From Fistulifera solaris (lineage: Eukaryota), in NCBI GenBank assembly GCA_030295235.1, contig AP026149.1:310001-374000 (forward strand): a DNA stretch of 64,000 nucleotides, written 5' to 3'. The position numbers and the translations under genes were made by a program. Positions 1 to 64,000 of the stretch are shown here, piece after piece. The first letter of the stretch is position 1. Every line of letters starts with the position of its first letter. The notes under the pieces were generated by a model. The model was given only the letters and a program-made list of their open reading frames with translations. It ran no database searches and was not told where the DNA came from.

Positions 1-2015
1 GATAATCCTTCGATGGGTCCAGTTCTTGCAATTCCCAGCCTTTATTGGTAATTGACAATCCGTCAATTGTTAGATGTGTGTTCGGTCCAACTTTGACCAC
101 TAACGCACCGTCTAATTCGAGTTGTTGAATTTTCACATTGTGCCCACTGAGTACCAAGGAACTGCGCCTTGTCACTTTCATCGGGCCTTCCACTGTTTTT
201 AAGTCATCCGAGATCAGCGCAAAGGCTGGTGACAGTATGATGCGAGGACCTGGTGTAACAGGAATACCACCTGCTTTGATGAGGTCGTCGTCGCTGGTCA
301 CTGGCAAGTCTACACCCACCGACTGGAGTTTGTGCTGATTTTGAATATACATGTCAGATTCAGCCGACGACATGGTCCCTGGTGCGGAACTGCCCGCATT
401 CACGGCTTCTTGGCCCGCTTCCAACGCATTCTTGGCGGGAGAAAACGTATACCACCGATCAAACATGGTAAAACCAATATTTGCCTCTTGTTTCATTTCT
501 TTTTGAAACAACTTGGGAATATCTTGCATCATGCATTCCAAGCGTGTCGGTTTCTTAAACTCAGTGCGGGTGGCGTCTTTGTATTTTGGATTCACGAATT
601 CGAGAACAACCCCTTGATCTTCCCCGCGAAGTGTGCGAGCGTAAGATTTCATTTCAATTACCAAGTTGTTGGCGTTACCCGGGAACGGAGAATAACCAGT
701 ATTCGGATCGGCAACGTCGCCGTCACCCTGTGTTCGCAAGAGAGGATCCAATTGATTGTATTCAACGTTGATCACCAGCGACTTATCGGGATCTGTCTTG
801 TGTCTGTGTTTTTAGAAAATTGAGACTTCAATTATTGAAAAGTGGTAAACCACAGACCAAACCTGTACTTACTCCAGACGCGCAATAGCTCCAGCCGCTT
901 CGCCCGCCAAACGAGGGATGCAAATACTATTCATATGGAATTCTTTTTGAATGCTGACTCCCAATGTTGGTAGAACAGAATTCACCACCAAAGCGTTGGT
1001 GTCTTGCAAGAATATAACATGAGTCTTTCCTTCCTTTTCCCACTGATCGACGAGTCCTTCCCGGTACAGCAGATGGTGAACGTCACCATGACCGTGCGGT
1101 TTGGTTTGCACCGTCCAGCGGTCGTCCATGGCCAAACCAGCAAAACCATCTTTGAGTGCAGGAACTTTGTCTTGCGTGACAATGGAAACTTGTTGAGGAT
1201 CCATGCCGAAATATTTCTGTTCGAGCAACAATTGTCGCGTGGCGGCATCCGTATCTCCACTGGTCATAATCACGAGCGGAATTTTTACGGAGGAATCACT
1301 TTGTCTTGCTCGATGTTGCAGAGCCAATATATATTGACAGTAAAATTCCAAATACGATGCATTATCACATAAATTGGTTTCGAGTGACAATTTGGTGCCG
1401 GAATATCCCAATCGCTCTCCCAAACCACCGGCCACGAGACAAAACACGACATCTTTGCTGGCCGCCAAGCCGATCTGTTCGGCTTGCCGAAAGGATTCTT
1501 CTCCAAACTTCAACACTTCGCCCTCGGGGACGACGGCTTCGTACTCATCAAACGGATTGACGCCATCGGCGGATTCTTGCAACAGTTTTTTAGCTTTGCT
1601 CAGATAGGCACTGAGTCCACCCGGATATGAGGCATCCAAGTCGGCGAGCTAATAGAAGGAAAATAATACGAGTTGATGGAATGCGTGTGAGCTTACGTAT
1701 CGGATACTTGTGAGAGGTTGAAGTCCAGCTATTACGCACCTGTTCCGCCAATTGCTGTTTGCCGTGGTCGTCTTCTCCTGCCGCGGGCCAATTCTTGTAC
1801 ACATGAGCTTGATGCCCTTCGAGATCAAATGCAATCAAACGCTCAACAGCGTCTCTCCCACGGGGCGAAAGAAGTGCCAAGTTTTCGGTTGTCACGACAT
1901 CCTTCTTATTCACGGTCGCGGATAGCATTCCAAACGCCGCTCTTCGTTCTTTCGGGGAATGCACGCCGAACGCCGAAGCCGCCGTCCACAATACTGCCAG
2001 TAAAGTTAATCTCAT
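1..2015 (-). CDS. USP: UDP-sugar pyrophosphorylase, probably plastid-targeted; 3 exons (2015-1740, 1648-873, 803-<1); 3' end runs off the window
   Basis: Motifs LVAGGLGERLG, Q-D-K-V-P, TKPHGHGDVH and, in exon 3, VINVEYNQLDPLL and KPTRLECMMQD are typical of USP. GT-AG introns at 1739-1649 and 872-804 join the pieces in frame. The N-terminus MRLTLLAVLWTAASA-FG matches a diatom bipartite presequence. Confidence 0.92.
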
Positions 2016-2798
2016 TTTCTTTTTCGATGAAAATGGTAATTGCCTGTCTTGAAACGAAACGACAGTGGAAAGGTTTCCAAGTCATATGCGCGATAATTGA
2101 TGTTTGTGATTCTGTTGTGCAAGTCAAACGTCATTCTTTTGGAGGGAGTTTTTTTCGCGTCACACAGGACTCCTATCCTCGAGCTTGCGTGACTCCTACC
2201 GCACCATCGTTTCAAGTGCAGCCGGTACTATATACCTGGTATACGTTTACGAGGTATAGAGCACGACTCTGTTGCTGTCCCGAGTCCATGCTCGGTACCG
2301 GTACCGTACCTACGCTACGACCTCCTCAGCTACGACTACTCTTGAATCTTGCGTTTCTTTTATCTTTTAGGTACATGAATTCTCAAGCTAAATTCAATTG
2401 GTCAGCAATGTTCCGCATGCCGCTAAAGCTGAAGATGAATGACGACCTGCCTGCGCTTGGAAAGGTAAGGAATATACCAGGTACCAGCGTGTCCTTGTCA
2501 GTCGAAGTAAAGCACTTACTAGACCTGAACAGATGAAATGCTTTAGAATACAACAGTACAGGGGCTCCAATTGTGTTGCAACCCTCCATGCTTACGGTAC
2601 AATTTCCCGACTATTGAATTCAACAGTTCCTCGCTTCGCCATGACTACTTTTCTGGTGTTGTGTCATGAGAGCGTCGTCATGACCCTCGGATCTCGCATT
2701 TTACTTGTACTGGTACCAGGTATCCTCTCAGCGTCGCAGTCGACAAGCAACGCGATTTTATTGTTGTTATTCTCTTTTCTCAACCTGCCTTTCGAATA

Positions 2799-3611
2799 AT
2801 GTTCATAAGCCGTTCGTTCATGGCTATTCTTCTTTTCTCTGTTACATCCTTTCCGCGTCACGTCGCTGCTTTTCCACGATCTCCTCTTCGTCACATCATT
2901 ATTAATTCCCCTTCCGCCCGTTTCATGTCCATCGCTTCCAATTACCAAAGCGTCTTGGAACGCGTAAAGAAAGCCACTCCTCCGGGTCAATCCGTTCGAT
3001 TGGTCGCCGTTTCGAAAACCAAACCACTGGAGGATTTACAAGCGGCTTATAACGCCGGCTGTCGCGTGTTTGGAGAAAACTATGCGCAAGAATTGGTCGT
3101 CAAAGTTCCAGAAATGCCCGACGACTGTTCGTGGCATTACATTGGATCTTTGCAATCCAATAAAGTCAACGCTATCGTCAAGGCCGTTGTACCTGCCAGT
3201 CGACTGACGATTGAAACCGTCAGTTCGATCAAGTTGGCGCAAAAACTCAATCATGCCGTAGCAGAAGGAGAACGATTGAATGTCATGGTACAAATCAATA
3301 CATCGGGAGAAGATAGTAAAAGTGGCGTAGAACCCAGTGAAGCGACCGATTTGTGTCGTTTTATTGTGACAGAATGTCCTCAATTGCAATTGACTGGTCT
3401 CATGACAATTGGTGCAGTGGGAGATTCGTCGTGCTTTGATGTGTTGCGTCAATGCCGCGAGACGGTGCAAAGGGAATTGGGCATGGAAGAAACGTTGGAG
3501 CTGAGTATGGGCATGTCGGGAGATTTTGAAGAAGCGATTGCTGCAGGTGCTACGAATGTACGTGTGGGATCGACTATTTTCGGTGAACGAGACTACTCGA
3601 AAGATAAATAG
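2799..3611 (+). CDS. PLPBP: Pyridoxal phosphate homeostasis protein (YggS/PROSC family) with an N-terminal organellar extension
   Basis: Family signatures LVAVSKTKP, FGENYAQE, WHYIGSLQSNK, LSMGMSGD and VRVGSTIFG are present, preceded by about 40 residues of hydrophobic then basic sequence. Confidence 0.93.
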   Translation: MFISRSFMAILLFSVTSFPRHVAAFPRSPLRHIIINSPSARFMSIASNYQSVLERVKKATPPGQSVRLVAVSKTKPLEDLQAAYNAGCRVFGENYAQELVVKVPEMPDDCSWHYIGSLQSNKVNAIVKAVVPASRLTIETVSSIKLAQKLNHAVAEGERLNVMVQINTSGEDSKSGVEPSEATDLCRFIVTECPQLQLTGLMTIGAVGDSSCFDVLRQCRETVQRELGMEETLELSMGMSGDFEEAIAAGATNVRVGSTIFGERDYSKDK

Positions 3612-3672
3612 TCTAGTAGGAACAAAAAAACGTAATCCGTATGTAAAATCTGCCTTTTCGAGTTATCAGTTT

Positions 3673-4761
3673 CTACAATTCATCCTGTTTCTCTTCTTCT
3701 TGATCATTCCCTTTACTTTCCTCTTTCTCTCTCTTCACCGAAGCCAAAACACAGTCCAAAAATGCCTGTACAGGATTCCCTGCCGCAATCGCATCTTGGC
3801 CATCCGCAGGCTCTAGTTGAAAGTTGGCCAAGACGGTATAAAACCCCGACCAGTCTTCATCCGGCATCAAAGTAGCAGTCAGGTGACGAAGCGTTTGCTG
3901 CACAGCCGGAGAGCGTAAATTATCTTCCAAATACTCGGCCGAGCGTTGTTCGGGAGGCAAGAGTTCCATTAATCGGTTTCGAGCACCTTCATCTTGCAAA
4001 ATGCCGGTAATCGCTTCGGGTGTGACCACGTCAGACAAAACTGGCCCCGGTGCACTACGTGATCCCTGATCTTGAATACTCGCCATGGCTCCTTGCAAAT
4101 CAGCCAAGGTGAGAGTCGCCCGAGCTCCACTGGGCTCATCGGTCGACATTTCCGACGAAGAACTCTGCGGCATACCCAAATTCTCTAAAATATTCGACAA
4201 AGCATCCACTTGGTTCGCATTGGTGGTGCTACTGGTTGGATTTACACTCGTTTGAGCTGACTCGTCGGTCTCCATGCGATCCGATTCGGGCGCGGCCTTT
4301 TTCGGATCCGCGAGATACTCATTTATCGAGGCCACAATTTCATCATCCTTCTCTTCACTGGCATCCTGCATCCAGTACATTTTATAGCGCTCTTGTTCGT
4401 CTTCGACATCCGGGCGAGTCCATACATAAATACGATCATTCTCGTGCTTCTTGCCCGTCATCGGTACGCGCTCAAACGTACCCGCACTACTGTCAATGAC
4501 AAATTCATCGCGCACTTCCCGATCACGACGATCGTACCATTGCCATTTTAGGGCATTATCTTTCCAAAGCAAACGAATCTCACCGCGGGTACGAATCGAC
4601 TCGCACTGGAAGGAAACTGGTTCTTGCGCTTGTTTCGTTAGAGCCATTTTGCCGGCCTTGACTGAGACGAGCGGCGCCGGCTCGTCGTTGCCCGTTTGGT
4701 TATTGCTTTCTCTCTGTAGGCGGCGATTCGCGCCGATCTGATCAAAAAAGTCGGAGTACAT
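3673..4761 (-). CDS. RPN13: Proteasomal ubiquitin receptor RPN13/ADRM1
   Basis: Pru-domain-like segments (KAGKM, WQWYDR, RIYV, YWMQD, DDEIVASINEYL) and a C-terminal UCH37-binding-like region (LMELLP...LRSPAVQQTL). Start placed at ATG 4761; an upstream ATG at 4854 is also in frame. Confidence 0.85.
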   Translation of the reverse strand: MYSDFFDQIGANRRLQRESNNQTGNDEPAPLVSVKAGKMALTKQAQEPVSFQCESIRTRGEIRLLWKDNALKWQWYDRRDREVRDEFVIDSSAGTFERVPMTGKKHENDRIYVWTRPDVEDEQERYKMYWMQDASEEKDDEIVASINEYLADPKKAAPESDRMETDESAQTSVNPTSSTTNANQVDALSNILENLGMPQSSSSEMSTDEPSGARATLTLADLQGAMASIQDQGSRSAPGPVLSDVVTPEAITGILQDEGARNRLMELLPPEQRSAEYLEDNLRSPAVQQTLRHLTATLMPDEDWSGFYTVLANFQLEPADGQDAIAAGNPVQAFLDCVLASVKREKEESKGNDQEEEKQDEL

Positions 4762-5125
4762 GATGTTGGAAGTGTTGATTGCTGAGATAAACTTACAAAT
4801 ACTGGTAGAACCGACTGGTAAATTCACGGGATGCTGCTGCTCGTCTTCCAGCATCGATGAGTTTCGTCGTGACTCACCAGTTCGTGACCCGAGGAAGAAG
4901 CTGTAAGCACCACGTACAGATGGATGGACGGTTTATCAATTAACCTTATCGTTGCACTTTCCAGTGCGTCCACCAACTGGCGTGGGGCTGACGATTATGA
5001 TGCCATATTTTAACGCCGCTAACGCCAGTACACGTGCTACGCTAGTTTTACGCATCTTGTGTGAGATTTAAGGAGTCATTTTTCCCGTGTGCTTCTACTC
5101 TGGCCGCTACAAGTACTGGTATTCT

Positions 5126-5210
5126 CTGGGAAGGACGTTAAAATTCTGCCTCCCAGTACAAGATTATACGTAGCGTCTACGACGAGGCAGAATTTTAACG
5201 CCGTTCCCAG
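5126..5210. mobile_element. 85-bp hairpin (MITE-like) dispersed repeat, copy 1
   Basis: 27-bp inverted arms at 5126-5152 and 5184-5210 (25/27 match) around a 31-nt spacer. A reverse-complement copy lies at 25900-25983. Confidence 0.8.
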
Positions 5211-5481
5211 CTTTGATCATCGTAAGCCACTACAGCTTTCGTAACATCATTGTATAGAGCATACAACGCCAAGCAATTTGTAGTCTTACAACTTACAACA
5301 CTTCCCTAGAAAATTTAAATAGTGATCGCATAGCACTGGCTACCTTGTCAGCGCAAAGAGGCCTTGCATGGGTAACGCAATCTACAAATCAAGCACGGAG
5401 GACAGTGTGTGAAGGACGCTGTCGATCGCGTTGCCGACTAACAAGCGATGTACCTCTAGTTATCCCTCATGATTACCCCTT

Positions 5482-6638
5482 TCACGCAGACGGATCCTGT
5501 GCTGACTCGTCTTTTGTCGAGCCTCTGGTCTGCTGGTCAAAATCGTTTAAACAGGCTTGAACGAGCTGACTCACCATATCCTGTGAAGTATTCGCGACGG
5601 GCGGCGGTCCTTGCATCAAATGACTTGACAGAAAGGTTCTTGGTCGGTTGGGTGCTGAAAAGGAGTTGTTGTGCAACAACGGCATAAGCATATTGCGGAT
5701 GGATTCGGCTGTAGGACCCATGCGAGAACGATTGAGTTGGCTCGGTAACGAGGGAAGCTCGTCACGAAAACCTTGACGGAGCAAAAGAGAAGAATCAACG
5801 TGCCGATTGTGCTGTCGTAATTTTCGTTGAATCAGCTCGTCTAGGGCAGAAACATCATTTACCACAGAAAAGTCTGTAGGCAACCCATTGATGGGATTTA
5901 TGAAGGAGGGGCAGCCGACGGTGGGTTTAAAGCACTGGCGATTCGAAGCGGATTTGAGGCCGGATTGAGTTGCAATGACGCAACCGATTGCCTTTTAGCA
6001 ATGATCTGAGTCATTTGACGAGATAGGCCGGCGTCAATAATAGAATTTGAGGAAGGTTGACTGAGTAAACTTCCTGGTGGCCAAATGAGAGGAGGGATAG
6101 CCTGGCTATCTGAAATCATTGAGGATGGGACCGTTCGCTGTAGGAGTGCATTCCTATGAGCATCAAGTTGTTGAGACCTTGCCAAACTAGATTGCTGTAA
6201 ACATGATCGTTCGTATTCAGTGGCGATTTTTAAAGCACGTCTTAATAGTTCCTCGAGTCTCTGTCCTTCGATCTTAAGCCGCACATTTTCTCGTTGAGCC
6301 TCTGCGCTTTTTCTGCGACAGCTCTGCGACAACTCTCTTTTTCTTTTCGCGCTTTCTCCTAGAATATATTACGTTCATTTTGCGCTTTTTCATGGAAATA
6401 GAGTTTTCTTCACAGCTGGAGGACGGTGCTGGTTCGACGTCATGCGATGTTGCGTCGCATTCACTATCAGTGCCAAGCGATTGCGCTGAATTATTGTTAG
6501 AAACGGGTGCGCTATACTTCGAAACTAATGCCTGAGGCTTTCGATCGTCTTCCGACGCCAAGGTTTCATTTTTGCATTCTGATGCATCGATTTTCAAGGC
6601 ATTGCTTTTTGATTATTCCTCCCTAATTTTTCCGACAT
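5482..6638 (-). CDS. bZIP-like transcription factor, split by about 3 single-base indels
   Basis: Basic region KKRKMNVIYSRRKREKKK followed by a heptad segment AQRENVRLKIEGQRLEELL after a shift in an A5 run near 6310. Further shifts near 6608 and 5900 link ORFs 6274-6597, 5898-6332 and 5482-5883. Confidence 0.6.
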
Positions 6639-7242
6639 TGCTCTTCTCGAATCTTCCAGGAAAACAATCTTTATTTTTCCTTCAATGATAAGAGCTTGGG
6701 CTTACTGAAGCACAAAAGTTGAATTTGAACGTCGCGTTTGCCAATGTTTAACGATGCTTGGTATGCGGAATATTTTTTGTTTCGGCTCCGCGGCCACGTC
6801 GGTGGGGAGTCGATGAGACTTGAGACTACAAAGTAAGAAACGCTGTCTGTAGTCTGCAGTAATAAAGAGGGCCGGAAATGTTACGGCTGGGCACTGGGCT
6901 TCAGGCATCACTTGTCTTAAAATTGTCCAGTGTTTCTATTTTCTATTCACGAGAACGTGTTCTTAGGGAAAATACCTTAGCTAATTTTTTGTGGAACTTG
7001 CAAGGAACTGTAAAGGGAGGGATAAATGGCGCAGACTTATAAGGGCGTTCTCTGAACTCTGAACTCAAAAGAGTCCTCCCATCTCCCGTCCCACCTACCA
7101 GGTACTTTGTACTTTGTAACCTCCATTGTTCTGATAGTTCTAGTTCTTCACCTTGGGGCTTGGGCTTAAAGCCTGGAGTTGCTGTCATTGTACTGTACTG
7201 GTAATTTGTAGCACTGCTGAATAGTGAACACCCGGCGCCCGC

Positions 7243-7270
7243 GCCCACAGCCCACAGCCCACAGCCCACA
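7243..7270. repeat. Short tandem repeat (GCCCACA)x4
   Basis: gcccacagcccacagcccacagcccaca read directly in intergenic DNA. Confidence 0.85.
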
Positions 7271-8494
7271 CACGACGAAATGCGCGGATTAAGTGATACC
7301 TGGTAGTCGACAGCCGATAACACCGATACTCCGGTTGAACTTTTCTTTGTTTCTGCTCCGTTGTCCGTTCTCCGTTCTCATCTATCCATCATTTCTCTTA
7401 TATAGAGAGTAGGGCAATCTCTTTTCACTGCTTAATGTTTGCGGCTTGGGTTTTTTCCTCTTTATGGCGCACTTGTCGCCGCCACCCCGCCTCTTAATAA
7501 TTTTAACGCGGACGCTGGACTTCGATACAAAAAATCGATCATCATCAACCCAAGACCCAAGACTCTTATCTCGTGTCTTGGTTCTCGTTTGTTCCATCCT
7601 CTTCCGTACTTGTTGCTTGACATTCCCACTTGGCAGTCCAAGATCCAAGAAGGAAAAAAGAAGGACGGGAGTTGTATGTTGTATAGATCACTGAAGAACG
7701 TGAAACTTCTTCTATCTTCAAGCTTCAAGGTCTAACACAAATGGCGGCATTCGGGAATACGAATTTCGGATGGGTTCTCGTCGTTCTATGTCTTATGTAC
7801 CACTTACTACCTCAAGAATCACAAACTACGGTCTTCATTTTTGTATCAAGCTAGAGGCTAGAGTCACGAAGGAACAAAAGCAATGAACCAAGGATTTAAG
7901 TGATTTCTATAATCCCCAAAGTAAATGCTAAATGCTACGGAGTCATAACTAGATATCCAAGAACCTAGCACTTGTCTACTAATTAGTACTTTTGTATTTA
8001 GAATCTTAAGTCTAGAATCTAGATCCTGGATACATTATCACCATTGGACATTGTTTTGGCGTAGCCCTCGTTAACTCATCTTTTCGTGAGTGTTGTAAAC
8101 CAAGCGTATTGCAACCTTCGGAATTGATGGCGTGAGGCTATTAGACGTCGCATAAAAATGAATTCTTGTCTTCGGTTCTCAATCAGCCTTTCGGCATTGT
8201 ACTGGTATATCTTTTGGAAGACAAATGGACGCCGGGGCTCGGCTTTTACGTTAAAGCTTCAGATGCCCGACTAATTAGAAAATATAGTTTATGTTTTATT
8301 GTGAACATCCAGTTAAGTTCCAACTCTGACTAACTCTAGAACTGTCCATGACCGTTGCCAAAGAACAAGCCAAGATCAAGCGGCAAAAACACGACCCGTT
8401 CTTAACTCTTCCGACATTGGGTACAAGGACAACTTGTGATAACTAGCGTCACACTCTGGCCAAGGTGTTCGCTACAATAGGTCGATGGGCAACT

Positions 8495-10192
8495 CTAAAA
8501 ATCCTTGACTTTCAAATCCTTCCATTGATCAGGGAATAAGTCGTCAGAAAGTCCAATGGGATGTCGAAAAGCATTCTTCAAATGTTGGTCAGTGGTATAC
8601 AACTTGTCGGAAAAGCGAATGGCTTTGCGAGGGACGTGCGTGACGATATGAACGGACGGCACGCGCTCCTTGGCTGACAACCCGAAGCGATTCAAGATGC
8701 GAACTGTGAACAGTCCGTTGCTTTCGTTGCGCTCTAAAACAGTGCAGGGTCTCAAATTCATGAATTCAAATGTATGTCGTGTTTGTTGCCATTGAACGGT
8801 CACAAGGGTAGAAGGGTCGGTGTCGTCTACTTGGGTTGAGCGCGCAATGTCTTCGTACCGATAGAAGCAAGACGTGAAAATGTTGGCGGGATATGGATAC
8901 GTCTGTAGCTCTTCTTGGGTGCGTAAGACTTTCACTACATCATCCATGACATAGCTAGGCGTATAAGGCTCTTCGTATTTACCGGGAGAAGAAGGCGTCC
9001 ATGTTTCGACGTGGCGTACCCAGGCTTCTATCCAGTCCGGTCCGTAATCCAATAAAATTTCCTGACCCACCGCAATGTCACGCAAAGCAATTAGTTTCAA
9101 GAGAAACTTGGGAGCACGAGGTGCTTGTGGATCTTGCCATTGTGTCAAGTTGGTCCACGAAACATCGTTCGGAACCGTGTCCCATTCCAAACGGACATTG
9201 GTGTATTGACCACCACCGTGGTTTACGAGATGCATACCGGGTCCGTAGGGATACAACAGTACGGATGATTCGTTGTGTCCAAAGCAATAATTGAGCAATA
9301 ACTGCTTCGAATAATCCACCTGGGAGCTTGGTTTTTGACCCTCGTGATATCCAGGGCACGCGGATCAGTAATCGCCATGACCGGAACCGGTAATACTACC
9401 GATCCTTGTCGTATATTCCGAGCGGCAAACAAACCTCGTCCCGCATCCGGTAGAACCGAACGTCCTGGTTTCACATTGTCCAAACAAAAGCCGTACTGAC
9501 GCAGAAACTCGAGATGTCGACGAGTGGTCGTCTTTCGAGAGGCTGGAGCATTTTGTTGAATACGCGCATTTCGTTCCGAAAACCAGTGGGGACTATAAGG
9601 GACAAAAATTTCATCACCGGCTACCATAGGTTTTTTGACAAACCACGTGTAATTGTGATAATGTGTAATGGCACCTGCTCCAGGCGATTCGGTGCGGGTC
9701 AGACCGGCTTCATCGACCATGGGCACAAACGGCAACACATTGTGTTCTTGCACAATAAGTCCATTGGCGAGCATTCCGATCCCGGGGATCGACGATAGTA
9801 CCTGCTGTCCTTCGTAAAAGCCTCCCGTTTCTTCGGCGCTCCACCAGTAGTCGTCCAATAATCGTCGCAGAGCGGCCGCATACGTATGATTCAAGTCGGT
9901 CACTTGGACGACGACATCACCGTATAATAGGGGGAGTACCCCGTTCTGGACGATCGATTAAAGTGAAGACACCCCATCCTCCATTCGGTAGAGTTGATTC
10001 GGCCATGACCAATTGACATTCCGGAGGAACTGATGGTTCGGAAACAAAGGAACAAGTGCCGTCATTGTCACAGGTTGCATCCTCTGTCTCGTCGGAAGAT
10101 GCAGTGCATAGATAGAAGATGGCGCATGCGAACAGAATGAAAGTTTTGCTGTATCGGAATAATATGCACCTTCCAGTTTCGGACTTGAGCAT
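8495..10192 (-). CDS. Signal-peptide-bearing protein with two SET-like domains; 2 homopolymer frameshifts (near 9930 and 9335)
   Basis: Hydrophobic N-terminus TFILFACAIFYLCTASS. SET-like motifs occur twice: AESTLPNGGWGVF...GDEIFVPY and SVLPDAGRGLFAARNI...LVNH...ALRDIAVGQEILLDYG. Correcting one C run and one A run fuses ORFs 9917-10258, 9223-9903 and 8495-9319. Confidence 0.75.
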
Positions 10193-10799
10193 GCTGCAAA
10201 AATGGATGAATTTTATGATGATATTGATGACAGGTGTTATCCACTCGTCACTCGTCACCCTTGCTCGTTGATTTTAGTCGGCAAAAACCGTAAAACGTCC
10301 CCATATTGTACAGGGTAAGGACGTACAGGGGCTGCTCCGAGACGAACTCCTCCAGTGATTTTTTTGAGTCCCGGAAGTTCGCGAAATTGAAATACAATCA
10401 ACTATTAGGCTCTACTTTGGCATTGCTTTAACAAAAAGTTACTTGGATCACTGCCTTTGAAAACTTTGTTCCGATGTTCCTTTTGGTGGCGAAAATAGTT
10501 ACGGTAATTGTTTTTCATGAAGCCTCAAGTCGTCGTTTTTATGTGCGTCTTTCTTTGACGTGTGGAGATTATAATACGCATCCCACTTACGCGTATTTAA
10601 GAATTAGAACGTCGTGCAAAGGCTGTACTGGTATGGACGCATAACACCATTCTTTACAAGTGATAAGAAAAATACGTTTCATCTATGACTGCTGGATGTG
10701 ATCGATTTTATGATCAAATGCTAAAAAATGATATAAATATATAATTGTTCTATTGGATACATGAATAGCTAGCTAAGTTGATTTTCATCTCGAAGACGA

Positions 10800-11678
10800 T
10801 TATTCCACCATGGCCATTGTGGACACAGGTGTAGCAGGAGAGGGTTGTCCGGTCAAGGGCCGGTAAGACAATTTTGGCGACGACCGGCATGGAGCAGTCA
10901 AACTGGATAATCGGGATGTCTTGAGCGATCCGCGAGCGCCAATTGCTAGGGCTTTGAACAATTCCCGTTGGGCTTCGATAACTTGAGAGCAATTTCGGTC
11001 GATACCTAGAAAGCTGGAGAGAATTTCAATCAAATGATCTCCCTCGCATAAATTCAGGCTCTCGATTGCATTGATGATCGAAGCAAGCGCGATGGTCGAA
11101 GACTTCGTTACTGCAAAATAGGAAAGAGGCAGCAGTAGTTCGCATTGCATCTGAGCCAACTCAAAGACCGCCTCCCGCGTGTCATCGTTCATGTCTGACG
11201 GTAAAAGATCTCGCATTTCTCGCAAAAACGCGCCAGTGGTCGGTGGATTCACTCTCCAGTTTAATGCTGATAGCATAGAAGCTTCTGTCTGCTCGATTTC
11301 GTGAATAGTGTAACGGTCACCACACAGTTGTGTGAACGACCTGGGATGCATGGCTTGCTTCGCATGTATCTTCACAGCAATATAGAATGCTCCTAGACTC
11401 GCGAGCTGGTACTCCGATGGATCTGTCCGAGCAGAAAAGCCATGTGTAGTAGCAAGAAAGCAATTCAGAATTGTGGCTGCGATCTCGGCAATCTCGCGAT
11501 GGAACTCAAAGAAATCGACAACGCGCAGATACCAGCTGACGATCTTTTCGTAGCTGTCCTTCCCCAGCAACGGAGCGTTACTTTCGTTGATTCCATGAAG
11601 TGAAAACTTGCAATAAACTGTGTCTTCTTGAACTCTCATAACTTGAATGCGTTCACAAGTCTCATCAAAGCTCGTCAT
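10800..11678 (-). CDS. Cyclin, diatom-specific (dsCYC-like)
   Basis: Cyclin-box features KIVSWYLRVVDFF, EYQLASLGAFYIAVK, and TEASMLSALNWRVNPPT. Confidence 0.88.
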   Translation of the reverse strand: MTSFDETCERIQVMRVQEDTVYCKFSLHGINESNAPLLGKDSYEKIVSWYLRVVDFFEFHREIAEIAATILNCFLATTHGFSARTDPSEYQLASLGAFYIAVKIHAKQAMHPRSFTQLCGDRYTIHEIEQTEASMLSALNWRVNPPTTGAFLREMRDLLPSDMNDDTREAVFELAQMQCELLLPLSYFAVTKSSTIALASIINAIESLNLCEGDHLIEILSSFLGIDRNCSQVIEAQRELFKALAIGARGSLKTSRLSSLTAPCRSSPKLSYRPLTGQPSPATPVSTMAMVE

Positions 11679-11779
11679 CGTTTAGATCTTGTTCTTGGTT
11701 GGCTTTTTTTTAGGAGAAATAAGGAGGGGCCATTTTTGAGAAAAGCTGCTGCTTTTTTTTGCGAAGGCACTTTTACGAA

Positions 11780-12054
11780 ACGTCAGCAACATTTACGTAA
11801 TTAGTACAGTGCGACATGTGTCCACGTCACCTTTCAGAATCTTTGAGACGCCGATACTTAACGGAGTTTGTCCACGTCACCTCATCATTGAACAATAATA
11901 GTGTCTAACGTACTACGTATGTCATGTTTTGGGTGCGACGATCGGAAACTGGAAACTGGAAGGCAGTTCTTCTTGCTGCGCTTGTTGACGTGTCTTGCGC
12001 CCATCATCCATATTTTCATGTCACAGAATGTCACGCCCTTAATGTCACACGTCA
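11780..12054. promoter_or_regulatory. Cluster of five TGACGT/ACGTCA (bZIP/aureochrome-type) sites in the divergent region upstream of the cyclin
   Basis: ACGTCA at 11780, 11824, 11874 and 12049, and TGACGT at 11986. Two of the sites lie in an exact 14-bp direct repeat tgtccacgtcacct (11819 and 11869). Confidence 0.6.
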
Positions 12055-12488
12055 TCCGCCTCCTAAGAAACCGTGTCCTTTCATAATGGATGCCAATTCG
12101 ACACTTCGTTATTCGTTACTCCATGGCTTGCGCATTACTCTATAGGTTAGTGTACTTTCGGATGTTTGAAAAATCAACTCGATAAGAAATGCACCCAGGA
12201 CCGTTGGGCGCGCCAAAAATATTTGAATTATTCCTAAATAGAGAGACTTAGATGTAAGTGTTTGCTACCAACGGAGTTGCCAGTTTTCCCGCCATGCTAA
12301 AGTCATTGATGAACGGCCAGCCAAAAATTTGGGGATCGTATAACTCAACACCTTTCAATACAAATCAATAGAGAGGTCCAAGCATCAACATGGTGAATGA
12401 GTCTTCAAGTGTCTAAAGACCTCCTGACTCCTGCCCTGTTTCGTTAATAAACATTCGCGGAAGAAAAAAATCCTTTTACTGATAAATA

Positions 12489-13655
12489 ATGTCGTCTTCC
12501 GAACGTTCTTCCACGGAGCAATCGGACATTCACTCCACCCCCGTGAGGGGGAAAGATAACCGAAACACTATTGATGGAGAATCCAGTTCTCTGACAGGTA
12601 TCCGGCCTCTGACGCGCAAGCTTGATCAACTATTGTTATCCGATTCGATGCGTAACACTACAGTGACGCCGGATTCGAGCCGCGCTTCGCCGGTCGATGG
12701 AGGGTCTCCGGTCACCAGCCAGGTCTCAATGGGGAGCGTACATCGTTCCACAGCGGCTGGTTTGCTGCCGAAGCACTACGACTTAACTCCCGTGATGCGC
12801 AACACATCTCACGAATACGTCGAGGATAGGAAAAAAAAGAAGGATAGATCCAGAATGGTGTCTCCGGATGATCAGGATATGCTTTACGGAGAGCACTTGG
12901 CATTACCTACGGGTCTGGGAAGTCATGAAATCGGCCCATCGATGCCCGGTCTCCACACCGAACGCAAGTCGGGACTCGACGAACCCATACAATTTCCCTC
13001 CCGAAAGTTTTACACGTTCACTAGCCGCGAGCAGTACGAAGATTCCATTTTTCATCCGCACAATCATCAGCCTTCTGGCCTGATTCAATACCAACCTGAT
13101 CGCGATGATGACTTTCGTGATATTGGAATATTAAATGAAGAGGGCCTAGAGGAAATTTTCGCGATTCGTGGCGAACGCTCGGGTGAAGAAATTCATAGAC
13201 GGTTAGATGTGCAAGAGAATTCGATTTCTTCCATGGGAGAGAGAAACTCATCAATACCCAGTATCCATTTGGCTTATTCAATGCATGGGAGTATCGCTTC
13301 TTATACCGAGTGCGATGATGAAGAAAGTATTCAATTTCTTCGCGATGATGGCTCTCTCAGTAGTCGAGGTTCCAGCTTGTATCTCCCGGATCAAGACGAT
13401 TTAACCGGACCAGGACTTACTTTGGGACCATCGCAACGTGGCGCGGTTGTTTTAGACGAACTACACCGGGTCATGAAAGAAAGAAAACCCAAGCCAATGG
13501 AATGGCTGCAGTCCATGGAAGCGAAACAAGGTCAGGTGGCTGAAGCGGCGTCATCGAAATTGTTACGGAGACATACTTCTGATGAGCTTCCCCAGCGAAG
13601 ACAAACGATGCCAGCGATCTTCACTTCGGCTGACGCAAGAATCCATACGCCGTGA
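12489..13655 (+). CDS. Hypothetical protein, Ser-rich and probably disordered (388 aa)
   Basis: Long uninterrupted ATG-initiated ORF with no domain I recognise. It has a C-terminal segment, PMEWLQSME...VAEAASSKLL, that looks like a conserved motif. Confidence 0.7.
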   Translation: MSSSERSSTEQSDIHSTPVRGKDNRNTIDGESSSLTGIRPLTRKLDQLLLSDSMRNTTVTPDSSRASPVDGGSPVTSQVSMGSVHRSTAAGLLPKHYDLTPVMRNTSHEYVEDRKKKKDRSRMVSPDDQDMLYGEHLALPTGLGSHEIGPSMPGLHTERKSGLDEPIQFPSRKFYTFTSREQYEDSIFHPHNHQPSGLIQYQPDRDDDFRDIGILNEEGLEEIFAIRGERSGEEIHRRLDVQENSISSMGERNSSIPSIHLAYSMHGSIASYTECDDEESIQFLRDDGSLSSRGSSLYLPDQDDLTGPGLTLGPSQRGAVVLDELHRVMKERKPKPMEWLQSMEAKQGQVAEAASSKLLRRHTSDELPQRRQTMPAIFTSADARIHTP

Positions 13656-13770
13656 TGCGACTCAAATGCTCTATTACCATGGTTAATGGGTTTAGAACTG
13701 ACATTTTGAAGCATTACTTTGTCAGGAACTCGTCTGACTAAGGAAAAGGAGTTTATCAAATACGTTATCA

Positions 13771-14847
13771 CTATGCCACAGCTTGTTTACGTGCTTCTAG
13801 TTCCGCGCACATACGCTTCCAAGTCTTTTTGTTGAGATGAACAAAGGCTTGGCGGTGCTCACCATCGTTTCATTGTCTTTTGACATTTCACATCGAATTC
13901 CCCAATTTTTATCGACACCCGCGTGGCCCCTCTTGATGAGGAAAGAAAAATAGAAAAAGTTTTCGACGGTTTTGGTAAACGACTTGGGGTCCAGCAATAT
14001 TTCTAGTGGATCCAGAGGCTCCGGTGCCGGCGCTCCTTCTTTGATGTTAATATTGGCGGTGTAGTCTTTCAAGATTCGCTTACGCAACTTGAGTACGCAG
14101 GCATCCGCTACCGACATGGTGGCCTTATCTCCCTTAGCCTCTACTTTTTCTTCATCGGGACGAACGGCTTCGGAAGTATCCTTGACCTTGGCTTCTCGTG
14201 CCTTTTTCGGCTTGGCGGCAATTCCCACTTCGTACTTCCCCGCGGCAAAACTGACCTTGGACGGGACAGCATTGTAGCAGACACCGGTTTGAACACCCAA
14301 TGTGGCCCAATCAAAAAGGTATTACCATCTTTTCGCATCGTGCACTGTTTTTGAGAGCCGAAATGACTTTGATGGCGTCGTAACGAGGGACCTACAAGAA
14401 ACGGGTACAGGGTGAATAATCATGCCACATTGACTAAAAAGATCGCAACACACGAGACACTCGTACCTGTACCGACTGCTCCACTTGTTTCGCGTAGTTG
14501 TTCGCGAGAAGAACCACATTATCCGCATCCAACACCAGTTCTCGCGTGTAAGTGACGTGATGGAAAAGTTCGTTGTTCGTGTCACGCACACCTTCGAGCG
14601 TCGGACGTTCTTCTTCTTCTTCTTCGTCATCGTTTTCCGTCTCTCCGCCTCGTTTGCGCGTACGGTACGCCCCCGTCGCGAGCACATGATGGATGTTGCG
14701 CTGTTCGACACGTAACAGACGACGCTCTTCATCGGTTTGACGTTCATCAAACACCTTACGCTTCGTGCGTCGTTGGCTCGAAGACTTGACTCGCTTTTGC
14801 GCGCGTTTTACTTCCGGACTGGTTTGCATAGCGGTGTCGTTCGACAT
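13771..14847 (-). CDS. NSE4: SMC5/6 kleisin subunit NSE4; 1 intron (14466-14392) and about 3 frameshifts
   Basis: N-terminal ERRLLR...RELVLDAD and C-terminal LDPKSFTKTVENFFYFSFLIKRG match Nse4/EID3. The segment FDWATLG is restored by correcting A and T runs near 14350 and 14315. Confidence 0.8.
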
Positions 14848-15314
14848 GATATTCAAAACTTGTTGTTGTAGAAGAAAGAAAGGAATGAAAGGAACGAAAG
14901 AAATGGAATGGAATGAAACAAAAGGACACGCAATAGTGCATCCGGTGGGCAGTTTCACGTGAAAAAAATGAGTTTCTGCACAAGCAGCAGGGGCGTCGCG
15001 GCCGGCGGCAGCACCTCGTCCAGTCTGGTTTTGGAGGGAATGAAGGTCGTTCTCGTCCTTTTGAAGCATTTTCTGGCGCGCGCCCGTCGACTCATTGAGT
15101 ATTGATCTGCAACTTCAACGGATCTCGTTTGAAACCAGAGAGTGACTTATAAAGTAGGCCACGTATAATCTCTGCTAGTAAAGTGCTCGTCGGGTGAGAA
15201 AAATAGCTTGCGTCGCGAAAAGACATTACGGAGTATTTTGAATACGGAGTATTATTTCAGACCACGCCTCTTTTTCTTTTCACATGGAAACATGATCGAT
15301 GAACAATATGAGCC

Positions 15315-16673
15315 ATGAGGCAAAAGTTTCACCATTTCTTTCTCCTTGTAGCTTTCGTACTCGTGTGGCTATGGACTATTAACATTCAAGTCGTTCAAGA
15401 CAACTGGAGTTCTCCAAACTGGGCTGCCGATGCTCCGCACGAAACAATCAACACCGATGACTACGAATTCCATTACGTATTTAGCACTGGATGCAATGCC
15501 TTTCAAGATTGGCAGTCATGGACCTTCTTTTATCACGCGCATCAACTGGGAATACAACATGTAACGCGTGTAGCGTCGGGATGTTCCAAAGAGCAGCAAG
15601 CGAGTATTCGTGAGTCTCACCAAACACAAGTGCAGGCTCTCGCTCCCACGTATCAACTGCATTTGACTCCGGATTTCACGCGCGTCATTCCCGGAAAAAC
15701 GTACAAATTTTTCAACAAACCGTACGGATTGCGTCACTGGATGGAAAATCGATTGGGTTTTCCCCGTCGAACGAAAGAGTACGATAAAACCATTTTTGTT
15801 CTCATGGATCCCGATCAGATGTTACTACGGCCTTTTCAACAAGACATGACAGCGTATACATCGTCAATGAAATGGATCAAGAATCCCACAAAGCCAATAC
15901 AGATACGAACTGGTCAGCCGTTTGCGCAACTCTACGGTTTGGGCAGCAAATGGGTACCCGCCATCAACGGCAACCTGACGAATATTTTGAGTTATCTGCC
16001 ACCCGATGAGGCGAAAGCCTCTCAGTTACACCATTGGAAAGAGCAGGATGTGAAAGATTATTATGTGGCCGGTCCACCGTATCTTGCGACGGGACCGGAC
16101 ATGTACCGAATTGTCAACACGTGGGCCACGATTGTCATTTCAGTGTACCATGCTACCGACGATTTCTTGTCGGAAATGTATGCTTACGCCACCGCGGCCG
16201 CCCATTTGGGCCTGAAGCATCATTTAACTCACTCGTTTATGGTGTCGAATCCGGCCGTGTTACAAGAAGGATGGCATTGGATGGACAACAGCGAGGCCAC
16301 GGCAGTTTGTGCCTCAACGTCGAATTATGAAGCCGATTCCTCGAAATACTATCTGCCGAATGTGTTACATTACTGCCAGCGTTATTTCCTGGGTCCTTAC
16401 TTTTTCTCCAAGTACATTCTACCCAAAAACTTTTTGTCGTGCGAACATCCATTGCTCGCGGAGCCGGAACTGGATATAGCGAGCAAATACGAGACGTCGG
16501 TGACACCGAATGGGGAATTGAATGAGATTCCCAAAAAGCAGCGGAATCGACATGCCTTTATGCTTTGTCATTTAATTCATGGACTGAACGAAGCTGCATC
16601 GTACTGGAAGCAACACCACTGCCATGACGGAAATATTGCCAAAACTTTTCTTTTCAAGAAGCACAAGGGGTAG
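15315..16673 (+). CDS. Type II membrane glycosyltransferase, peptidyl-serine galactosyltransferase / Hyp-O-arabinosyltransferase-like (GT96/GT95)
   Basis: N-terminal transmembrane anchor. Motifs VFSTGC..FQDWQ, NKPYGL.HW, a DPD (DxD) motif, GPPY, LSEMYAY..AAAHLGL.H and LHYCQRY. Confidence 0.8.
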   Translation: MRQKFHHFFLLVAFVLVWLWTINIQVVQDNWSSPNWAADAPHETINTDDYEFHYVFSTGCNAFQDWQSWTFFYHAHQLGIQHVTRVASGCSKEQQASIRESHQTQVQALAPTYQLHLTPDFTRVIPGKTYKFFNKPYGLRHWMENRLGFPRRTKEYDKTIFVLMDPDQMLLRPFQQDMTAYTSSMKWIKNPTKPIQIRTGQPFAQLYGLGSKWVPAINGNLTNILSYLPPDEAKASQLHHWKEQDVKDYYVAGPPYLATGPDMYRIVNTWATIVISVYHATDDFLSEMYAYATAAAHLGLKHHLTHSFMVSNPAVLQEGWHWMDNSEATAVCASTSNYEADSSKYYLPNVLHYCQRYFLGPYFFSKYILPKNFLSCEHPLLAEPELDIASKYETSVTPNGELNEIPKKQRNRHAFMLCHLIHGLNEAASYWKQHHCHDGNIAKTFLFKKHKG

Positions 16674-16833
16674 CGTTGTTCGAAATATCACCCGGGGACC
16701 GCTTCAAAACTATCAAACAATCATATATTTTGCAACTGTTTTCATTATCTGCTAATCAATTTAGGGAAAAGGTGAATTATCTGCTAGCTTATGAATGTGT
16801 TATGTAAAGAAGTTGCACCGTTATCGCGCAGTA

Positions 16834-17904
16834 CTAACGGGGGGAGGTTTCGGGGTGATGCGTGAAGAGCTCTATTGATTCCGTCTTTTCGAGTGTAGGA
16901 CCCATGGGATTGCTCGTATCACGAGGGTAGTAAATGCGGTTTAGATCCAGAATTCCATGGTTTCGTGCGACAGCAATTGGATGGCCTACATCGGCTGGCA
17001 GGTCGTGAGCATGATCCAAGAGCATCTCGGGCCACAGCGCTCTTTCCAGTAGAAAGACGAGTGAATCGACTGAGCGGATACCGCAAACTTGATCAACTCG
17101 GTGGCGAAAAGTGTCCCGGATGCTGAGAGGGAGGGCTTCATATGTCAAAAGATCCATAGATACCAAAATGGCCGCGAAGGCCACCTGCGATGGGCGGTGA
17201 TGCGAACAACTGCTTCCCAAGCAGGTGGCGATTTCGGTCAAGTATCGCGATATTTCATGGAGAACGTGGAGCACGAGGCCATGCTTCGGTGTTTTTGTGA
17301 AAGTGAAGTCATCGTACTTTGGCATCAGAGTAAGAAGATGGGAAACAAAAGTAATTGGGGACGGAAGCATCACTTTCCAGCCGACGGTTTGATATATTGT
17401 TCGTTCCATAATGTAGATCTCATTCATAGTGAACTGTCCCCGAGAGAGATCGGCAAACGTACTGAGTCGAAAGTGAGTGTGGGGCGCATTTTCCTCAGGA
17501 TTGTTTTGTAGTGAAGCTAGCTTAACTGAAATGAAAATGGATGTCATGGCGGCGAGTTGGTAGGTTGTAGGATCTGAGTTTCTCTTGCAGCAGGGGCATC
17601 TACAATCAGCTACGTGAGAAGCCTCTTCTTGTCGATCTGTTTGTTCATGATACAAGAGAAATCGATCAAATAGGTTCATGCCTGTTGTCACTACTTCACG
17701 ATCGAGACGAAAGTGATCGATGACACGGAAAGCCCACTGGCATATCTTGCGACGCCATGATTCGAGGGGCACACTGCCGTACTTTGCTATGGAAGAACAC
17801 GGAATATGGGGCACGACGTAAGATGGTTCGATTGACATCATCGCTTCCAGCTGATCCCGACGCAAGCCGTCATCCACTTCTGCAGTCTGAAATTGATGAT
17901 TCAT
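16834..17904 (-). CDS. Cyclin, diatom-specific (dsCYC-like)
   Basis: Motifs WRRKICQWAFRVIDHFRLDREVV...NLFDRFL, YQLAAMTS..ISVKL, LSRGQF...MERTI...W, and PSQVAFAAI. Confidence 0.92.
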   Translation of the reverse strand: MNHQFQTAEVDDGLRRDQLEAMMSIEPSYVVPHIPCSSIAKYGSVPLESWRRKICQWAFRVIDHFRLDREVVTTGMNLFDRFLLYHEQTDRQEEASHVADCRCPCCKRNSDPTTYQLAAMTSIFISVKLASLQNNPEENAPHTHFRLSTFADLSRGQFTMNEIYIMERTIYQTVGWKVMLPSPITFVSHLLTLMPKYDDFTFTKTPKHGLVLHVLHEISRYLTEIATCLGSSCSHHRPSQVAFAAILVSMDLLTYEALPLSIRDTFRHRVDQVCGIRSVDSLVFLLERALWPEMLLDHAHDLPADVGHPIAVARNHGILDLNRIYYPRDTSNPMGPTLEKTESIELFTHHPETSPR

Positions 17905-19091
17905 GGTCTGTTACATCAATGGACTGCACGATAACATTAATATCTTATAAGCTTCTCTTTACTTTTCTGCAGATATATTTTTTAAATTCCGTCTCGCAAA
18001 GCTGACTTTTGATGTCTTACGCAGCTCATTCGCACTGGATGTGGGGAAGAACATGAAGAAGAATCCCTGGAATGATTTTTTTGTCGACTTGTGGAGCCGT
18101 AAATGCAACCAATGGTTTTATGTGCGACTTGCCACTATAGACATATTTATTTAAGCCATGCCGTCACGTTTCAGATACTTATGTGATGGCTTGTCAGAAG
18201 TTGTTTTGTAATTAATTACTAAGAATGACCATCGTGCTGAACGGCTTTCAACCTGAAGTTTCGCATGGTATTAATTCGTCCTTCGTAAATAGGCATGCTC
18301 ATTAAAAGACGGACGCTGTTTAGTTGCTACTGACTCCTCCGAAAGTCTTGCAAAAATGCTTGCTTCACAATAGAATGTTCCGTGACGGATCACGGATGAT
18401 GGGTTCTCATCTTGTGAATTACCATCCATTTATGGCAATTTGTACCAGTAGTTTCATGCTTGACAAAAATGCTTCTTCCGGATTTTGGATTTTCTCTCGA
18501 AAGAGACGCCTGCTTCTAGTTTTCAACACGGAGTCGTTCATTTCCCAGGACAGGGTAGCCCAGTAGGTTTCCAGTTTCCAATGACCAATGAATTTTGTTA
18601 TTCTTTATCGATATGCTCGATAAAGATGCTTCCCCACCCCAACTCCGATTTAGCACCTGTTCGGTTCCTAGAAACTAGAGCCAGTAGACCTTGAGATCTA
18701 GTATTCTCTCCAAATCACCCTCATCATGAATAGAGTAATTTGTATTGACTTGAACGGTCGGCTTGTCGCCCAGCCTTGTCCGATTCTTTCCCGATTGACA
18801 AGCTATTAGTTGATCGTGCTAATATCGATTGCGAGTAAGGATCAATAACAACGTGCCATCACTGTTCATTGTAAACCCATTCATGTAGAGACGTACGACT
18901 TATAAAGATTAACCGTAAAAGCTGGCGATCTCAGATTGCGCGTTGAATTGTAGCCATCATTGCTCCTCTGCTCCTCATTAAATTTAGCTCGTCTATATAC
19001 AAGTTTGTTTACAAGCTAGAAAGATTGTCGCACATATATCGCGTCCATGATATTGGATCGTTTCAATATCTCTAGACGAAAGAGTCTGTAT

Positions 19092-19770
19092 TTATTTACG
19101 TACACTCCGGACAGACTTGTCCTTTGTTGAAACAATGACGCGGAGGAGCCGCTTCGGCGGGAATCCCCGAGACCCGTCCTCGCCGACAATCGTTTCCAAA
19201 ATTTCCGCCATTTCACTCATATTGAGCTCCTTGGTGATATCCTCGAGCTGTACATGGACCAAATCTCCCTTGCCGTCAAAGATAAGAATCCCACCTTGAA
19301 TCGTCCCTTCTCCTACTAGATTGCCTTCAATCCTTTTTTTGGGACATGCGCCGCGACAGTTTTCGCATATTACCGAGTAGTTTGAACATGGTTTTGACCT
19401 TGAATATGGATCGATTCCCCATGATCTTGTACAATTGCAGGTCTTCATCCAAATAGATGGGCCATGAATTGAAATATTCCTTTTGAAATGTTTTCAATCC
19501 CGCATCATCAACACCAATTTCTTTGACAACCCCGAGGACCGCAATCTTTGGTGACGACTGCAAATTCGAAAGTTGTTTGCCGTGTTCCCGACACAAGACA
19601 CAACCGGGCCGACGGGCGGCAAAGACGATTGTGGCTTCTTTCTGTTGTTCCAAAACGATTTGCCGCAAGGTTGCGGTGTCTTTCTTGACGACGGTATCTT
19701 GTGTCAGATCGAGGGAATGCAGGACGACGGAAGATACTTGTTCGGATGTGATTTCTTTCGTCATGGTCAT
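19092..19770 (-). CDS. Peroxiredoxin-like 2 (AhpC/TSA_2, FAM213-like) protein; 1 frameshift near 19337
   Basis: Motifs RRPGCVLCRE (CxxC), GVVKE, and YLDEDLQLYK. After a shift in an A run the sequence continues IEGNLVGEGTIQGGILIF. Confidence 0.85.
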
Positions 19771-19805
19771 GTTGTATTGCTGCTCGGCGTCTAAATCGTA
19801 ATTAT

Positions 19806-19830
19806 GACTCGACTCGACTCGACTCGACTC
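19806..19830. repeat. Microsatellite (GACTC)x5
   Basis: Five exact copies about 35 bp upstream of the PRXL2-like start codon. Confidence 0.9.
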
Positions 19831-20390
19831 GAATATAAAATAAGAATGCTTTTCACGGAGAAACAAGTGCTTTCGAGAGATGATTCAGTAACAGGAATCG
19901 CTGGGAATGTTCCGGCCGGGCATGACGTTGTCGGCGATGAGCGACAAAGAAGCCAAAAAAAGACACGCACCCTTTGGATGGGTTTGGTTCTAAATCTTTT
20001 CCTCTGCGTTCGCCACGTCATCCTTCCTTCATCGAAAGGAAGTAATTGTCGTACCGGTAATTGATTGACGACGAACAGACCACTCCCCCAGCCTCGTATG
20101 TACGTGCGTCGTGCGTATCGTCGCGTCGTTGTCTTGTTTTCCCATAAACGGAGCGGCGCGCAGATGCTGTGTTTCCAGAGCCATTCATCGACCTCCAAGG
20201 ACGAGAAAAAGCGAAAAAAAGTGAAGAGACGTTGACGAAATAAATAAATAAATTCCTTGTCATTTGTCAACAGTTCTGCTATTATCATCTTATCGGAAGA
20301 GAGAAAAGGAAGCCCTGTTAGAACTTCCTCCTTCAGCATTATTTTGCCTCTATTCCTTACCGAACAAACACACAAATAATCACACACACC

Positions 20391-23300
20391 ATGAGCGAAC
20401 TTAACATCGATCAAATGGCCGCATGTTTGCACGCCTTGACACAACCCAACACTGATACTATTCGTCAAGCGGAACTCCAGTTGAAGCCAGTACTAAAAAT
20501 TCCTGCCAATATGCCCGTCTTGTGGCGCATTATTACGGGAAATTATGACGTTGCCGTACGTCACGTCGCGGCCATTGTTTTGCGCAAACGATTGCCGGGA
20601 CATTACAGTCAATGGGATCCTACCGCTCGAGAGCAGTGGCAGCAACAAGTATTACAGGCCTTGGCGACCGAGACGGTCCGTCCGGTCCGCGCCGGTCTTT
20701 TGGGTGTCGCGGCGGCCATTGCTCAACATCATACGACGGCACCACCACAAATTCTACAGTTTCTCGCGGCAGCCGTCAATGATCCGTCTCCGGAAGCCCG
20801 GGAATTGTGTTTCTTGTTGTTGCTCGAAATGACAGATACGGTTGGGACGCACTGGAAGGAACACGTCAACGATTTGGTGCACCTTTTCAGCACCACTCTC
20901 CATTCCACACACGAACCTCCTTCCGTACACAAGGCGGCGGTGCAAGCGGTAGGACAACTCATGTCCTTCTGGGCCGATGAACCCGAAATGGAATATCTGG
21001 CCCCGCTCTTGCCGACAGTATTGCACGTGGCCGGGCTTTCGAACGATGAAGATTTGCTGTCGGCCGTCTTGGATGTCTTGTACGAGTTGGCGTACTCGCC
21101 GGCGGGTGCCTTGCAGGCACACATGGAATTGACAGTGGAATTTTCTCTCCGTTGTCTCCAGAATAGAGACTTGGAATTGCGCGTTCGTGATGCGGCCGCC
21201 TTGGTGATTGCTACGACGGGGGAATCGAAACCAAAATCGTTTGGCAAGCATCGAGCCATGTTGGGAGCTGTCCTGGACACGCTATTTCAGCTCATGCAAG
21301 ATTCGCAGGAAAGTGCTGCTGGAGCTTTGTTCGAGTCAAATCCCGCTTGGAGAGAGGATTTGGACCATCATACCGACGATGATCTAGATGATCCTGACAG
21401 TCCCACCGAAACGAGCATGGCGCAAGGAACTCTGGACATGATGGCCTGTGAAATCCCCAAAAAGTACATTTGGGAACCATTGCTACAGCGCTGCATCACC
21501 CGGATGGCAGACGCGAGTAACCCGCAAGCTCGCAAAGCCGGTGTTGCCGGTCTGGGTGTCATTGCGGAGGGATGCTGTGAACCGTTGACGGCTGCCTTGC
21601 CTCAAGTCATGCCGTATGTTTTTGCTTCAGCGCAAGATGCCGCTCCTGCTGTGCGCGAATGTGCCTGCTTTTGTCTGGGACAGCTTTCCGAACATTGTCA
21701 GCCGGATATCTTGCAGTATTCCACTCAAATTTTGCCAATCGTCTTTTCTCTTCTGGACGACGGATCCGTGGCCGTGCAGGCAACCTCCTGCTATGTTTTG
21801 GAAATGTTTTGTGAACGTCTCGAGCCCGCTGCCGTTCGCCCCTTGCTCGACTCTCTTGTGCGAAAACTGGCCGGCATGTTGGAAGCTACGACCAAACGAA
21901 GTGTTCAAGAGATGGCGGTGGCTGCGCTCGCCGCCACCGCAGTTGCGGCTGAGGAGGAATTTACGCCGTATGTCCAAGGTGTGGCCACCCTTATGATGAA
22001 ATTGATGCAGATACAAGATCCTGATCGCTTCAGTTTGCGTGGACGTGCATTGGAATGCATGGGTCACATAGGTATTGCCGTTGGTTGCGAAACGTTTCGG
22101 CCCTATTTCACCGCTACGATGCAATGCGCCATGGAGGGTTTGACCACTGATTCCACGGAGCTACAAGAGTTTGCATATGCGGTATTCGCGAATTTGGCCA
22201 AAGTCATGAAAGAGGAATTCGCCCCTGCGTTGAATGATCTCGTTCCTTACCTGATCAAGGTTATTGACCAAGATGAAGGGCAGTTAGAAGCCACGCAACG
22301 AGACGACGAAGAAGGTGCTTTCGCCGCCTTGGACGACTCGGATGATGACAACGAGGATGGGAACTATGTGCTACATGTCCGAACAGCCTTGCTAGACGTT
22401 AAAAAAGGCGCAATTACGGCACTAGGAGAGATGGCGGCTCATACCGGCACTAGCTTCTGCCCCCATCTTGAAGCTTCGATGCAGGTCCTTCAGAAAGCAG
22501 CGACGAACTGGCACCCACTCGTGAAGTCCGAAGTTGCCGATGCGTTTCCATCGCTTATTGTCCCTTCTATTGCTGCATATCACAATGGTGAAATCGAATG
22601 GAAGAAAGGAGACATTGATGCATCTCCACCCCTCTCCGCGCATACAGCGGCGTTGGTTGGAGCTGTTCTGCAAGAAGAATTGACGCTGCTTCAAAACGAT
22701 GATGACAAGAACACCGCAACGAAGGCATGTGAAGCTGTCCAATCAGTCCTGGAATTGTGTGGCCCTCACGCTTTGGCACCGGTGGCCGACACAGTTCTTG
22801 CTATAGTACTTGACATTCTTTTGAAACAAGCGCCGTGTCAAACGGCGGAAGCCATGTATGGAGAGGTTCCCGATGATGACGATGATCATGATGGTTTGAT
22901 GCAGTCGGCATGTGATCTGATCGGCGCCTTGGGACGAGTTATGGGTGCCCACCTCGCTAATTTCTTGCCGCAGCTACTCCCTGCTATTTGTGAATATGCC
23001 AAATCGAGCCGCCCTGCAAGCGATCGATCCATGGCGGTGGGCTGTCTCAGCGAGATTGCCCAAGAAGTTCCTATCTCAGGCGAGTACTGGAAGTCCGTTT
23101 TTCTGCCAGCCATCATGGCGGGCTTGTCGGACGAAGACGATAATGTGAAGCGAAATGCAGCGTTCTGTGCTGGTGTCAGTTGTGAGCAGCTAGGAAGTAA
23201 TGTTGGTTCCGACTACGCTGGAATTTTTCCCTTACTGGGTAATATATTTGCGCGAGAGGATGGTGGAGAGGTTACAGAATCTTTCGGTGCATGCAAGGAC

Positions 23301-23579
23301 AATGCGGCTGCGGCACTCGCAAGAATGATTATGGCATCCCCCGCTCATGTGCCGCTCCCCCAAGTTCTGCCTGTCTTTCTAAGAGCATTGCCTTTGAAAC
23401 ACGACATGACAGAGAATGACACTGTTTACAAATGTGTGCTAGGCTTGCTCGAAATGCAACCTGGGCAGGTAGATTCCAATGAAGTGAAACGGATATTTAC
23501 AGCAGCGCTCGCCGCCGACGATTCCTCATTAAGCGATGAATTGAAGGGAAAGCTCCAGAGTGCTTTACAAGGGCTATAA
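20391..23579 (+). CDS. IPO4: Importin-4-like karyopherin beta (HEAT repeats)
   Basis: 1062-aa helical protein with an importin-beta N-terminus (IRQAELQL...VRHVAAIVLRK) and motifs ARKAG..GLGVIAEGC, VRECACFCLGQLSEH, LRGRALEC, DRSMAVGCL.EI, KRNAAFC.G and DNAAAALARMI. Confidence 0.9.
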   Translation: MSELNIDQMAACLHALTQPNTDTIRQAELQLKPVLKIPANMPVLWRIITGNYDVAVRHVAAIVLRKRLPGHYSQWDPTAREQWQQQVLQALATETVRPVRAGLLGVAAAIAQHHTTAPPQILQFLAAAVNDPSPEARELCFLLLLEMTDTVGTHWKEHVNDLVHLFSTTLHSTHEPPSVHKAAVQAVGQLMSFWADEPEMEYLAPLLPTVLHVAGLSNDEDLLSAVLDVLYELAYSPAGALQAHMELTVEFSLRCLQNRDLELRVRDAAALVIATTGESKPKSFGKHRAMLGAVLDTLFQLMQDSQESAAGALFESNPAWREDLDHHTDDDLDDPDSPTETSMAQGTLDMMACEIPKKYIWEPLLQRCITRMADASNPQARKAGVAGLGVIAEGCCEPLTAALPQVMPYVFASAQDAAPAVRECACFCLGQLSEHCQPDILQYSTQILPIVFSLLDDGSVAVQATSCYVLEMFCERLEPAAVRPLLDSLVRKLAGMLEATTKRSVQEMAVAALAATAVAAEEEFTPYVQGVATLMMKLMQIQDPDRFSLRGRALECMGHIGIAVGCETFRPYFTATMQCAMEGLTTDSTELQEFAYAVFANLAKVMKEEFAPALNDLVPYLIKVIDQDEGQLEATQRDDEEGAFAALDDSDDDNEDGNYVLHVRTALLDVKKGAITALGEMAAHTGTSFCPHLEASMQVLQKAATNWHPLVKSEVADAFPSLIVPSIAAYHNGEIEWKKGDIDASPPLSAHTAALVGAVLQEELTLLQNDDDKNTATKACEAVQSVLELCGPHALAPVADTVLAIVLDILLKQAPCQTAEAMYGEVPDDDDDHDGLMQSACDLIGALGRVMGAHLANFLPQLLPAICEYAKSSRPASDRSMAVGCLSEIAQEVPISGEYWKSVFLPAIMAGLSDEDDNVKRNAAFCAGVSCEQLGSNVGSDYAGIFPLLGNIFAREDGGEVTESFGACKDNAAAALARMIMASPAHVPLPQVLPVFLRALPLKHDMTENDTVYKCVLGLLEMQPGQVDSNEVKRIFTAALAADDSSLSDELKGKLQSALQGL

Positions 23580-24030
23580 TATTTAAAATATATATAACAC
23601 AAATTTTCCTCGGGATCGATTTGACGTATTGATAGATGATACCTGCAATAAAGATTACTTTTTGCCTCGTTGCAGGTAGGTTGTATAGGCATGACCTGCT
23701 GTTATTTTACGATAAAAAGCGTGAAAGTCAAGCTATTCCCGATTTTGCTTTATGTGGAGTCGCATTGTACCCCGACTTTTGAAAAAGCTGCTGTGAAGTA
23801 TGAACAACACTTTCAAATCATCCGGTTGCTTCTAAAGACGACAAAGGTTCTCGAATCCTTCATCGTCTTGAACTGTCTCCTGCATTATTGAAGGCGGGAC
23901 ATGCACCGTTACTATTTGCTCGCATCGCACATCGCATGCGAATTATTATTGCCACCAGCGATATTGTTTCCAATGAGTAAAATCTAGCCAATAGTCATCC
24001 TTGAGTACACAGAGCACCACAATCTAGAAC

Positions 24031-24264
24031 ATGAGTATGTCAGCTTTGAATGATTTATCAGTGGACGGAGCTTGCGTTTTCAATTATTTCGAAGCCTTAC
24101 GCAACGATCCAGACAAACGGCCGTACTATGAAGGCAAGGATCCCCGTTTGCAGGAAGAAACGTGGTGCGTTACTTGTCATAAAAGACCCGTGAGCGGCTT
24201 GCTTCACTGTTCGCGCTGTCATACGGGTACTGCAACAGCAATTGTCAAACGAACACAGTACTAA
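24031..24264 (+). pseudogene. Truncated 5' fragment of a MYND zinc-finger gene (copy 1)
   Basis: PYYEGKDPRLQEETWCVTCHKRPVSGLLHCSRCHT aligns with copies 2 and 3. The frame breaks inside the MYND finger and similarity ends near 24260. Confidence 0.75.
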
Positions 24265-24587
24265 TCCAAGGCTGTTTCCTTAGTGTAGCGATGACGAGTC
24301 GGGTAGCTCTATGCTTTGTGAAATCGCAACAATAGCGGGTTTCAAGACACGAGCTCTTCCCTTCCCCATAGCAACGGCAATGACCGTATCGAAAAGCGGT
24401 ACGATGCAGTGTTACTCTTTTTCATATAGTTTATTCCCGTGTGGTCATAGTCTTATTTAAGTTGAAGCTAAGAGGAAAAAGAAAAAACAAACAGCTTGGC
24501 AGCGCAGCAGCATTCGGGAACAATCACTGCACAACACAACAGCCCCCATCATCCATTTTATTTGTAAGCGAAACAAGAACTTTCATC

Positions 24588-25567
24588 ATGTCATCATCGA
24601 ACTACGACGACAGCTACGTTCAGGACTTTCTGCAGTCGTTACGCGACGATTCCCCTTACGACAAACGCCGTCTTACGAAGGCAGAGACCCAGGCTTGCAG
24701 GAGGTACCTCAGTGCGCGAGTTGTCACAAACAACCGGCTAGTGGCTTACGCTGTTGTGCACGCTGTCATGCAGCTTGGTATTGCAGCAATGAGTGTCAAA
24801 AGATCACTACCACAGAATGCACAAGAGTGTGTGCTTGCCTCTTGCGGAAAGCCTAAAAGCTGTCAAACGATTGTCGCGACCCCTTCGCACGATGCTACCG
24901 GAATACGGGTTTGATCGCTTCTTTCGTGAACCCGAAAACTTTTTCGAGACGAGAGTGGGAGAATTCGGTCGGTTCTATGCGACGCAGGAGTATCTGGGGG
25001 CGCGCAGCGATTTAGTCGAAACTCTGTTCGGGCTGCCTACATGTTGGAAGAGAAACGCAACCACGAGAGAGCACTGTTTCACGCTTTGGAACCAATGAGA
25101 CTCGATGCGAGTGGGCAACACAAAACACGGCATGCGACTCCTTTCATTCTTTTAAACTTGCATCGCGATGACGATGCGTTTGATTTCATTCGCTACTGGA
25201 TGAAAGTCGGCAGCGTCAACGAAGAAACTATCGTTCCGCTATTGGTTCGTCATACTGGATCCAAGGAGGGAATCTAGATCTATCCGCGTGAGAAAAACTG
25301 TCGTTGTCTGGACATGTTCGAAGAATGTCATCAGGTAAATGATTGTGATGCGCCGTTGGCATGTTTGATGGACCTTCTCATCATCAAGCTTCGCATTGTT
25401 GCGACTTACGATGCCACGCGCCGATCTTTCGCTTTAGCCATTGATACTACGGGAGGTGAACGCATCTAAGAGGCTCGAGAAATAGTAAAGGATTGGCTCA
25501 TTGATGAAAGATTGGTGAAGATTGACCGTCAGCGGAAACAAGTCGAACGACTTCTTGATGTCATTCA
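24588..25567 (+). pseudogene. MYND zinc-finger pseudogene (copy 2), truncated at the 3' end
   Basis: The reconstructed CASC...CCARCHAAWYCSNECQKDHY...HKSVC and TPFILLNLHRDDDAFDFIRY match copy 3. It has several frameshifts plus nonsense codons TAG at 25275 (Trp in copy 3) and TAA at 25467 (Gln in copy 3). Homology stops abruptly at an AT-rich tract. Confidence 0.85.
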
Positions 25568-25885
25568 TATTTTTTTCTTTTAGAAAATTTATCAGACTAA
25601 CATTCGATATATTTGGTTTCTAAAAACAAATCAAATAATGTTGCTTTTAAAAATCATTGTCTTAAAGGCCTACGCGGACGTATCAAACAAGCTTTGCAAT
25701 TGACATAGCAAACTATCAGAAATTCTGTGACACAAACAAAATTTCTGTAAGATCAAAAACACCGTACCCAGATTTTGTGGAATACATACAGAAATTCTGT
25801 ATGAGCAAAAATACTTTATCCAGAATTTCTGAAACTTTCACAGAATTCTGTACTGGCACTGAGTTTATTTTTTACAGTAAAAAAT
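25568..25885. repeat. AT-rich insertion with repeated quasi-palindromic CAGAA(A/T)TTCTG motifs; probable transposon end
   Basis: Motif copies at 25717, 25789 (inside the palindrome catacagaa-a-ttctgtatg), 25821 and 25841. The tract ends in ttttttacagtaaaaaa and begins where MYND copy 2 is cut off. Confidence 0.5.
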
Positions 25886-25899
25886 TATACTACGGAGTA

Positions 25900-25983
25900 C
25901 AGGAAACGGCGTTAAAATTCTGCCTCTTCGTGGACGCTACGTAGAATCTTGTACTGGAGGCAGAATTTTGACGTCCTTTCCAG
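25900..25983. mobile_element. 84-bp hairpin (MITE-like) dispersed repeat, copy 2 (opposite orientation to 5126-5210)
   Basis: Aligns end to end with the reverse complement of 5126-5210, spacer included, with a few substitutions and one indel. Confidence 0.8.
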
Positions 25984-26064
25984 GTACCGGTACCACGTAC
26001 GGCCAGACTACATTCCAGTTCGCAGTTACTTCGATGGCAGTCGCTCAAACTATAACGTATACTC

Positions 26065-26396
26065 TAGACCTCTGTCCGTTCCCAGTTCACTCCAACAGGG
26101 AGGGAGTGAACAGGGATTTTGATCGAACAAGGAGTGAACTGGGAGCATTCCCTGTTCGAATTAATGAGTCCCGTGTACGAAATATGGTAGTCAGTCCCTA
26201 ATCCTTAACGCTTTAGACAAGAGATTTTCTGTTCATTCACCGCGCAAACAAGGGAATAAAGGCCTTTGAGTGCCGGTCAGACATCCACCCACTTATTCCC
26301 TGTTAAACAGGGAATTGGGAAAATGAACGAGGAAGGGAATTGAACTGTGATCCCAGTTGGGAATTCCCTGTTAAACGGAGAACGGACAGAAGTCTA
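26065..26396. mobile_element. Non-autonomous hAT-type DNA transposon (MITE), 332 bp
   Basis: 17-bp TIRs TAGACCTCTGTCCGTTC / GAACGGACAGAAGTCTA (1 mismatch). A perfect 8-bp direct repeat GTATACTC flanks it at 26057-26064 and 26397-26404. Multiple subterminal AACAGGGA/TCCCTGTT motifs. Confidence 0.88.
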
Positions 26397-26532
26397 GTAT
26401 ACTCGCTACTCGCACCGTTGGCAATGCCATGATGGATGACATGACAAAAAAGCCATACAACGAGCACGAACAAGAAACATAATTCTACCTGGTACCAATA
26501 CCGAAGCGCTTTCAGCCGTAACACCGACAGCA

Positions 26533-27655
26533 ATGGAAACAGCTCCGAACGCTTTGATCGTCCCGACCGTCCATGGAACTACTTTTATGGTCAAAATGCC
26601 GACGTACGAAGGAAGAGATCCATGTTTTCAAGAAGAACCTTGGTGTGTTCATTGTCACAGTAGACCGGCTTCTGGCTTGTTATGCTGTTCGCGCTGTCGT
26701 ACAGCTTGGTATTGCAACAACGATTGTCAGAAATCTCATTATAAGGCCGGGCATAAAACAATTTGCTTGGAAGTTGCTCGAGACTTGAAAGCTGTCGAAC
26801 GAGAGGCTGTTCGTCTTCGCAACTTTCGCTTCCAAAATCTATTCGAAACGCATGTTACTAACTTTAGTGAGGTGCAGGAAACAAAAGAATACATGACAGC
26901 CCGTTGGGGTTTAATGGAAACGTACTGAAGTCAAAGAAGTGTGGGAGAAGGTCCTTTTTCATTCACTCGCATTGCTGCGGTTGGAAATGTTTGATGTCAT
27001 GGAAATGCGTTATGTGACCCCTTTCATCCTCCTGGGTCTGCAACGGGATGATGACGCGTTTGCCTTTATTCGATACTTCATCAGTCTAGATTACCTGGGG
27101 GACGAAGCAATGGACGACTTGCAAGGCCGTTACGTGCAGTGTCAAGAAGGCGACTGGGTCTATCCGCGCGAGGAAAACTGTCGCTATCTGGACATTTTTC
27201 AGGGGTGTTCAGCAATGACGGAAGATTGCATGCCAACGGCCTTTCTGGTTGCAGTCCTTGTTATTAAATTCCGCCTTGTTGCAGCTTACGATGCTGCTCG
27301 TAGGTCAATCGATATTGCTTCTGAGACAACAGGCGGCCAGACTATACAAAAGGTGCAACAAGTTGTGAACGATATGCTGATAAATGAGAGTTTGGTGAAC
27401 ATCGAAAATCAAAGACAGCAAATCGAACGTCTTATAAACGTGATTCATCGCATCAATCCCTCAATGCTTCCGTCGATTCTCAATCCAAACCCACTTTTAA
27501 GACAGCATCGCCCACCACTGAGCACTCCAGGGGAACCCTCAGAAGCGCTGCACATACTTGTCTATTGTATACGGCCTCTCGTTCGCATACCAGGAGCGAC
27601 AGAAAAGCTTGAGCAACGCTTCGGAAAGATGCCTTCATACAATTCATTTCTATGA
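26533..27655 (+). CDS. MYND zinc-finger protein (copy 3, the most complete), interrupted near 26926 by a short frame-breaking deletion
   Basis: CVHC...CSRCRTAWYCNNDCQKSHYKAGHKTIC is a canonical zf-MYND. ORFs 26533-26928 and 26939-27655 are collinear with copy 2, which has about 5-6 extra codons at the junction. Confidence 0.75.
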
Positions 27656-28507
27656 CAAGGAGGTCCTTACTAATTATTACAGCAGGCTTTGCTAAAAGTG
27701 AAGCCAGCATTCTTATATCTTTATTATTCGTCCACGGCAGCGAGCCGAACGACTCGTAGAGTCATCTATAGAAACGACACTGTCTTGCTTCTTTCGAATT
27801 CCAACACGCTTCCTCTTATATCACAGAAATACCCAGTTGCCCATAGTGACTGTGAACCTTTAAGGAATGCCAATGTACTTCTTATTGCAACCATCCCTTT
27901 TATCTTGTTCCTTGAGCCACAACCATGCTGGAGCGTTGCTATGATGATTATCCTACTTGTTAACCACTCTTTTTGTTGCCATCGATCCGAAAAAGTTGAG
28001 GAGGAGAGAAAAGGTATCCATGGCGAGATGCTTCACAATTTACTTAAGTGTTTGGATCTTAAATATATAATCCCGTAAGAATCAGCTTTCGTATAGCAGG
28101 ATGTTGGGAAAAGTTCACAGGTTGCAGAGAGTTTTTCATGGGCAACGTCGTCATATTGAGTCAAACTGTCTCAGTCGACTCCCACCGATGTCATTCCAGC
28201 AAAAGGTTGATCATGAATACTCAGATTGGCTTACTTGCAGTCTGTTCAGATTTTCTGTTCTCCGTCGTAACATTCGGATGGATCGGATCGTCCATAGCCA
28301 AGGATCGTCATGGATGCGTACCGGTATCACTTACTACTGTAGAGTTAATATTTGGTACCGAGCAGACACATTTTCAGCAGTACTGAACGACGAACACAAA
28401 ATGCCAGAGACGATCGAACATGAGCGCACACGGGAAGAATCACTGCACGCATCAGTTCACTCTCACAAGACAGCAACGAACTATCATAACAACAGAAAGA
28501 AGAAATC

Positions 28508-28585
28508 ATGAGAGTTATTGGCGTAGACCCTCCCCATGATCCAGACAAAGCCCCCCCATACGAAGGAAAAGACCCGTTCTTTCAA
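28508..28585 (+). pseudogene. Very short 5' relic of the same MYND gene family (copy 4)
   Basis: Translates as MRVIGVDPPHDPDKAPPYEGKDPFFQ, matching DPDKRPYYEGKDPRLQ (copy 1) and PTYEGRDPCFQ (copy 3), then runs into a T tract. Confidence 0.65.
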
Positions 28586-28962
28586 TTTTTTTAGTCGTGG
28601 AAAAGTGCTTGATACAAAACTTTGAGGAAAGGGCGGAAAACCCCTAATCTTAATTATGATGACCACCAACACAAAACAATAATGAACGTCGTCAGTGAAG
28701 AGGAAAAAATTCTTATCATGTTGTTGTAGTAATGAATGCAATGCAATCAACCAACGATTTCAAATTGTAGAAAAGTTTCATTCATATCTAGCATTTCACT
28801 TTAGAGCTACACGATCCAACTTTCCCGACAATCGCCATCATTCCCTCTTTCCTCAACGTCTCGTTTCTGTTGTTCTTCGCGCACCTGTGCGTAGCCCACG
28901 GATACATCGTCCCTCGATTCTCTCGACAACCAAATTCGCCGTTTTCTTCGTATCATCTTACC

Positions 28963-29888
28963 ATGACATCATCGACCGAAGAAGCCAAGTCCGAGTTGAA
29001 TGCTGCAAGCCAAATCATTGACGGCAAAGCCATTGCGGCGCGCATTCGACAAGACATTGCGCAACAAGTTGCGGCACTGGCCGAAAAGAAACCGGGGTTG
29101 GCCGTCATTCTGGTAGGATCACGTCCCGATTCACAAACCTATGTAAACATGAAAAGAAGGCGTGTGAATCGGCGGGTATTGTGTCGTTTGGCTTCGATTT
29201 TGATGAAACGGTGACACAAGAAGTTCTCCTGGAAACGGTTCAAAAATTGAATCAGGACGATCGTGTGCACGGAATCTTGGTGCAATTACCATTACCGAGT
29301 CACTTGGATCAAGACACAATTTTGAAAAGTGTCCATCCGGACAAGGATGTTGATGGTTTGCACCCGACAAACGTGGCTGCCTTGCAAATGTACTCGGGTC
29401 ACTTTCTGGAGGCACCTTTTTCCATCCCCTGTACGCCCTTGGGATGTTGTGTTCTGTTGGAACAGTCGGCCGTACCCTTGCGTGGTGCGCATTGTGTTGT
29501 ATTGGGACGTAGTCAATTGGTGGGCTGGCCGATGGCTCGACTGCTGTTGGCGCAAGATGCTACCGTCACTGTCGTGCATTCGAAGACAAGGAACATTGAG
29601 GATATGGTTCGTCAGGCGGATGTCGTCGTGGCGGCCGTGGGTCGAGCCCAAATGGTCAAGGGTGATTGGTTAAAGCCAGGTGCAGTTGTCATTGATGTCG
29701 GCATCAATAGTGTCGATACGCCAGGTGGGAAGAAACCGTACAAATTGGTGGGAGATGTAGATTATGATTCGGCCAAAGCAGTGGCGTCGAAGATTACGCC
29801 AGTTCCCGGTGGTGTTGGACCCATGACCATTGCCATGCTACTTCGTAATACGCTGGCTTCGTTTCAACGAATGCAAAAGCAGACATAG
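28963..29888 (+). CDS. folD: Bifunctional methylenetetrahydrofolate dehydrogenase/cyclohydrolase; 1 frameshift near 29153
   Basis: Motifs [53 protein letters not shown] and [17 protein letters not shown]. Confidence 0.95.
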
Positions 29889-29983
29889 ACAGGTTTGTGT
29901 GGCACGAATGTTCCGCTAGGTATAAATAGTTTTTATTAATCGTGAAAAAGCACGGCGTGAGTTAGCCACTAAGCACTCGTATC

Positions 29984-31897
29984 TTACAACAGGAGACTTG
30001 CAGCTACTCCGACGAAGGCTGTGATCAACGTGCTGCCATAGAATACAGCAGTGGATCCACCTCCGCCTCCTCCGTTATTATTGTTGTCAGCGGTTGGGTT
30101 GGCCGCTGGGGTATCCTCATCGGTATCACCACTACTTCCGCCATCTTCATCAGAACCTCCGTCAGGATTACTCGAATTCCCTCCCACGTCTTCAGAGGGC
30201 GCTGCCACTGGAGTATCAGGAACTTCAATACCACAAACTTGAGCCAGCGTGGAGTTGACGGGAGATAGAGTGTCTGCTCTCAACTCTGGATCTTCCGGCC
30301 GGTGTCCTTGCAAGCCATAAAACAGTCCTGTGCCCATGCCACAAATTTCCATGACAACTTGGTGATCACTATCAAGAGGTTTAAGGGCGTCACTCTCCTC
30401 TCCAATCGGTCCGTCGTACAGCTGGGCAAACTCCACCATGTTGATGAGATCCGGCACTTCCACTTGCGCTTTGGAAACAACACTGTCCGTCTCGGAGTAG
30501 CAAAACTCAACGCTATGAATCCAATTGTATTCGGTCTGACCCAAAAGTGTCGGGTAGACAGAGGCGCTAGCGATGGCTTCACAAAGCTTGTCAATGGTAG
30601 TGGGTATTCCAGCCGTGGCCTTGCAAGGCGACCCGTTTCCACTACGAAGCTGTTCCTCATAAAATACGATCAGATTCGGGTTTAAAAAGTCGAGGACCGT
30701 AGCAGCACTGATCGCTCCCAGAGTGATATCCTCCTGCACCGTGGTGTTCTCCGTTGTTGTCACCGTGGTGTTCTCTGGCATAGCTACTGTAGTGTTCTCC
30801 GTCGTCGTGGGGACTGTCGCTGAGCCTTGGAGTTCTCGTCGGTTGGTCACATGAGTGTTGGTGTACTTGCTAACGATCTGCTGTTTCAGCGTGGGACTGA
30901 CTAAGTCCTGACCAGTGCCCGTGTTGACCAGATTCGGATTTCCCCAGCTGAACGAGAAAGCAGCCATTTCGAGTAAAGACTTCATTCGATCCGGTAAAGC
31001 TCGCCCGTTCGATGCTTCGACTACTGCCTGTACCAAATATTGATCCAAGTCCAGAATACCAGAGCCAGAAAAGACACGCAACACCAAGGTGCGGAATCGT
31101 CGGAAGCCTTGAGCGACTTCCATAGCACCAAAGGCTCCATCCTCAAAACCTTGTACGGTCACATGATCGAGATCCAGAGTTGTGCACGGTATTTCTTTCT
31201 CCAAATACTCTCTGACACGCAACCAGCTAACGAAAGCAGCTTGTTTGTATCCAGGGCCCCAAAACAAAGTCCGGTTCATCAAGGAAGTACCGTAACCCAA
31301 GTAATCCGGAATAATGGCGACACTTCCGGCACTCGCCGCCAACATGCTTGGAACGAAGGTAGAGAAATCAACTTGTCGCAAGGTAGCCGCACTATCCACT
31401 CCACTGAGAAAGGAGGTGAAATCCTTGGGCCATACGTTGGTGGGTGCTTCTTCCGGCGTGGCTACCGTATGCGACAAGGAAAGGAAAGTACGGAGTTCGT
31501 AGCCTTTGAGAATTTCTGTACCATTACTGTTGGGTTCGAGAGGAAACATGACCAAGGCGGATTGGAATTTGTCGTAGCCGTAAATATCTTCGGAACAGTA
31601 CGTCAACCAATCGGCAGGGAAGGATTCACCAAGTTCAATGTAGTAATTATCGATGAAGCGGCAACTACTGCATACTTTCATCACCATGAAATCGTATTTG
31701 GCCGGACGGAAAATAATATTGCGAGAGACTTCCGGATTGGCTACGAGAGGTTCGAGGAAAATGGCCGCCAAGTCGAGAAGTTGTTCTTTCGTGACAACCC
31801 CCAGAGATGTATCGCAATCGCTGTCAATCACGCCCTCCTGAGCAAAGGTCGTCGTCACAGCCAGCGCAGCGAGAGAAAGCCAGCTGATCAATCTCAT
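29984..31897 (-). CDS. Secreted, probably GPI-anchored alpha/beta-hydrolase (secretory-lipase-like) protein with a degenerate nucleophile motif
   Basis: Signal peptide MRLISWLSLAALAVTTTFA and a PDYLGYG motif. GFEDGA stands where GYSxGG is expected. It has ENTTV repeats, a Gly/Asp/Asn-rich linker and a hydrophobic C-terminal tail with no cytosolic residues. Confidence 0.72.
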   Translation of the reverse strand: MRLISWLSLAALAVTTTFAQEGVIDSDCDTSLGVVTKEQLLDLAAIFLEPLVANPEVSRNIIFRPAKYDFMVMKVCSSCRFIDNYYIELGESFPADWLTYCSEDIYGYDKFQSALVMFPLEPNSNGTEILKGYELRTFLSLSHTVATPEEAPTNVWPKDFTSFLSGVDSAATLRQVDFSTFVPSMLAASAGSVAIIPDYLGYGTSLMNRTLFWGPGYKQAAFVSWLRVREYLEKEIPCTTLDLDHVTVQGFEDGAFGAMEVAQGFRRFRTLVLRVFSGSGILDLDQYLVQAVVEASNGRALPDRMKSLLEMAAFSFSWGNPNLVNTGTGQDLVSPTLKQQIVSKYTNTHVTNRRELQGSATVPTTTENTTVAMPENTTVTTTENTTVQEDITLGAISAATVLDFLNPNLIVFYEEQLRSGNGSPCKATAGIPTTIDKLCEAIASASVYPTLLGQTEYNWIHSVEFCYSETDSVVSKAQVEVPDLINMVEFAQLYDGPIGEESDALKPLDSDHQVVMEICGMGTGLFYGLQGHRPEDPELRADTLSPVNSTLAQVCGIEVPDTPVAAPSEDVGGNSSNPDGGSDEDGGSSGDTDEDTPAANPTADNNNNGGGGGGSTAVFYGSTLITAFVGVAASLLL

Positions 31898-32525
31898 CCT
31901 TTGTTTGTATATTGTAAGCAGGAGGTTCACACAAACTTTTTTCCTTTGTGGTCATGTCAATCGAAACAACTCGGATCTTCGGCTTGCAATAAAATGCATC
32001 ATGCATCCTTTATGTCTTCCTATTTCCATTCGGACTTTCGATCTTACAGTAAAATTTTAGATAATGAAAAAGTTGGTTTGCAATCCAGGAGTCACAGTAG
32101 TCTTTAGCGGTGCGATTATACAGGCAAGACCCATGACAGTCATTTGCGACTATGACTGCAAGGAATGACCTCTTTTGTACTGTTTTAGAAGTGAGAATGA
32201 CAGCATGACCATCGCACAATCTACCCATGGTATGAAACAGGGACTCAGGTGATCGGGACTCGGGACTCAGGACTTGCTTACCTACATTCTAAAAATTTAT
32301 CTATACCAGGTAGTGTATAGGATTAGTCATACGTGAGCGAAATGTCTATGAACTACCAATCTATCATCTTTATACAAAACAAGTGCCTCATTGATGAGCT
32401 ATAAGAGATCGAAACATATTAAATAGGTTTTAACAATGACAAAGGCGAAAACCAGCATAAATCGTCTTTTGTGATTCTATTGTAAATGTCACTTGTTTAT
32501 TGAATTGAATCTCCCCTGTCCTACT

Positions 32526-33229
32526 CTATTCGACTCTCTTCCATAAAGCCAGACCTCCACCTCCTCCGCGGGCGGTCGCGATAGAGTCATCGGCGCTTAT
32601 CCAGTTAAAGAACGGTTTTCGTTTGTTCGTGACATTGTTTTTGCTCCCCAATCCTGATTTAGCGCCCAGTTCAGCTGCATCTTTCTGCCCCAGCTTGATA
32701 TCGAAAAGTCCAAAAGCGTTACTCGATTAAAGTCAAACTCGAGTTTGCGTGATTTAAGGCTAAATTCAAATTCGCCGCCAAACTTCAGAGCCGGAAAATC
32801 CCCGAAATAAATTCCATTTTCAATTTTCATGCCGTCCGTTCGAAACGATTGCACAGCCTTCAAAGGAAAGTAATTGATTCGTCCTCCCGTTCGTTTCTGT
32901 GTATCTTTTGTTCCTGTGGTAAATATCAAGCGCCAATCGCCATTCAAATTCTCGAGCACGGATTCCGCAATTTTAGGATCTTCTCGAGCCACTTGTCTCA
33001 TTTGCTTTTCGAGAGCACTCAAAGCATCAAAAACAGCCTCCGAGTCTTCTTGTTTCGTTTCAGCGGCTCGTTTGAGTAAGGCTAGGTTGTCCTCGAGTGA
33101 CGGCTCGGCCACGGTCGTTTCGGACAAACATAAAAATGATGATCGAGGAACATTCCTATTGTTAAGGGATGGTACAAACGCTTGCACACCCAGCGACAGA
33201 ATTAGAAAAAGAATTAAAGAGCGATTCAT
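32526..33229 (-). CDS. Plastid lipid-associated / fibrillin-like protein; 1 frameshift near 32710
   Basis: Presequence LGVQA-FVP and LNGDWRLIFTTG. After correction the C-terminus reads PFFNWISADDSIATARGGGGGLALWKRVE*. Confidence 0.75.
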
Positions 33230-34458
33230 TGTTTGTAAAGAAACGAATTTCGAAAGAAATGTCGTTGTTGTCGACCCAACAACATCAACATGTTGAGGTT
33301 TTTGCTCTTATGCAATGTCAATGGATCCAAATGATGACGTCACACAGTCTGTTGACTTATTTACAGAAAATTCAGTCCCATCATCTAGCAAATGACATTG
33401 TTACTCTTGAAATAAGCTAGGGTACTTGGAAAAAGGAAATTTGTTTCATGTTGCAAAATGTTGAAGGAAGGTGGTAAACCCAATGTTATAGAAACAAGTC
33501 AATGGATTTGAGTGGGAACAATTTGACGTTTATGTTTATAGATATTGTAGGACTGGTTCAACAGGTCAGTGGACGGAAAAGCTTAATTCACAGCTTTCAA
33601 CAAGGCCTTCAATACTATCGAAAAAGGCAGTTTTTCACGGACAGAATTTGACCACTATGCGTTTGGCCTTCTATAAGTTGTCCAATTATTATTCGATGGT
33701 CTCTAGTTTTCGCAGGGGGTTTCTACAATCGAAAATTGCCAAGACTTACCGCGTCTCGAAGCTTGTTTTGACGATCTTTGTTACTGTGCTAACTTTGGTG
33801 GTCATCGAGCATCGCTTGCTTCTATAAGGAATGGTTTAAACTCTTGGTACCCTCGTCGACCAAGATGAGAAATGAAAAATGAGGTTTGGCTTGCGCGTCG
33901 TATTATTATTCCAAACAAGTAAGATTTAACGGAAAAGCCAACGTGCGATAATTAAGGACTTAATTTGTCTTCTAGATATAGCTAGATCAGTACAATCCTT
34001 ACTTAAGAAATTTTTCGTACTCAAAGTATTTTTGTCCTTATCCAAGTAGAAACGCCTTGCGCCTCTCTTGTGGAGTTGACGCACGTGTCGCGCGCACCTC
34101 GAACGCCCGTCGGCTTTTAGAGGTTCTATTTGGCGAGCCAACAGACTCCGAGCAACGGGCAACAACAACAATGAACCTCGCGTGCATTCGCCTTGGATAC
34201 GCAACAAAACTTCGTGACCGCAACAAGTAATTCACTCAACCATAAAACACCAGACCAAGGTAAGCATTGAAAAAGCAATTGATCGGAGAGTTCTGTAAAT
34301 AGTGACTTCAGAGCCTCGCGGGGTGCATTGGTCGCTTGTGGGGTGAAATTCTTTTGATCAATCGCCTCATTTTTTAATTTCATTTTTCGAAAGAAAAGGT
34401 GCAACAGAGAAACATAAGGATCACAAAACGGTATCATAAGGAACAGAAAAATTAAATC

Positions 34459-37400
34459 ATGTTGATGTCGATGCCTCCGCGTCCTCCTCTCTTACAAACT
34501 GCCACAATCGAGGAGTCGCCCATCGGCAACTTGCCGGATCATGGCCGCGTTTGGATTCATCAAAGTGTCATTGACGAAGTTCGCAACAAAAAGAAACCAA
34601 TTCTCAGACGTAACAACAGTTCCACTAGCTTAAAGAGTTTCCGGCACCCACAGGACGCCAGTGTCAGCAGCTTTACGGAAGTGGAGAGTGTTGCCGATCA
34701 CAGTTCGGAAGAGGGGCGTCAAGCCGTTTGGGCGTGGAAAGAAGCAGTTTTGGTGGAGAATAGCAGCAAAGGAGTCGTTGTGAAACTGTCAGATACGGCT
34801 TTGGACGATGATATTGTATCAGATCCTGTTCTTACGCTTCCGTTCGCTTCGTGGGGCCAAGGCAACATCGTTCTCGCCAACGAATACAGCAAAGATGAAA
34901 ACTCGGGCCTCTGGCAAGCTCCTCATGATCTTATCAACTTGACCCACTTGCACGAACCGGCTGTCGTGGAGTCACTGCAACACCGCTTTAACGCGAATCA
35001 AATATACACCAGCACCGGTCCTGTTCTGTTGGCGATCAACCCCTTTAAGAATATTCGGGGCATGTATGGTGAAACCATTCAAAAGACATATTGGGAGAAG
35101 GCAGAAATGAAAAAAGCGACGGAATTAGCGCCTCATATCTATGGAATTGCCGATGCGAGCTATCGTGACATGTTGAGAGCACTCGAGGATAGCACCCCGG
35201 CCAATCAAAGTATTCTCGTCTCGGGAGAGTCAGGCGCCGGGAAAACGGTTACGACCAAGTTTGTCATGAAATATCTCGCCGCCCTTTCGCAGCGTTCTGC
35301 CGAAATACGGACGCAAGATAAACGTGCGTACCAAAAAGTGGCAGAACAGAAGCAACATGCTACGTCGCCAAAGCGGATATCGTCCGCTATTACCAAAGCG
35401 TTTGAGAAACCAAACGGCTTTGCGTTATCGAAATCTCCCTTTAAGAAACGATTCAGTCGACCAAATGTTGCAGTCAACGAGGCGGCTTCTACAACCAATG
35501 AACTCGTCAATGTCACTACGCTATCTTCGACGTCTCAAAACTCGATTGAAGCAATTGTTTTGCAGAGCAACCCTATTCTTGAATCGTTCGGAAACGCCCG
35601 AACCATTCGCAATGATAACTCTTCACGCTTTGGCAAGTTTATTGAAATCCAGTTTTCACCGAACGGTCAACTTGTTGGAGCTAATATTGAGACGTACTTG
35701 CTGGAAAAGGTACGCATATGCCGACAGCTTCCGGGTGAACGAAATTTCCACGTCTTCTATGAACTTCTGCATGAACGCGACGAGTTGCCACGATTGTACT
35801 TCATCGCGCATACCGCTCTACCTGAAGACTTCAAGTTACTGTCGTCATCGGCGACATACGGTCGACGCGATGGCGTGTCGGACGCAGAAACATACCGCGG
35901 CTTGAGAGCTGCACTTGCCGCTATGGGTTTTACTTTGGAGGAAATGCAGAGCGTATTTGGGGTGACCGCAGCTATTATGCATGCTTCCAATTTGAATTTT
36001 ATTGATACGGGTGACGATACTTCTGCCTTGGACGAGAACAACGTGCACCTACAACCTGTCTGCCATCTATTCGGAGTCACCGAAGAAGAACTAAATGCTG
36101 CATTGACATCTTTCACTATCACAGCTGGACGAAGCCAAGTACAACGAGCTATGAATGCAGAACAAGCCGAGAAAGGTTTGCAAGCCTTACTCAAGACCAC
36201 ATATGGCGCTTTGTTCACTTACCTTGTTCAACGCATCAATGAGTCAATCGCATTCAGGAAGCGCAAGAATGGCAATGAGGAGACTACCGGCGAGCGAGAT
36301 CTTAAGTCGTCTATTCTTGGTCCAGCGGCAAAGATCGGTGTCTTGGATATATTCGGTTTCGAGTCATTCCAGACGAATTCATTTGAGCAGCTCTGCATTA
36401 ACTTTTGCAATGAAGCTCTGCAACAGCAGTTCAACGCATTTGTGCTGAAGAATGAGCAAGCTATTTACGAAAAAGAAGGGATCGAATGGAGTTTTATTGA
36501 GTTTCCAGAAAATCAAGACGTCCTTGACTTGATCGAGAAGCGTGGCACAGGCATCTTCAGTATTTTGGATGATCAGTGCCGCGCACCAGGACCGTCGGAC
36601 AAAGCCTTTGCCATCAATTTGTACAATCAGTGTAAAGGACTGCCTCGATTTTCCGCTTCGCGAAAACAAACAGCAAATCTACAGTTCGCAGTCAGTCACT
36701 ACGCTGGTCCAGTAGAGTACAGCACAGCTGGCTTTGTGGAAAAGAACAAGGATGACCTTCCGAAAGAAATAATTGAGTTGCTGAAAACCAGTTCGCTTCC
36801 ATTCGTTCAGGATCTTGCCTTTATTATGGAAGGAGACGTTACGGAGAGGTCAACAGATAAGAACGGGGCAAAGTTCCAGCGACACGGGTCGTTCGTTGGA
36901 AGAGCGACGGTAGGAGGGCAATTCCGAAATCAGTTGCGTGACTTACGTGACAAGATCGGCTTAACCAATCCTCACTACATTCGCTGTCTCAAACCAAACG
37001 ATCAATTAATCCCCGACGTTTACGACACCGCAATTGTTGCAGAACAATTAAAATGTGGAGGCATCCTTGAGGCAGTGCGAGTAGCCCGTGCTGGATTTAC
37101 GCAACATTATGCCCATGCTGATTTCGTTCGGCGTTATCGCCCACTTGCTTGGCGTGAACTTGGCGCGGACGCTGCAGCGTCGGAGAAACATTCTAAGAGT
37201 GCCAGGAGTTACAACGGTTGGAGCGGAGGTAGCCGCGGCACCTTCAAACCGAGTCTTCAAAAGGAATCGCTATCTGAAGAAATGAATTCGTCTAGTCAGT
37301 GCAAGAAGCTCGTCAAGATTCTTTACTGGAAACTTCGCAAACTTGCAAACACGCCTGATGACGGAAGTACAGGACCACTTTCTCCGATGTCAGCCAACTC

Positions 37401-38143
37401 TCCTCCTAGTTCTCCTGCAGCCAAGGCCAAAACGTACACATATCAATCTTCCCCAAGCTCAATACCATCCTGGTCCAAAGAAAGTCCTCTTACTAAAAAG
37501 AAATTGAACGTGGACAGCTCGAATAGCAGTCTACCGCCTTTACCGTTTAGTTCTACCCCGCAATCAAAAAAAGAGCAAGTTTTCGTCGTCTGCTCTTGGT
37601 GAAGAATCCAAAAAGAATGCTCGTGCTAGCTCCGACTGGAGTCAAGGCGCAACATCCTCTGCTAGCTACTTGAAGGTTGGCATCCAAATGGGGAAGACGA
37701 AAGTATTTCTACGACACCATTGCTTTGAGAATCTGGAACGATTACGCAGTATTGAGCAAGCGAGTGCTGCCACCAAATTGAATTCTATTTTCCGAAGATA
37801 TTTAGCTCGAATGGCGTATGTACCCTTTCGAGACGCCTTCCGTCGTGAAATGGCTCACCGTCGAGGTCGCTACGAGGACACGGGAGACGAGAAGAAGGAC
37901 GATTACGATTGCAGTGAATCGGTTATGATGGCTCGCCGCGTCCTGTCGGATAACATGTCGGTCTCATTCCGGTTCGATGTCAACGGCTACTCACTGGTTG
38001 ACAAATGGCAAGAATCCTTGATCCGTGACGCGATTCACAATCCCGTTCCCCGACATGAATGGGGAAAGCAAATGCCTGCCGGAATGAACTTTAAATGGAT
38101 CTTAAGGGACGGTCTCTGGATCAAGAACTATGGTGAAATCTGA
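34459..38143 (+). CDS. Myosin (motor domain, one IQ-like motif, short tail); frameshift near 37570
   Basis: Motifs DLINLTHLHEP, P-loop GESGAGKT, switch I NDNSSRFGK, switch II DIFGFE, EQLCINFCNEALQQ and YIRCLKPN. The converter segment IQMGKTKVFLR lies in ORF 37670-38143. Confidence 0.93.
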
Positions 38144-39543
38144 GATCTCTAGAGGCTTTTAGATGAAACAATCGTACATTGTTATACTTAAACACAAGGC
38201 CAATTTACATTTATAAGAAACGTTTCTCTTCTTCTGTTTCGTATTTTGCATGCGGTGAATGTTGCAAGCATAGATAATTTAATTGCTTATAGACTCGGTA
38301 GTCTCTGACTTCTTCCCCGCACGTTAGTATTTCTCAAACTTCTCCGATTGATGAAGGAACGTAACTCGCATTTGTTTCATGGATCGCATATGCTCATCGT
38401 GCTCATTTACCAGTTGTGTAACTCCGACAAGAGCAGGGTGTACGACAATTCGAAAGATGGCGGGCTTGTTTCCTTTTGTCGACGAGGCAAATCGTTTGGA
38501 AGCTCGTGCACACGCCTTAAGATCCCTCTTCCGCGCGCTCTTGGCGTCTTCTTTTGCGATGAATTAGAAGTGCCTTCCTTCAAACTGTCTTTTTTCATAA
38601 TGAATAGTAAATATTGTAACGATGGCGTTTTCTAGTGGGTTTTGACAATGTGTCACTTTTTCTTTCTTTTTTCTACCACTTTTATGCGAAATGCCGGGAC
38701 TGCGAAGCAGTTCATTCGTAGTAGTACGTTACCTTTGGTACCGCACCGGTGCGGTACCGGTACCTCATCGACGATCGAAGCTAACTATCGACGATTGACA
38801 ACAATAGGTGTGTACGAATAATGTTTGCGCTATACCGTCTTCATAATCACTGGTCTGCACGTGCATCAGGGCAGAGCATTGTCCAATTTGGGAAGAAGAC
38901 GCCTCTAGAGACTTGCTCGTGACAGAATCTATGTTCATGACTTTGGCTGGACTCTTTCGAGAGTGACCCAATTCATTCCAAAGGTGACAACAGTCCCAAC
39001 ATCGAGATAATCAGAGTAGCTCTATCTAGTACTGGTTCATAGCATTCTTTAAATGCTAGGGCATGGTATACTTGGATACCGTGAATTGAGCTGGGAAGCC
39101 CTCCATTGCGGCCTGAGGAAGACAGCTAAATCTGAATTTTTCGGAAGTTGAGCTGTTAGTCAAGCTACTTCTTGGCATGGAAGCGTCACTCTCTTTTGGT
39201 GTATCCCACTCTAGCCTGTAATTCACCTTTGAATACGGAAGAGAAAAAAAGGTGTACGATGATACATGATACAGGATTGAAGAGAGCATCAAGGAGGACA
39301 TTACTTGAAGAGTATTTAACGCGATGCGCGAAACAGAATACAAGTACAAGTCTCTAGAGAGAGAGCACTTGAGTCCAACTTTGGTGGAATCACTCTTCAG
39401 CTACTCAAGTAGGAGTAGTAAAGAACGCGCACGTCACAGTTACAACCAACATTTGAAAGACAAACACCATGCCTGTGCTTCATGAGCACAGCAATCGAAA
39501 AAGCGTGGTAAATACGGTTTCTTTACTATTGATGGGATTGTTT

Positions 39544-39987
39544 TTAAAGCGGAATGAATCGCGTTTGATGAGCCGCACTCACACCGGGACGTCCGTGTCG
39601 TACAGGCTTGTACGTGATGGCGAACTCACCCAAATACATACCCACCATCTCTGGCTTCATTTCCACACCGCAGAACATTTTTCCGTTGTAGATACCAATA
39701 ATCGATCCGATCATTTCGGGCACAATGATCATGTTGCGCAAGTGAGTCTTGATACCCTTGGGCTTTTCACCGGGCGGGGCCTCCTTCTTGGCCTGACGAA
39801 GACGCTTGATCAAGGCCATGGGTTTGCGCTTCAAACCACGAGACATACGACGTCTGGCGCGAGCGCAGACCAATTCCATGAGTTCATCATTGGTCAAGTC
39901 CAAAAGTGCTTCCAATTCGATACCACGGAAGGTGAATTTACGGAATTGACGCTTTTTGCGGAGTTCGGCAACTTTTTCCTCGTCCAT
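39544..39987 (-). CDS. RPS15: 40S ribosomal protein S15 (uS19); probable 5'-UTR intron 40232-40012
   Basis: Motifs [25 protein letters not shown] and [16 protein letters not shown]...FIPL. Confidence 0.97.
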
Positions 39988-40597
39988 TTTTGTGTTTATT
40001 AATTCAAATCTCTGTAAAAACAAAAGGATCATACGTCAGACATAAATCAGAAGGAGCGAGAGATCAACAGGTACGGTGGCAAGTTATCAAACTCATTTCC
40101 GTGCGTTTTGACGGAGAGATACCATCGAACTCAACCGAGCGGATCCCGACAAACTACATTCTAAACGTTCCCTAACTCCTACTAATTCATAATATCATTC
40201 CAGCGACATTCGTACATTGGTTATCGACATACCTTCGTCGAAGTAAACGTCCAAAAGGGATGCAATAGTAGGTGACCCAGCAACACGTCGGATGAAATTG
40301 CTCAAAGGTCGAAGCAAAACGGTAGGTTTAGTAACGCGGTAAGAGTAAACTCGAACCTTGTTGTTGATAACTAACTCGTTCTCGATTGCAATAAAAACGT
40401 CACCTTTCGTGACCTAAGTTGTTCATTCGAGACTGAATAGGCCGTCTGTCGGCTGTCCTTGTCCTCTTGAATTTCCTTCCACCCAAAAACAAACAAGGAT
40501 TTTGTCCGGTTCCTTTAGAAAAAAAAATTCCACAGACACCGCCATCACAAACTTTTGTTCTTCCCTGCCTCTTTTCAAATAATTTACAATCGAAACA

Positions 40598-43435
40598 ATG
40601 GCCGAAGTCGGGAAGAAATTTAAACAAGGTAGCAGCGGAGGAGGCGCTGGAGGCTTTAAAGCACTAGGATTGACGGAAGATGTATTTCGAGGAGTGGTCC
40701 GATTGGGTTTCAAGGTACGTCTAGGTAACGCTCTCTTCGGAACGAATTTTGAATCAAAATCTCACCTTTTCCTTGCAGTCACCGACGCCTGTGCAACGGA
40801 AAGCTCTTCCCGTGATATTATCTGGCGTAGATACCGTCGTCATGGCCCGGACTGGGTCGGGGAAGACCGTTGCCTTTCTCATTCCATTGTTAGAAAAGTT
40901 GTTGGCCGAGCCACCATCGGCACAACGGCCGGTCCGTGCCATTATTTTGTCACCCACGCGAGAACTATCGCAGCAAACCTTGAGTGTATTTTTTAAATTC
41001 ACTTCGGTATTGAAAGAAACGGATCATCCAATTCGGGCGGTCGGCATTCACGGTGGGGAAAGTTTAGAGAAACAGTTTTCGCTCTTGTCGAGTCAACCTG
41101 ATGTCATTATTGCGACACCGGGACGATTGGCTCATCATTTGTCGGAAATTCCGGATTTTACACTGGATTCGTGTCAAATGTGTATTTTAGATGAAGCGGA
41201 TCGACTCATGGAAATGGGCTTTGCCATGCAACTGCGGCAAATTTCGAAAACATTTCCTTCGAATTGTCAAAAGTGTTATTGTCGGCCACTTTACCGAAGC
41301 AGCTGGTGGAGTTCACCAAATCGGGCTTTGCGGTGGATCCAACGGTGGTTCGTCTCGATCATGAAGCGACCGTCTCGGCGGATTTGCGCATTGCCTTTAT
41401 TACCTGTCGGAGTTTGGATAAGGATGCGGCATTTTTGCATGTTTTGCACCACATTAAACAAGATGCGGAGGAACACGGAGAGAGCAGTGCGAGAACTGGA
41501 TTAACTTTAGTATTTTGCGCCACTCGTCATCACGTGGATTACGTTTCAACGTTGCTATCGGCGTCAGGGATACCAGCCACTATGATTTATGGAAGCATGG
41601 ATCAAGAGGCCCGACAGTCCAATCTTGCTGCCTTCCGGTCGGGAAAGCAGCCTGTTTTGGTGGTAACCGATGTGGCGGCACGTGGTATTGATGTTCCTTT
41701 GATTGACCACGTCATACACTACCACTTTCCTCCTTCCCCGAAATTATTTGTCCATCGTTCGGGGCGAGCGGCACGAGCTGGGCGAATTGGCTTTTGCTGG
41801 GGTCTTGTTGAGCCCGATGAATTACCTTACATGATTGATTTACATCTCTTTTGGGTAGAAAACCTACTCCTGGTGTTGTTGCGAACGAGGAAGATGGTTC
41901 AGTATCCGATGAAATGAAGCAATTAATTTATACGCTTGATGACATGACACCAGAAATGGTCCATTATGGCTGCTTGCCCGAGGCTGTCATGACAGAGGAA
42001 GTTGAGAATGCGCAAAGGATCATGAATTCGGAAATGAGTGGCTCATTGGATGTCCAAGCTCTCAAGAATCTAACAAAAGTTTGCAACAACGCGATGAAGC
42101 AATATCGCCGGACGCGAAATGAAGCATCCAGAGAAGCGGTTCGGCGAGCAAAAGCTATATTAGAAGGAGAACGAATGGAAACAGGAGAGCGCGTTGGGGG
42201 TGGGGCTATTTATCCTCATCCTCTTCTTCGAGGAATGGAAATTAAACGAATCCAGAAGATGGGTAAAGACAAAGAGAAAGGAATCGGGGCTTTATCCAAT
42301 GCCAAAAAGCGACAGGAATTTCTACTCGCCATGGCAAATTTCCGGCCTAAAGAAACAGTATTCGAGGCCTTTGCGACTGGAGGCGGGCGTGACGTTGGCG
42401 TTGTTAGCCACATTGATAAAGGACGAACGACGCATGGTAAGAAACACGATTCAAGTGCCGCCATGTCGGCCATGAAGAACATGAGACGTCAGATGCGAAT
42501 GGCTCGGGACAAAGGGGCTACTCTTGTCGTGGCAGGTGGTGCGGCTGTAGAGGAACAGAACAATGATGACGATGACAACTCGGTGGATGACGAAAAGCAC
42601 CAGCTTCTTCTCTTGTCAACACAATCCCGCTGCTCAATGAGAAGCCCGAAGTTATTCACGAAAGTGGTCAGCGGCGTTTGACCAAAGCGGAAAGACGCCG
42701 ACTGAAAAAGAATCCACAAGCAGTGGTAGACCGAACCAGCACCGACGAGAAACCCAAAGAAGTCAAGACCGACTTCCGAGATCCTTCTTTTACATGGAAA
42801 ATGATTTCACCGGCAACTCCGAAGAAGCTGACCGTTCCCGTAAAGTAGAATCTATGTTGCAACCCTCAGCATCCGCTGTTCGAGGCATGGCTGGCAGAGC
42901 TGTCCGAATTGAAGAGGCTATGCTGGACATCGTCGGTGATGACAACGATGCATTGATCAAAAAGCAACGCATGGTGCGATGGGACAAGTCTAAACGGAAG
43001 TATGTACAAACAACCGTCGGAGAAGAACTCGCTGGACACAGCAAAACGAAAAAGATTCGACTGGAAAGTGGGCAGCTCGCTAGGAAGGATGATTCCAAGC
43101 TCGGAGAACTCTATTCAAAATGGCAGAAGAAGACGAACCGAAGTGTTGGACGAACGGGTGTCTTTGATGATAACCCAGGCCCGATCCGTGTGAAGGGAAG
43201 TAAAGATAAAAAGTCTTCTGGAGGCAAATCGGAGAAGAGTGAATTGAAGAGCGCCGTAGAAATCAAGAAAGAGCGCGATCGACAACAGAACTTAAAGATG
43301 AAGAATATGAAGAAACAGGATCGACGAGTGGTGGAGCGCAAGCAAAAGAAGAGCGCAATGCAAAAGCGCGCAAGGAGTTCAACAAATCAGCACCGAGACG
43401 CACCAAGAGATAGAAAGATGGGTGTTGAGGTTTAG
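40598..43435 (+). CDS. DBP10: DEAD-box RNA helicase DBP10/DDX54; intron 40715-40778; about 4 frameshifts
   Basis: Motifs PTPVQRK, ARTGSGKT, PTREL, TPGRL, DEAD, SAT, TDVAARGID, and HRSGRAARAG. The DBP10 C-terminal signature WDKSKRKYV...KKIRLESG...GELYSKWQKK is present. Confidence 0.92.
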
Positions 43436-43790
43436 CCATTCTGACATTGCATCGTACTCTGTATCATATAACTGTAGTCTATCTCATCACGCAATGAAGC
43501 TGTATCAAGTATGATCGTGTATTGACCTTAATTATGTTGATGTACTAATGATATCGTTTTGATCCTTCTTCAGTTGAAATTGAAGTAGCACGCGAAACCT
43601 AATTGTCGCTCTAGCTCGCCTCACAATGGTACTGGGAGTACTTGGCATAAAAAGCTCGCCGCATCGCAACGACCGCAAAAAAGAATGATACGGATGATTT
43701 TGTTGAGACACAACAAGCATACCAGGTAATTGTAATAATCAAGGAAGGGTCATATCCCAAGCGATTATTGTTAAAGGATAGACTTTTCCG

Positions 43791-46258
43791 ATGCCGAGCA
43801 AACGCACACGCTCCAGCACAACGAACAAGAAAGACAATAGGAAAAAGAAGAAATCGTCAGGCAAGATCGTCGCCAGCGACGATGATGGAGAGTATTTTGA
43901 GATCGAAACAATCCTAGATCATCGCAATATACTCGGTGTCGAGCAGTTTTTGATCAAGTGGGTCGATTATGATGAACCGACATGGGAAGCCGAGGAAGCT
44001 CTCTGCGATTCGGCCTATGATATGGCTATGAGCTTGAAGCAAGAGAAAACAGAAGGCTCCTTTTTGGCGAATACGAATAAGACCAACGCAACGGAAACAC
44101 TGCCCATGAATCAATCTACCAGTCAAAAGAAATACAGCGACAACGACGAAGAAGAAGAAGATGATGATGAAGAAGAAGAAGTGATTGCTGAACCTGTTGA
44201 AGAGGGTGACGAAATCGACGATGAAGCAACGGAGGAAAATGGAGAAACCGAGGAAGGTTCGGTAGGCTTTCAAGACGTAGCAGATACGACTATCGACTGG
44301 GCAGATTCGTCACAAATAGAGTATCGTCCGATCGAGCGTATTTCGGTTCACGCGGAGGGTGTTGCACAGCGAGTGAAGGCTGCTCGGGAAGCCGGTGTGC
44401 CATTGTGCCTCGTTGGACACGTGGGATGGACTCAATTCGCCAAACCGTGGCTCTCAAAAGTATCCAAAGACAATGATAAGCCAGACGGGGGCATTCAAAC
44501 TTCTGCTAGAAATCCACGATCCACGATCAATGAAGCGAATCATGAAGATAGCGACGCGGCTTCAAGTGGAGAGACCACTGCGACCTTGTCGGACGACGGC
44601 ACCTCTGATAGCAGTTGTCCTAACGATGCCAGTGCCAGTGCCAATAGTACCGATGAAAAATTACAGTTGCCGAAGAGTGCAGCTACTATGAGTGACGATT
44701 TCTTGGATTTGGCACAATTATACGTCGTGGATGTTCAGAAAATGGTTGACTCGATAGGGAGTGAAAGTGTGCCCATTCAAAGAAAAGGCGACAAGCTTGG
44801 AGACGATCCAAACCAATACCGTGTATCCTTGAAATTTTTCGTTGAAAAATGCTGGCCAGAGCCCGGAAAGGAGCTGGCACCAGCCATGGCTGCAAGATAT
44901 CTTCACCAGTGGCAATTTCCGCTTTCTAGCACAGCAGTTCCCAAGCTTTGTAATCAGTGCAATCCTCTTCCCCACGCAATATTAGGCTTAGACCTACTTC
45001 GTCTATGGCACGATCGGGAGCAGTTTCTTGGCGATAGTCCTTATCAGTACCTGTTTATGGGGAATAAAGGAACAATGAGTAAGCTACATTCCGATAGAGG
45101 GGGCCTCATGATTACCATTGCCCCTATCGTTGGAGAAAAGGAAGTCGTTTTGGTCCACAGATCGGATGTTTCTTCTCTGTACGACCTAGAAGGGGGTTTA
45201 GAAAAGCCTGATCTTCACCACTTTCCGTTGCTACCAACAGCTCGAGTTTGGAAGACGGTTATCAAACCAGGAGAAATTCTCATTATACCACATTCAACAT
45301 ATCATCAGTGTCGCAATGTAACCCCATGTCTTTCCTATTCGCGTTTCTATCTGGACGATGTGAATATCAAAGCATTCCTTCAATCCTTGATTGACTGCGA
45401 TGCCCCGGATTTAGATCACGATGATCTGTTGTGGAATGTGTGCGTCGAGTTGCATTTTGAAGTGACTAATTATTCAGATAAGGTTCGCGCAAAGTGGATC
45501 CAGGATGGGACAATCGAGGAAACACCACTAAGCATTGTCAATACCGTCACTACGTTAAGGAGTCTTAGAAACGCGGCCAGGCACGTCGAAATTCATTTCA
45601 TCCAGGTTGATGACAAAGCCCACGAAGACTGGAAGAAGATGGTTATTGATATTGATAATACACTTCACAACTATCGGTATCGTTACTTTCGGAGGCAACC
45701 AAGAGTGTCAAGGAAAGTTTGTAGACATACGAAGGAACAACAGCACGAAGTCGCGCTGGCTTCAGCACTACCGCAGGCCAAAGCGCCGTTTAATTGTCCG
45801 CTGAATCTTTTCTGCAATCAACTTAAGATTTCTCCCGACAACGAGGGCGTCGTTCTTCCAGACTCTGTTACGTTGAACCCTGGGGACCATCTTGGTGTTA
45901 AAGATCATGGGTACTATTTCGAGGGAGTGATAAAGAAGTGAAGCACGAGCTCAAAGCGGCATATGTCAAATTTCTTGACTTTACCGACTACTGCTCACAA
46001 CACGTTCCCTTTGAATATCTGCGAAGTGACGTCTCAGACGAGGCATTCCCACCAAGCTTTTCCCTACTGAATGGGAGCCTTGTTTGCTACAAGGAAAGTG
46101 ACCGATCGTATCAAGCTCGAATTCAGTCTTGGCGGTGTGGGACTTTGTACAAGTTAAGAATTGAGTTGGATCAGGGCCGATGTTTTGACCGTTGGTTCAC
46201 CAGAGAATCATTTGTCAGAAAGATACCACAAACGAACAAAGGGAGGACTAGCCAATGA
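43791..46258 (+). CDS. Chromodomain + JmjC-domain protein with a Tudor-like C-terminus; frameshift near 45935
   Basis: Chromodomain YFEIETILDHR...FLIKWVDYDEPTWE. JmjC features YLHQWQF, YLFMG..GT.SKLHSD and IKPGEILIIPHSTYHQCRN retain the H-x-D...H triad. ORF 45938-46258 abuts the end of the main ORF. Confidence 0.82.
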
Positions 46259-46369
46259 GAAATCAAATTATATCTTTGCTACACGTTGTTTAAATAGTCA
46301 AAGAAGATTTTGAAAAGGATTGTCCTACAATCTACTAAACTACGAGTGCTGCCAAATCTAGGAAAGCCC

Positions 46370-47319
46370 CTAACTTTGCGCTTCGGCCAAGTACTCTTTC
46401 AATAATGACTTCTTGTCTTTCAGATCGACGCCAAATTTATCACTCGCCACTTCTAATGCCACCTTGATTGTCGCCTTTTCCATATTGTAAACTTTGGTAA
46501 AATAGCGAGCCCAAGTCTGCAATTGTGAATCTGACGGCATTTGACCAAACTCGAGTGGTTCGTCTTCCTTCTGCGCAGCGGCTCGGCTCTTGGTCTTTTT
46601 ATTGTCTGAACGCGTCATGGATCCGCCTTTGAGCAGAGACTCAGACGGTTCTCCCAGAAAATCCAATAAAGCATTGACTAAACCATCTTTGTCGTTCTTT
46701 CCTTTGCTATTTCAGACGAAATGAGACGCGATTTGCTTCAAAGAATCAAAACAGACCACTCGAGAACGTACCGATCAATCGCAAAGACATCACACATTTT
46801 CTTGAGTTCCGCAATCGTTTTCTTGTAAGCTCTAGTTCCCATTTCCGACTACCGAGTACACACATGAGAAAAGAGAGACGTGACAGCATGACGGAGAAAG
46901 AAACGTCAGAACCTTACCTCCAGTTTGTCATCGGATTCTTCGACATCTTTCTCTTCTTGTCCTTCTTGTAGCTTGGGTAAAAAGCCACTAAACTCAAGAA
47001 TGTCACTTTTGATGCGATGTTTCGGCGGTTTCCGCTGAGACGGATACAAAAATTTGTGCGCGGCTAGCAATTCCGGTGCGGTAACCGGCAAAGCCTCGAT
47101 GGACGCCCGGACGGGTTCCAGATCCTGGAGTGGAGTACCGCGTCCTTCCACAATGACGACTTGATGTTCAATGTGTTTGAAATCGTCCGGGACGAAGGCT
47201 TCTGCCGATTTACGGGCTCGTTTTTCGCGAGTTGGTCCTTCGCTATCGGTCGAGCGCTTTTCGTTAGTCTTGTCGACCTCGCTAGTTTCCTTCGTCTCTT
47301 CTATAGAGGAATCCGTCAT
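46370..47319 (-). CDS. DEK: DEK-like chromatin protein; introns 46917-46849 and 46771-46707
   Basis: GRGTPL...HKFLY...IKSDILEFSGF, a spliced SAP-like segment TIAELKKMCDVFAIDRKG..DKDGLVNALLDFL, and a DEK_C-like ATIKVALEVASDKFGVDLKDKKSLLK. Confidence 0.82.
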
Positions 47320-47677
47320 GATATCGGTTATTTGAAATTATTTGAAATTTGATTTAGAAGGTTATGATGTGAAATGGACGATATTTATTTCGTAGTATGT
47401 ACTTGTAAAAACTCGTAGATGCGATATGCCCACTTTTGGTGTTTGCATGGGATTTTCGGTTCTTTCGTCCGAACAGCACTCGAAGTCCTTCTATTCATTA
47501 CCGTTACGATATTAGTAATGGAATTTGGAATCTTTATCATCACTTGCACGACACCACTTATTTCTTGCCGCCATTTTTCGTTTTCTTCCACAACAAATTA
47601 ACGCAAGAGACAAAACAATAGATCATCGGTGCGTAATAGCTGTCAACTATCCTATGCTTCCAGTCTAGGAAACCACA

Positions 47678-48541
47678 ATGATCAGCCACGACGCGGAAAA
47701 AATGGAAGTACCCATCGCCTGTCGGCTGGATCGCACACGAAAACTCTTTCGCATCACACGGAACAAGGGCAAATCCCTGGCGAATGGAGGCTTTGGCTGC
47801 CTTTTGCCCGACGAGTCGTCGCCAGAACACATCATGGTAGATTACCTGTTCATAGAAGAAGTGTACTTTTTAGTCGAGCGAGGCCTTTTGGAGGCGTTTG
47901 ATGGTGACAAACTGTTGGATACTCAGGGTATCTTTCAATTGCTCGAAGAGTGCGGCATGACGTTATTTGCTTTGCTGGTCTATGCTCACGTGCGATCCCA
48001 AAATTATCGTGTCATTCGACACACGCCGTATCGTCGGCGTATTTTAGAAGAAATGGAACCCTTGCGGCATCTGTATAAGAAGAAGAAGTCGCCCGAAACG
48101 GAGGACAAAGAGAGAGATCAGCAACACATCGCCACTATTATCAGTTCGTCATCGGTAAAAGAACCAGCAAATAATCCAACATCAACCCGACAACAACTTG
48201 AACTACTGCGGCAACAATTGCGCGAAGACGGTGCCCAGGCTCCAGCACCTGTTGTCGCACATGGCGATCGCATGGCAACGATTGCCTACGAATTGTATTT
48301 GCCCGATTCGCAGTTCCGACGAAGTGCTCCCGGTTTACCCGACATTTACGTGACAGCGACCACGTCGCTTCACTTTGATGCTTTGCAGACGCTTTTGCAA
48401 GAAGCCAATGGCATTCCGTTGCGAACGGCCGTCGTGTCCGAAGCCGGTACCGTTGTAATGCTAGGAGTGACGGATTACGGGGTACCAGCCATCTCCAAAG
48501 CAGGCTTGTCAAAAAACAAATGTGTATCTACAGCGAAATAA
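47678..48541 (+). CDS. tRNA-splicing endonuclease subunit SEN54-like protein
   Basis: YLFIEEVYFLVERGLL and LVYAHVRSQNYRVIRH resemble the Sen54 N-terminal domain. IAYELYLPDSQFRRSAPGLPD resembles the FKKSSPG.PD segment. Confidence 0.72.
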   Translation: MISHDAEKMEVPIACRLDRTRKLFRITRNKGKSLANGGFGCLLPDESSPEHIMVDYLFIEEVYFLVERGLLEAFDGDKLLDTQGIFQLLEECGMTLFALLVYAHVRSQNYRVIRHTPYRRRILEEMEPLRHLYKKKKSPETEDKERDQQHIATIISSSSVKEPANNPTSTRQQLELLRQQLREDGAQAPAPVVAHGDRMATIAYELYLPDSQFRRSAPGLPDIYVTATTSLHFDALQTLLQEANGIPLRTAVVSEAGTVVMLGVTDYGVPAISKAGLSKNKCVSTAK

Positions 48542-48752
48542 TTTTTTATTGGATTGAGTAGGATGATTGTGTGTGCCTTTTCAACGAGTATTGTAGGCGT
48601 GACATGAAACCTTCGGCTTGATAAATTTCAACTGAACTACACCGGCCTACATATTCATTGTTTGAACCCCCTAAAAAGAGGATTAGTTTGTTTGATCTAG
48701 TCGCCTTGTTATTTTCCGACTACAAGTAGTAATATTTGTGTTTGAGAGACGT

Positions 48753-49083
48753 TTATTTCCAGAATCCCTGCTTTCGCTGCTGGTGCACATATCCGTACAA
48801 CATGGAGCCTACACCGATCAACCAAATGCCTCCGATAATGCCCCAAACCGGACCGGCATTGAACGGAGGATGAAAGACAGTCTGTAGAAAGAAAGAGTGA
48901 GAGGCAGAATAATGGACCGTGACCCCCTTGCCATAAACTTACGTGCAAATCGTCATGGTCGATTTTACGCTTGCTCTTTATCGCCTCCCAATTTCCGCTC
49001 GCCTTGTGCATCTTGGGAGTTGCTGTGGACATGTTGCGTCGAGCAACAGCCCGAGTGATTGTAAGAGAAGATCGAGACAACAT
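48753..49083 (-). CDS. 89-aa single-pass mitochondrial membrane protein; intron 48942-48882
   Basis: The spliced product is MLSRSSLTITRAVARRNMSTATPKMHKASGNWEAIKSKRKIDHDDLH/TVFHPPFNAGPVWGIIGGIWLIGVGSMLYGYVHQQRKQGFWK*. It has an Arg/Ser-rich presequence, a 61-bp GTAAGT...CAG intron and one transmembrane helix. Confidence 0.8.
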
Positions 49084-49494
49084 GTTGAATAGAATGTTGT
49101 TTGTTATTGCTACGCAACTGTGTCGCTGCGTTGCGGCGGCCGCAGCGCGTTGCGATTGGGGGCACCGTCGTCGCGTTATATCGTCGTAGCAAAGCGAACC
49201 TTGAAGGCCCAGTGAGCGAGTATAGTATAAAGTGTGGCTTCCTTGAACCGGTAAGTCATTATAACAGACTGCTGGTATAGGCTGTTTCAATTTCTCGAAA
49301 CACGTACACTACGTCAGCAGCCGACACGACGAACGACGACGCGCGTCCGCCGTTCATCCAAACATAAACCCCGTTTACCATGGTACACTTTACACAAAAA
49401 AACATCGCAACAAACATCAAGAAAAACAAAAAGCATCATCCGGTAAATCATTCTGTGTTATACTTGCGGCACAACTCAACTTACAAAAACGACT

Positions 49495-51070
49495 ATGACT
49501 CTACCAAGAATCCGGAAAGCACTTTTGCAAAAACGCTACGCCGCAACGGAAGCAGCGGCCATCCGCAAGAAAGCCATTGCCATTTCCGGGGCTCCCTCGG
49601 CGATTGGTGCCGTTCCGGATCGCGGTGTGGCAACACCCGAAGATCATGTGTTCAGTCGCGAAATTGGATGTACGCGTCGTATTTTTCAGCTCAAGCCATT
49701 CTTGACGACCTCTCAGTTAGAAGGGCTAGCTTACCGCATCCGGACTTTGACAAAAACGAAGCTCTGAACAGTATTCTGATCGCCACCGACAGTTCCCATC
49801 CCGAAGATGGTCTCCCTAGTATGCTACACGATCGTAATTATCCGTTTTTGCAACATGAATCCGTTGATGAGGGTTTTCCGCCGCAACCGGATCACAAATT
49901 TTATGTTTCGGGGGTTACGATCCACTTACCTTGTACCAACAGAGTGCCGAGCGCGTTCAGATGCATTTGTCGCACTTGATGGATGTTGCCTTGGCCGTCC
50001 GTGGAAGTAGTGGTGGTAGTAAGATTCCCACGATATCGGTTCCTCACGGTCACTTTCATGATGGCGCATTTGCACTTTTTGGAATGGGAACTTACGTGTT
50101 GGCGACGAGAGAAACATCCTTTTCGATCACCAACCCATCCAAGGGCCTTTCTCTCGACCCAGTGGGATTGAGTTACATATTACCGAGACTTGGACAAGAG
50201 TTCAACCAACCATCCGCAAACTATACTGGTTGTGGAATGATTATGGCGTTGATGGGTTACAAAGCGAACGCTGAAGATATGATGGAAGTGGGGTTGGCGA
50301 CAAATTACGTCGAGACGCCCAGAGTGATCAGCTTACTCGAAAATACTCTCAGTCAGCTCCCTCCGTGGAATCAGCAAGCACTCATTAAAAACCCAATCCA
50401 ATATCATGGAGAGCTTGAGCCGACTCACGATCACAATGCAGAGTTTCGAAACTATGTCGTCGCTGAAGCAATTCACAACTTCTCGAGTTACCGAGCTGAT
50501 GGCGCAGACATTTGGACTACCAGCGATAGAGATGCATTTCTCATGGAAAAGGATCCTTCGCTGGAACTCGACCACGTCCCGTGGCATAGCATGCGCTCCA
50601 GTAATCTGGTGGATTACGCTGCAACATTCGATGCGATCTTCAAAACCGAGACCACCCTCATGGGCATTCATGAACGCTTGAAAGAAATTGCTGGCCGCGT
50701 CACCAATGATCCTGAAGAACAAGAGGGTATTGATGTGGCCAGCGACTTTTGCCGTCGGCTTGAGTCTCAGTCGCCATTGGCGGTGAGCGCTGTATACCGG
50801 CTCTTGCGAGAGGGTACCAAACCCCTCGAAACATTGCAAAGCTGTATGGAGCGCGAAAAGCTAGTACAAACCAACCTTTATACCAAGGAAGACTTTGCCG
50901 CCTGGGCTAAAGCGAGAATAGCTGGACAAGTTGGTGAGGCGTTTTCTGGATGGAAGCACAGAAGCATTCATGAGGTTTCGGACGACGAGGTGACAGAGCT
51001 TGTCGAAAGTCCCAAGCTCGTTTCCGGTCGAACACGCCTAGCAAGTATTGGTAAGCTTGGCGAACAATAG
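49495..51070 (+). CDS. 3-hydroxyisobutyryl-CoA hydrolase-like (crotonase fold), probably mitochondrial; 2 frameshifts (near 49753 and 49915)
   Basis: Segments KIPTISVPHG..HDGAF, ATRETSFS, PVGLSYILPRL, MALMGYK...VGLATNYV, QSPLAVSAVYRLL, and SCMERE...EDF...WKH. Confidence 0.75.
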
Positions 51071-51137
51071 GGAGATCAATGGAAATATATATGCAATTAT
51101 ATAGGAGTTGACATTACGCTCAGATTCAAATAGAATT

Positions 51138-52944
51138 TCAACTACCACCTTTAAGTTTGTTCTGCATAATGGCAAGTCCCAATTCATATATTGTAGATGA
51201 GAGTAGCCTTTCTTCACGCTTCTGTGCTGCTCGTTCCGAAACGCTTCGTTGCTCCAAACTTTCAATTTTGTCCTGTTTCTCCTTCAGCTTGGTCTTGCAG
51301 TCCTGCAAAGCGACCAAATATTTGTCTTGGAATTTCGACAGAGTCTTTTTCGTGTACGCCTCGAGTCGTTCTTTATCACTGACAATCTTCTCATTTTCCT
51401 TCTCTTTTGCTCCAATTGAGCTTTAAGAGTTTCGATTTCTTCTTTCATTGATTCAATTGCTGAATTGTTCGTTTCATTCAAAGACACCGCAGCAACAGCC
51501 GATGCAGCGGCAGCAGCCTCTGCGGAAGCAGTTAATTGCGCCACCTCTTCCTGTAGTTTTTTGTTTTCAATTTCAAGTCGCATGTACTTTTCCTTCTCTT
51601 CGGGTGAAGGCCCCGTAAGTACCGGTACAGGAAGAGGAGCCGACGATTCCAATGCGGCCAGAGACTCTTGCTTAGCTCGAAGCTCGTCTAGTTCAGTTTG
51701 ATACATTTTCTTTGCCGACTCGGCAGCCGAAAGCTGACTCTTCAGTTTTTCAATGACTTCTTCTGATGACTTCGTTGATGATTCAGTATGCGAGCGATGA
51801 TCCTCCAGTGTCGCAATTTTCTCCTGGAGCTCTGCCACCGTCTTTTGCAGCGTATTCGATTTCTTGACCTCGTTTTCAAGCTCCACTATCTGCTGCAAAT
51901 ACTTTGACGCTTGCTCCTCAAGTTCCGATACTTGCTGTGTTTTTGTTCCTGCACCATCAAGTTTCTTTTTATAAGCGGCAAGTGCGGCCTCCGCCTTGTG
52001 AAGCTGTCCAGCTTTCGCATTCGCAACGTCCAAATCATCGGCCAAATGGGCCTTTTTCCTCTTGAGCAGTCGCAAGGGCTGCTTTCGTATCATTGAGCTC
52101 CGTCACAGTTCGCTGTAATTCTTGCTCCAGATCGGAAAGTTCTTCTTGTCTCTTATCCAGTCGATCTTGCAAATCTTCCACGAGTGCACGCAGCTTCTTT
52201 TGCGCCTTTTCACCCTCTTCCTCAGCAACAGCAGCTTGCGATTTAAGGATGGTAATTTGTTTTTGGCGCTTTCTAACTGTTCTTCCAACTCATCTGCATC
52301 GTAAGCATTATTTTTGCCGAATAGTTGGTCCTCTCCCACCGCTTCTTCTGTGCCATCGTTATCCCCACCAAAAACTAGTTCTGATTCATCGTCGTATTGA
52401 TCTTCGGTAGTATATTCCGCGACGCGCTGCAGGGAAGACTCTATAACTCCTTTCATTGCTAATTGGCCTTCCGGCGACATTTGCATAATTCGCTGAATGT
52501 AATCCCCTTTCGACGAGCATGTGACTGCAGCAGCAGCAACTAATTCAACCAAACTGGCAACAGCATCAGCATCCGCTTCACGAGCAATTTTGGTTTGATC
52601 AATAGCGGCAAAGTCCGCAGTTTTCTTTAAATCTTCCTGAAAAAATTGTTGCAGATTTCGGACGAGTTTTCGTATATTACTGCTCTTCAACACCCAGTTC
52701 TCACCCAAGTGTCGCGCAATGGTGGTAGGATCAAAGTATGACGGTGCACTACATTAGGGAATGTGAGGAAGACATCAAAAATTAACGCATACATGGCATC
52801 AAGGAAGTAAACTCACATTTCCGATAGTGCCTCAAATACGACAACACCATCCGACAACTCTGAAATGTCGGCCGGGGCTTGCGATACAGTCGAGAAGGAG
52901 GCGAGAAATTCGATCATCGCGAGATTGCGCTGGTCATCTTCCAT
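51138..52944 (-). CDS. HOOK-family dynein cargo adaptor; intron 52816-52749; about 3 frameshifts
   Basis: N-terminal ELSDGVVVFEALSEIAPSYF...NWVLKSSNIRKL...AAVTCSSKGDYIQRIMQM, a long coiled coil containing LADDLDV and YKKKLD, and C-terminal REERLLSSTIYELG. Confidence 0.82.
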
Positions 52945-53627
52945 CTTTTCTAATTCTAAGCGCGCAAAAATATAACCCAAAGAAGGATAAGGTGCGGTGC
53001 GACGAAGAGTAACAAAGCTCGAATCGAACTAAAAGTGCAATTATCAATGTCGCGTTTTCTGTGCCTGCTTTCCGAGAAGATAGAATCAGCAAGCCGCTCA
53101 GAGTAATCTAATGGAAAACACAAACGTAAACGGTGTTGAGGGTAAACTTATTCCATTCGTCCTCTCACCTCGTGTTGGTCTCTTGCATGCGGGTCGGGTC
53201 GTCGACGAGGACGTTCTTTTCGCTCTGGGTACGTTATTTGCGGTTATAAAGGACTGTCTCATTGACAGTGCTACTTCAACGTCGATTTATTGTGTAGGAA
53301 AGTGAGCAACTGCTCTTGGAGTCTGTACCACCACGGCAATCCTACAGGAAGAGTGTCTTATCGGTTCTAAAGATCGTAATGCAGAAGCAAGAGAAGTTTC
53401 AAGCAATGGCATTGGCGAGTTATTGGTATTGATTGTCGTAGAAGTCAATAGAGCGCCCGTCTCACCTACTGGTACACCTTACACCTCAATCGTTGTCGAT
53501 CTCTAAAAAATAAGTCAATCCTCACCGCAGCGCCCTCGCAAGCGACGAAGCAAAGGGTTTCGCTTTCGAGCGAAAATCGTCAATAATTCTTTATTCTTAC
53601 ACTGATTTATCATTAAACAAAAACACC

Positions 53628-54342
53628 ATGGCAGACGCGTCATCAATTTGCAAATCAGACTTCTGTAATGCTGGATGGGCGGAAGTCCTCACGCACATGA
53701 GCCCTTACGGCTTTGCGAATTTTGGCGTTGCCTTCGGGTTGGGACTCTCCATTGTCGGTGCGGCATGGGGAATCTGGTTGACCGGATCTTCATTAGTTGG
53801 TGCTGCTGTGAAGGCACCACGAATTCGATCGAAGAACTTGATTAGGTGAGTCGTTTTGTGATGGCAATCCGGAACAACAACGCGGCATTTATATGGTGCC
53901 CGGGTCAATGCTTTTATTTGCGACACGATTATCGAGCTTGCAACTCCCACTTACCCGTCTTTTCATCAAAATGAATGGCAGCGTAATTTTCTGTGAAGCA
54001 ACAGCGATTTATGGAGTTATCATGGCCATTATTTTGACCAATAAGATTAAGGAACCAGAACTTGCCGACAGCTATTTATCTGCGAACTGGGATTTCAATG
54101 GCTTTTACTATGCTGGTTACGGAATGTTCAGTGCAGGACTATCGGTGGGACTTACAAACATTGCTTCCGGTGTATCCGTCGGAATTGCTGGATCTTCATG
54201 TGCGATTGCTGACGCACAAGATGCCTCCTTGTTTGTCAAAATTCTGATTGTGGAGATTTTTGCGAGTGCCCTTGGTATTTTCGGAATTATTGTGGGTATT
54301 ATTCAAAGTAACGCTTGCACGTTCCCTGTGGCAGCTCTTTAA
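53628..54342 (+). CDS. VMA16: V-type H+-ATPase proteolipid subunit c''; intron 53846-53981
   Basis: GLSIVGAAWGI..TGSSLVGAAVKAPRIRSKNLIS/VIFCEATAIYG and LFVKILIVEIFASALG. Confidence 0.95.
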
Positions 54343-55113
54343 CTGAGATGATTAATTTTCTATTAACGTCGAATCTTTATCCAACACCGCCACCTCAACT
54401 AGGTTCGACTGCTAGCTTGCGATGTATAATGGTTTCGGACAATTAGCGACGGCGAGGACACAATTTCCAAGTATGCTTACTTCGACTAAATGCCGCGGTC
54501 TCTTTGATCCGCTTGTACCAGACGATTCTTTTATGACTGCATCTTTCATATATTTTACACCGCTTGTCATGAGATATTCGACTGTTGAATTGAATACGGG
54601 ACAGATGTTGTATGATGTAGTCAAACATAAAAAATTATCATGGCGTGGGACTGAAATTGAGTTGAGTTGGGCAACGCAAATCTTCACTTTCGTGTATACT
54701 AAATTGAATTTTGAATCTAACGGAGGAAGCTATCGTCTCAAATACCATGAAACCATCATTAAACCCCAATCGATAAGAGAAACACGTTGTATTTAGTTGA
54801 GATTGGTATGATACATCGCATTTTCCGTCAATGAAGATTGGTGTTGTCCCGGGACTGCAAATGAGTTGAGTCAAGAGAAAGTTGCGTCGAGTCCTTCACG
54901 GTACTGTAAGGTGTCGTCGTCTGTCGGAACGATACTAACGGCAAAGCGTGTTCTAAAACACGGTTTACAATTCAGGCTATTGTCGTCATTTGCGAGCAAG
55001 GTCGTCCTCCCTCCATTTTCGTTGAATTCGAACCAAAGATCGAGCCACTTGGCATATTACCAGTACTTGTAATTGACAACACCCCAAACAAAACATCCCT
55101 TTCGAAGATTAAG

Positions 55114-55758
55114 ATGATCGAGTTACCCCGCCTTCCTCTGATTTGTCTTGATACAGCAGAAGAGACAAACACTCATGAAATAACCTGCGGCCAACACACT
55201 GTCATAGGTGAGCACGTCAACACCTGGATTGTCATTTTTTTGCGTTTAAAGTACCTTCATCGTTCGAAATACAAACAACTACTGACTACTCTTGTTCCGT
55301 TAGATTTCTGGACGACTCGCTGTACGAATTGTCCTGATGCTCTGAATAAGTTGCAGCACTTGGCTGCGACCTCGTCGAACGTCCGGTTTGCATCGATTTG
55401 TTGCGACTCGTTGGACGGCGCCCGAGAAATCATCGGACGTCATGACGACATGCGCTGGTCTTCCGTTCATCATTATTTCATGGAACATGTCGACAAGGAA
55501 TTGTGCAAGCACATATTTGGATTTAAACAGGTTCCCTTTTATGTTGTTCTGAACGCCCAGAACGAAATCACGCAATATGGCAATAAAATCAACTGGGATC
55601 CGATTTACTCGCTCATTGGTCTTCCAGTTGGACCGCAGACGGATGAGAATGCAAAGCCGCCGACCAATGTGAACGTTGTATCATCAGAAAAGTCGGACTC
55701 GAATATTCCTAAAGAGGATACACACGATGACTTTGTCATTGAAGATCTCGATTTCTAG
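55114..55758 (+). CDS. Thioredoxin-fold protein (CTNC); in-frame 96-bp intron 55208-55303
   Basis: Splicing G|gtgagc...ttag| gives TVIDFWTTRCTNCPDALNKL. The cis-Pro-type motif FGFKQVPFYVV follows. Confidence 0.82.
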   Translation: MIELPRLPLICLDTAEETNTHEITCGQHTVIGEHVNTWIVIFLRLKYLHRSKYKQLLTTLVPLDFWTTRCTNCPDALNKLQHLAATSSNVRFASICCDSLDGAREIIGRHDDMRWSSVHHYFMEHVDKELCKHIFGFKQVPFYVVLNAQNEITQYGNKINWDPIYSLIGLPVGPQTDENAKPPTNVNVVSSEKSDSNIPKEDTHDDFVIEDLDF

Positions 55759-55933
55759 TTTGAAAGAACTTTACTAACCAGAATTATCGGTTCTTCTATA
55801 TTCAAATCCCATAAAAATAATGATTCGTTATTTTCAACCAATGCAAAGAGTGCAACAAGCTTCTGATGCGTTTGCCTTGCCGAATATAACCAACGTCGAC
55901 CAAGCCATGTACATCTTACCCCAAGCGATTTCT

Positions 55934-57848
55934 TTATGGACGCCACCCTGCCGGCGCCAGGCAAAAGCTGCCAGTGGCAGCTCCAGTTACTAAATCCATG
56001 GCAATTCCAGCACAGCCTCGAGATGGGATGCTGTCGTTACATGTTTCAAAGTGAACGTCACGGAAGTTGCTGCTTTTGCCCTGCGGAGTGGCCGGCATCT
56101 CGAGAACGCCATCGTCATCGGCCAGCGAAGGACTCGTACGGCCTAGATCTGCTCGCGGAGGACAAAAGTCGGGGAAGAACTGGTCGTTGGATCGCGTGCG
56201 TCGTCTCTTGCGGAACGAATCTTGCGAATGCGGGCTGTCAGGCTCTTTCTCGCCCTGCAATTCGGGGGAGCACAGGAGGAGACTCGGGCGCTTTTCGAAT
56301 CTTGGGACTGTTTGTTGGCGACTCGTCCGAGTTGCTAGAGCCAGGAGACGACGGTGTCTTCTTTTTTCTTCTTTTTGTTTGCCTCATTCACCGCACTGCG
56401 CGTGGCCCTGACATCCAGTCCTTCGCGCAAAGCTTGTGACGTCTTGGCTTCCGCTTTGGTGTCTCCCACTTCAAAGAGTTCACCCGTTTCTTCATTCTTT
56501 TCAAAAACCGACCGCCTCGTTTTCGAATAATAAGAACAATGGTGCGAGCCAGCAACGGCTTCTCTTTGCGCTTCGCCAGAAGGTAAATAGGCTGGAAGTC
56601 CTGAACTAGTTGCCGGAAACGACGATTGCCCACCTGGGAATTGGTTCCGCCACCTCTTCCTAAAATCACGTCAAAGGAATTTACTTCGCCCATGGAATCG
56701 CAAACCGCATTGTCCGATGGGGGCGTAATAGGTTCCATCGGGGGATCGGCGACATCGAAATCGACTTCCACTGCCGCCTTGGGAAGGACCGCCTGGCGAT
56801 CCGCTGTGCTACGATTTACCGGAGTCTTGCGCGACTTGGGTGCCATGTGTTTGGGATGCTGGTATCCTGGACGATGATCGTATTCTTGGTGGTGCTCCTC
56901 GTCATCGAACGAATAGCCAAAGGATGGAGGCATATGCATGTACGGTTCTGAGGGCGGGAATGATTCACTTGGGTAGGCCGGATGAGGTGAGTATGCGTAC
57001 GAGCTGTAAGCCGCTTCCGGAGGGGGCATGCCATAGTATCGATGGTCGTCGAAATGCGGAGGCGATGCAGAATCAAAGCTTCCCCATGATGTGCCACCGT
57101 AGTACTGATGATACGGATCCAGGGAGCGATTGTGTGCTTCCGAGTCGAACGACGCCGCTACAACCGGGGTTTGACGTCGACTGTACGAACTATCTCCCCG
57201 ACGCATGGCGTAGTTTCTCATTCTCGGAGCAGACGTAGGCTTACCGGGACGGCTCACTGGAGACGTAGGCGGATACTGATAGCGGGGTTGGCTGGAAGAG
57301 CCATGTCTGGGGCGTGGTGTAGTGGGTGGGCGATACTCGCCGCGGTGGTTGGGCGAAACAACATTCACATCTTCTGATGGATAAGCCTGCGGAGGATATC
57401 TCACGTGCGGGCTGTAATAAGGCGTATGGTGATATTGATTCTCGAAGGAAGCGGATGGGTTACTCCCGGCCATGGGATATCTCGACGACGGAGGTGGTGG
57501 GTAATCTCCGGGATGATGATAACCCCACGAGCCGGACCCATGCATGTACGGATACTGCGGATGATAGGAGTGTCCGTGGGGAGTTCTCATGGCCCTTGGT
57601 CTTACAGGTTGCGGATATCTGAAGATACTTTGATCCTGAGGATGTCGAGGACGCTGAGGTGTTTCGGCTACAACAGCTGCGTTACCGCTTTCACCAAGAA
57701 CAACTTCCACACTTTCCTCACTAGCGGATGACCTCGATGGGGTTTTATCAATTTTCATTTCCGACAGATCGCCTCCTTCGTCTCTCGACGGAACACGTTC
57801 AGGTTTTTCAACAGGACAGGGAGCGTCGACTTTCAGATCGGACGGCAT
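55934..57848 (-). CDS. DUF6824-domain protein with a Pro/Tyr/His-rich disordered N-terminus; frameshift near 56497
   Basis: DVILGRGGGTNSQVGNRRFRQLV...IIRKRGGRFLK and, after the shift, EVGDTKAEAKTSQALRE: the typical diatom DUF6824 pattern. Confidence 0.85.
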
Positions 57849-59032
57849 TCTCAATAAATGGAAAAGAGCCAAATTAAAACGTAAAGAACAGGGAGCGTAG
57901 AACACGTGCAGTAATTGCGGAGCAAGAATACAATGATATCCAACAAAGGACTCTGAGTTGTTTCGCTTGTGTTATTATTGCAAGCTGTCAACTTCGACGG
58001 CTCAGCTCACAAACGGTCCAAATAAAAATGGACAAGTGGATAAATGCGCTGCGCTCAAACGACTCTCACTCCAAAAATCTGCGCAACGGCGTGAGCACCT
58101 TGCGTTCGTTGGACGCTATCGTTGAGGAGAAATTTTTGGCGCAAGTGGGTTGCGGCGGAAAAACAAGAAAACGCACCTAAACGGACTGGCGCGCTTTCTC
58201 CGGCGCGGGTACAATAAGTACTTGACGTTCCAGGCGCGGGCGTCACATAGGAAAGTGGAGAGTCGTATGGCCTATCTAACAAAACAGCTCTCAATAATGT
58301 GTGACATTTACTAGTAGTAAGTATGAATCATACAGTCTAGAATTAGACTCTGCATACTACGTAACAGCTTTAAATGGTGGTTGCCGGTGTGTCATTCCTT
58401 AGTCTTGGATCCACACACACCCCACAGTATTTAATACTTTGTACTTAGACGGGCGAAAAAGGCCTTAACGAAGAGTTGCAACAAAACTTGTTGTCATTAA
58501 ACTGCAAGCTCACAAAATTGATTGGAACGCAGATGCGCCCGTTCGACCGTTGCGAGCCGAATTTTTCGAAACACATTATCATCATCTGCACTCTATAGAA
58601 ATCGGCAATCTGCGAAAAGGAACTGCTGAAGAGGAGAGATCAGCAATCGGTTATCTGAAGAACCGGAAGTACAAGGACGCGAATTTGCTACGTCCATGGC
58701 CAACTCGATAAGATGCTCGAAAAAAAAAGAAAAACTGCTATTCAGTCAAACTTTTTCCTCAACGTTTATCGTTCATGTGATTCATGCAAACATCGAACAC
58801 ACCCGTTACGCAACTGGTAGTACCTTCGATTGCGCATCCTAAGTGCATTGAGTCGAAGATATGACAGAACAAGAATTTGGACGGCCGATAGGGGCTGGTA
58901 GCAAGTCAATGTTTTGAAATCTACAATCAACCACACTAAGAAACAGTATGCTTTCTACTATTTTGTTAAGTAAAAGTAAATTCTTCTTCAACAACCAAAC
59001 TCTTGTAGAACATAGAGACTCAGATAACACCG

Positions 59033-59893
59033 TCACACCCAGAATACATTGACGGTTAAATGGTGCGACAGCGTTTCAAATGCCGATGCTCCTACCAGAA
59101 GCATCCCTGTTAAGGCACCAAGCTGCACCAACTCCCGATCGATCGGTCCTACCTTTTCCATCTCAGCGGATTTGAGATTTTGTCCTGCATCACTGGCGGA
59201 TGATGAGAGAACCTTTCCACTCAGAGCGTCGTCGGGTTGGTTTCGGGGACTACCCAGTTCGTAAAGTACCGAGCACTCTGTTTGCACGAATCCTTTGGGG
59301 AGCGTTTCTCGTAGGTTTTCCAATGGGGCAGTTTCAATACGTGTTCCTTCTCCCAATCCTTGTACCCCATACACGGCTCCGGAAAGTCCTCCTGAAGTGG
59401 TGAACTCGTAATCATCCAAATAAGGCAGTATTGTTTTACTGGTGCGGATCAGTTTGGGAAATTTCTTTTGTAGTTCGCTTTCATTCTGCAGATCCATTTG
59501 TCGTTCCACCAGAAATGACATAGGATATCCCGATAGTTCAACTACTTCTTTCGACAAAGATCTCCACAAGGTGAATTTTTGCAAGGTGGTACTTTCGACG
59601 CCATCCACCGTTTCGGCTTTGACTGGAACTTGTATGGTGAAGCGGCTAAGATTATCCGACAAAGCCCACATTTGTTTTTCCGTCCATGGGAAATCATAAT
59701 TTGGACTTTCTTTCCGTGTTGATTCCTTTATTTTTGTCACAGCCGAGACCGTTTGTGTATTGTTGCTGGTACTTCCTTCATTATTTGCTGTTACTGTCGC
59801 GGACAACCGAACACTTGGATGTGAGAGTTGCAAAAATGGGACGGTGAAACTTGTCGATAATCTGAATATCGAGATTGTGAGCAAAAGAAACAT
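59033..59893 (-). CDS. Hypothetical, probably plastid-targeted protein with a C-terminal hydrophobic helix
   Basis: Intact ORF, open to 59980. MFLLLTISIFRLSTS-FTVP resembles a bipartite presequence. The C-terminus is LGALTGMLLVGASAFETLSHHLTVNVFWV. Confidence 0.7.
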   Translation of the reverse strand: MFLLLTISIFRLSTSFTVPFLQLSHPSVRLSATVTANNEGSTSNNTQTVSAVTKIKESTRKESPNYDFPWTEKQMWALSDNLSRFTIQVPVKAETVDGVESTTLQKFTLWRSLSKEVVELSGYPMSFLVERQMDLQNESELQKKFPKLIRTSKTILPYLDDYEFTTSGGLSGAVYGVQGLGEGTRIETAPLENLRETLPKGFVQTECSVLYELGSPRNQPDDALSGKVLSSSASDAGQNLKSAEMEKVGPIDRELVQLGALTGMLLVGASAFETLSHHLTVNVFWV

Positions 59894-61357
59894 TGCCCTT
59901 GACAAAGACGTTTGTTGAGTGATAATGTAGAGCATGGCAAAACGAAATCGTTCTCGCAATTGATTCTTGTTCGAAGACAAATCGTCCAGCTTTGTGTAGC
60001 AAGGTTAGCGCGCTTCGACTCCACTTGCCAATGCACTCCGCAAATAATGATTTTGATCCAGAAGATCGGCAATAGAGAAGAACCGCAGCAGATTGGAATG
60101 AATGGATGCGAAAAAGCGATTGCACGAGTTGTAATGTTGTAATATGACGGTGATGCATTCTCGATAAATCTTCAATAAACACACGGTACGCACGGATGTA
60201 CAGACGTCGGATAGCGATGTTTATCTAGAGTGCTATGTGCTCCGTCGGTATTATAGGTAAGGTGTATCAGAATAGTCGTCCTTCTGCTGTTCAAGCTTTG
60301 TTAAGCTACTTTGGTGTAAGTAAAGAACACGATTGATTTGTCGCAGAATCCCTGGATATATATTTATCATGACTTTGGGTCATCAATCATCAGTGTCGTT
60401 GCTAACTATGGCATCAAACCTCAAAATTCGCAGATACTTAGGTCGCTCTCTTGCCAAAAAATACATCTGAAATTCAGAACATGCCAATGGTGTTGCAAGG
60501 CTATTGTGTACACTCAAGAGACCTGGTAAAACGTGTGGCGTTCTTCGTCATTTGGATACGAATGGAATTGAAACGGACGCACACGTTGTTAATCGAGGCC
60601 ATTATGCATCGTTAAAGCCCACATCGGTCGACACGACTTTAGCTGCTATACTTGCAATGCAACAGGAGTCGAAGTAGAAACATTTCATGCGATCATCAAG
60701 AGTTCCTCATCATTGAATAGTACTTGCACTGCAATTTACTTGGTTTTTTGCCGATTTACGATTCTGGTAGCTAGGCACTTGGCGAACGATGGGGGAAACG
60801 GTGGACAGGTCCCCTGTGCTTGGTTGCTAGTCTCACTAGTTTCCGTTAGAGCAATTCTTCCAAAGTCTGTCGATCCGGAGAGACATCATTTGCCAGCAAT
60901 ATTAAAACAGATTGCGGTCGTCTCCAAGCCGCCGCGAACTCGCGTAGCCATTTAGAACCAATTTTACATTCTCCTCATGAGACAAGGATTGTCAACACAG
61001 ACGGCTCTAGACAGCTGCGACCGACCACCTCACTACAAATGCCAAAACAAAGCCCAGTACATCTGCAACAAAGAAAGCTCGCTAGATGCTACCCTAACCG
61101 GAAAAACACGACGTATCTCGACAAAGCTCCAAAAGAATACAGGAAATAAGTAGAGCAGCACCAGTTTCCGAAAATCAGTGTGCGTGGAACGACTAAGAAA
61201 GACAGATATCGAGGCAAATCAAGAAAGAGACGGATCCCACTACTTCATCCTAACTGAGCTATCAACAATCAACGACGTTACCATCTTACGCGGTGCATTT
61301 CAAACCAACACCAATCGGCCATCAACCAACTCAAGGTATTCGCGATCTATACGCAAT

Positions 61358-63138
61358 CTAATATCGGTCATAACCTCCACGGTCTCCTCCATAACCTGAA
61401 ACGGAAACATGATGTTAGTAACCTGGACAAAAAGAGAGAACAAATGGGACACGACGTAGTTTGATCGAAGCATTTTTGAAGTGAAGTGAATTAAAGCTTG
61501 ACGGACGCGACTCAAAATAGAAGCCCTGATACTTGCGATGCGAATGATCTCGGTAATAGCGAAGGGTGATCACTCTGTGCTGGAACCTTGTTCTTGACTT
61601 TGGTAGCGAAGCGAAACTACCAAGGATCTGGTGTCACTTACTCTTGTTGACATCGACGGTCCGTCAAACCCAGACATCAACGAAGACAAGAAGGGGCAAC
61701 GCAATTTTATGACCGACTCAGTCGAACAAGACACCAATCAACACCAGATAGGACGCGAAGCAACTCTTCGAAAAGAACATTTACATCTTCCAAGTTCTTC
61801 CCACCGCAGAATACCCAATGGTAACAAACTCAATTGCTTAGTCTTCAGGAAATTCTTCCGCTCAATCTTCAGGATAGCAGTTGCTTGATCTTCGGGAACT
61901 TCGTAACGGGGCCAAACCATAGCAGACCTTGTGAAGCTCGAATTGATTCTCCGACGCTATCTTCAGGAACACTGAAACGAATCCATTCGTAACCTTCAAC
62001 TTAACAAACTAAACAAGAAAAGCGTGCCAAATGCTAGCAAACCTTGTCGAGCTCCCATCCATTTTCTTTGTGCGTGTCCCAACTGAACCCTAACGCTCAC
62101 GAAACTTACCACCTCCGTAACCACCACCTCCGCCGCCGCCACGGCGATCATCATAACCTCCCCGATCGTATCCACCGCGATCGTAGCCACCGCCACCACC
62201 GCCGTAGCCACCGCGATCATAGCCGCCACCGCCACCGCCGCCGTATCCACCTCCATATCCGCCACCTCGACCACCACCTCTGTCATTATCGTAGCCACCA
62301 CCGTAGCCACCACCACCACCACCGCTGTATCCGCCACCGTACGAATCATAACCTCCACGGTCATAGCCTCCGCCTCCACGGCCACCTCCGCCGGGACCGC
62401 GCTCGGAACCCATTCCTTTCGGTTGCGCCTCATTGACACGCAAAGCACGTCCATCGAGTTCATATCCCGACAACTTGTTGCAGGCTTCTTCGGCGGCCGC
62501 CGCGGGCATGGTTACGAAACAGAAACCCCGCAGTTTGCCCGTATCACGATCCGTCGGCATGAAGCAATCCGACACGGTTCCGTACTGCTCAAACAAGCTC
62601 TGAATAGACTCTTGCGTTGTCTCAAAGGCGAGATTGCCCACGTACAACTTAACATCCGGCTTGCCGGCGGCATTGAATCCGCTGCCACCGCCGCTACCAC
62701 CACTGCCCTTCGGACGAGATTCGTTGACACGAATGGTACGCCCATCGAGTTGCGATTGATCCATCTTGGAGATGGCTTCTTCAGCCGCTTCGCGGGTCGC
62801 CAACGTCACGAAACCGAAACCGCGGGGACGCGAGGTGCCGCGTTCGGTGGGCAAAAGACATCCGTCACCGTTCCGAACGCCGAAAACTCTTGACGTAGCT
62901 TGGCTTCGTCCGTTGCTGTTCAAGAAGAAAAGGTATAATAATTGGATGAGTTAGTTGTTTGAGAAAGGATTTGAAGTAGGAGAAGAAAAAGAGCCAGCTC
63001 GCACGTACCGTAATCCAAGTTACCAATGTAGAGTTTGATACCTTCCGCTTCGCCGTTCCCATTCTCCGCCGTACGAGACTCCGAATCTTTCGAAGGACCA
63101 TTGCCTTCGGGACTACGTGAACGTTCTCGTTCCGACAT
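61358..63138 (-). CDS. Glycine-rich RNA-binding protein (2 RRMs + RGG/YGG tail); introns 63008-62916 and 62109-61396; frameshift near 62854
   Basis: RNP2/RNP1 motifs KLYIGNL / RGFGFVT and KLYVGNL / RGFCFVT, then a GGYDRGG repeat tail. The terminal exon 61395-61358 encodes [12 protein letters not shown] in phase with the donor at 62109 and follows a perfect TACTAAC branch site. Confidence 0.9.
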
Positions 63139-64000
63139 GTTGTTATGCTTTTCTTAATTATTGAATATTCAAATAATGATTGTGCAATGAGAACTTTTTA
63201 TTATTTGACAAGTCTGGTGGTGTCCATGGACAACGCCGCAACAGATGGCTTTTCGTCGCTGCAAAGCAGAGATCTTTTTTTTTTTTCTCTCTGTGGTCCA
63301 AAAGGTGTCCGTCCGTACTCCCACCAACTCCAAAAGGAACGAAGAACATCATCTCTGTCGGAACGGTTTCTGAAAACTATGAAAGCAAAGTGTTGTCCGC
63401 TTTTCGCCAAGACTGGATTTCAATCACGGGACACGAACGACTTGTGTGTGTACTATCGATGTTCCAGAAAGATACTGCCTGACAGAGCTGCTCTAAACTA
63501 TGAACAAACAACATTATCTTCATTTTCTAATACCAGGTAGCTACCAGGTAGCCTTTTTGATTGCCTTACGGTGTGTAGTTCCAAAATGGAGGTTACCTTG
63601 CTTCACAACTGGGGATTCAGTCTTGAGTTCGGAACGACTTTATTTCGGGATCCTTCACTCTTGTGTGATACGACTGCAAAAGGGTGAGGACATCTCATCC
63701 ATTGATTAGCTACATGTACAGTGCACTTCAGCTTACCGCACGATGATTATTTCCTGAAATCTTTCCATTCAGAAATTGCTCTATAGGACCAAACTGTTGT
63801 CTCTTTGTACGACTTGAATTCAGTCATGAGTTATGAATGAACTTTTCAAAAATGCTAACAATCGTTTAGTATATGCTATAAAGTGCAGCCGGTCATTTGT
63901 CTTTCCCCAACCGAATCCAAAACAAGAACTTGAACCTCAAACACATTTTTGATTGTAAAACAATAAGTGGAACGGACAGTCCCACCATCGGAAGGAAGCC

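Follow-up and report, generated by a model that had tools for sequence, protein, structure and literature searches.

Gene structure and C-terminus

The locus is the 3′ end of a diatom gene of the Fistulifera type, the product of which combines two RRMs with a Gly/Tyr/Arg-rich tail. We analyzed it within a 64-kb stretch of DNA, referred to here as the window, together with contigs of four runs (X1 to X4), for which the RNA origin is a guess and which were used as contigs only. Because contigs of X2 to X4 bear spliced joints and oligo-T ends, these three were treated as mRNA-derived. The features of the gene in window coordinates are as follows:

63009..63138, minus strand: coding part of exon 1, with the ATG at 63138-63136, the N-terminal region and the start of RRM1, ending ...GNLDY in phase 1
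62916..63008, minus strand: intron 1, 93 nt, GTACGT..CAG, in contigs of X2 (depth 205) and X4 (depth 127), reading CT..AC on the plus strand
62110..62915, minus strand: exon 2, with the remainder of RRM1, a Gly/Ser linker, RRM2, and a Gly/Tyr/Arg/Asp-rich tail
62090..62109, minus strand: read-through codons K-F-R-E-R-stop, with TAG at 62092-62090 (ORF 62090..62950), translated if the last intron is kept
61396..62109, minus strand: last intron (714 nt, phase 1), GTAAGT..TTTCAG, spliced out in full from the main mRNA
61414..61420, minus strand: TACTAAC branch-point-like box, with the putative branch A at 61415, 19 nt upstream of the acceptor AG
61358..61395, minus strand: coding part of the terminal exon, 38 nt, comprising (G), 11 residues, and TAG at 61360-61358, from spliced contigs
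61219..61357, minus strand: 3′ UTR, ~139 nt, up to the poly(A) site

The junction between exons 1 and 2 (63009 to 62915) is present in contigs of X2 and X4, and the exon 1 translation agrees with the N-terminus of the protein P0001. In exon 2, PF00076 (RRM_1) matched in two stretches (E 6.2e-27), covering RRM1 in part and RRM2 whole, and the low-complexity, Gly-rich C-terminal tail consists of ~110 residues of GGY / GGYDR repeats. In the T run after 62852, the window is one base short: contigs of X1, X2, and X4 have a base inserted there, and P0001 is continuous across this point, reading ...DVFLPTERG.... The missing T, a one-base homopolymer error of the window assembly, breaks the RRM1 frame in the window sequence only.

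The initial annotation had proposed that the ORF track ends the gene too early and that the donor at 62109 joins in phase to an exon at 61395-61358 over a 714-nt intron. The contigs bear this out. The exact 714-nt skip, CT..AC on the plus strand, is found in contigs of X2 (depth 113) and X3 (depth 96), i.e., in two of the four runs, and these spliced contigs extend to the micro-exon. On the minus strand, the donor is G|GTAAGT from 62109 and the acceptor is ...TTTCAG|GTTATGG, with the exon starting at 61395; 16 residues were read in the joined frame across the intron. Loose ends of 22-23 T lie before 61219 in contigs of X2, X3, and X4 and place the poly(A) site at ~61219. The C-terminus ...GYDRY is common to Nitzschia and Pseudo-nitzschia proteins and is also present in the orthologues L001 and L025; among the tabulated orthologue sequences, all 20 of 20 have the terminal Tyr and 13 of 20 end in RY. 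The 714-nt last intron and the 38-nt coding micro-exon are real, and the micro-exon encodes the true, conserved C-terminus. The NCBI Fistulifera solaris protein model, which is 99% identical, instead runs past the 62109 donor to ...KFRER*, and P0001 and P0002 both end in ...GGGKFRER. In the public model of the protein, the last intron is missed and the C-terminus is wrong, and the name is doubtful as well.

With regard to that name, PUF60 in the NCBI record, PUF60 proteins lack a Gly tail and have, after two RRMs, a C-terminal third domain of the UHM type. The protein here has only two RRM stretches and then the Gly tail, its match to PUF60 chains (E 2.6e-20) is poorer than those to PABP, nucleolin, and hnRNP A1, and we rejected this assignment. 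The layout of two RRMs and a Gly-rich tail is hnRNP A/B-like or nucleolin-like. P0001 aligned full-length with hnRNP A1 (residues 35-312 against residues 15-283 of chain 7zj2_A, E 2e-25), and over both RRMs the structure chains of PABP (E 9.5e-36) and nucleolin (E 2.1e-29) both scored better than hnRNP A1. A PY-type nuclear import signal consists of a basic residue, 2-5 residues, and then Pro-Tyr; the tail here contains no Pro-Tyr, and the C-terminus reads ...GGYDRY. In nucleolin, an acidic N-terminal domain precedes four RRMs and a GAR tail. The protein here shares with it RRMs and a Gly/Arg-rich, GAR-like tail but has two RRMs rather than four and, with an N-terminus of only ~35 residues, no long acidic N-terminal domain, and nucleolin proper was also rejected. 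Many of the orthologues carry the JGI name 'nucleolin'.

Splice sites within the last intron

As the initial annotation had noted, the last intron is unusually long, 714 nt versus 93 nt for intron 1, which is the only other contig-confirmed intron of the gene. In X2 to X4, parts of the intron are without cover (61452-61827). Positions 61880-62109 are covered at a low depth of 2-8 in X2 and X3, at least partly from a contig that departs from the window at 61880. The 30-nt continuation of this contig is not found anywhere in the 64-kb window when up to 3 mismatches are allowed, and a second copy of the last intron was not found within the window. The contigs suggest that two F. solaris copies of the intron may be nearly the same over the first 230 nt and diverge completely from 61879 onward. 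TACTAAC occurs six times in the window, the box at 61414..61420 being one of these.

The same annotation had read the interior of the intron as a poison-cassette module, in which the acceptors at 61993 and 61422 would be alternatives to that at 61395 and 61993-61642 would form a 352-nt cassette. All the coordinates on which this reading was built are correct on the minus strand. AG|GTTAC at 61993 opens 40 codons followed by TGA at 61871-61869 in the ORF list, CAG|GTTAC at 61422 gives G-Y-stop, and GA|GTAAGT at 61641 closes a segment of 352 nt in which the TGA lies 227 nt before the donor. In silico, the in-frame stop is thus more than ~50 nt upstream of 61642. The would-be cassette also includes a GAAGA-rich, enhancer-like cluster, and the donor at 61641 is common to the sister lineage L006. 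However, the contigs cross the intron directly by the single junction 62109>61395, and none is joined at 61993, at 61422, or at 61641, the junction 61641>61395 included, or keeps the intron in full. Contigs lose rare forms, and the missing junctions are therefore no proof of absence.

The three AG|GTTA(C/T) sites are also more simply explained in other ways. That at 61395 is the real acceptor, in the coding repeat. That at 61422 overlaps the TACTAAC box of the true acceptor, so that its use would destroy this box. That at 61993 is the third AG within 17 nt and falls in a diverged copy of the 3′ splice site:

61972..61997, minus strand: degenerate duplicate of the 3′ splice-site module (AGGTTACGAA...TTCGTTTCAG), which includes the 61993 acceptor

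In this copy, 61972-61986 is 80% identical to 61396-61410 (repeat D6), and the branch box TACTAAC is altered to TACGAAT. The 43-aa frame opened by the 61993 acceptor had no Pfam family. The window contains 12 copies of AGGTTAY (8.8 expected), six of them in this gene, and four of these six are the coding repeat GGA-GGT-TAT; GTAAGT occurs 26 times in the 128 kb of both strands (21 expected), or ~0.12 times per 714 nt per strand. With both counts near expectation, the alternative sites by themselves are not beyond chance. We consider a poison cassette with alternative acceptors to be very unlikely.

Last introns of diatom orthologues

For comparison with other diatoms, we used a table of 13 distinct loci with frame-checked models; those other than the window and L005 were based on GT..AG and the reading frame alone. 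Near-duplicates (L007, L008, L012, L013, L019, L021, L022, L024, and L027), cDNA-like contigs (L001, L002, L003, L015, L016, L017, L033, and L034), truncated loci (L004, L014, L029, and L031), L030, which had no confident model, and the distant L035 and L036 were left out of this table. The last intron measures 692-1273 nt in 7 of the 13 loci, the other introns of the same genes being mostly 76-134 nt, and is short (80-98 nt) in 4 of 13. Long last introns were found in all three main RRM-tree groups. L005, a contig with a poly(A) run at its end and with 5′ and 3′ ends that coincide with those of the spliced cDNA contigs L002 and L003, retains a 1119-nt GT..AG intron at the equivalent place; it could be plain pre-mRNA. 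Two further contigs were not counted as retained-intron transcripts: L032, which begins within an intron and lacks poly(A), and L017, in which a downstream Gly exon is missing. No block was common to the last introns across lineages.

A rival account of the window's last intron is that of an ordinary constitutive intron that was lengthened by local duplication, is always removed, and has no regulatory role, any common words reflecting chance or composition. Consistent with this account are the single junction seen in the contigs, the short last introns of the four orthologues, and the internal repeats. The window intron contains D1 (3 copies of 23 nt), D2 (2 copies of 41 nt), and the duplicated 3′-site tract D6, and the last intron of L006 contains an internal tandem duplication of ~265 nt. 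The unbiased comparisons point the same way. The 9-mers present in at least 4 of 19 loci's 3′ regions numbered 4 (2.35 expected), a value reached by 27% of 60 shuffles; unbiased word sharing among the 7 long introns showed no excess; and the introns of L010 and L011 (87% DNA identity) showed no extra conservation, near-identical locus pairs (over 99.5%) being uninformative in this respect. The exception to these null k-mer tests is the 8-mers in at least 4 of the 19 loci (70 versus 49.5 expected, P 0.017). Against an ordinary intron stand the observations that the last intron alone is long, repeatedly, in three tree groups and that a polyadenylated orthologue contig, L005, retains it.

Islands of conservation in otherwise unalignable introns also count against it. 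One of these islands surrounds the candidate internal donor:

61636..61653, minus strand: internal 5′ splice-site-like island GATGTCAACAAGA|GTAAGT, with a putative intron start at 61641, at 66% of the intron length

In L006, 17 of 19 positions of this island are the same, at 74% of the last intron. A single GTRAGT lies at 66-81% of the intron length in the window, L006, L023, and L026 alike, with flanks that are common within each sister pair, and all three sense copies of TCAACAAG in the 3′ regions adjoin internal GTRAGT sites, with none in 84 kb of flanks; the number of internal GTRAGT sites is itself at chance (4 versus 4.3 expected), as an ordinary intron would have it. The window and L006 introns have 5 exact words of at least 10 nt in common (0.62 expected, P 0.006). 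Beyond the motif words described below and the donor island, the interior of the window intron is unalignable with L006; these short words are all that the two introns share, and the 352-nt cassette interior was not found to be conserved in relatives, which weighs further against the cassette. The last introns of L023 and L026 share blocks of 29 nt at 93% and 53 nt at 81%, with an RRM exon that is only 71% identical. An nhmmer profile of the L023/L026 block retrieved only its own three copies.

A further set of words lies within the first 350 nt of the window intron:

61842..61969, minus strand: four UUCCYGAAG(A) words, starting at 61969, 61898, 61875 (one mismatch), and 61851
Candidate binding words for RRM1-RRM2: UUCCCGAAGA and UUCCUGAAGA

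All 3 exact copies of TTCCYGAAGA in the 64-kb window are inside the last intron (0.36 expected), in a stretch where GAAGA is denser than anywhere else on this strand (8 per 250 nt, ~61750-62000; mean 0.55). The copies sit in the 23-nt local repeats of D1, which are 70-78% alike, and may therefore partly reflect duplication. Across the orthologue loci (114 kb), exact TTCCYGAAG occurs 8 times in sense and 0 times in antisense orientation, and 7 of the 8 sense sites lie either within the last intron or past the terminal exon, those of L010, L011, and L020 being placed in the 3′ UTR by inference. Without the window and L006, 3 sites remain in 2 of 17 3′ regions (0.14 expected), giving P values of 0.001 for sites and 0.009 for loci. 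Outside the 3′ regions (84 kb), there are 1 sense and 0 antisense sites. With one mismatch allowed, we counted 18 sense and 1 antisense sites in the 3′ regions and 14 and 15, respectively, in the flanks. The exact word is missing in 15 of 19 3′ regions, among them the long introns of L005, L023, L026, L028, and L032. This directed motif test, which is significant, strand-specific, and limited to the gene's 3′ region, argues against an ordinary intron; overall, we regard that explanation as a serious one that nonetheless falls short of being probable.

The words could in principle act in DNA, as heat-shock-element-like TTCnnGAA sites in an intronic or downstream enhancer of a stress-responsive gene. 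The HSE consensus consists of inverted nTTCn-nGAAn units; TTCCYGAAG includes such an inverted pair, and L006 carries TTCCCGAAGGTTC and TTCCCGAAGATTC with three perfect units each. The copies in the window have only two perfect units, however, and the looser TTCNNGAAG is not comparably enriched. Moreover, the strong strand bias (8:0 exact and 18:1 with one mismatch) argues against a palindromic DNA site with a free spacer, and we think a DNA-level element highly improbable. Even less likely, in our judgment, is that the intron hosts a small non-coding RNA such as a snoRNA. Vertebrate nucleolin genes host snoRNA in their introns, and here a long intron is found within a nucleolin-like gene. Yet an Rfam scan of 61150-63300 gave no near-threshold match (best E 0.75, all three hits far under gathering scores), the RNA fold of the conserved word cluster is neither stable nor structured (z = +1.0), and, as noted above, the lineages share no conserved block.

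A possible regulatory role of the last intron

Among animal and plant RNA-binding proteins, unproductive splicing is a well-known means of negative feedback. hnRNP A1 and A2B1, with two RRMs and a Gly-rich tail, autoregulate through a 3′-end intron; the match to hnRNP A1 in architecture is full-length, and the regulated-looking intron here is also at the 3′ end. The tail here differs in having no PY-type signal and in ending in ...DRY, and the likeness is one of architecture. Poison cassette exons are known in animal SR / hnRNP genes and in RBM3 / CIRBP. The gene here resembles these in encoding an RNA-binding protein, in having a dense GAAGA cluster, and in the potential for an insert that carries a stop, but differs in that cassette junctions are not seen and in that there is no long block like the ultraconserved animal cassettes.

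A closer parallel may be AtGRP8/7 in Arabidopsis, for which a cryptic 5′ site is reported to be used in a manner coupled to NMD (PMC2602770). There are three points of likeness: the gene here also encodes a glycine-rich RRM protein; it has an internal GTAAGT, the use of which would keep the 5′ part of the intron and give an early stop and a downstream junction; and its candidate binding-site cluster lies in the part that would be kept. The two differ in that the Arabidopsis proteins have one RRM and the protein here has two, and in that the intron here is the last one, within the Gly tail, so that the coding change is confined to the last 11 residues. The likeness is an analogy and does not imply homology of the introns.

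Comparison with other diatoms hints, without proving it, that the last intron is a regulatory switch. Of the feedback switch envisaged in the initial annotation, the general idea of a regulatory and possibly autoregulatory intron gains comparative, indirect support, with retention or use of an internal 5′ site fitting better than the 352-nt cassette. A regulated last intron of the AtGRP7/8 type, acting by retention or internal 5′ site use, is the reading that we favor, although we give it slightly less than an even chance. In such a model, the long last intron would be a regulatory intron and not a spacer. The 5′ site at 62109 would at times go unused, such that either the whole intron is retained or splicing runs from the GTAAGT at 61641 to the usual acceptor. 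In either form, the mRNA would stop at KFRER*, would lose the conserved C-terminal Tyr motif, and would have a 3′ region of ~0.4-0.9 kb, which should render it unstable or nuclear; the internal-donor form would have an additional exon junction ~450 nt past the stop. An RRM protein bound to the single-stranded UUCCYGAAG(A)/GAAGA cluster in the first 350 nt of the intron would control the switch.

This RRM protein may be the gene's own product. It is a candidate binder because UCCCGA, which is included in the conserved word UUCCCGAAG, is the nucleolin recognition element (NRE) (PMC12293987), making the word NRE-like. In contrast to that element, half of the motif copies here have UCCUGA, and no hairpin context is predicted. 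In its fullest form, the proposal would be that, in pennate and centric diatoms, the two-RRM protein binds the UUCCYGAAG cluster in its own last intron or 3′ UTR and thereby switches between a productive mRNA (...RY) and a retained-intron or internal-5′-site form that is degraded or encodes a tail-less protein. Such a switch would be an ancient and so far undescribed stramenopile counterpart of the GRP7/8 and hnRNP feedback loops. We put this forward tentatively, and as a whole think it rather unlikely.

Our literature search found no paper describing such feedback in diatoms. The locus offers a testable case, with a defined intron, a 9-nt candidate binding word, and an internal 5′ site, and the same features occur in several uncultured diatom lineages. 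If true, the model would extend the logic of unproductive-splicing feedback to the stramenopiles and would provide a compact intron-based expression switch for a diatom of biotechnology use.

Gene structure and transcript contigs

The gene lies on the minus strand and has the following structure, with coordinates given as window positions.

Features of the gene
63138-63136, minus: start codon ATG
63138 to 63009, minus: exon 1
63008-62916, minus: intron 1 (93 nt), skipped in contigs of runs X2 and X4
62915-62110, minus: exon 2, with most of the two RRMs and the Gly/Tyr/Arg/Asp-rich tail
62109, minus: last-intron donor, G/GTAAGT
62109-61396, minus: last intron (714 nt), skipped exactly in contigs of X2 and X3
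61395, minus: start of the micro-exon, at the last-intron acceptor TTTCAG/GTTATGG
61360-61358, minus: micro-exon stop codon TAG

RNA evidence came from contigs, not raw reads, of four sequencing runs of one study (X1 to X4) aligned to 60700-63500. In X2 (depth 113) and in X3 (depth 96), contigs lack exactly 714 nt (62109-61396), which confirms the intron across which the initial annotation had joined the 62109 donor in phase to 61395-61358. The join from 62110 to 61395 is in frame and adds 11 residues and a TAG. Oligo-T loose ends of 22-23 nt occur at 61219 in X2-X4 contigs alongside the spliced joints, and because of these two features we took X2-X4 to be mRNA-derived. X1 looks like DNA, its contigs covering all of 60700-63500 evenly at about 15-19x. 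The contigs contain no joints in the gene beyond the 714-nt and 93-nt ones; since contigs drop rare variants, minor isoforms may still exist.

P0001, which at 99% identity is the best-matching protein, ends in …GGGKFRER; the public model therefore reads through the 62109 donor. The …GYDRY ending of the window micro-exon recurs in a protein from Nitzschia inconspicua (P0018) and in three Pseudo-nitzschia sequences (P0024, P0025, and P0033), and all 20 tabulated C-termini end in Tyr, 13 of them in RY. We regard the gene model, the conserved Tyr-ending terminal micro-exon, and the annotation error as established. P0001 is named "poly(U)-binding-splicing factor PUF60 [Fistulifera solaris]" at NCBI, a name that is not supported, as PUF60 structures (E 2.6e-20) score below PABP (9.5e-36), nucleolin (2.1e-29), and hnRNP A1 (7.4e-27). 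With two Pfam RRM_1 stretches and residues 35-312 aligning to one hnRNP A1 chain, the protein is hnRNP A/B-like or nucleolin-like in architecture.

In RRM1, the minus-strand T run at 62852-62856 reads TTTT in the window, while the X1, X2, and X4 contigs, with one additional base behind 62852, and the public protein imply TTTTT. The frame is broken in the window only (…DVFCPPN… instead of …DVFLPTERG…). Because the extra base is common to X1, X2, and X4, its loss is probably a homopolymer assembly error or a variant of the window assembly and not a gene feature; one F. solaris assembly is Nanopore-based (bioRxiv 10.1101/2021.11.10.468027).

F. solaris is an allopolyploid, in which a gene may have a second copy. 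One contig each in X1, X2, and X3 is identical to 61880-61950/61969 and then runs on into at least 255-332 nt that the window lacks. In X1, a variant contig as deep as the window-like one differs within 61951-62000 by two 2-nt deletions and 2 substitutions. Together, these contigs suggest a second genomic copy, perhaps from the other subgenome, with an intron that matches over roughly its first 230 nt and is completely divergent beyond. The diverging form has a depth of about 7 in X2 and X3, so that some RNA contains it. X2 contigs at 62619-62803 have 93-97% likeness and loose ends at 62689 and 62712; they imply that a second copy is transcribed and that its Gly/Ser linker between the RRMs is shorter. 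This linker also differs in P0002 and P0090. At 63139-63142, an X2 contig has 32 non-window letters upstream of 63142, where X1 is collinear; this may reflect a spliced 5' UTR, a copy difference, or a chimeric contig. Further upstream, the window differs from X1 contigs at 63274 (T inserted, within an A/T run), 63285 (T>C), and 63400 (base missing). Downstream of the poly(A) site, low-depth (about 7) X2 and X3 contigs in 60700-61248 reach 61248, which suggests that a neighbouring transcript overlaps the 3' end of the gene by about 30 nt.

Length of the last intron among orthologues

A metagenome scan yielded 36 loci with protein identities of 37-77%. Gly-tail introns were modelled as GT..AG and frame-checked, with transcript backing only for the window (contigs) and locus L005 (cDNA contigs L002 and L003).

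Last-intron length in 13 distinct loci
692-1273 nt, 7 of 13: window 714, L032 692, L006 918, L005 1119, L023 1121, L026 1257, L028 1273
About 285-390 nt, 2 of 13: L010, L011 (close relatives)
80-98 nt, 4 of 13: L009, L018, L020, L025

The remaining introns in the seven genes with a long last intron measure 76-134 nt, plus one of 299 nt. In a tree of the RRM region, long last introns are present in all three main groups, and L006 is the sister of the window gene (support 81/77). For Phaeodactylum, one report gives a mean intron of 142 bp and describes intron retention as prominent (PMC5859163).

L005 itself keeps its 1119-nt last intron, with a stop 8 codons past the donor; its ends coincide with the spliced cDNA contigs at both sides, and a poly(A) run lies at the end. 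This contig represents either an mRNA that stably retains the intron or a precursor that had yet to be spliced.

In L006, L010, L011, L018, L023, L025, L026, and L028, two to five phase-1 introns cut the Gly tail, each at G/GT within a Gly codon. The repeat itself seems to supply proto-splice sites, and tail intron positions can therefore not be matched one-to-one between species.

Candidate splice sites within the last intron

The initial annotation had proposed a 352-nt poison cassette (61993-61642) and a further acceptor at 61422. Its sites are where it placed them (AG/GTTAC at 61993 and 61422, GA/GTAAGT at 61641, TGA at 61871-61869), and the cassette length and stop-to-donor distance of 227 nt are correct. 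No joint using these acceptors or the 61641 donor appeared in X2-X4 contigs, in which rare forms are lost. Of the 12 AGGTTAY occurrences in the window, 6 fall within the gene, and 4 of these 6 represent the coding repeat GGA-GGT-TAT. A branch-point-like box, TACTAAC (61420-61414), lies 19 nt before the true acceptor and overlaps the 61422 site. In repeat D6, internal to the intron, 61972-61986 copies the true acceptor tract (61396-61410) at 80%, so that AGGTTACGAA…TTCGTTTCAG at 61997-61972 is a duplicate, now decayed, of the true module of branch, tract, and AG. The first part of this duplicate is the "61993 acceptor", itself the third AG within 17 nt. A single internal GTAAGT per 714 nt is no more than chance. 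We consider the cassette improbable.

Internal GTRAGT occurs exactly once in each of the window, L006, L023, and L026 introns, 66-81% of the way along; the total of 4 shows no excess over the 4.3 expected by chance. Around this site, 17 of 19 positions are the same in the window and L006 (GAT(G)TCAACAAG-N-GTAAGT), and L023 and L026 have ATGTGAGTCTCA in common. Sense TCAACAAG in 3' regions adjoins internal GTRAGT sites in 3 of 3 cases and was not found on the sense strand of the flanks (84 kb in all). The L023 and L026 last introns also share a block (ATGTGGAAGTTTCGAGTACCATGG...; L023 3455-3506 and 3682-3710, two copies; L026 2106-2158), 93% identical over 29 nt and 81% over 53 nt, with an RRM exon identity of only 71%; it has no match in other loci.

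A recurrent word and the possible role of the intron

All three window copies of TTCCYGAAGA (0.36 expected window-wide) lie on the gene strand inside a 130-nt stretch of the last intron, which holds a fourth copy with one mismatch. The word was first spotted by eye in the window and L006, so the remaining loci constitute the test. Over 114 kb of loci, exact TTCCYGAAG has 8 sense and 0 antisense occurrences.

Exact TTCCYGAAG sites outside the window
L006: 3, last intron
L010 and L011: one each, about 110 nt past the inferred stop
L020: 2, about 310-390 nt past the stop
L035 (distant): 1

Without the window and L006, 2 of 17 loci have the word in their 3' regions, at 3 sites in total, where a first-order Markov null predicts 0.14 (P 0.001 by sites, 0.009 by loci); beyond 3' regions there are 1 sense and 0 antisense sites (84 kb). 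With one mismatch allowed, the sense/antisense counts are 18/1 in 3' regions (17.5 kb) and 14/15 in flanks (84 kb). An HSE-like DNA element, as an explanation of the word, is very improbable. In the last intron of L006 (6790-7230), about 265 nt are duplicated in tandem, and each copy bears CGAGAGTTCCCGAAG(G/A)TTCCA, that is, three perfect nTTCn/nGAAn units.

The cluster lies within the strand's densest GAAGA stretch (8 in 250 nt versus a mean of 0.55) and is predicted to be unstructured as RNA (z = +1.0); that the intron hosts a small RNA is barely credible. The only other window stretch with 8 GAAGA per 250 nt (44100-44390, plus strand) may be Glu/Lys-rich coding sequence.

Sister loci share short words and islands, the window and L006 introns having 5 exact matches of 10 nt or longer in common (0.62 expected, P 0.006), 4 of them from the TTCCYGAAG motif, while unbiased shared-word tests of long introns and of 3' regions were at null. 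Exact TTCCYGAAG is missing from 15 of 19 3' regions, including five other long introns, and the window copies sit in 23-nt local repeats (D1), which counts against the motif. That this is an ordinary long intron grown through duplication is a serious possibility; as a tentative leading reading, we propose a regulatory intron.

For a regulatory intron, an unused 62109 donor would lead to full retention or to splicing of 61641 to the normal acceptor. Either way, the mRNA would stop after KFRER, losing the conserved C-terminus and gaining a long 3' region, and use of 61641 would place an extra exon junction about 450 nt past the stop. In other eukaryotes, an early stop, a long 3' region, and a junction downstream of the stop mark NMD targets. 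The motif cluster would act as the sensor.

Unproductive-splicing feedback in genes for RNA-binding proteins is well known in plants and animals. For AtGRP7/8, PMC2602770 describes high protein levels shifting splicing to a cryptic intronic 5' site, with the product removed by NMD; the internal-5'-site/retention layout proposed here would have the same architecture. UCCCGA, contained in UUCCCGAAG, is the nucleolin recognition element according to PMC12293987, which makes self-binding a concrete guess, with the cluster as a candidate site for the gene's own protein. Our literature searches turned up no description of a diatom glycine-rich or hnRNP-like gene with such feedback. The present yield is a corrected gene model and a comparative lead; if the regulatory reading is true, unproductive-splicing feedback, familiar from plants and animals, would gain a diatom case.
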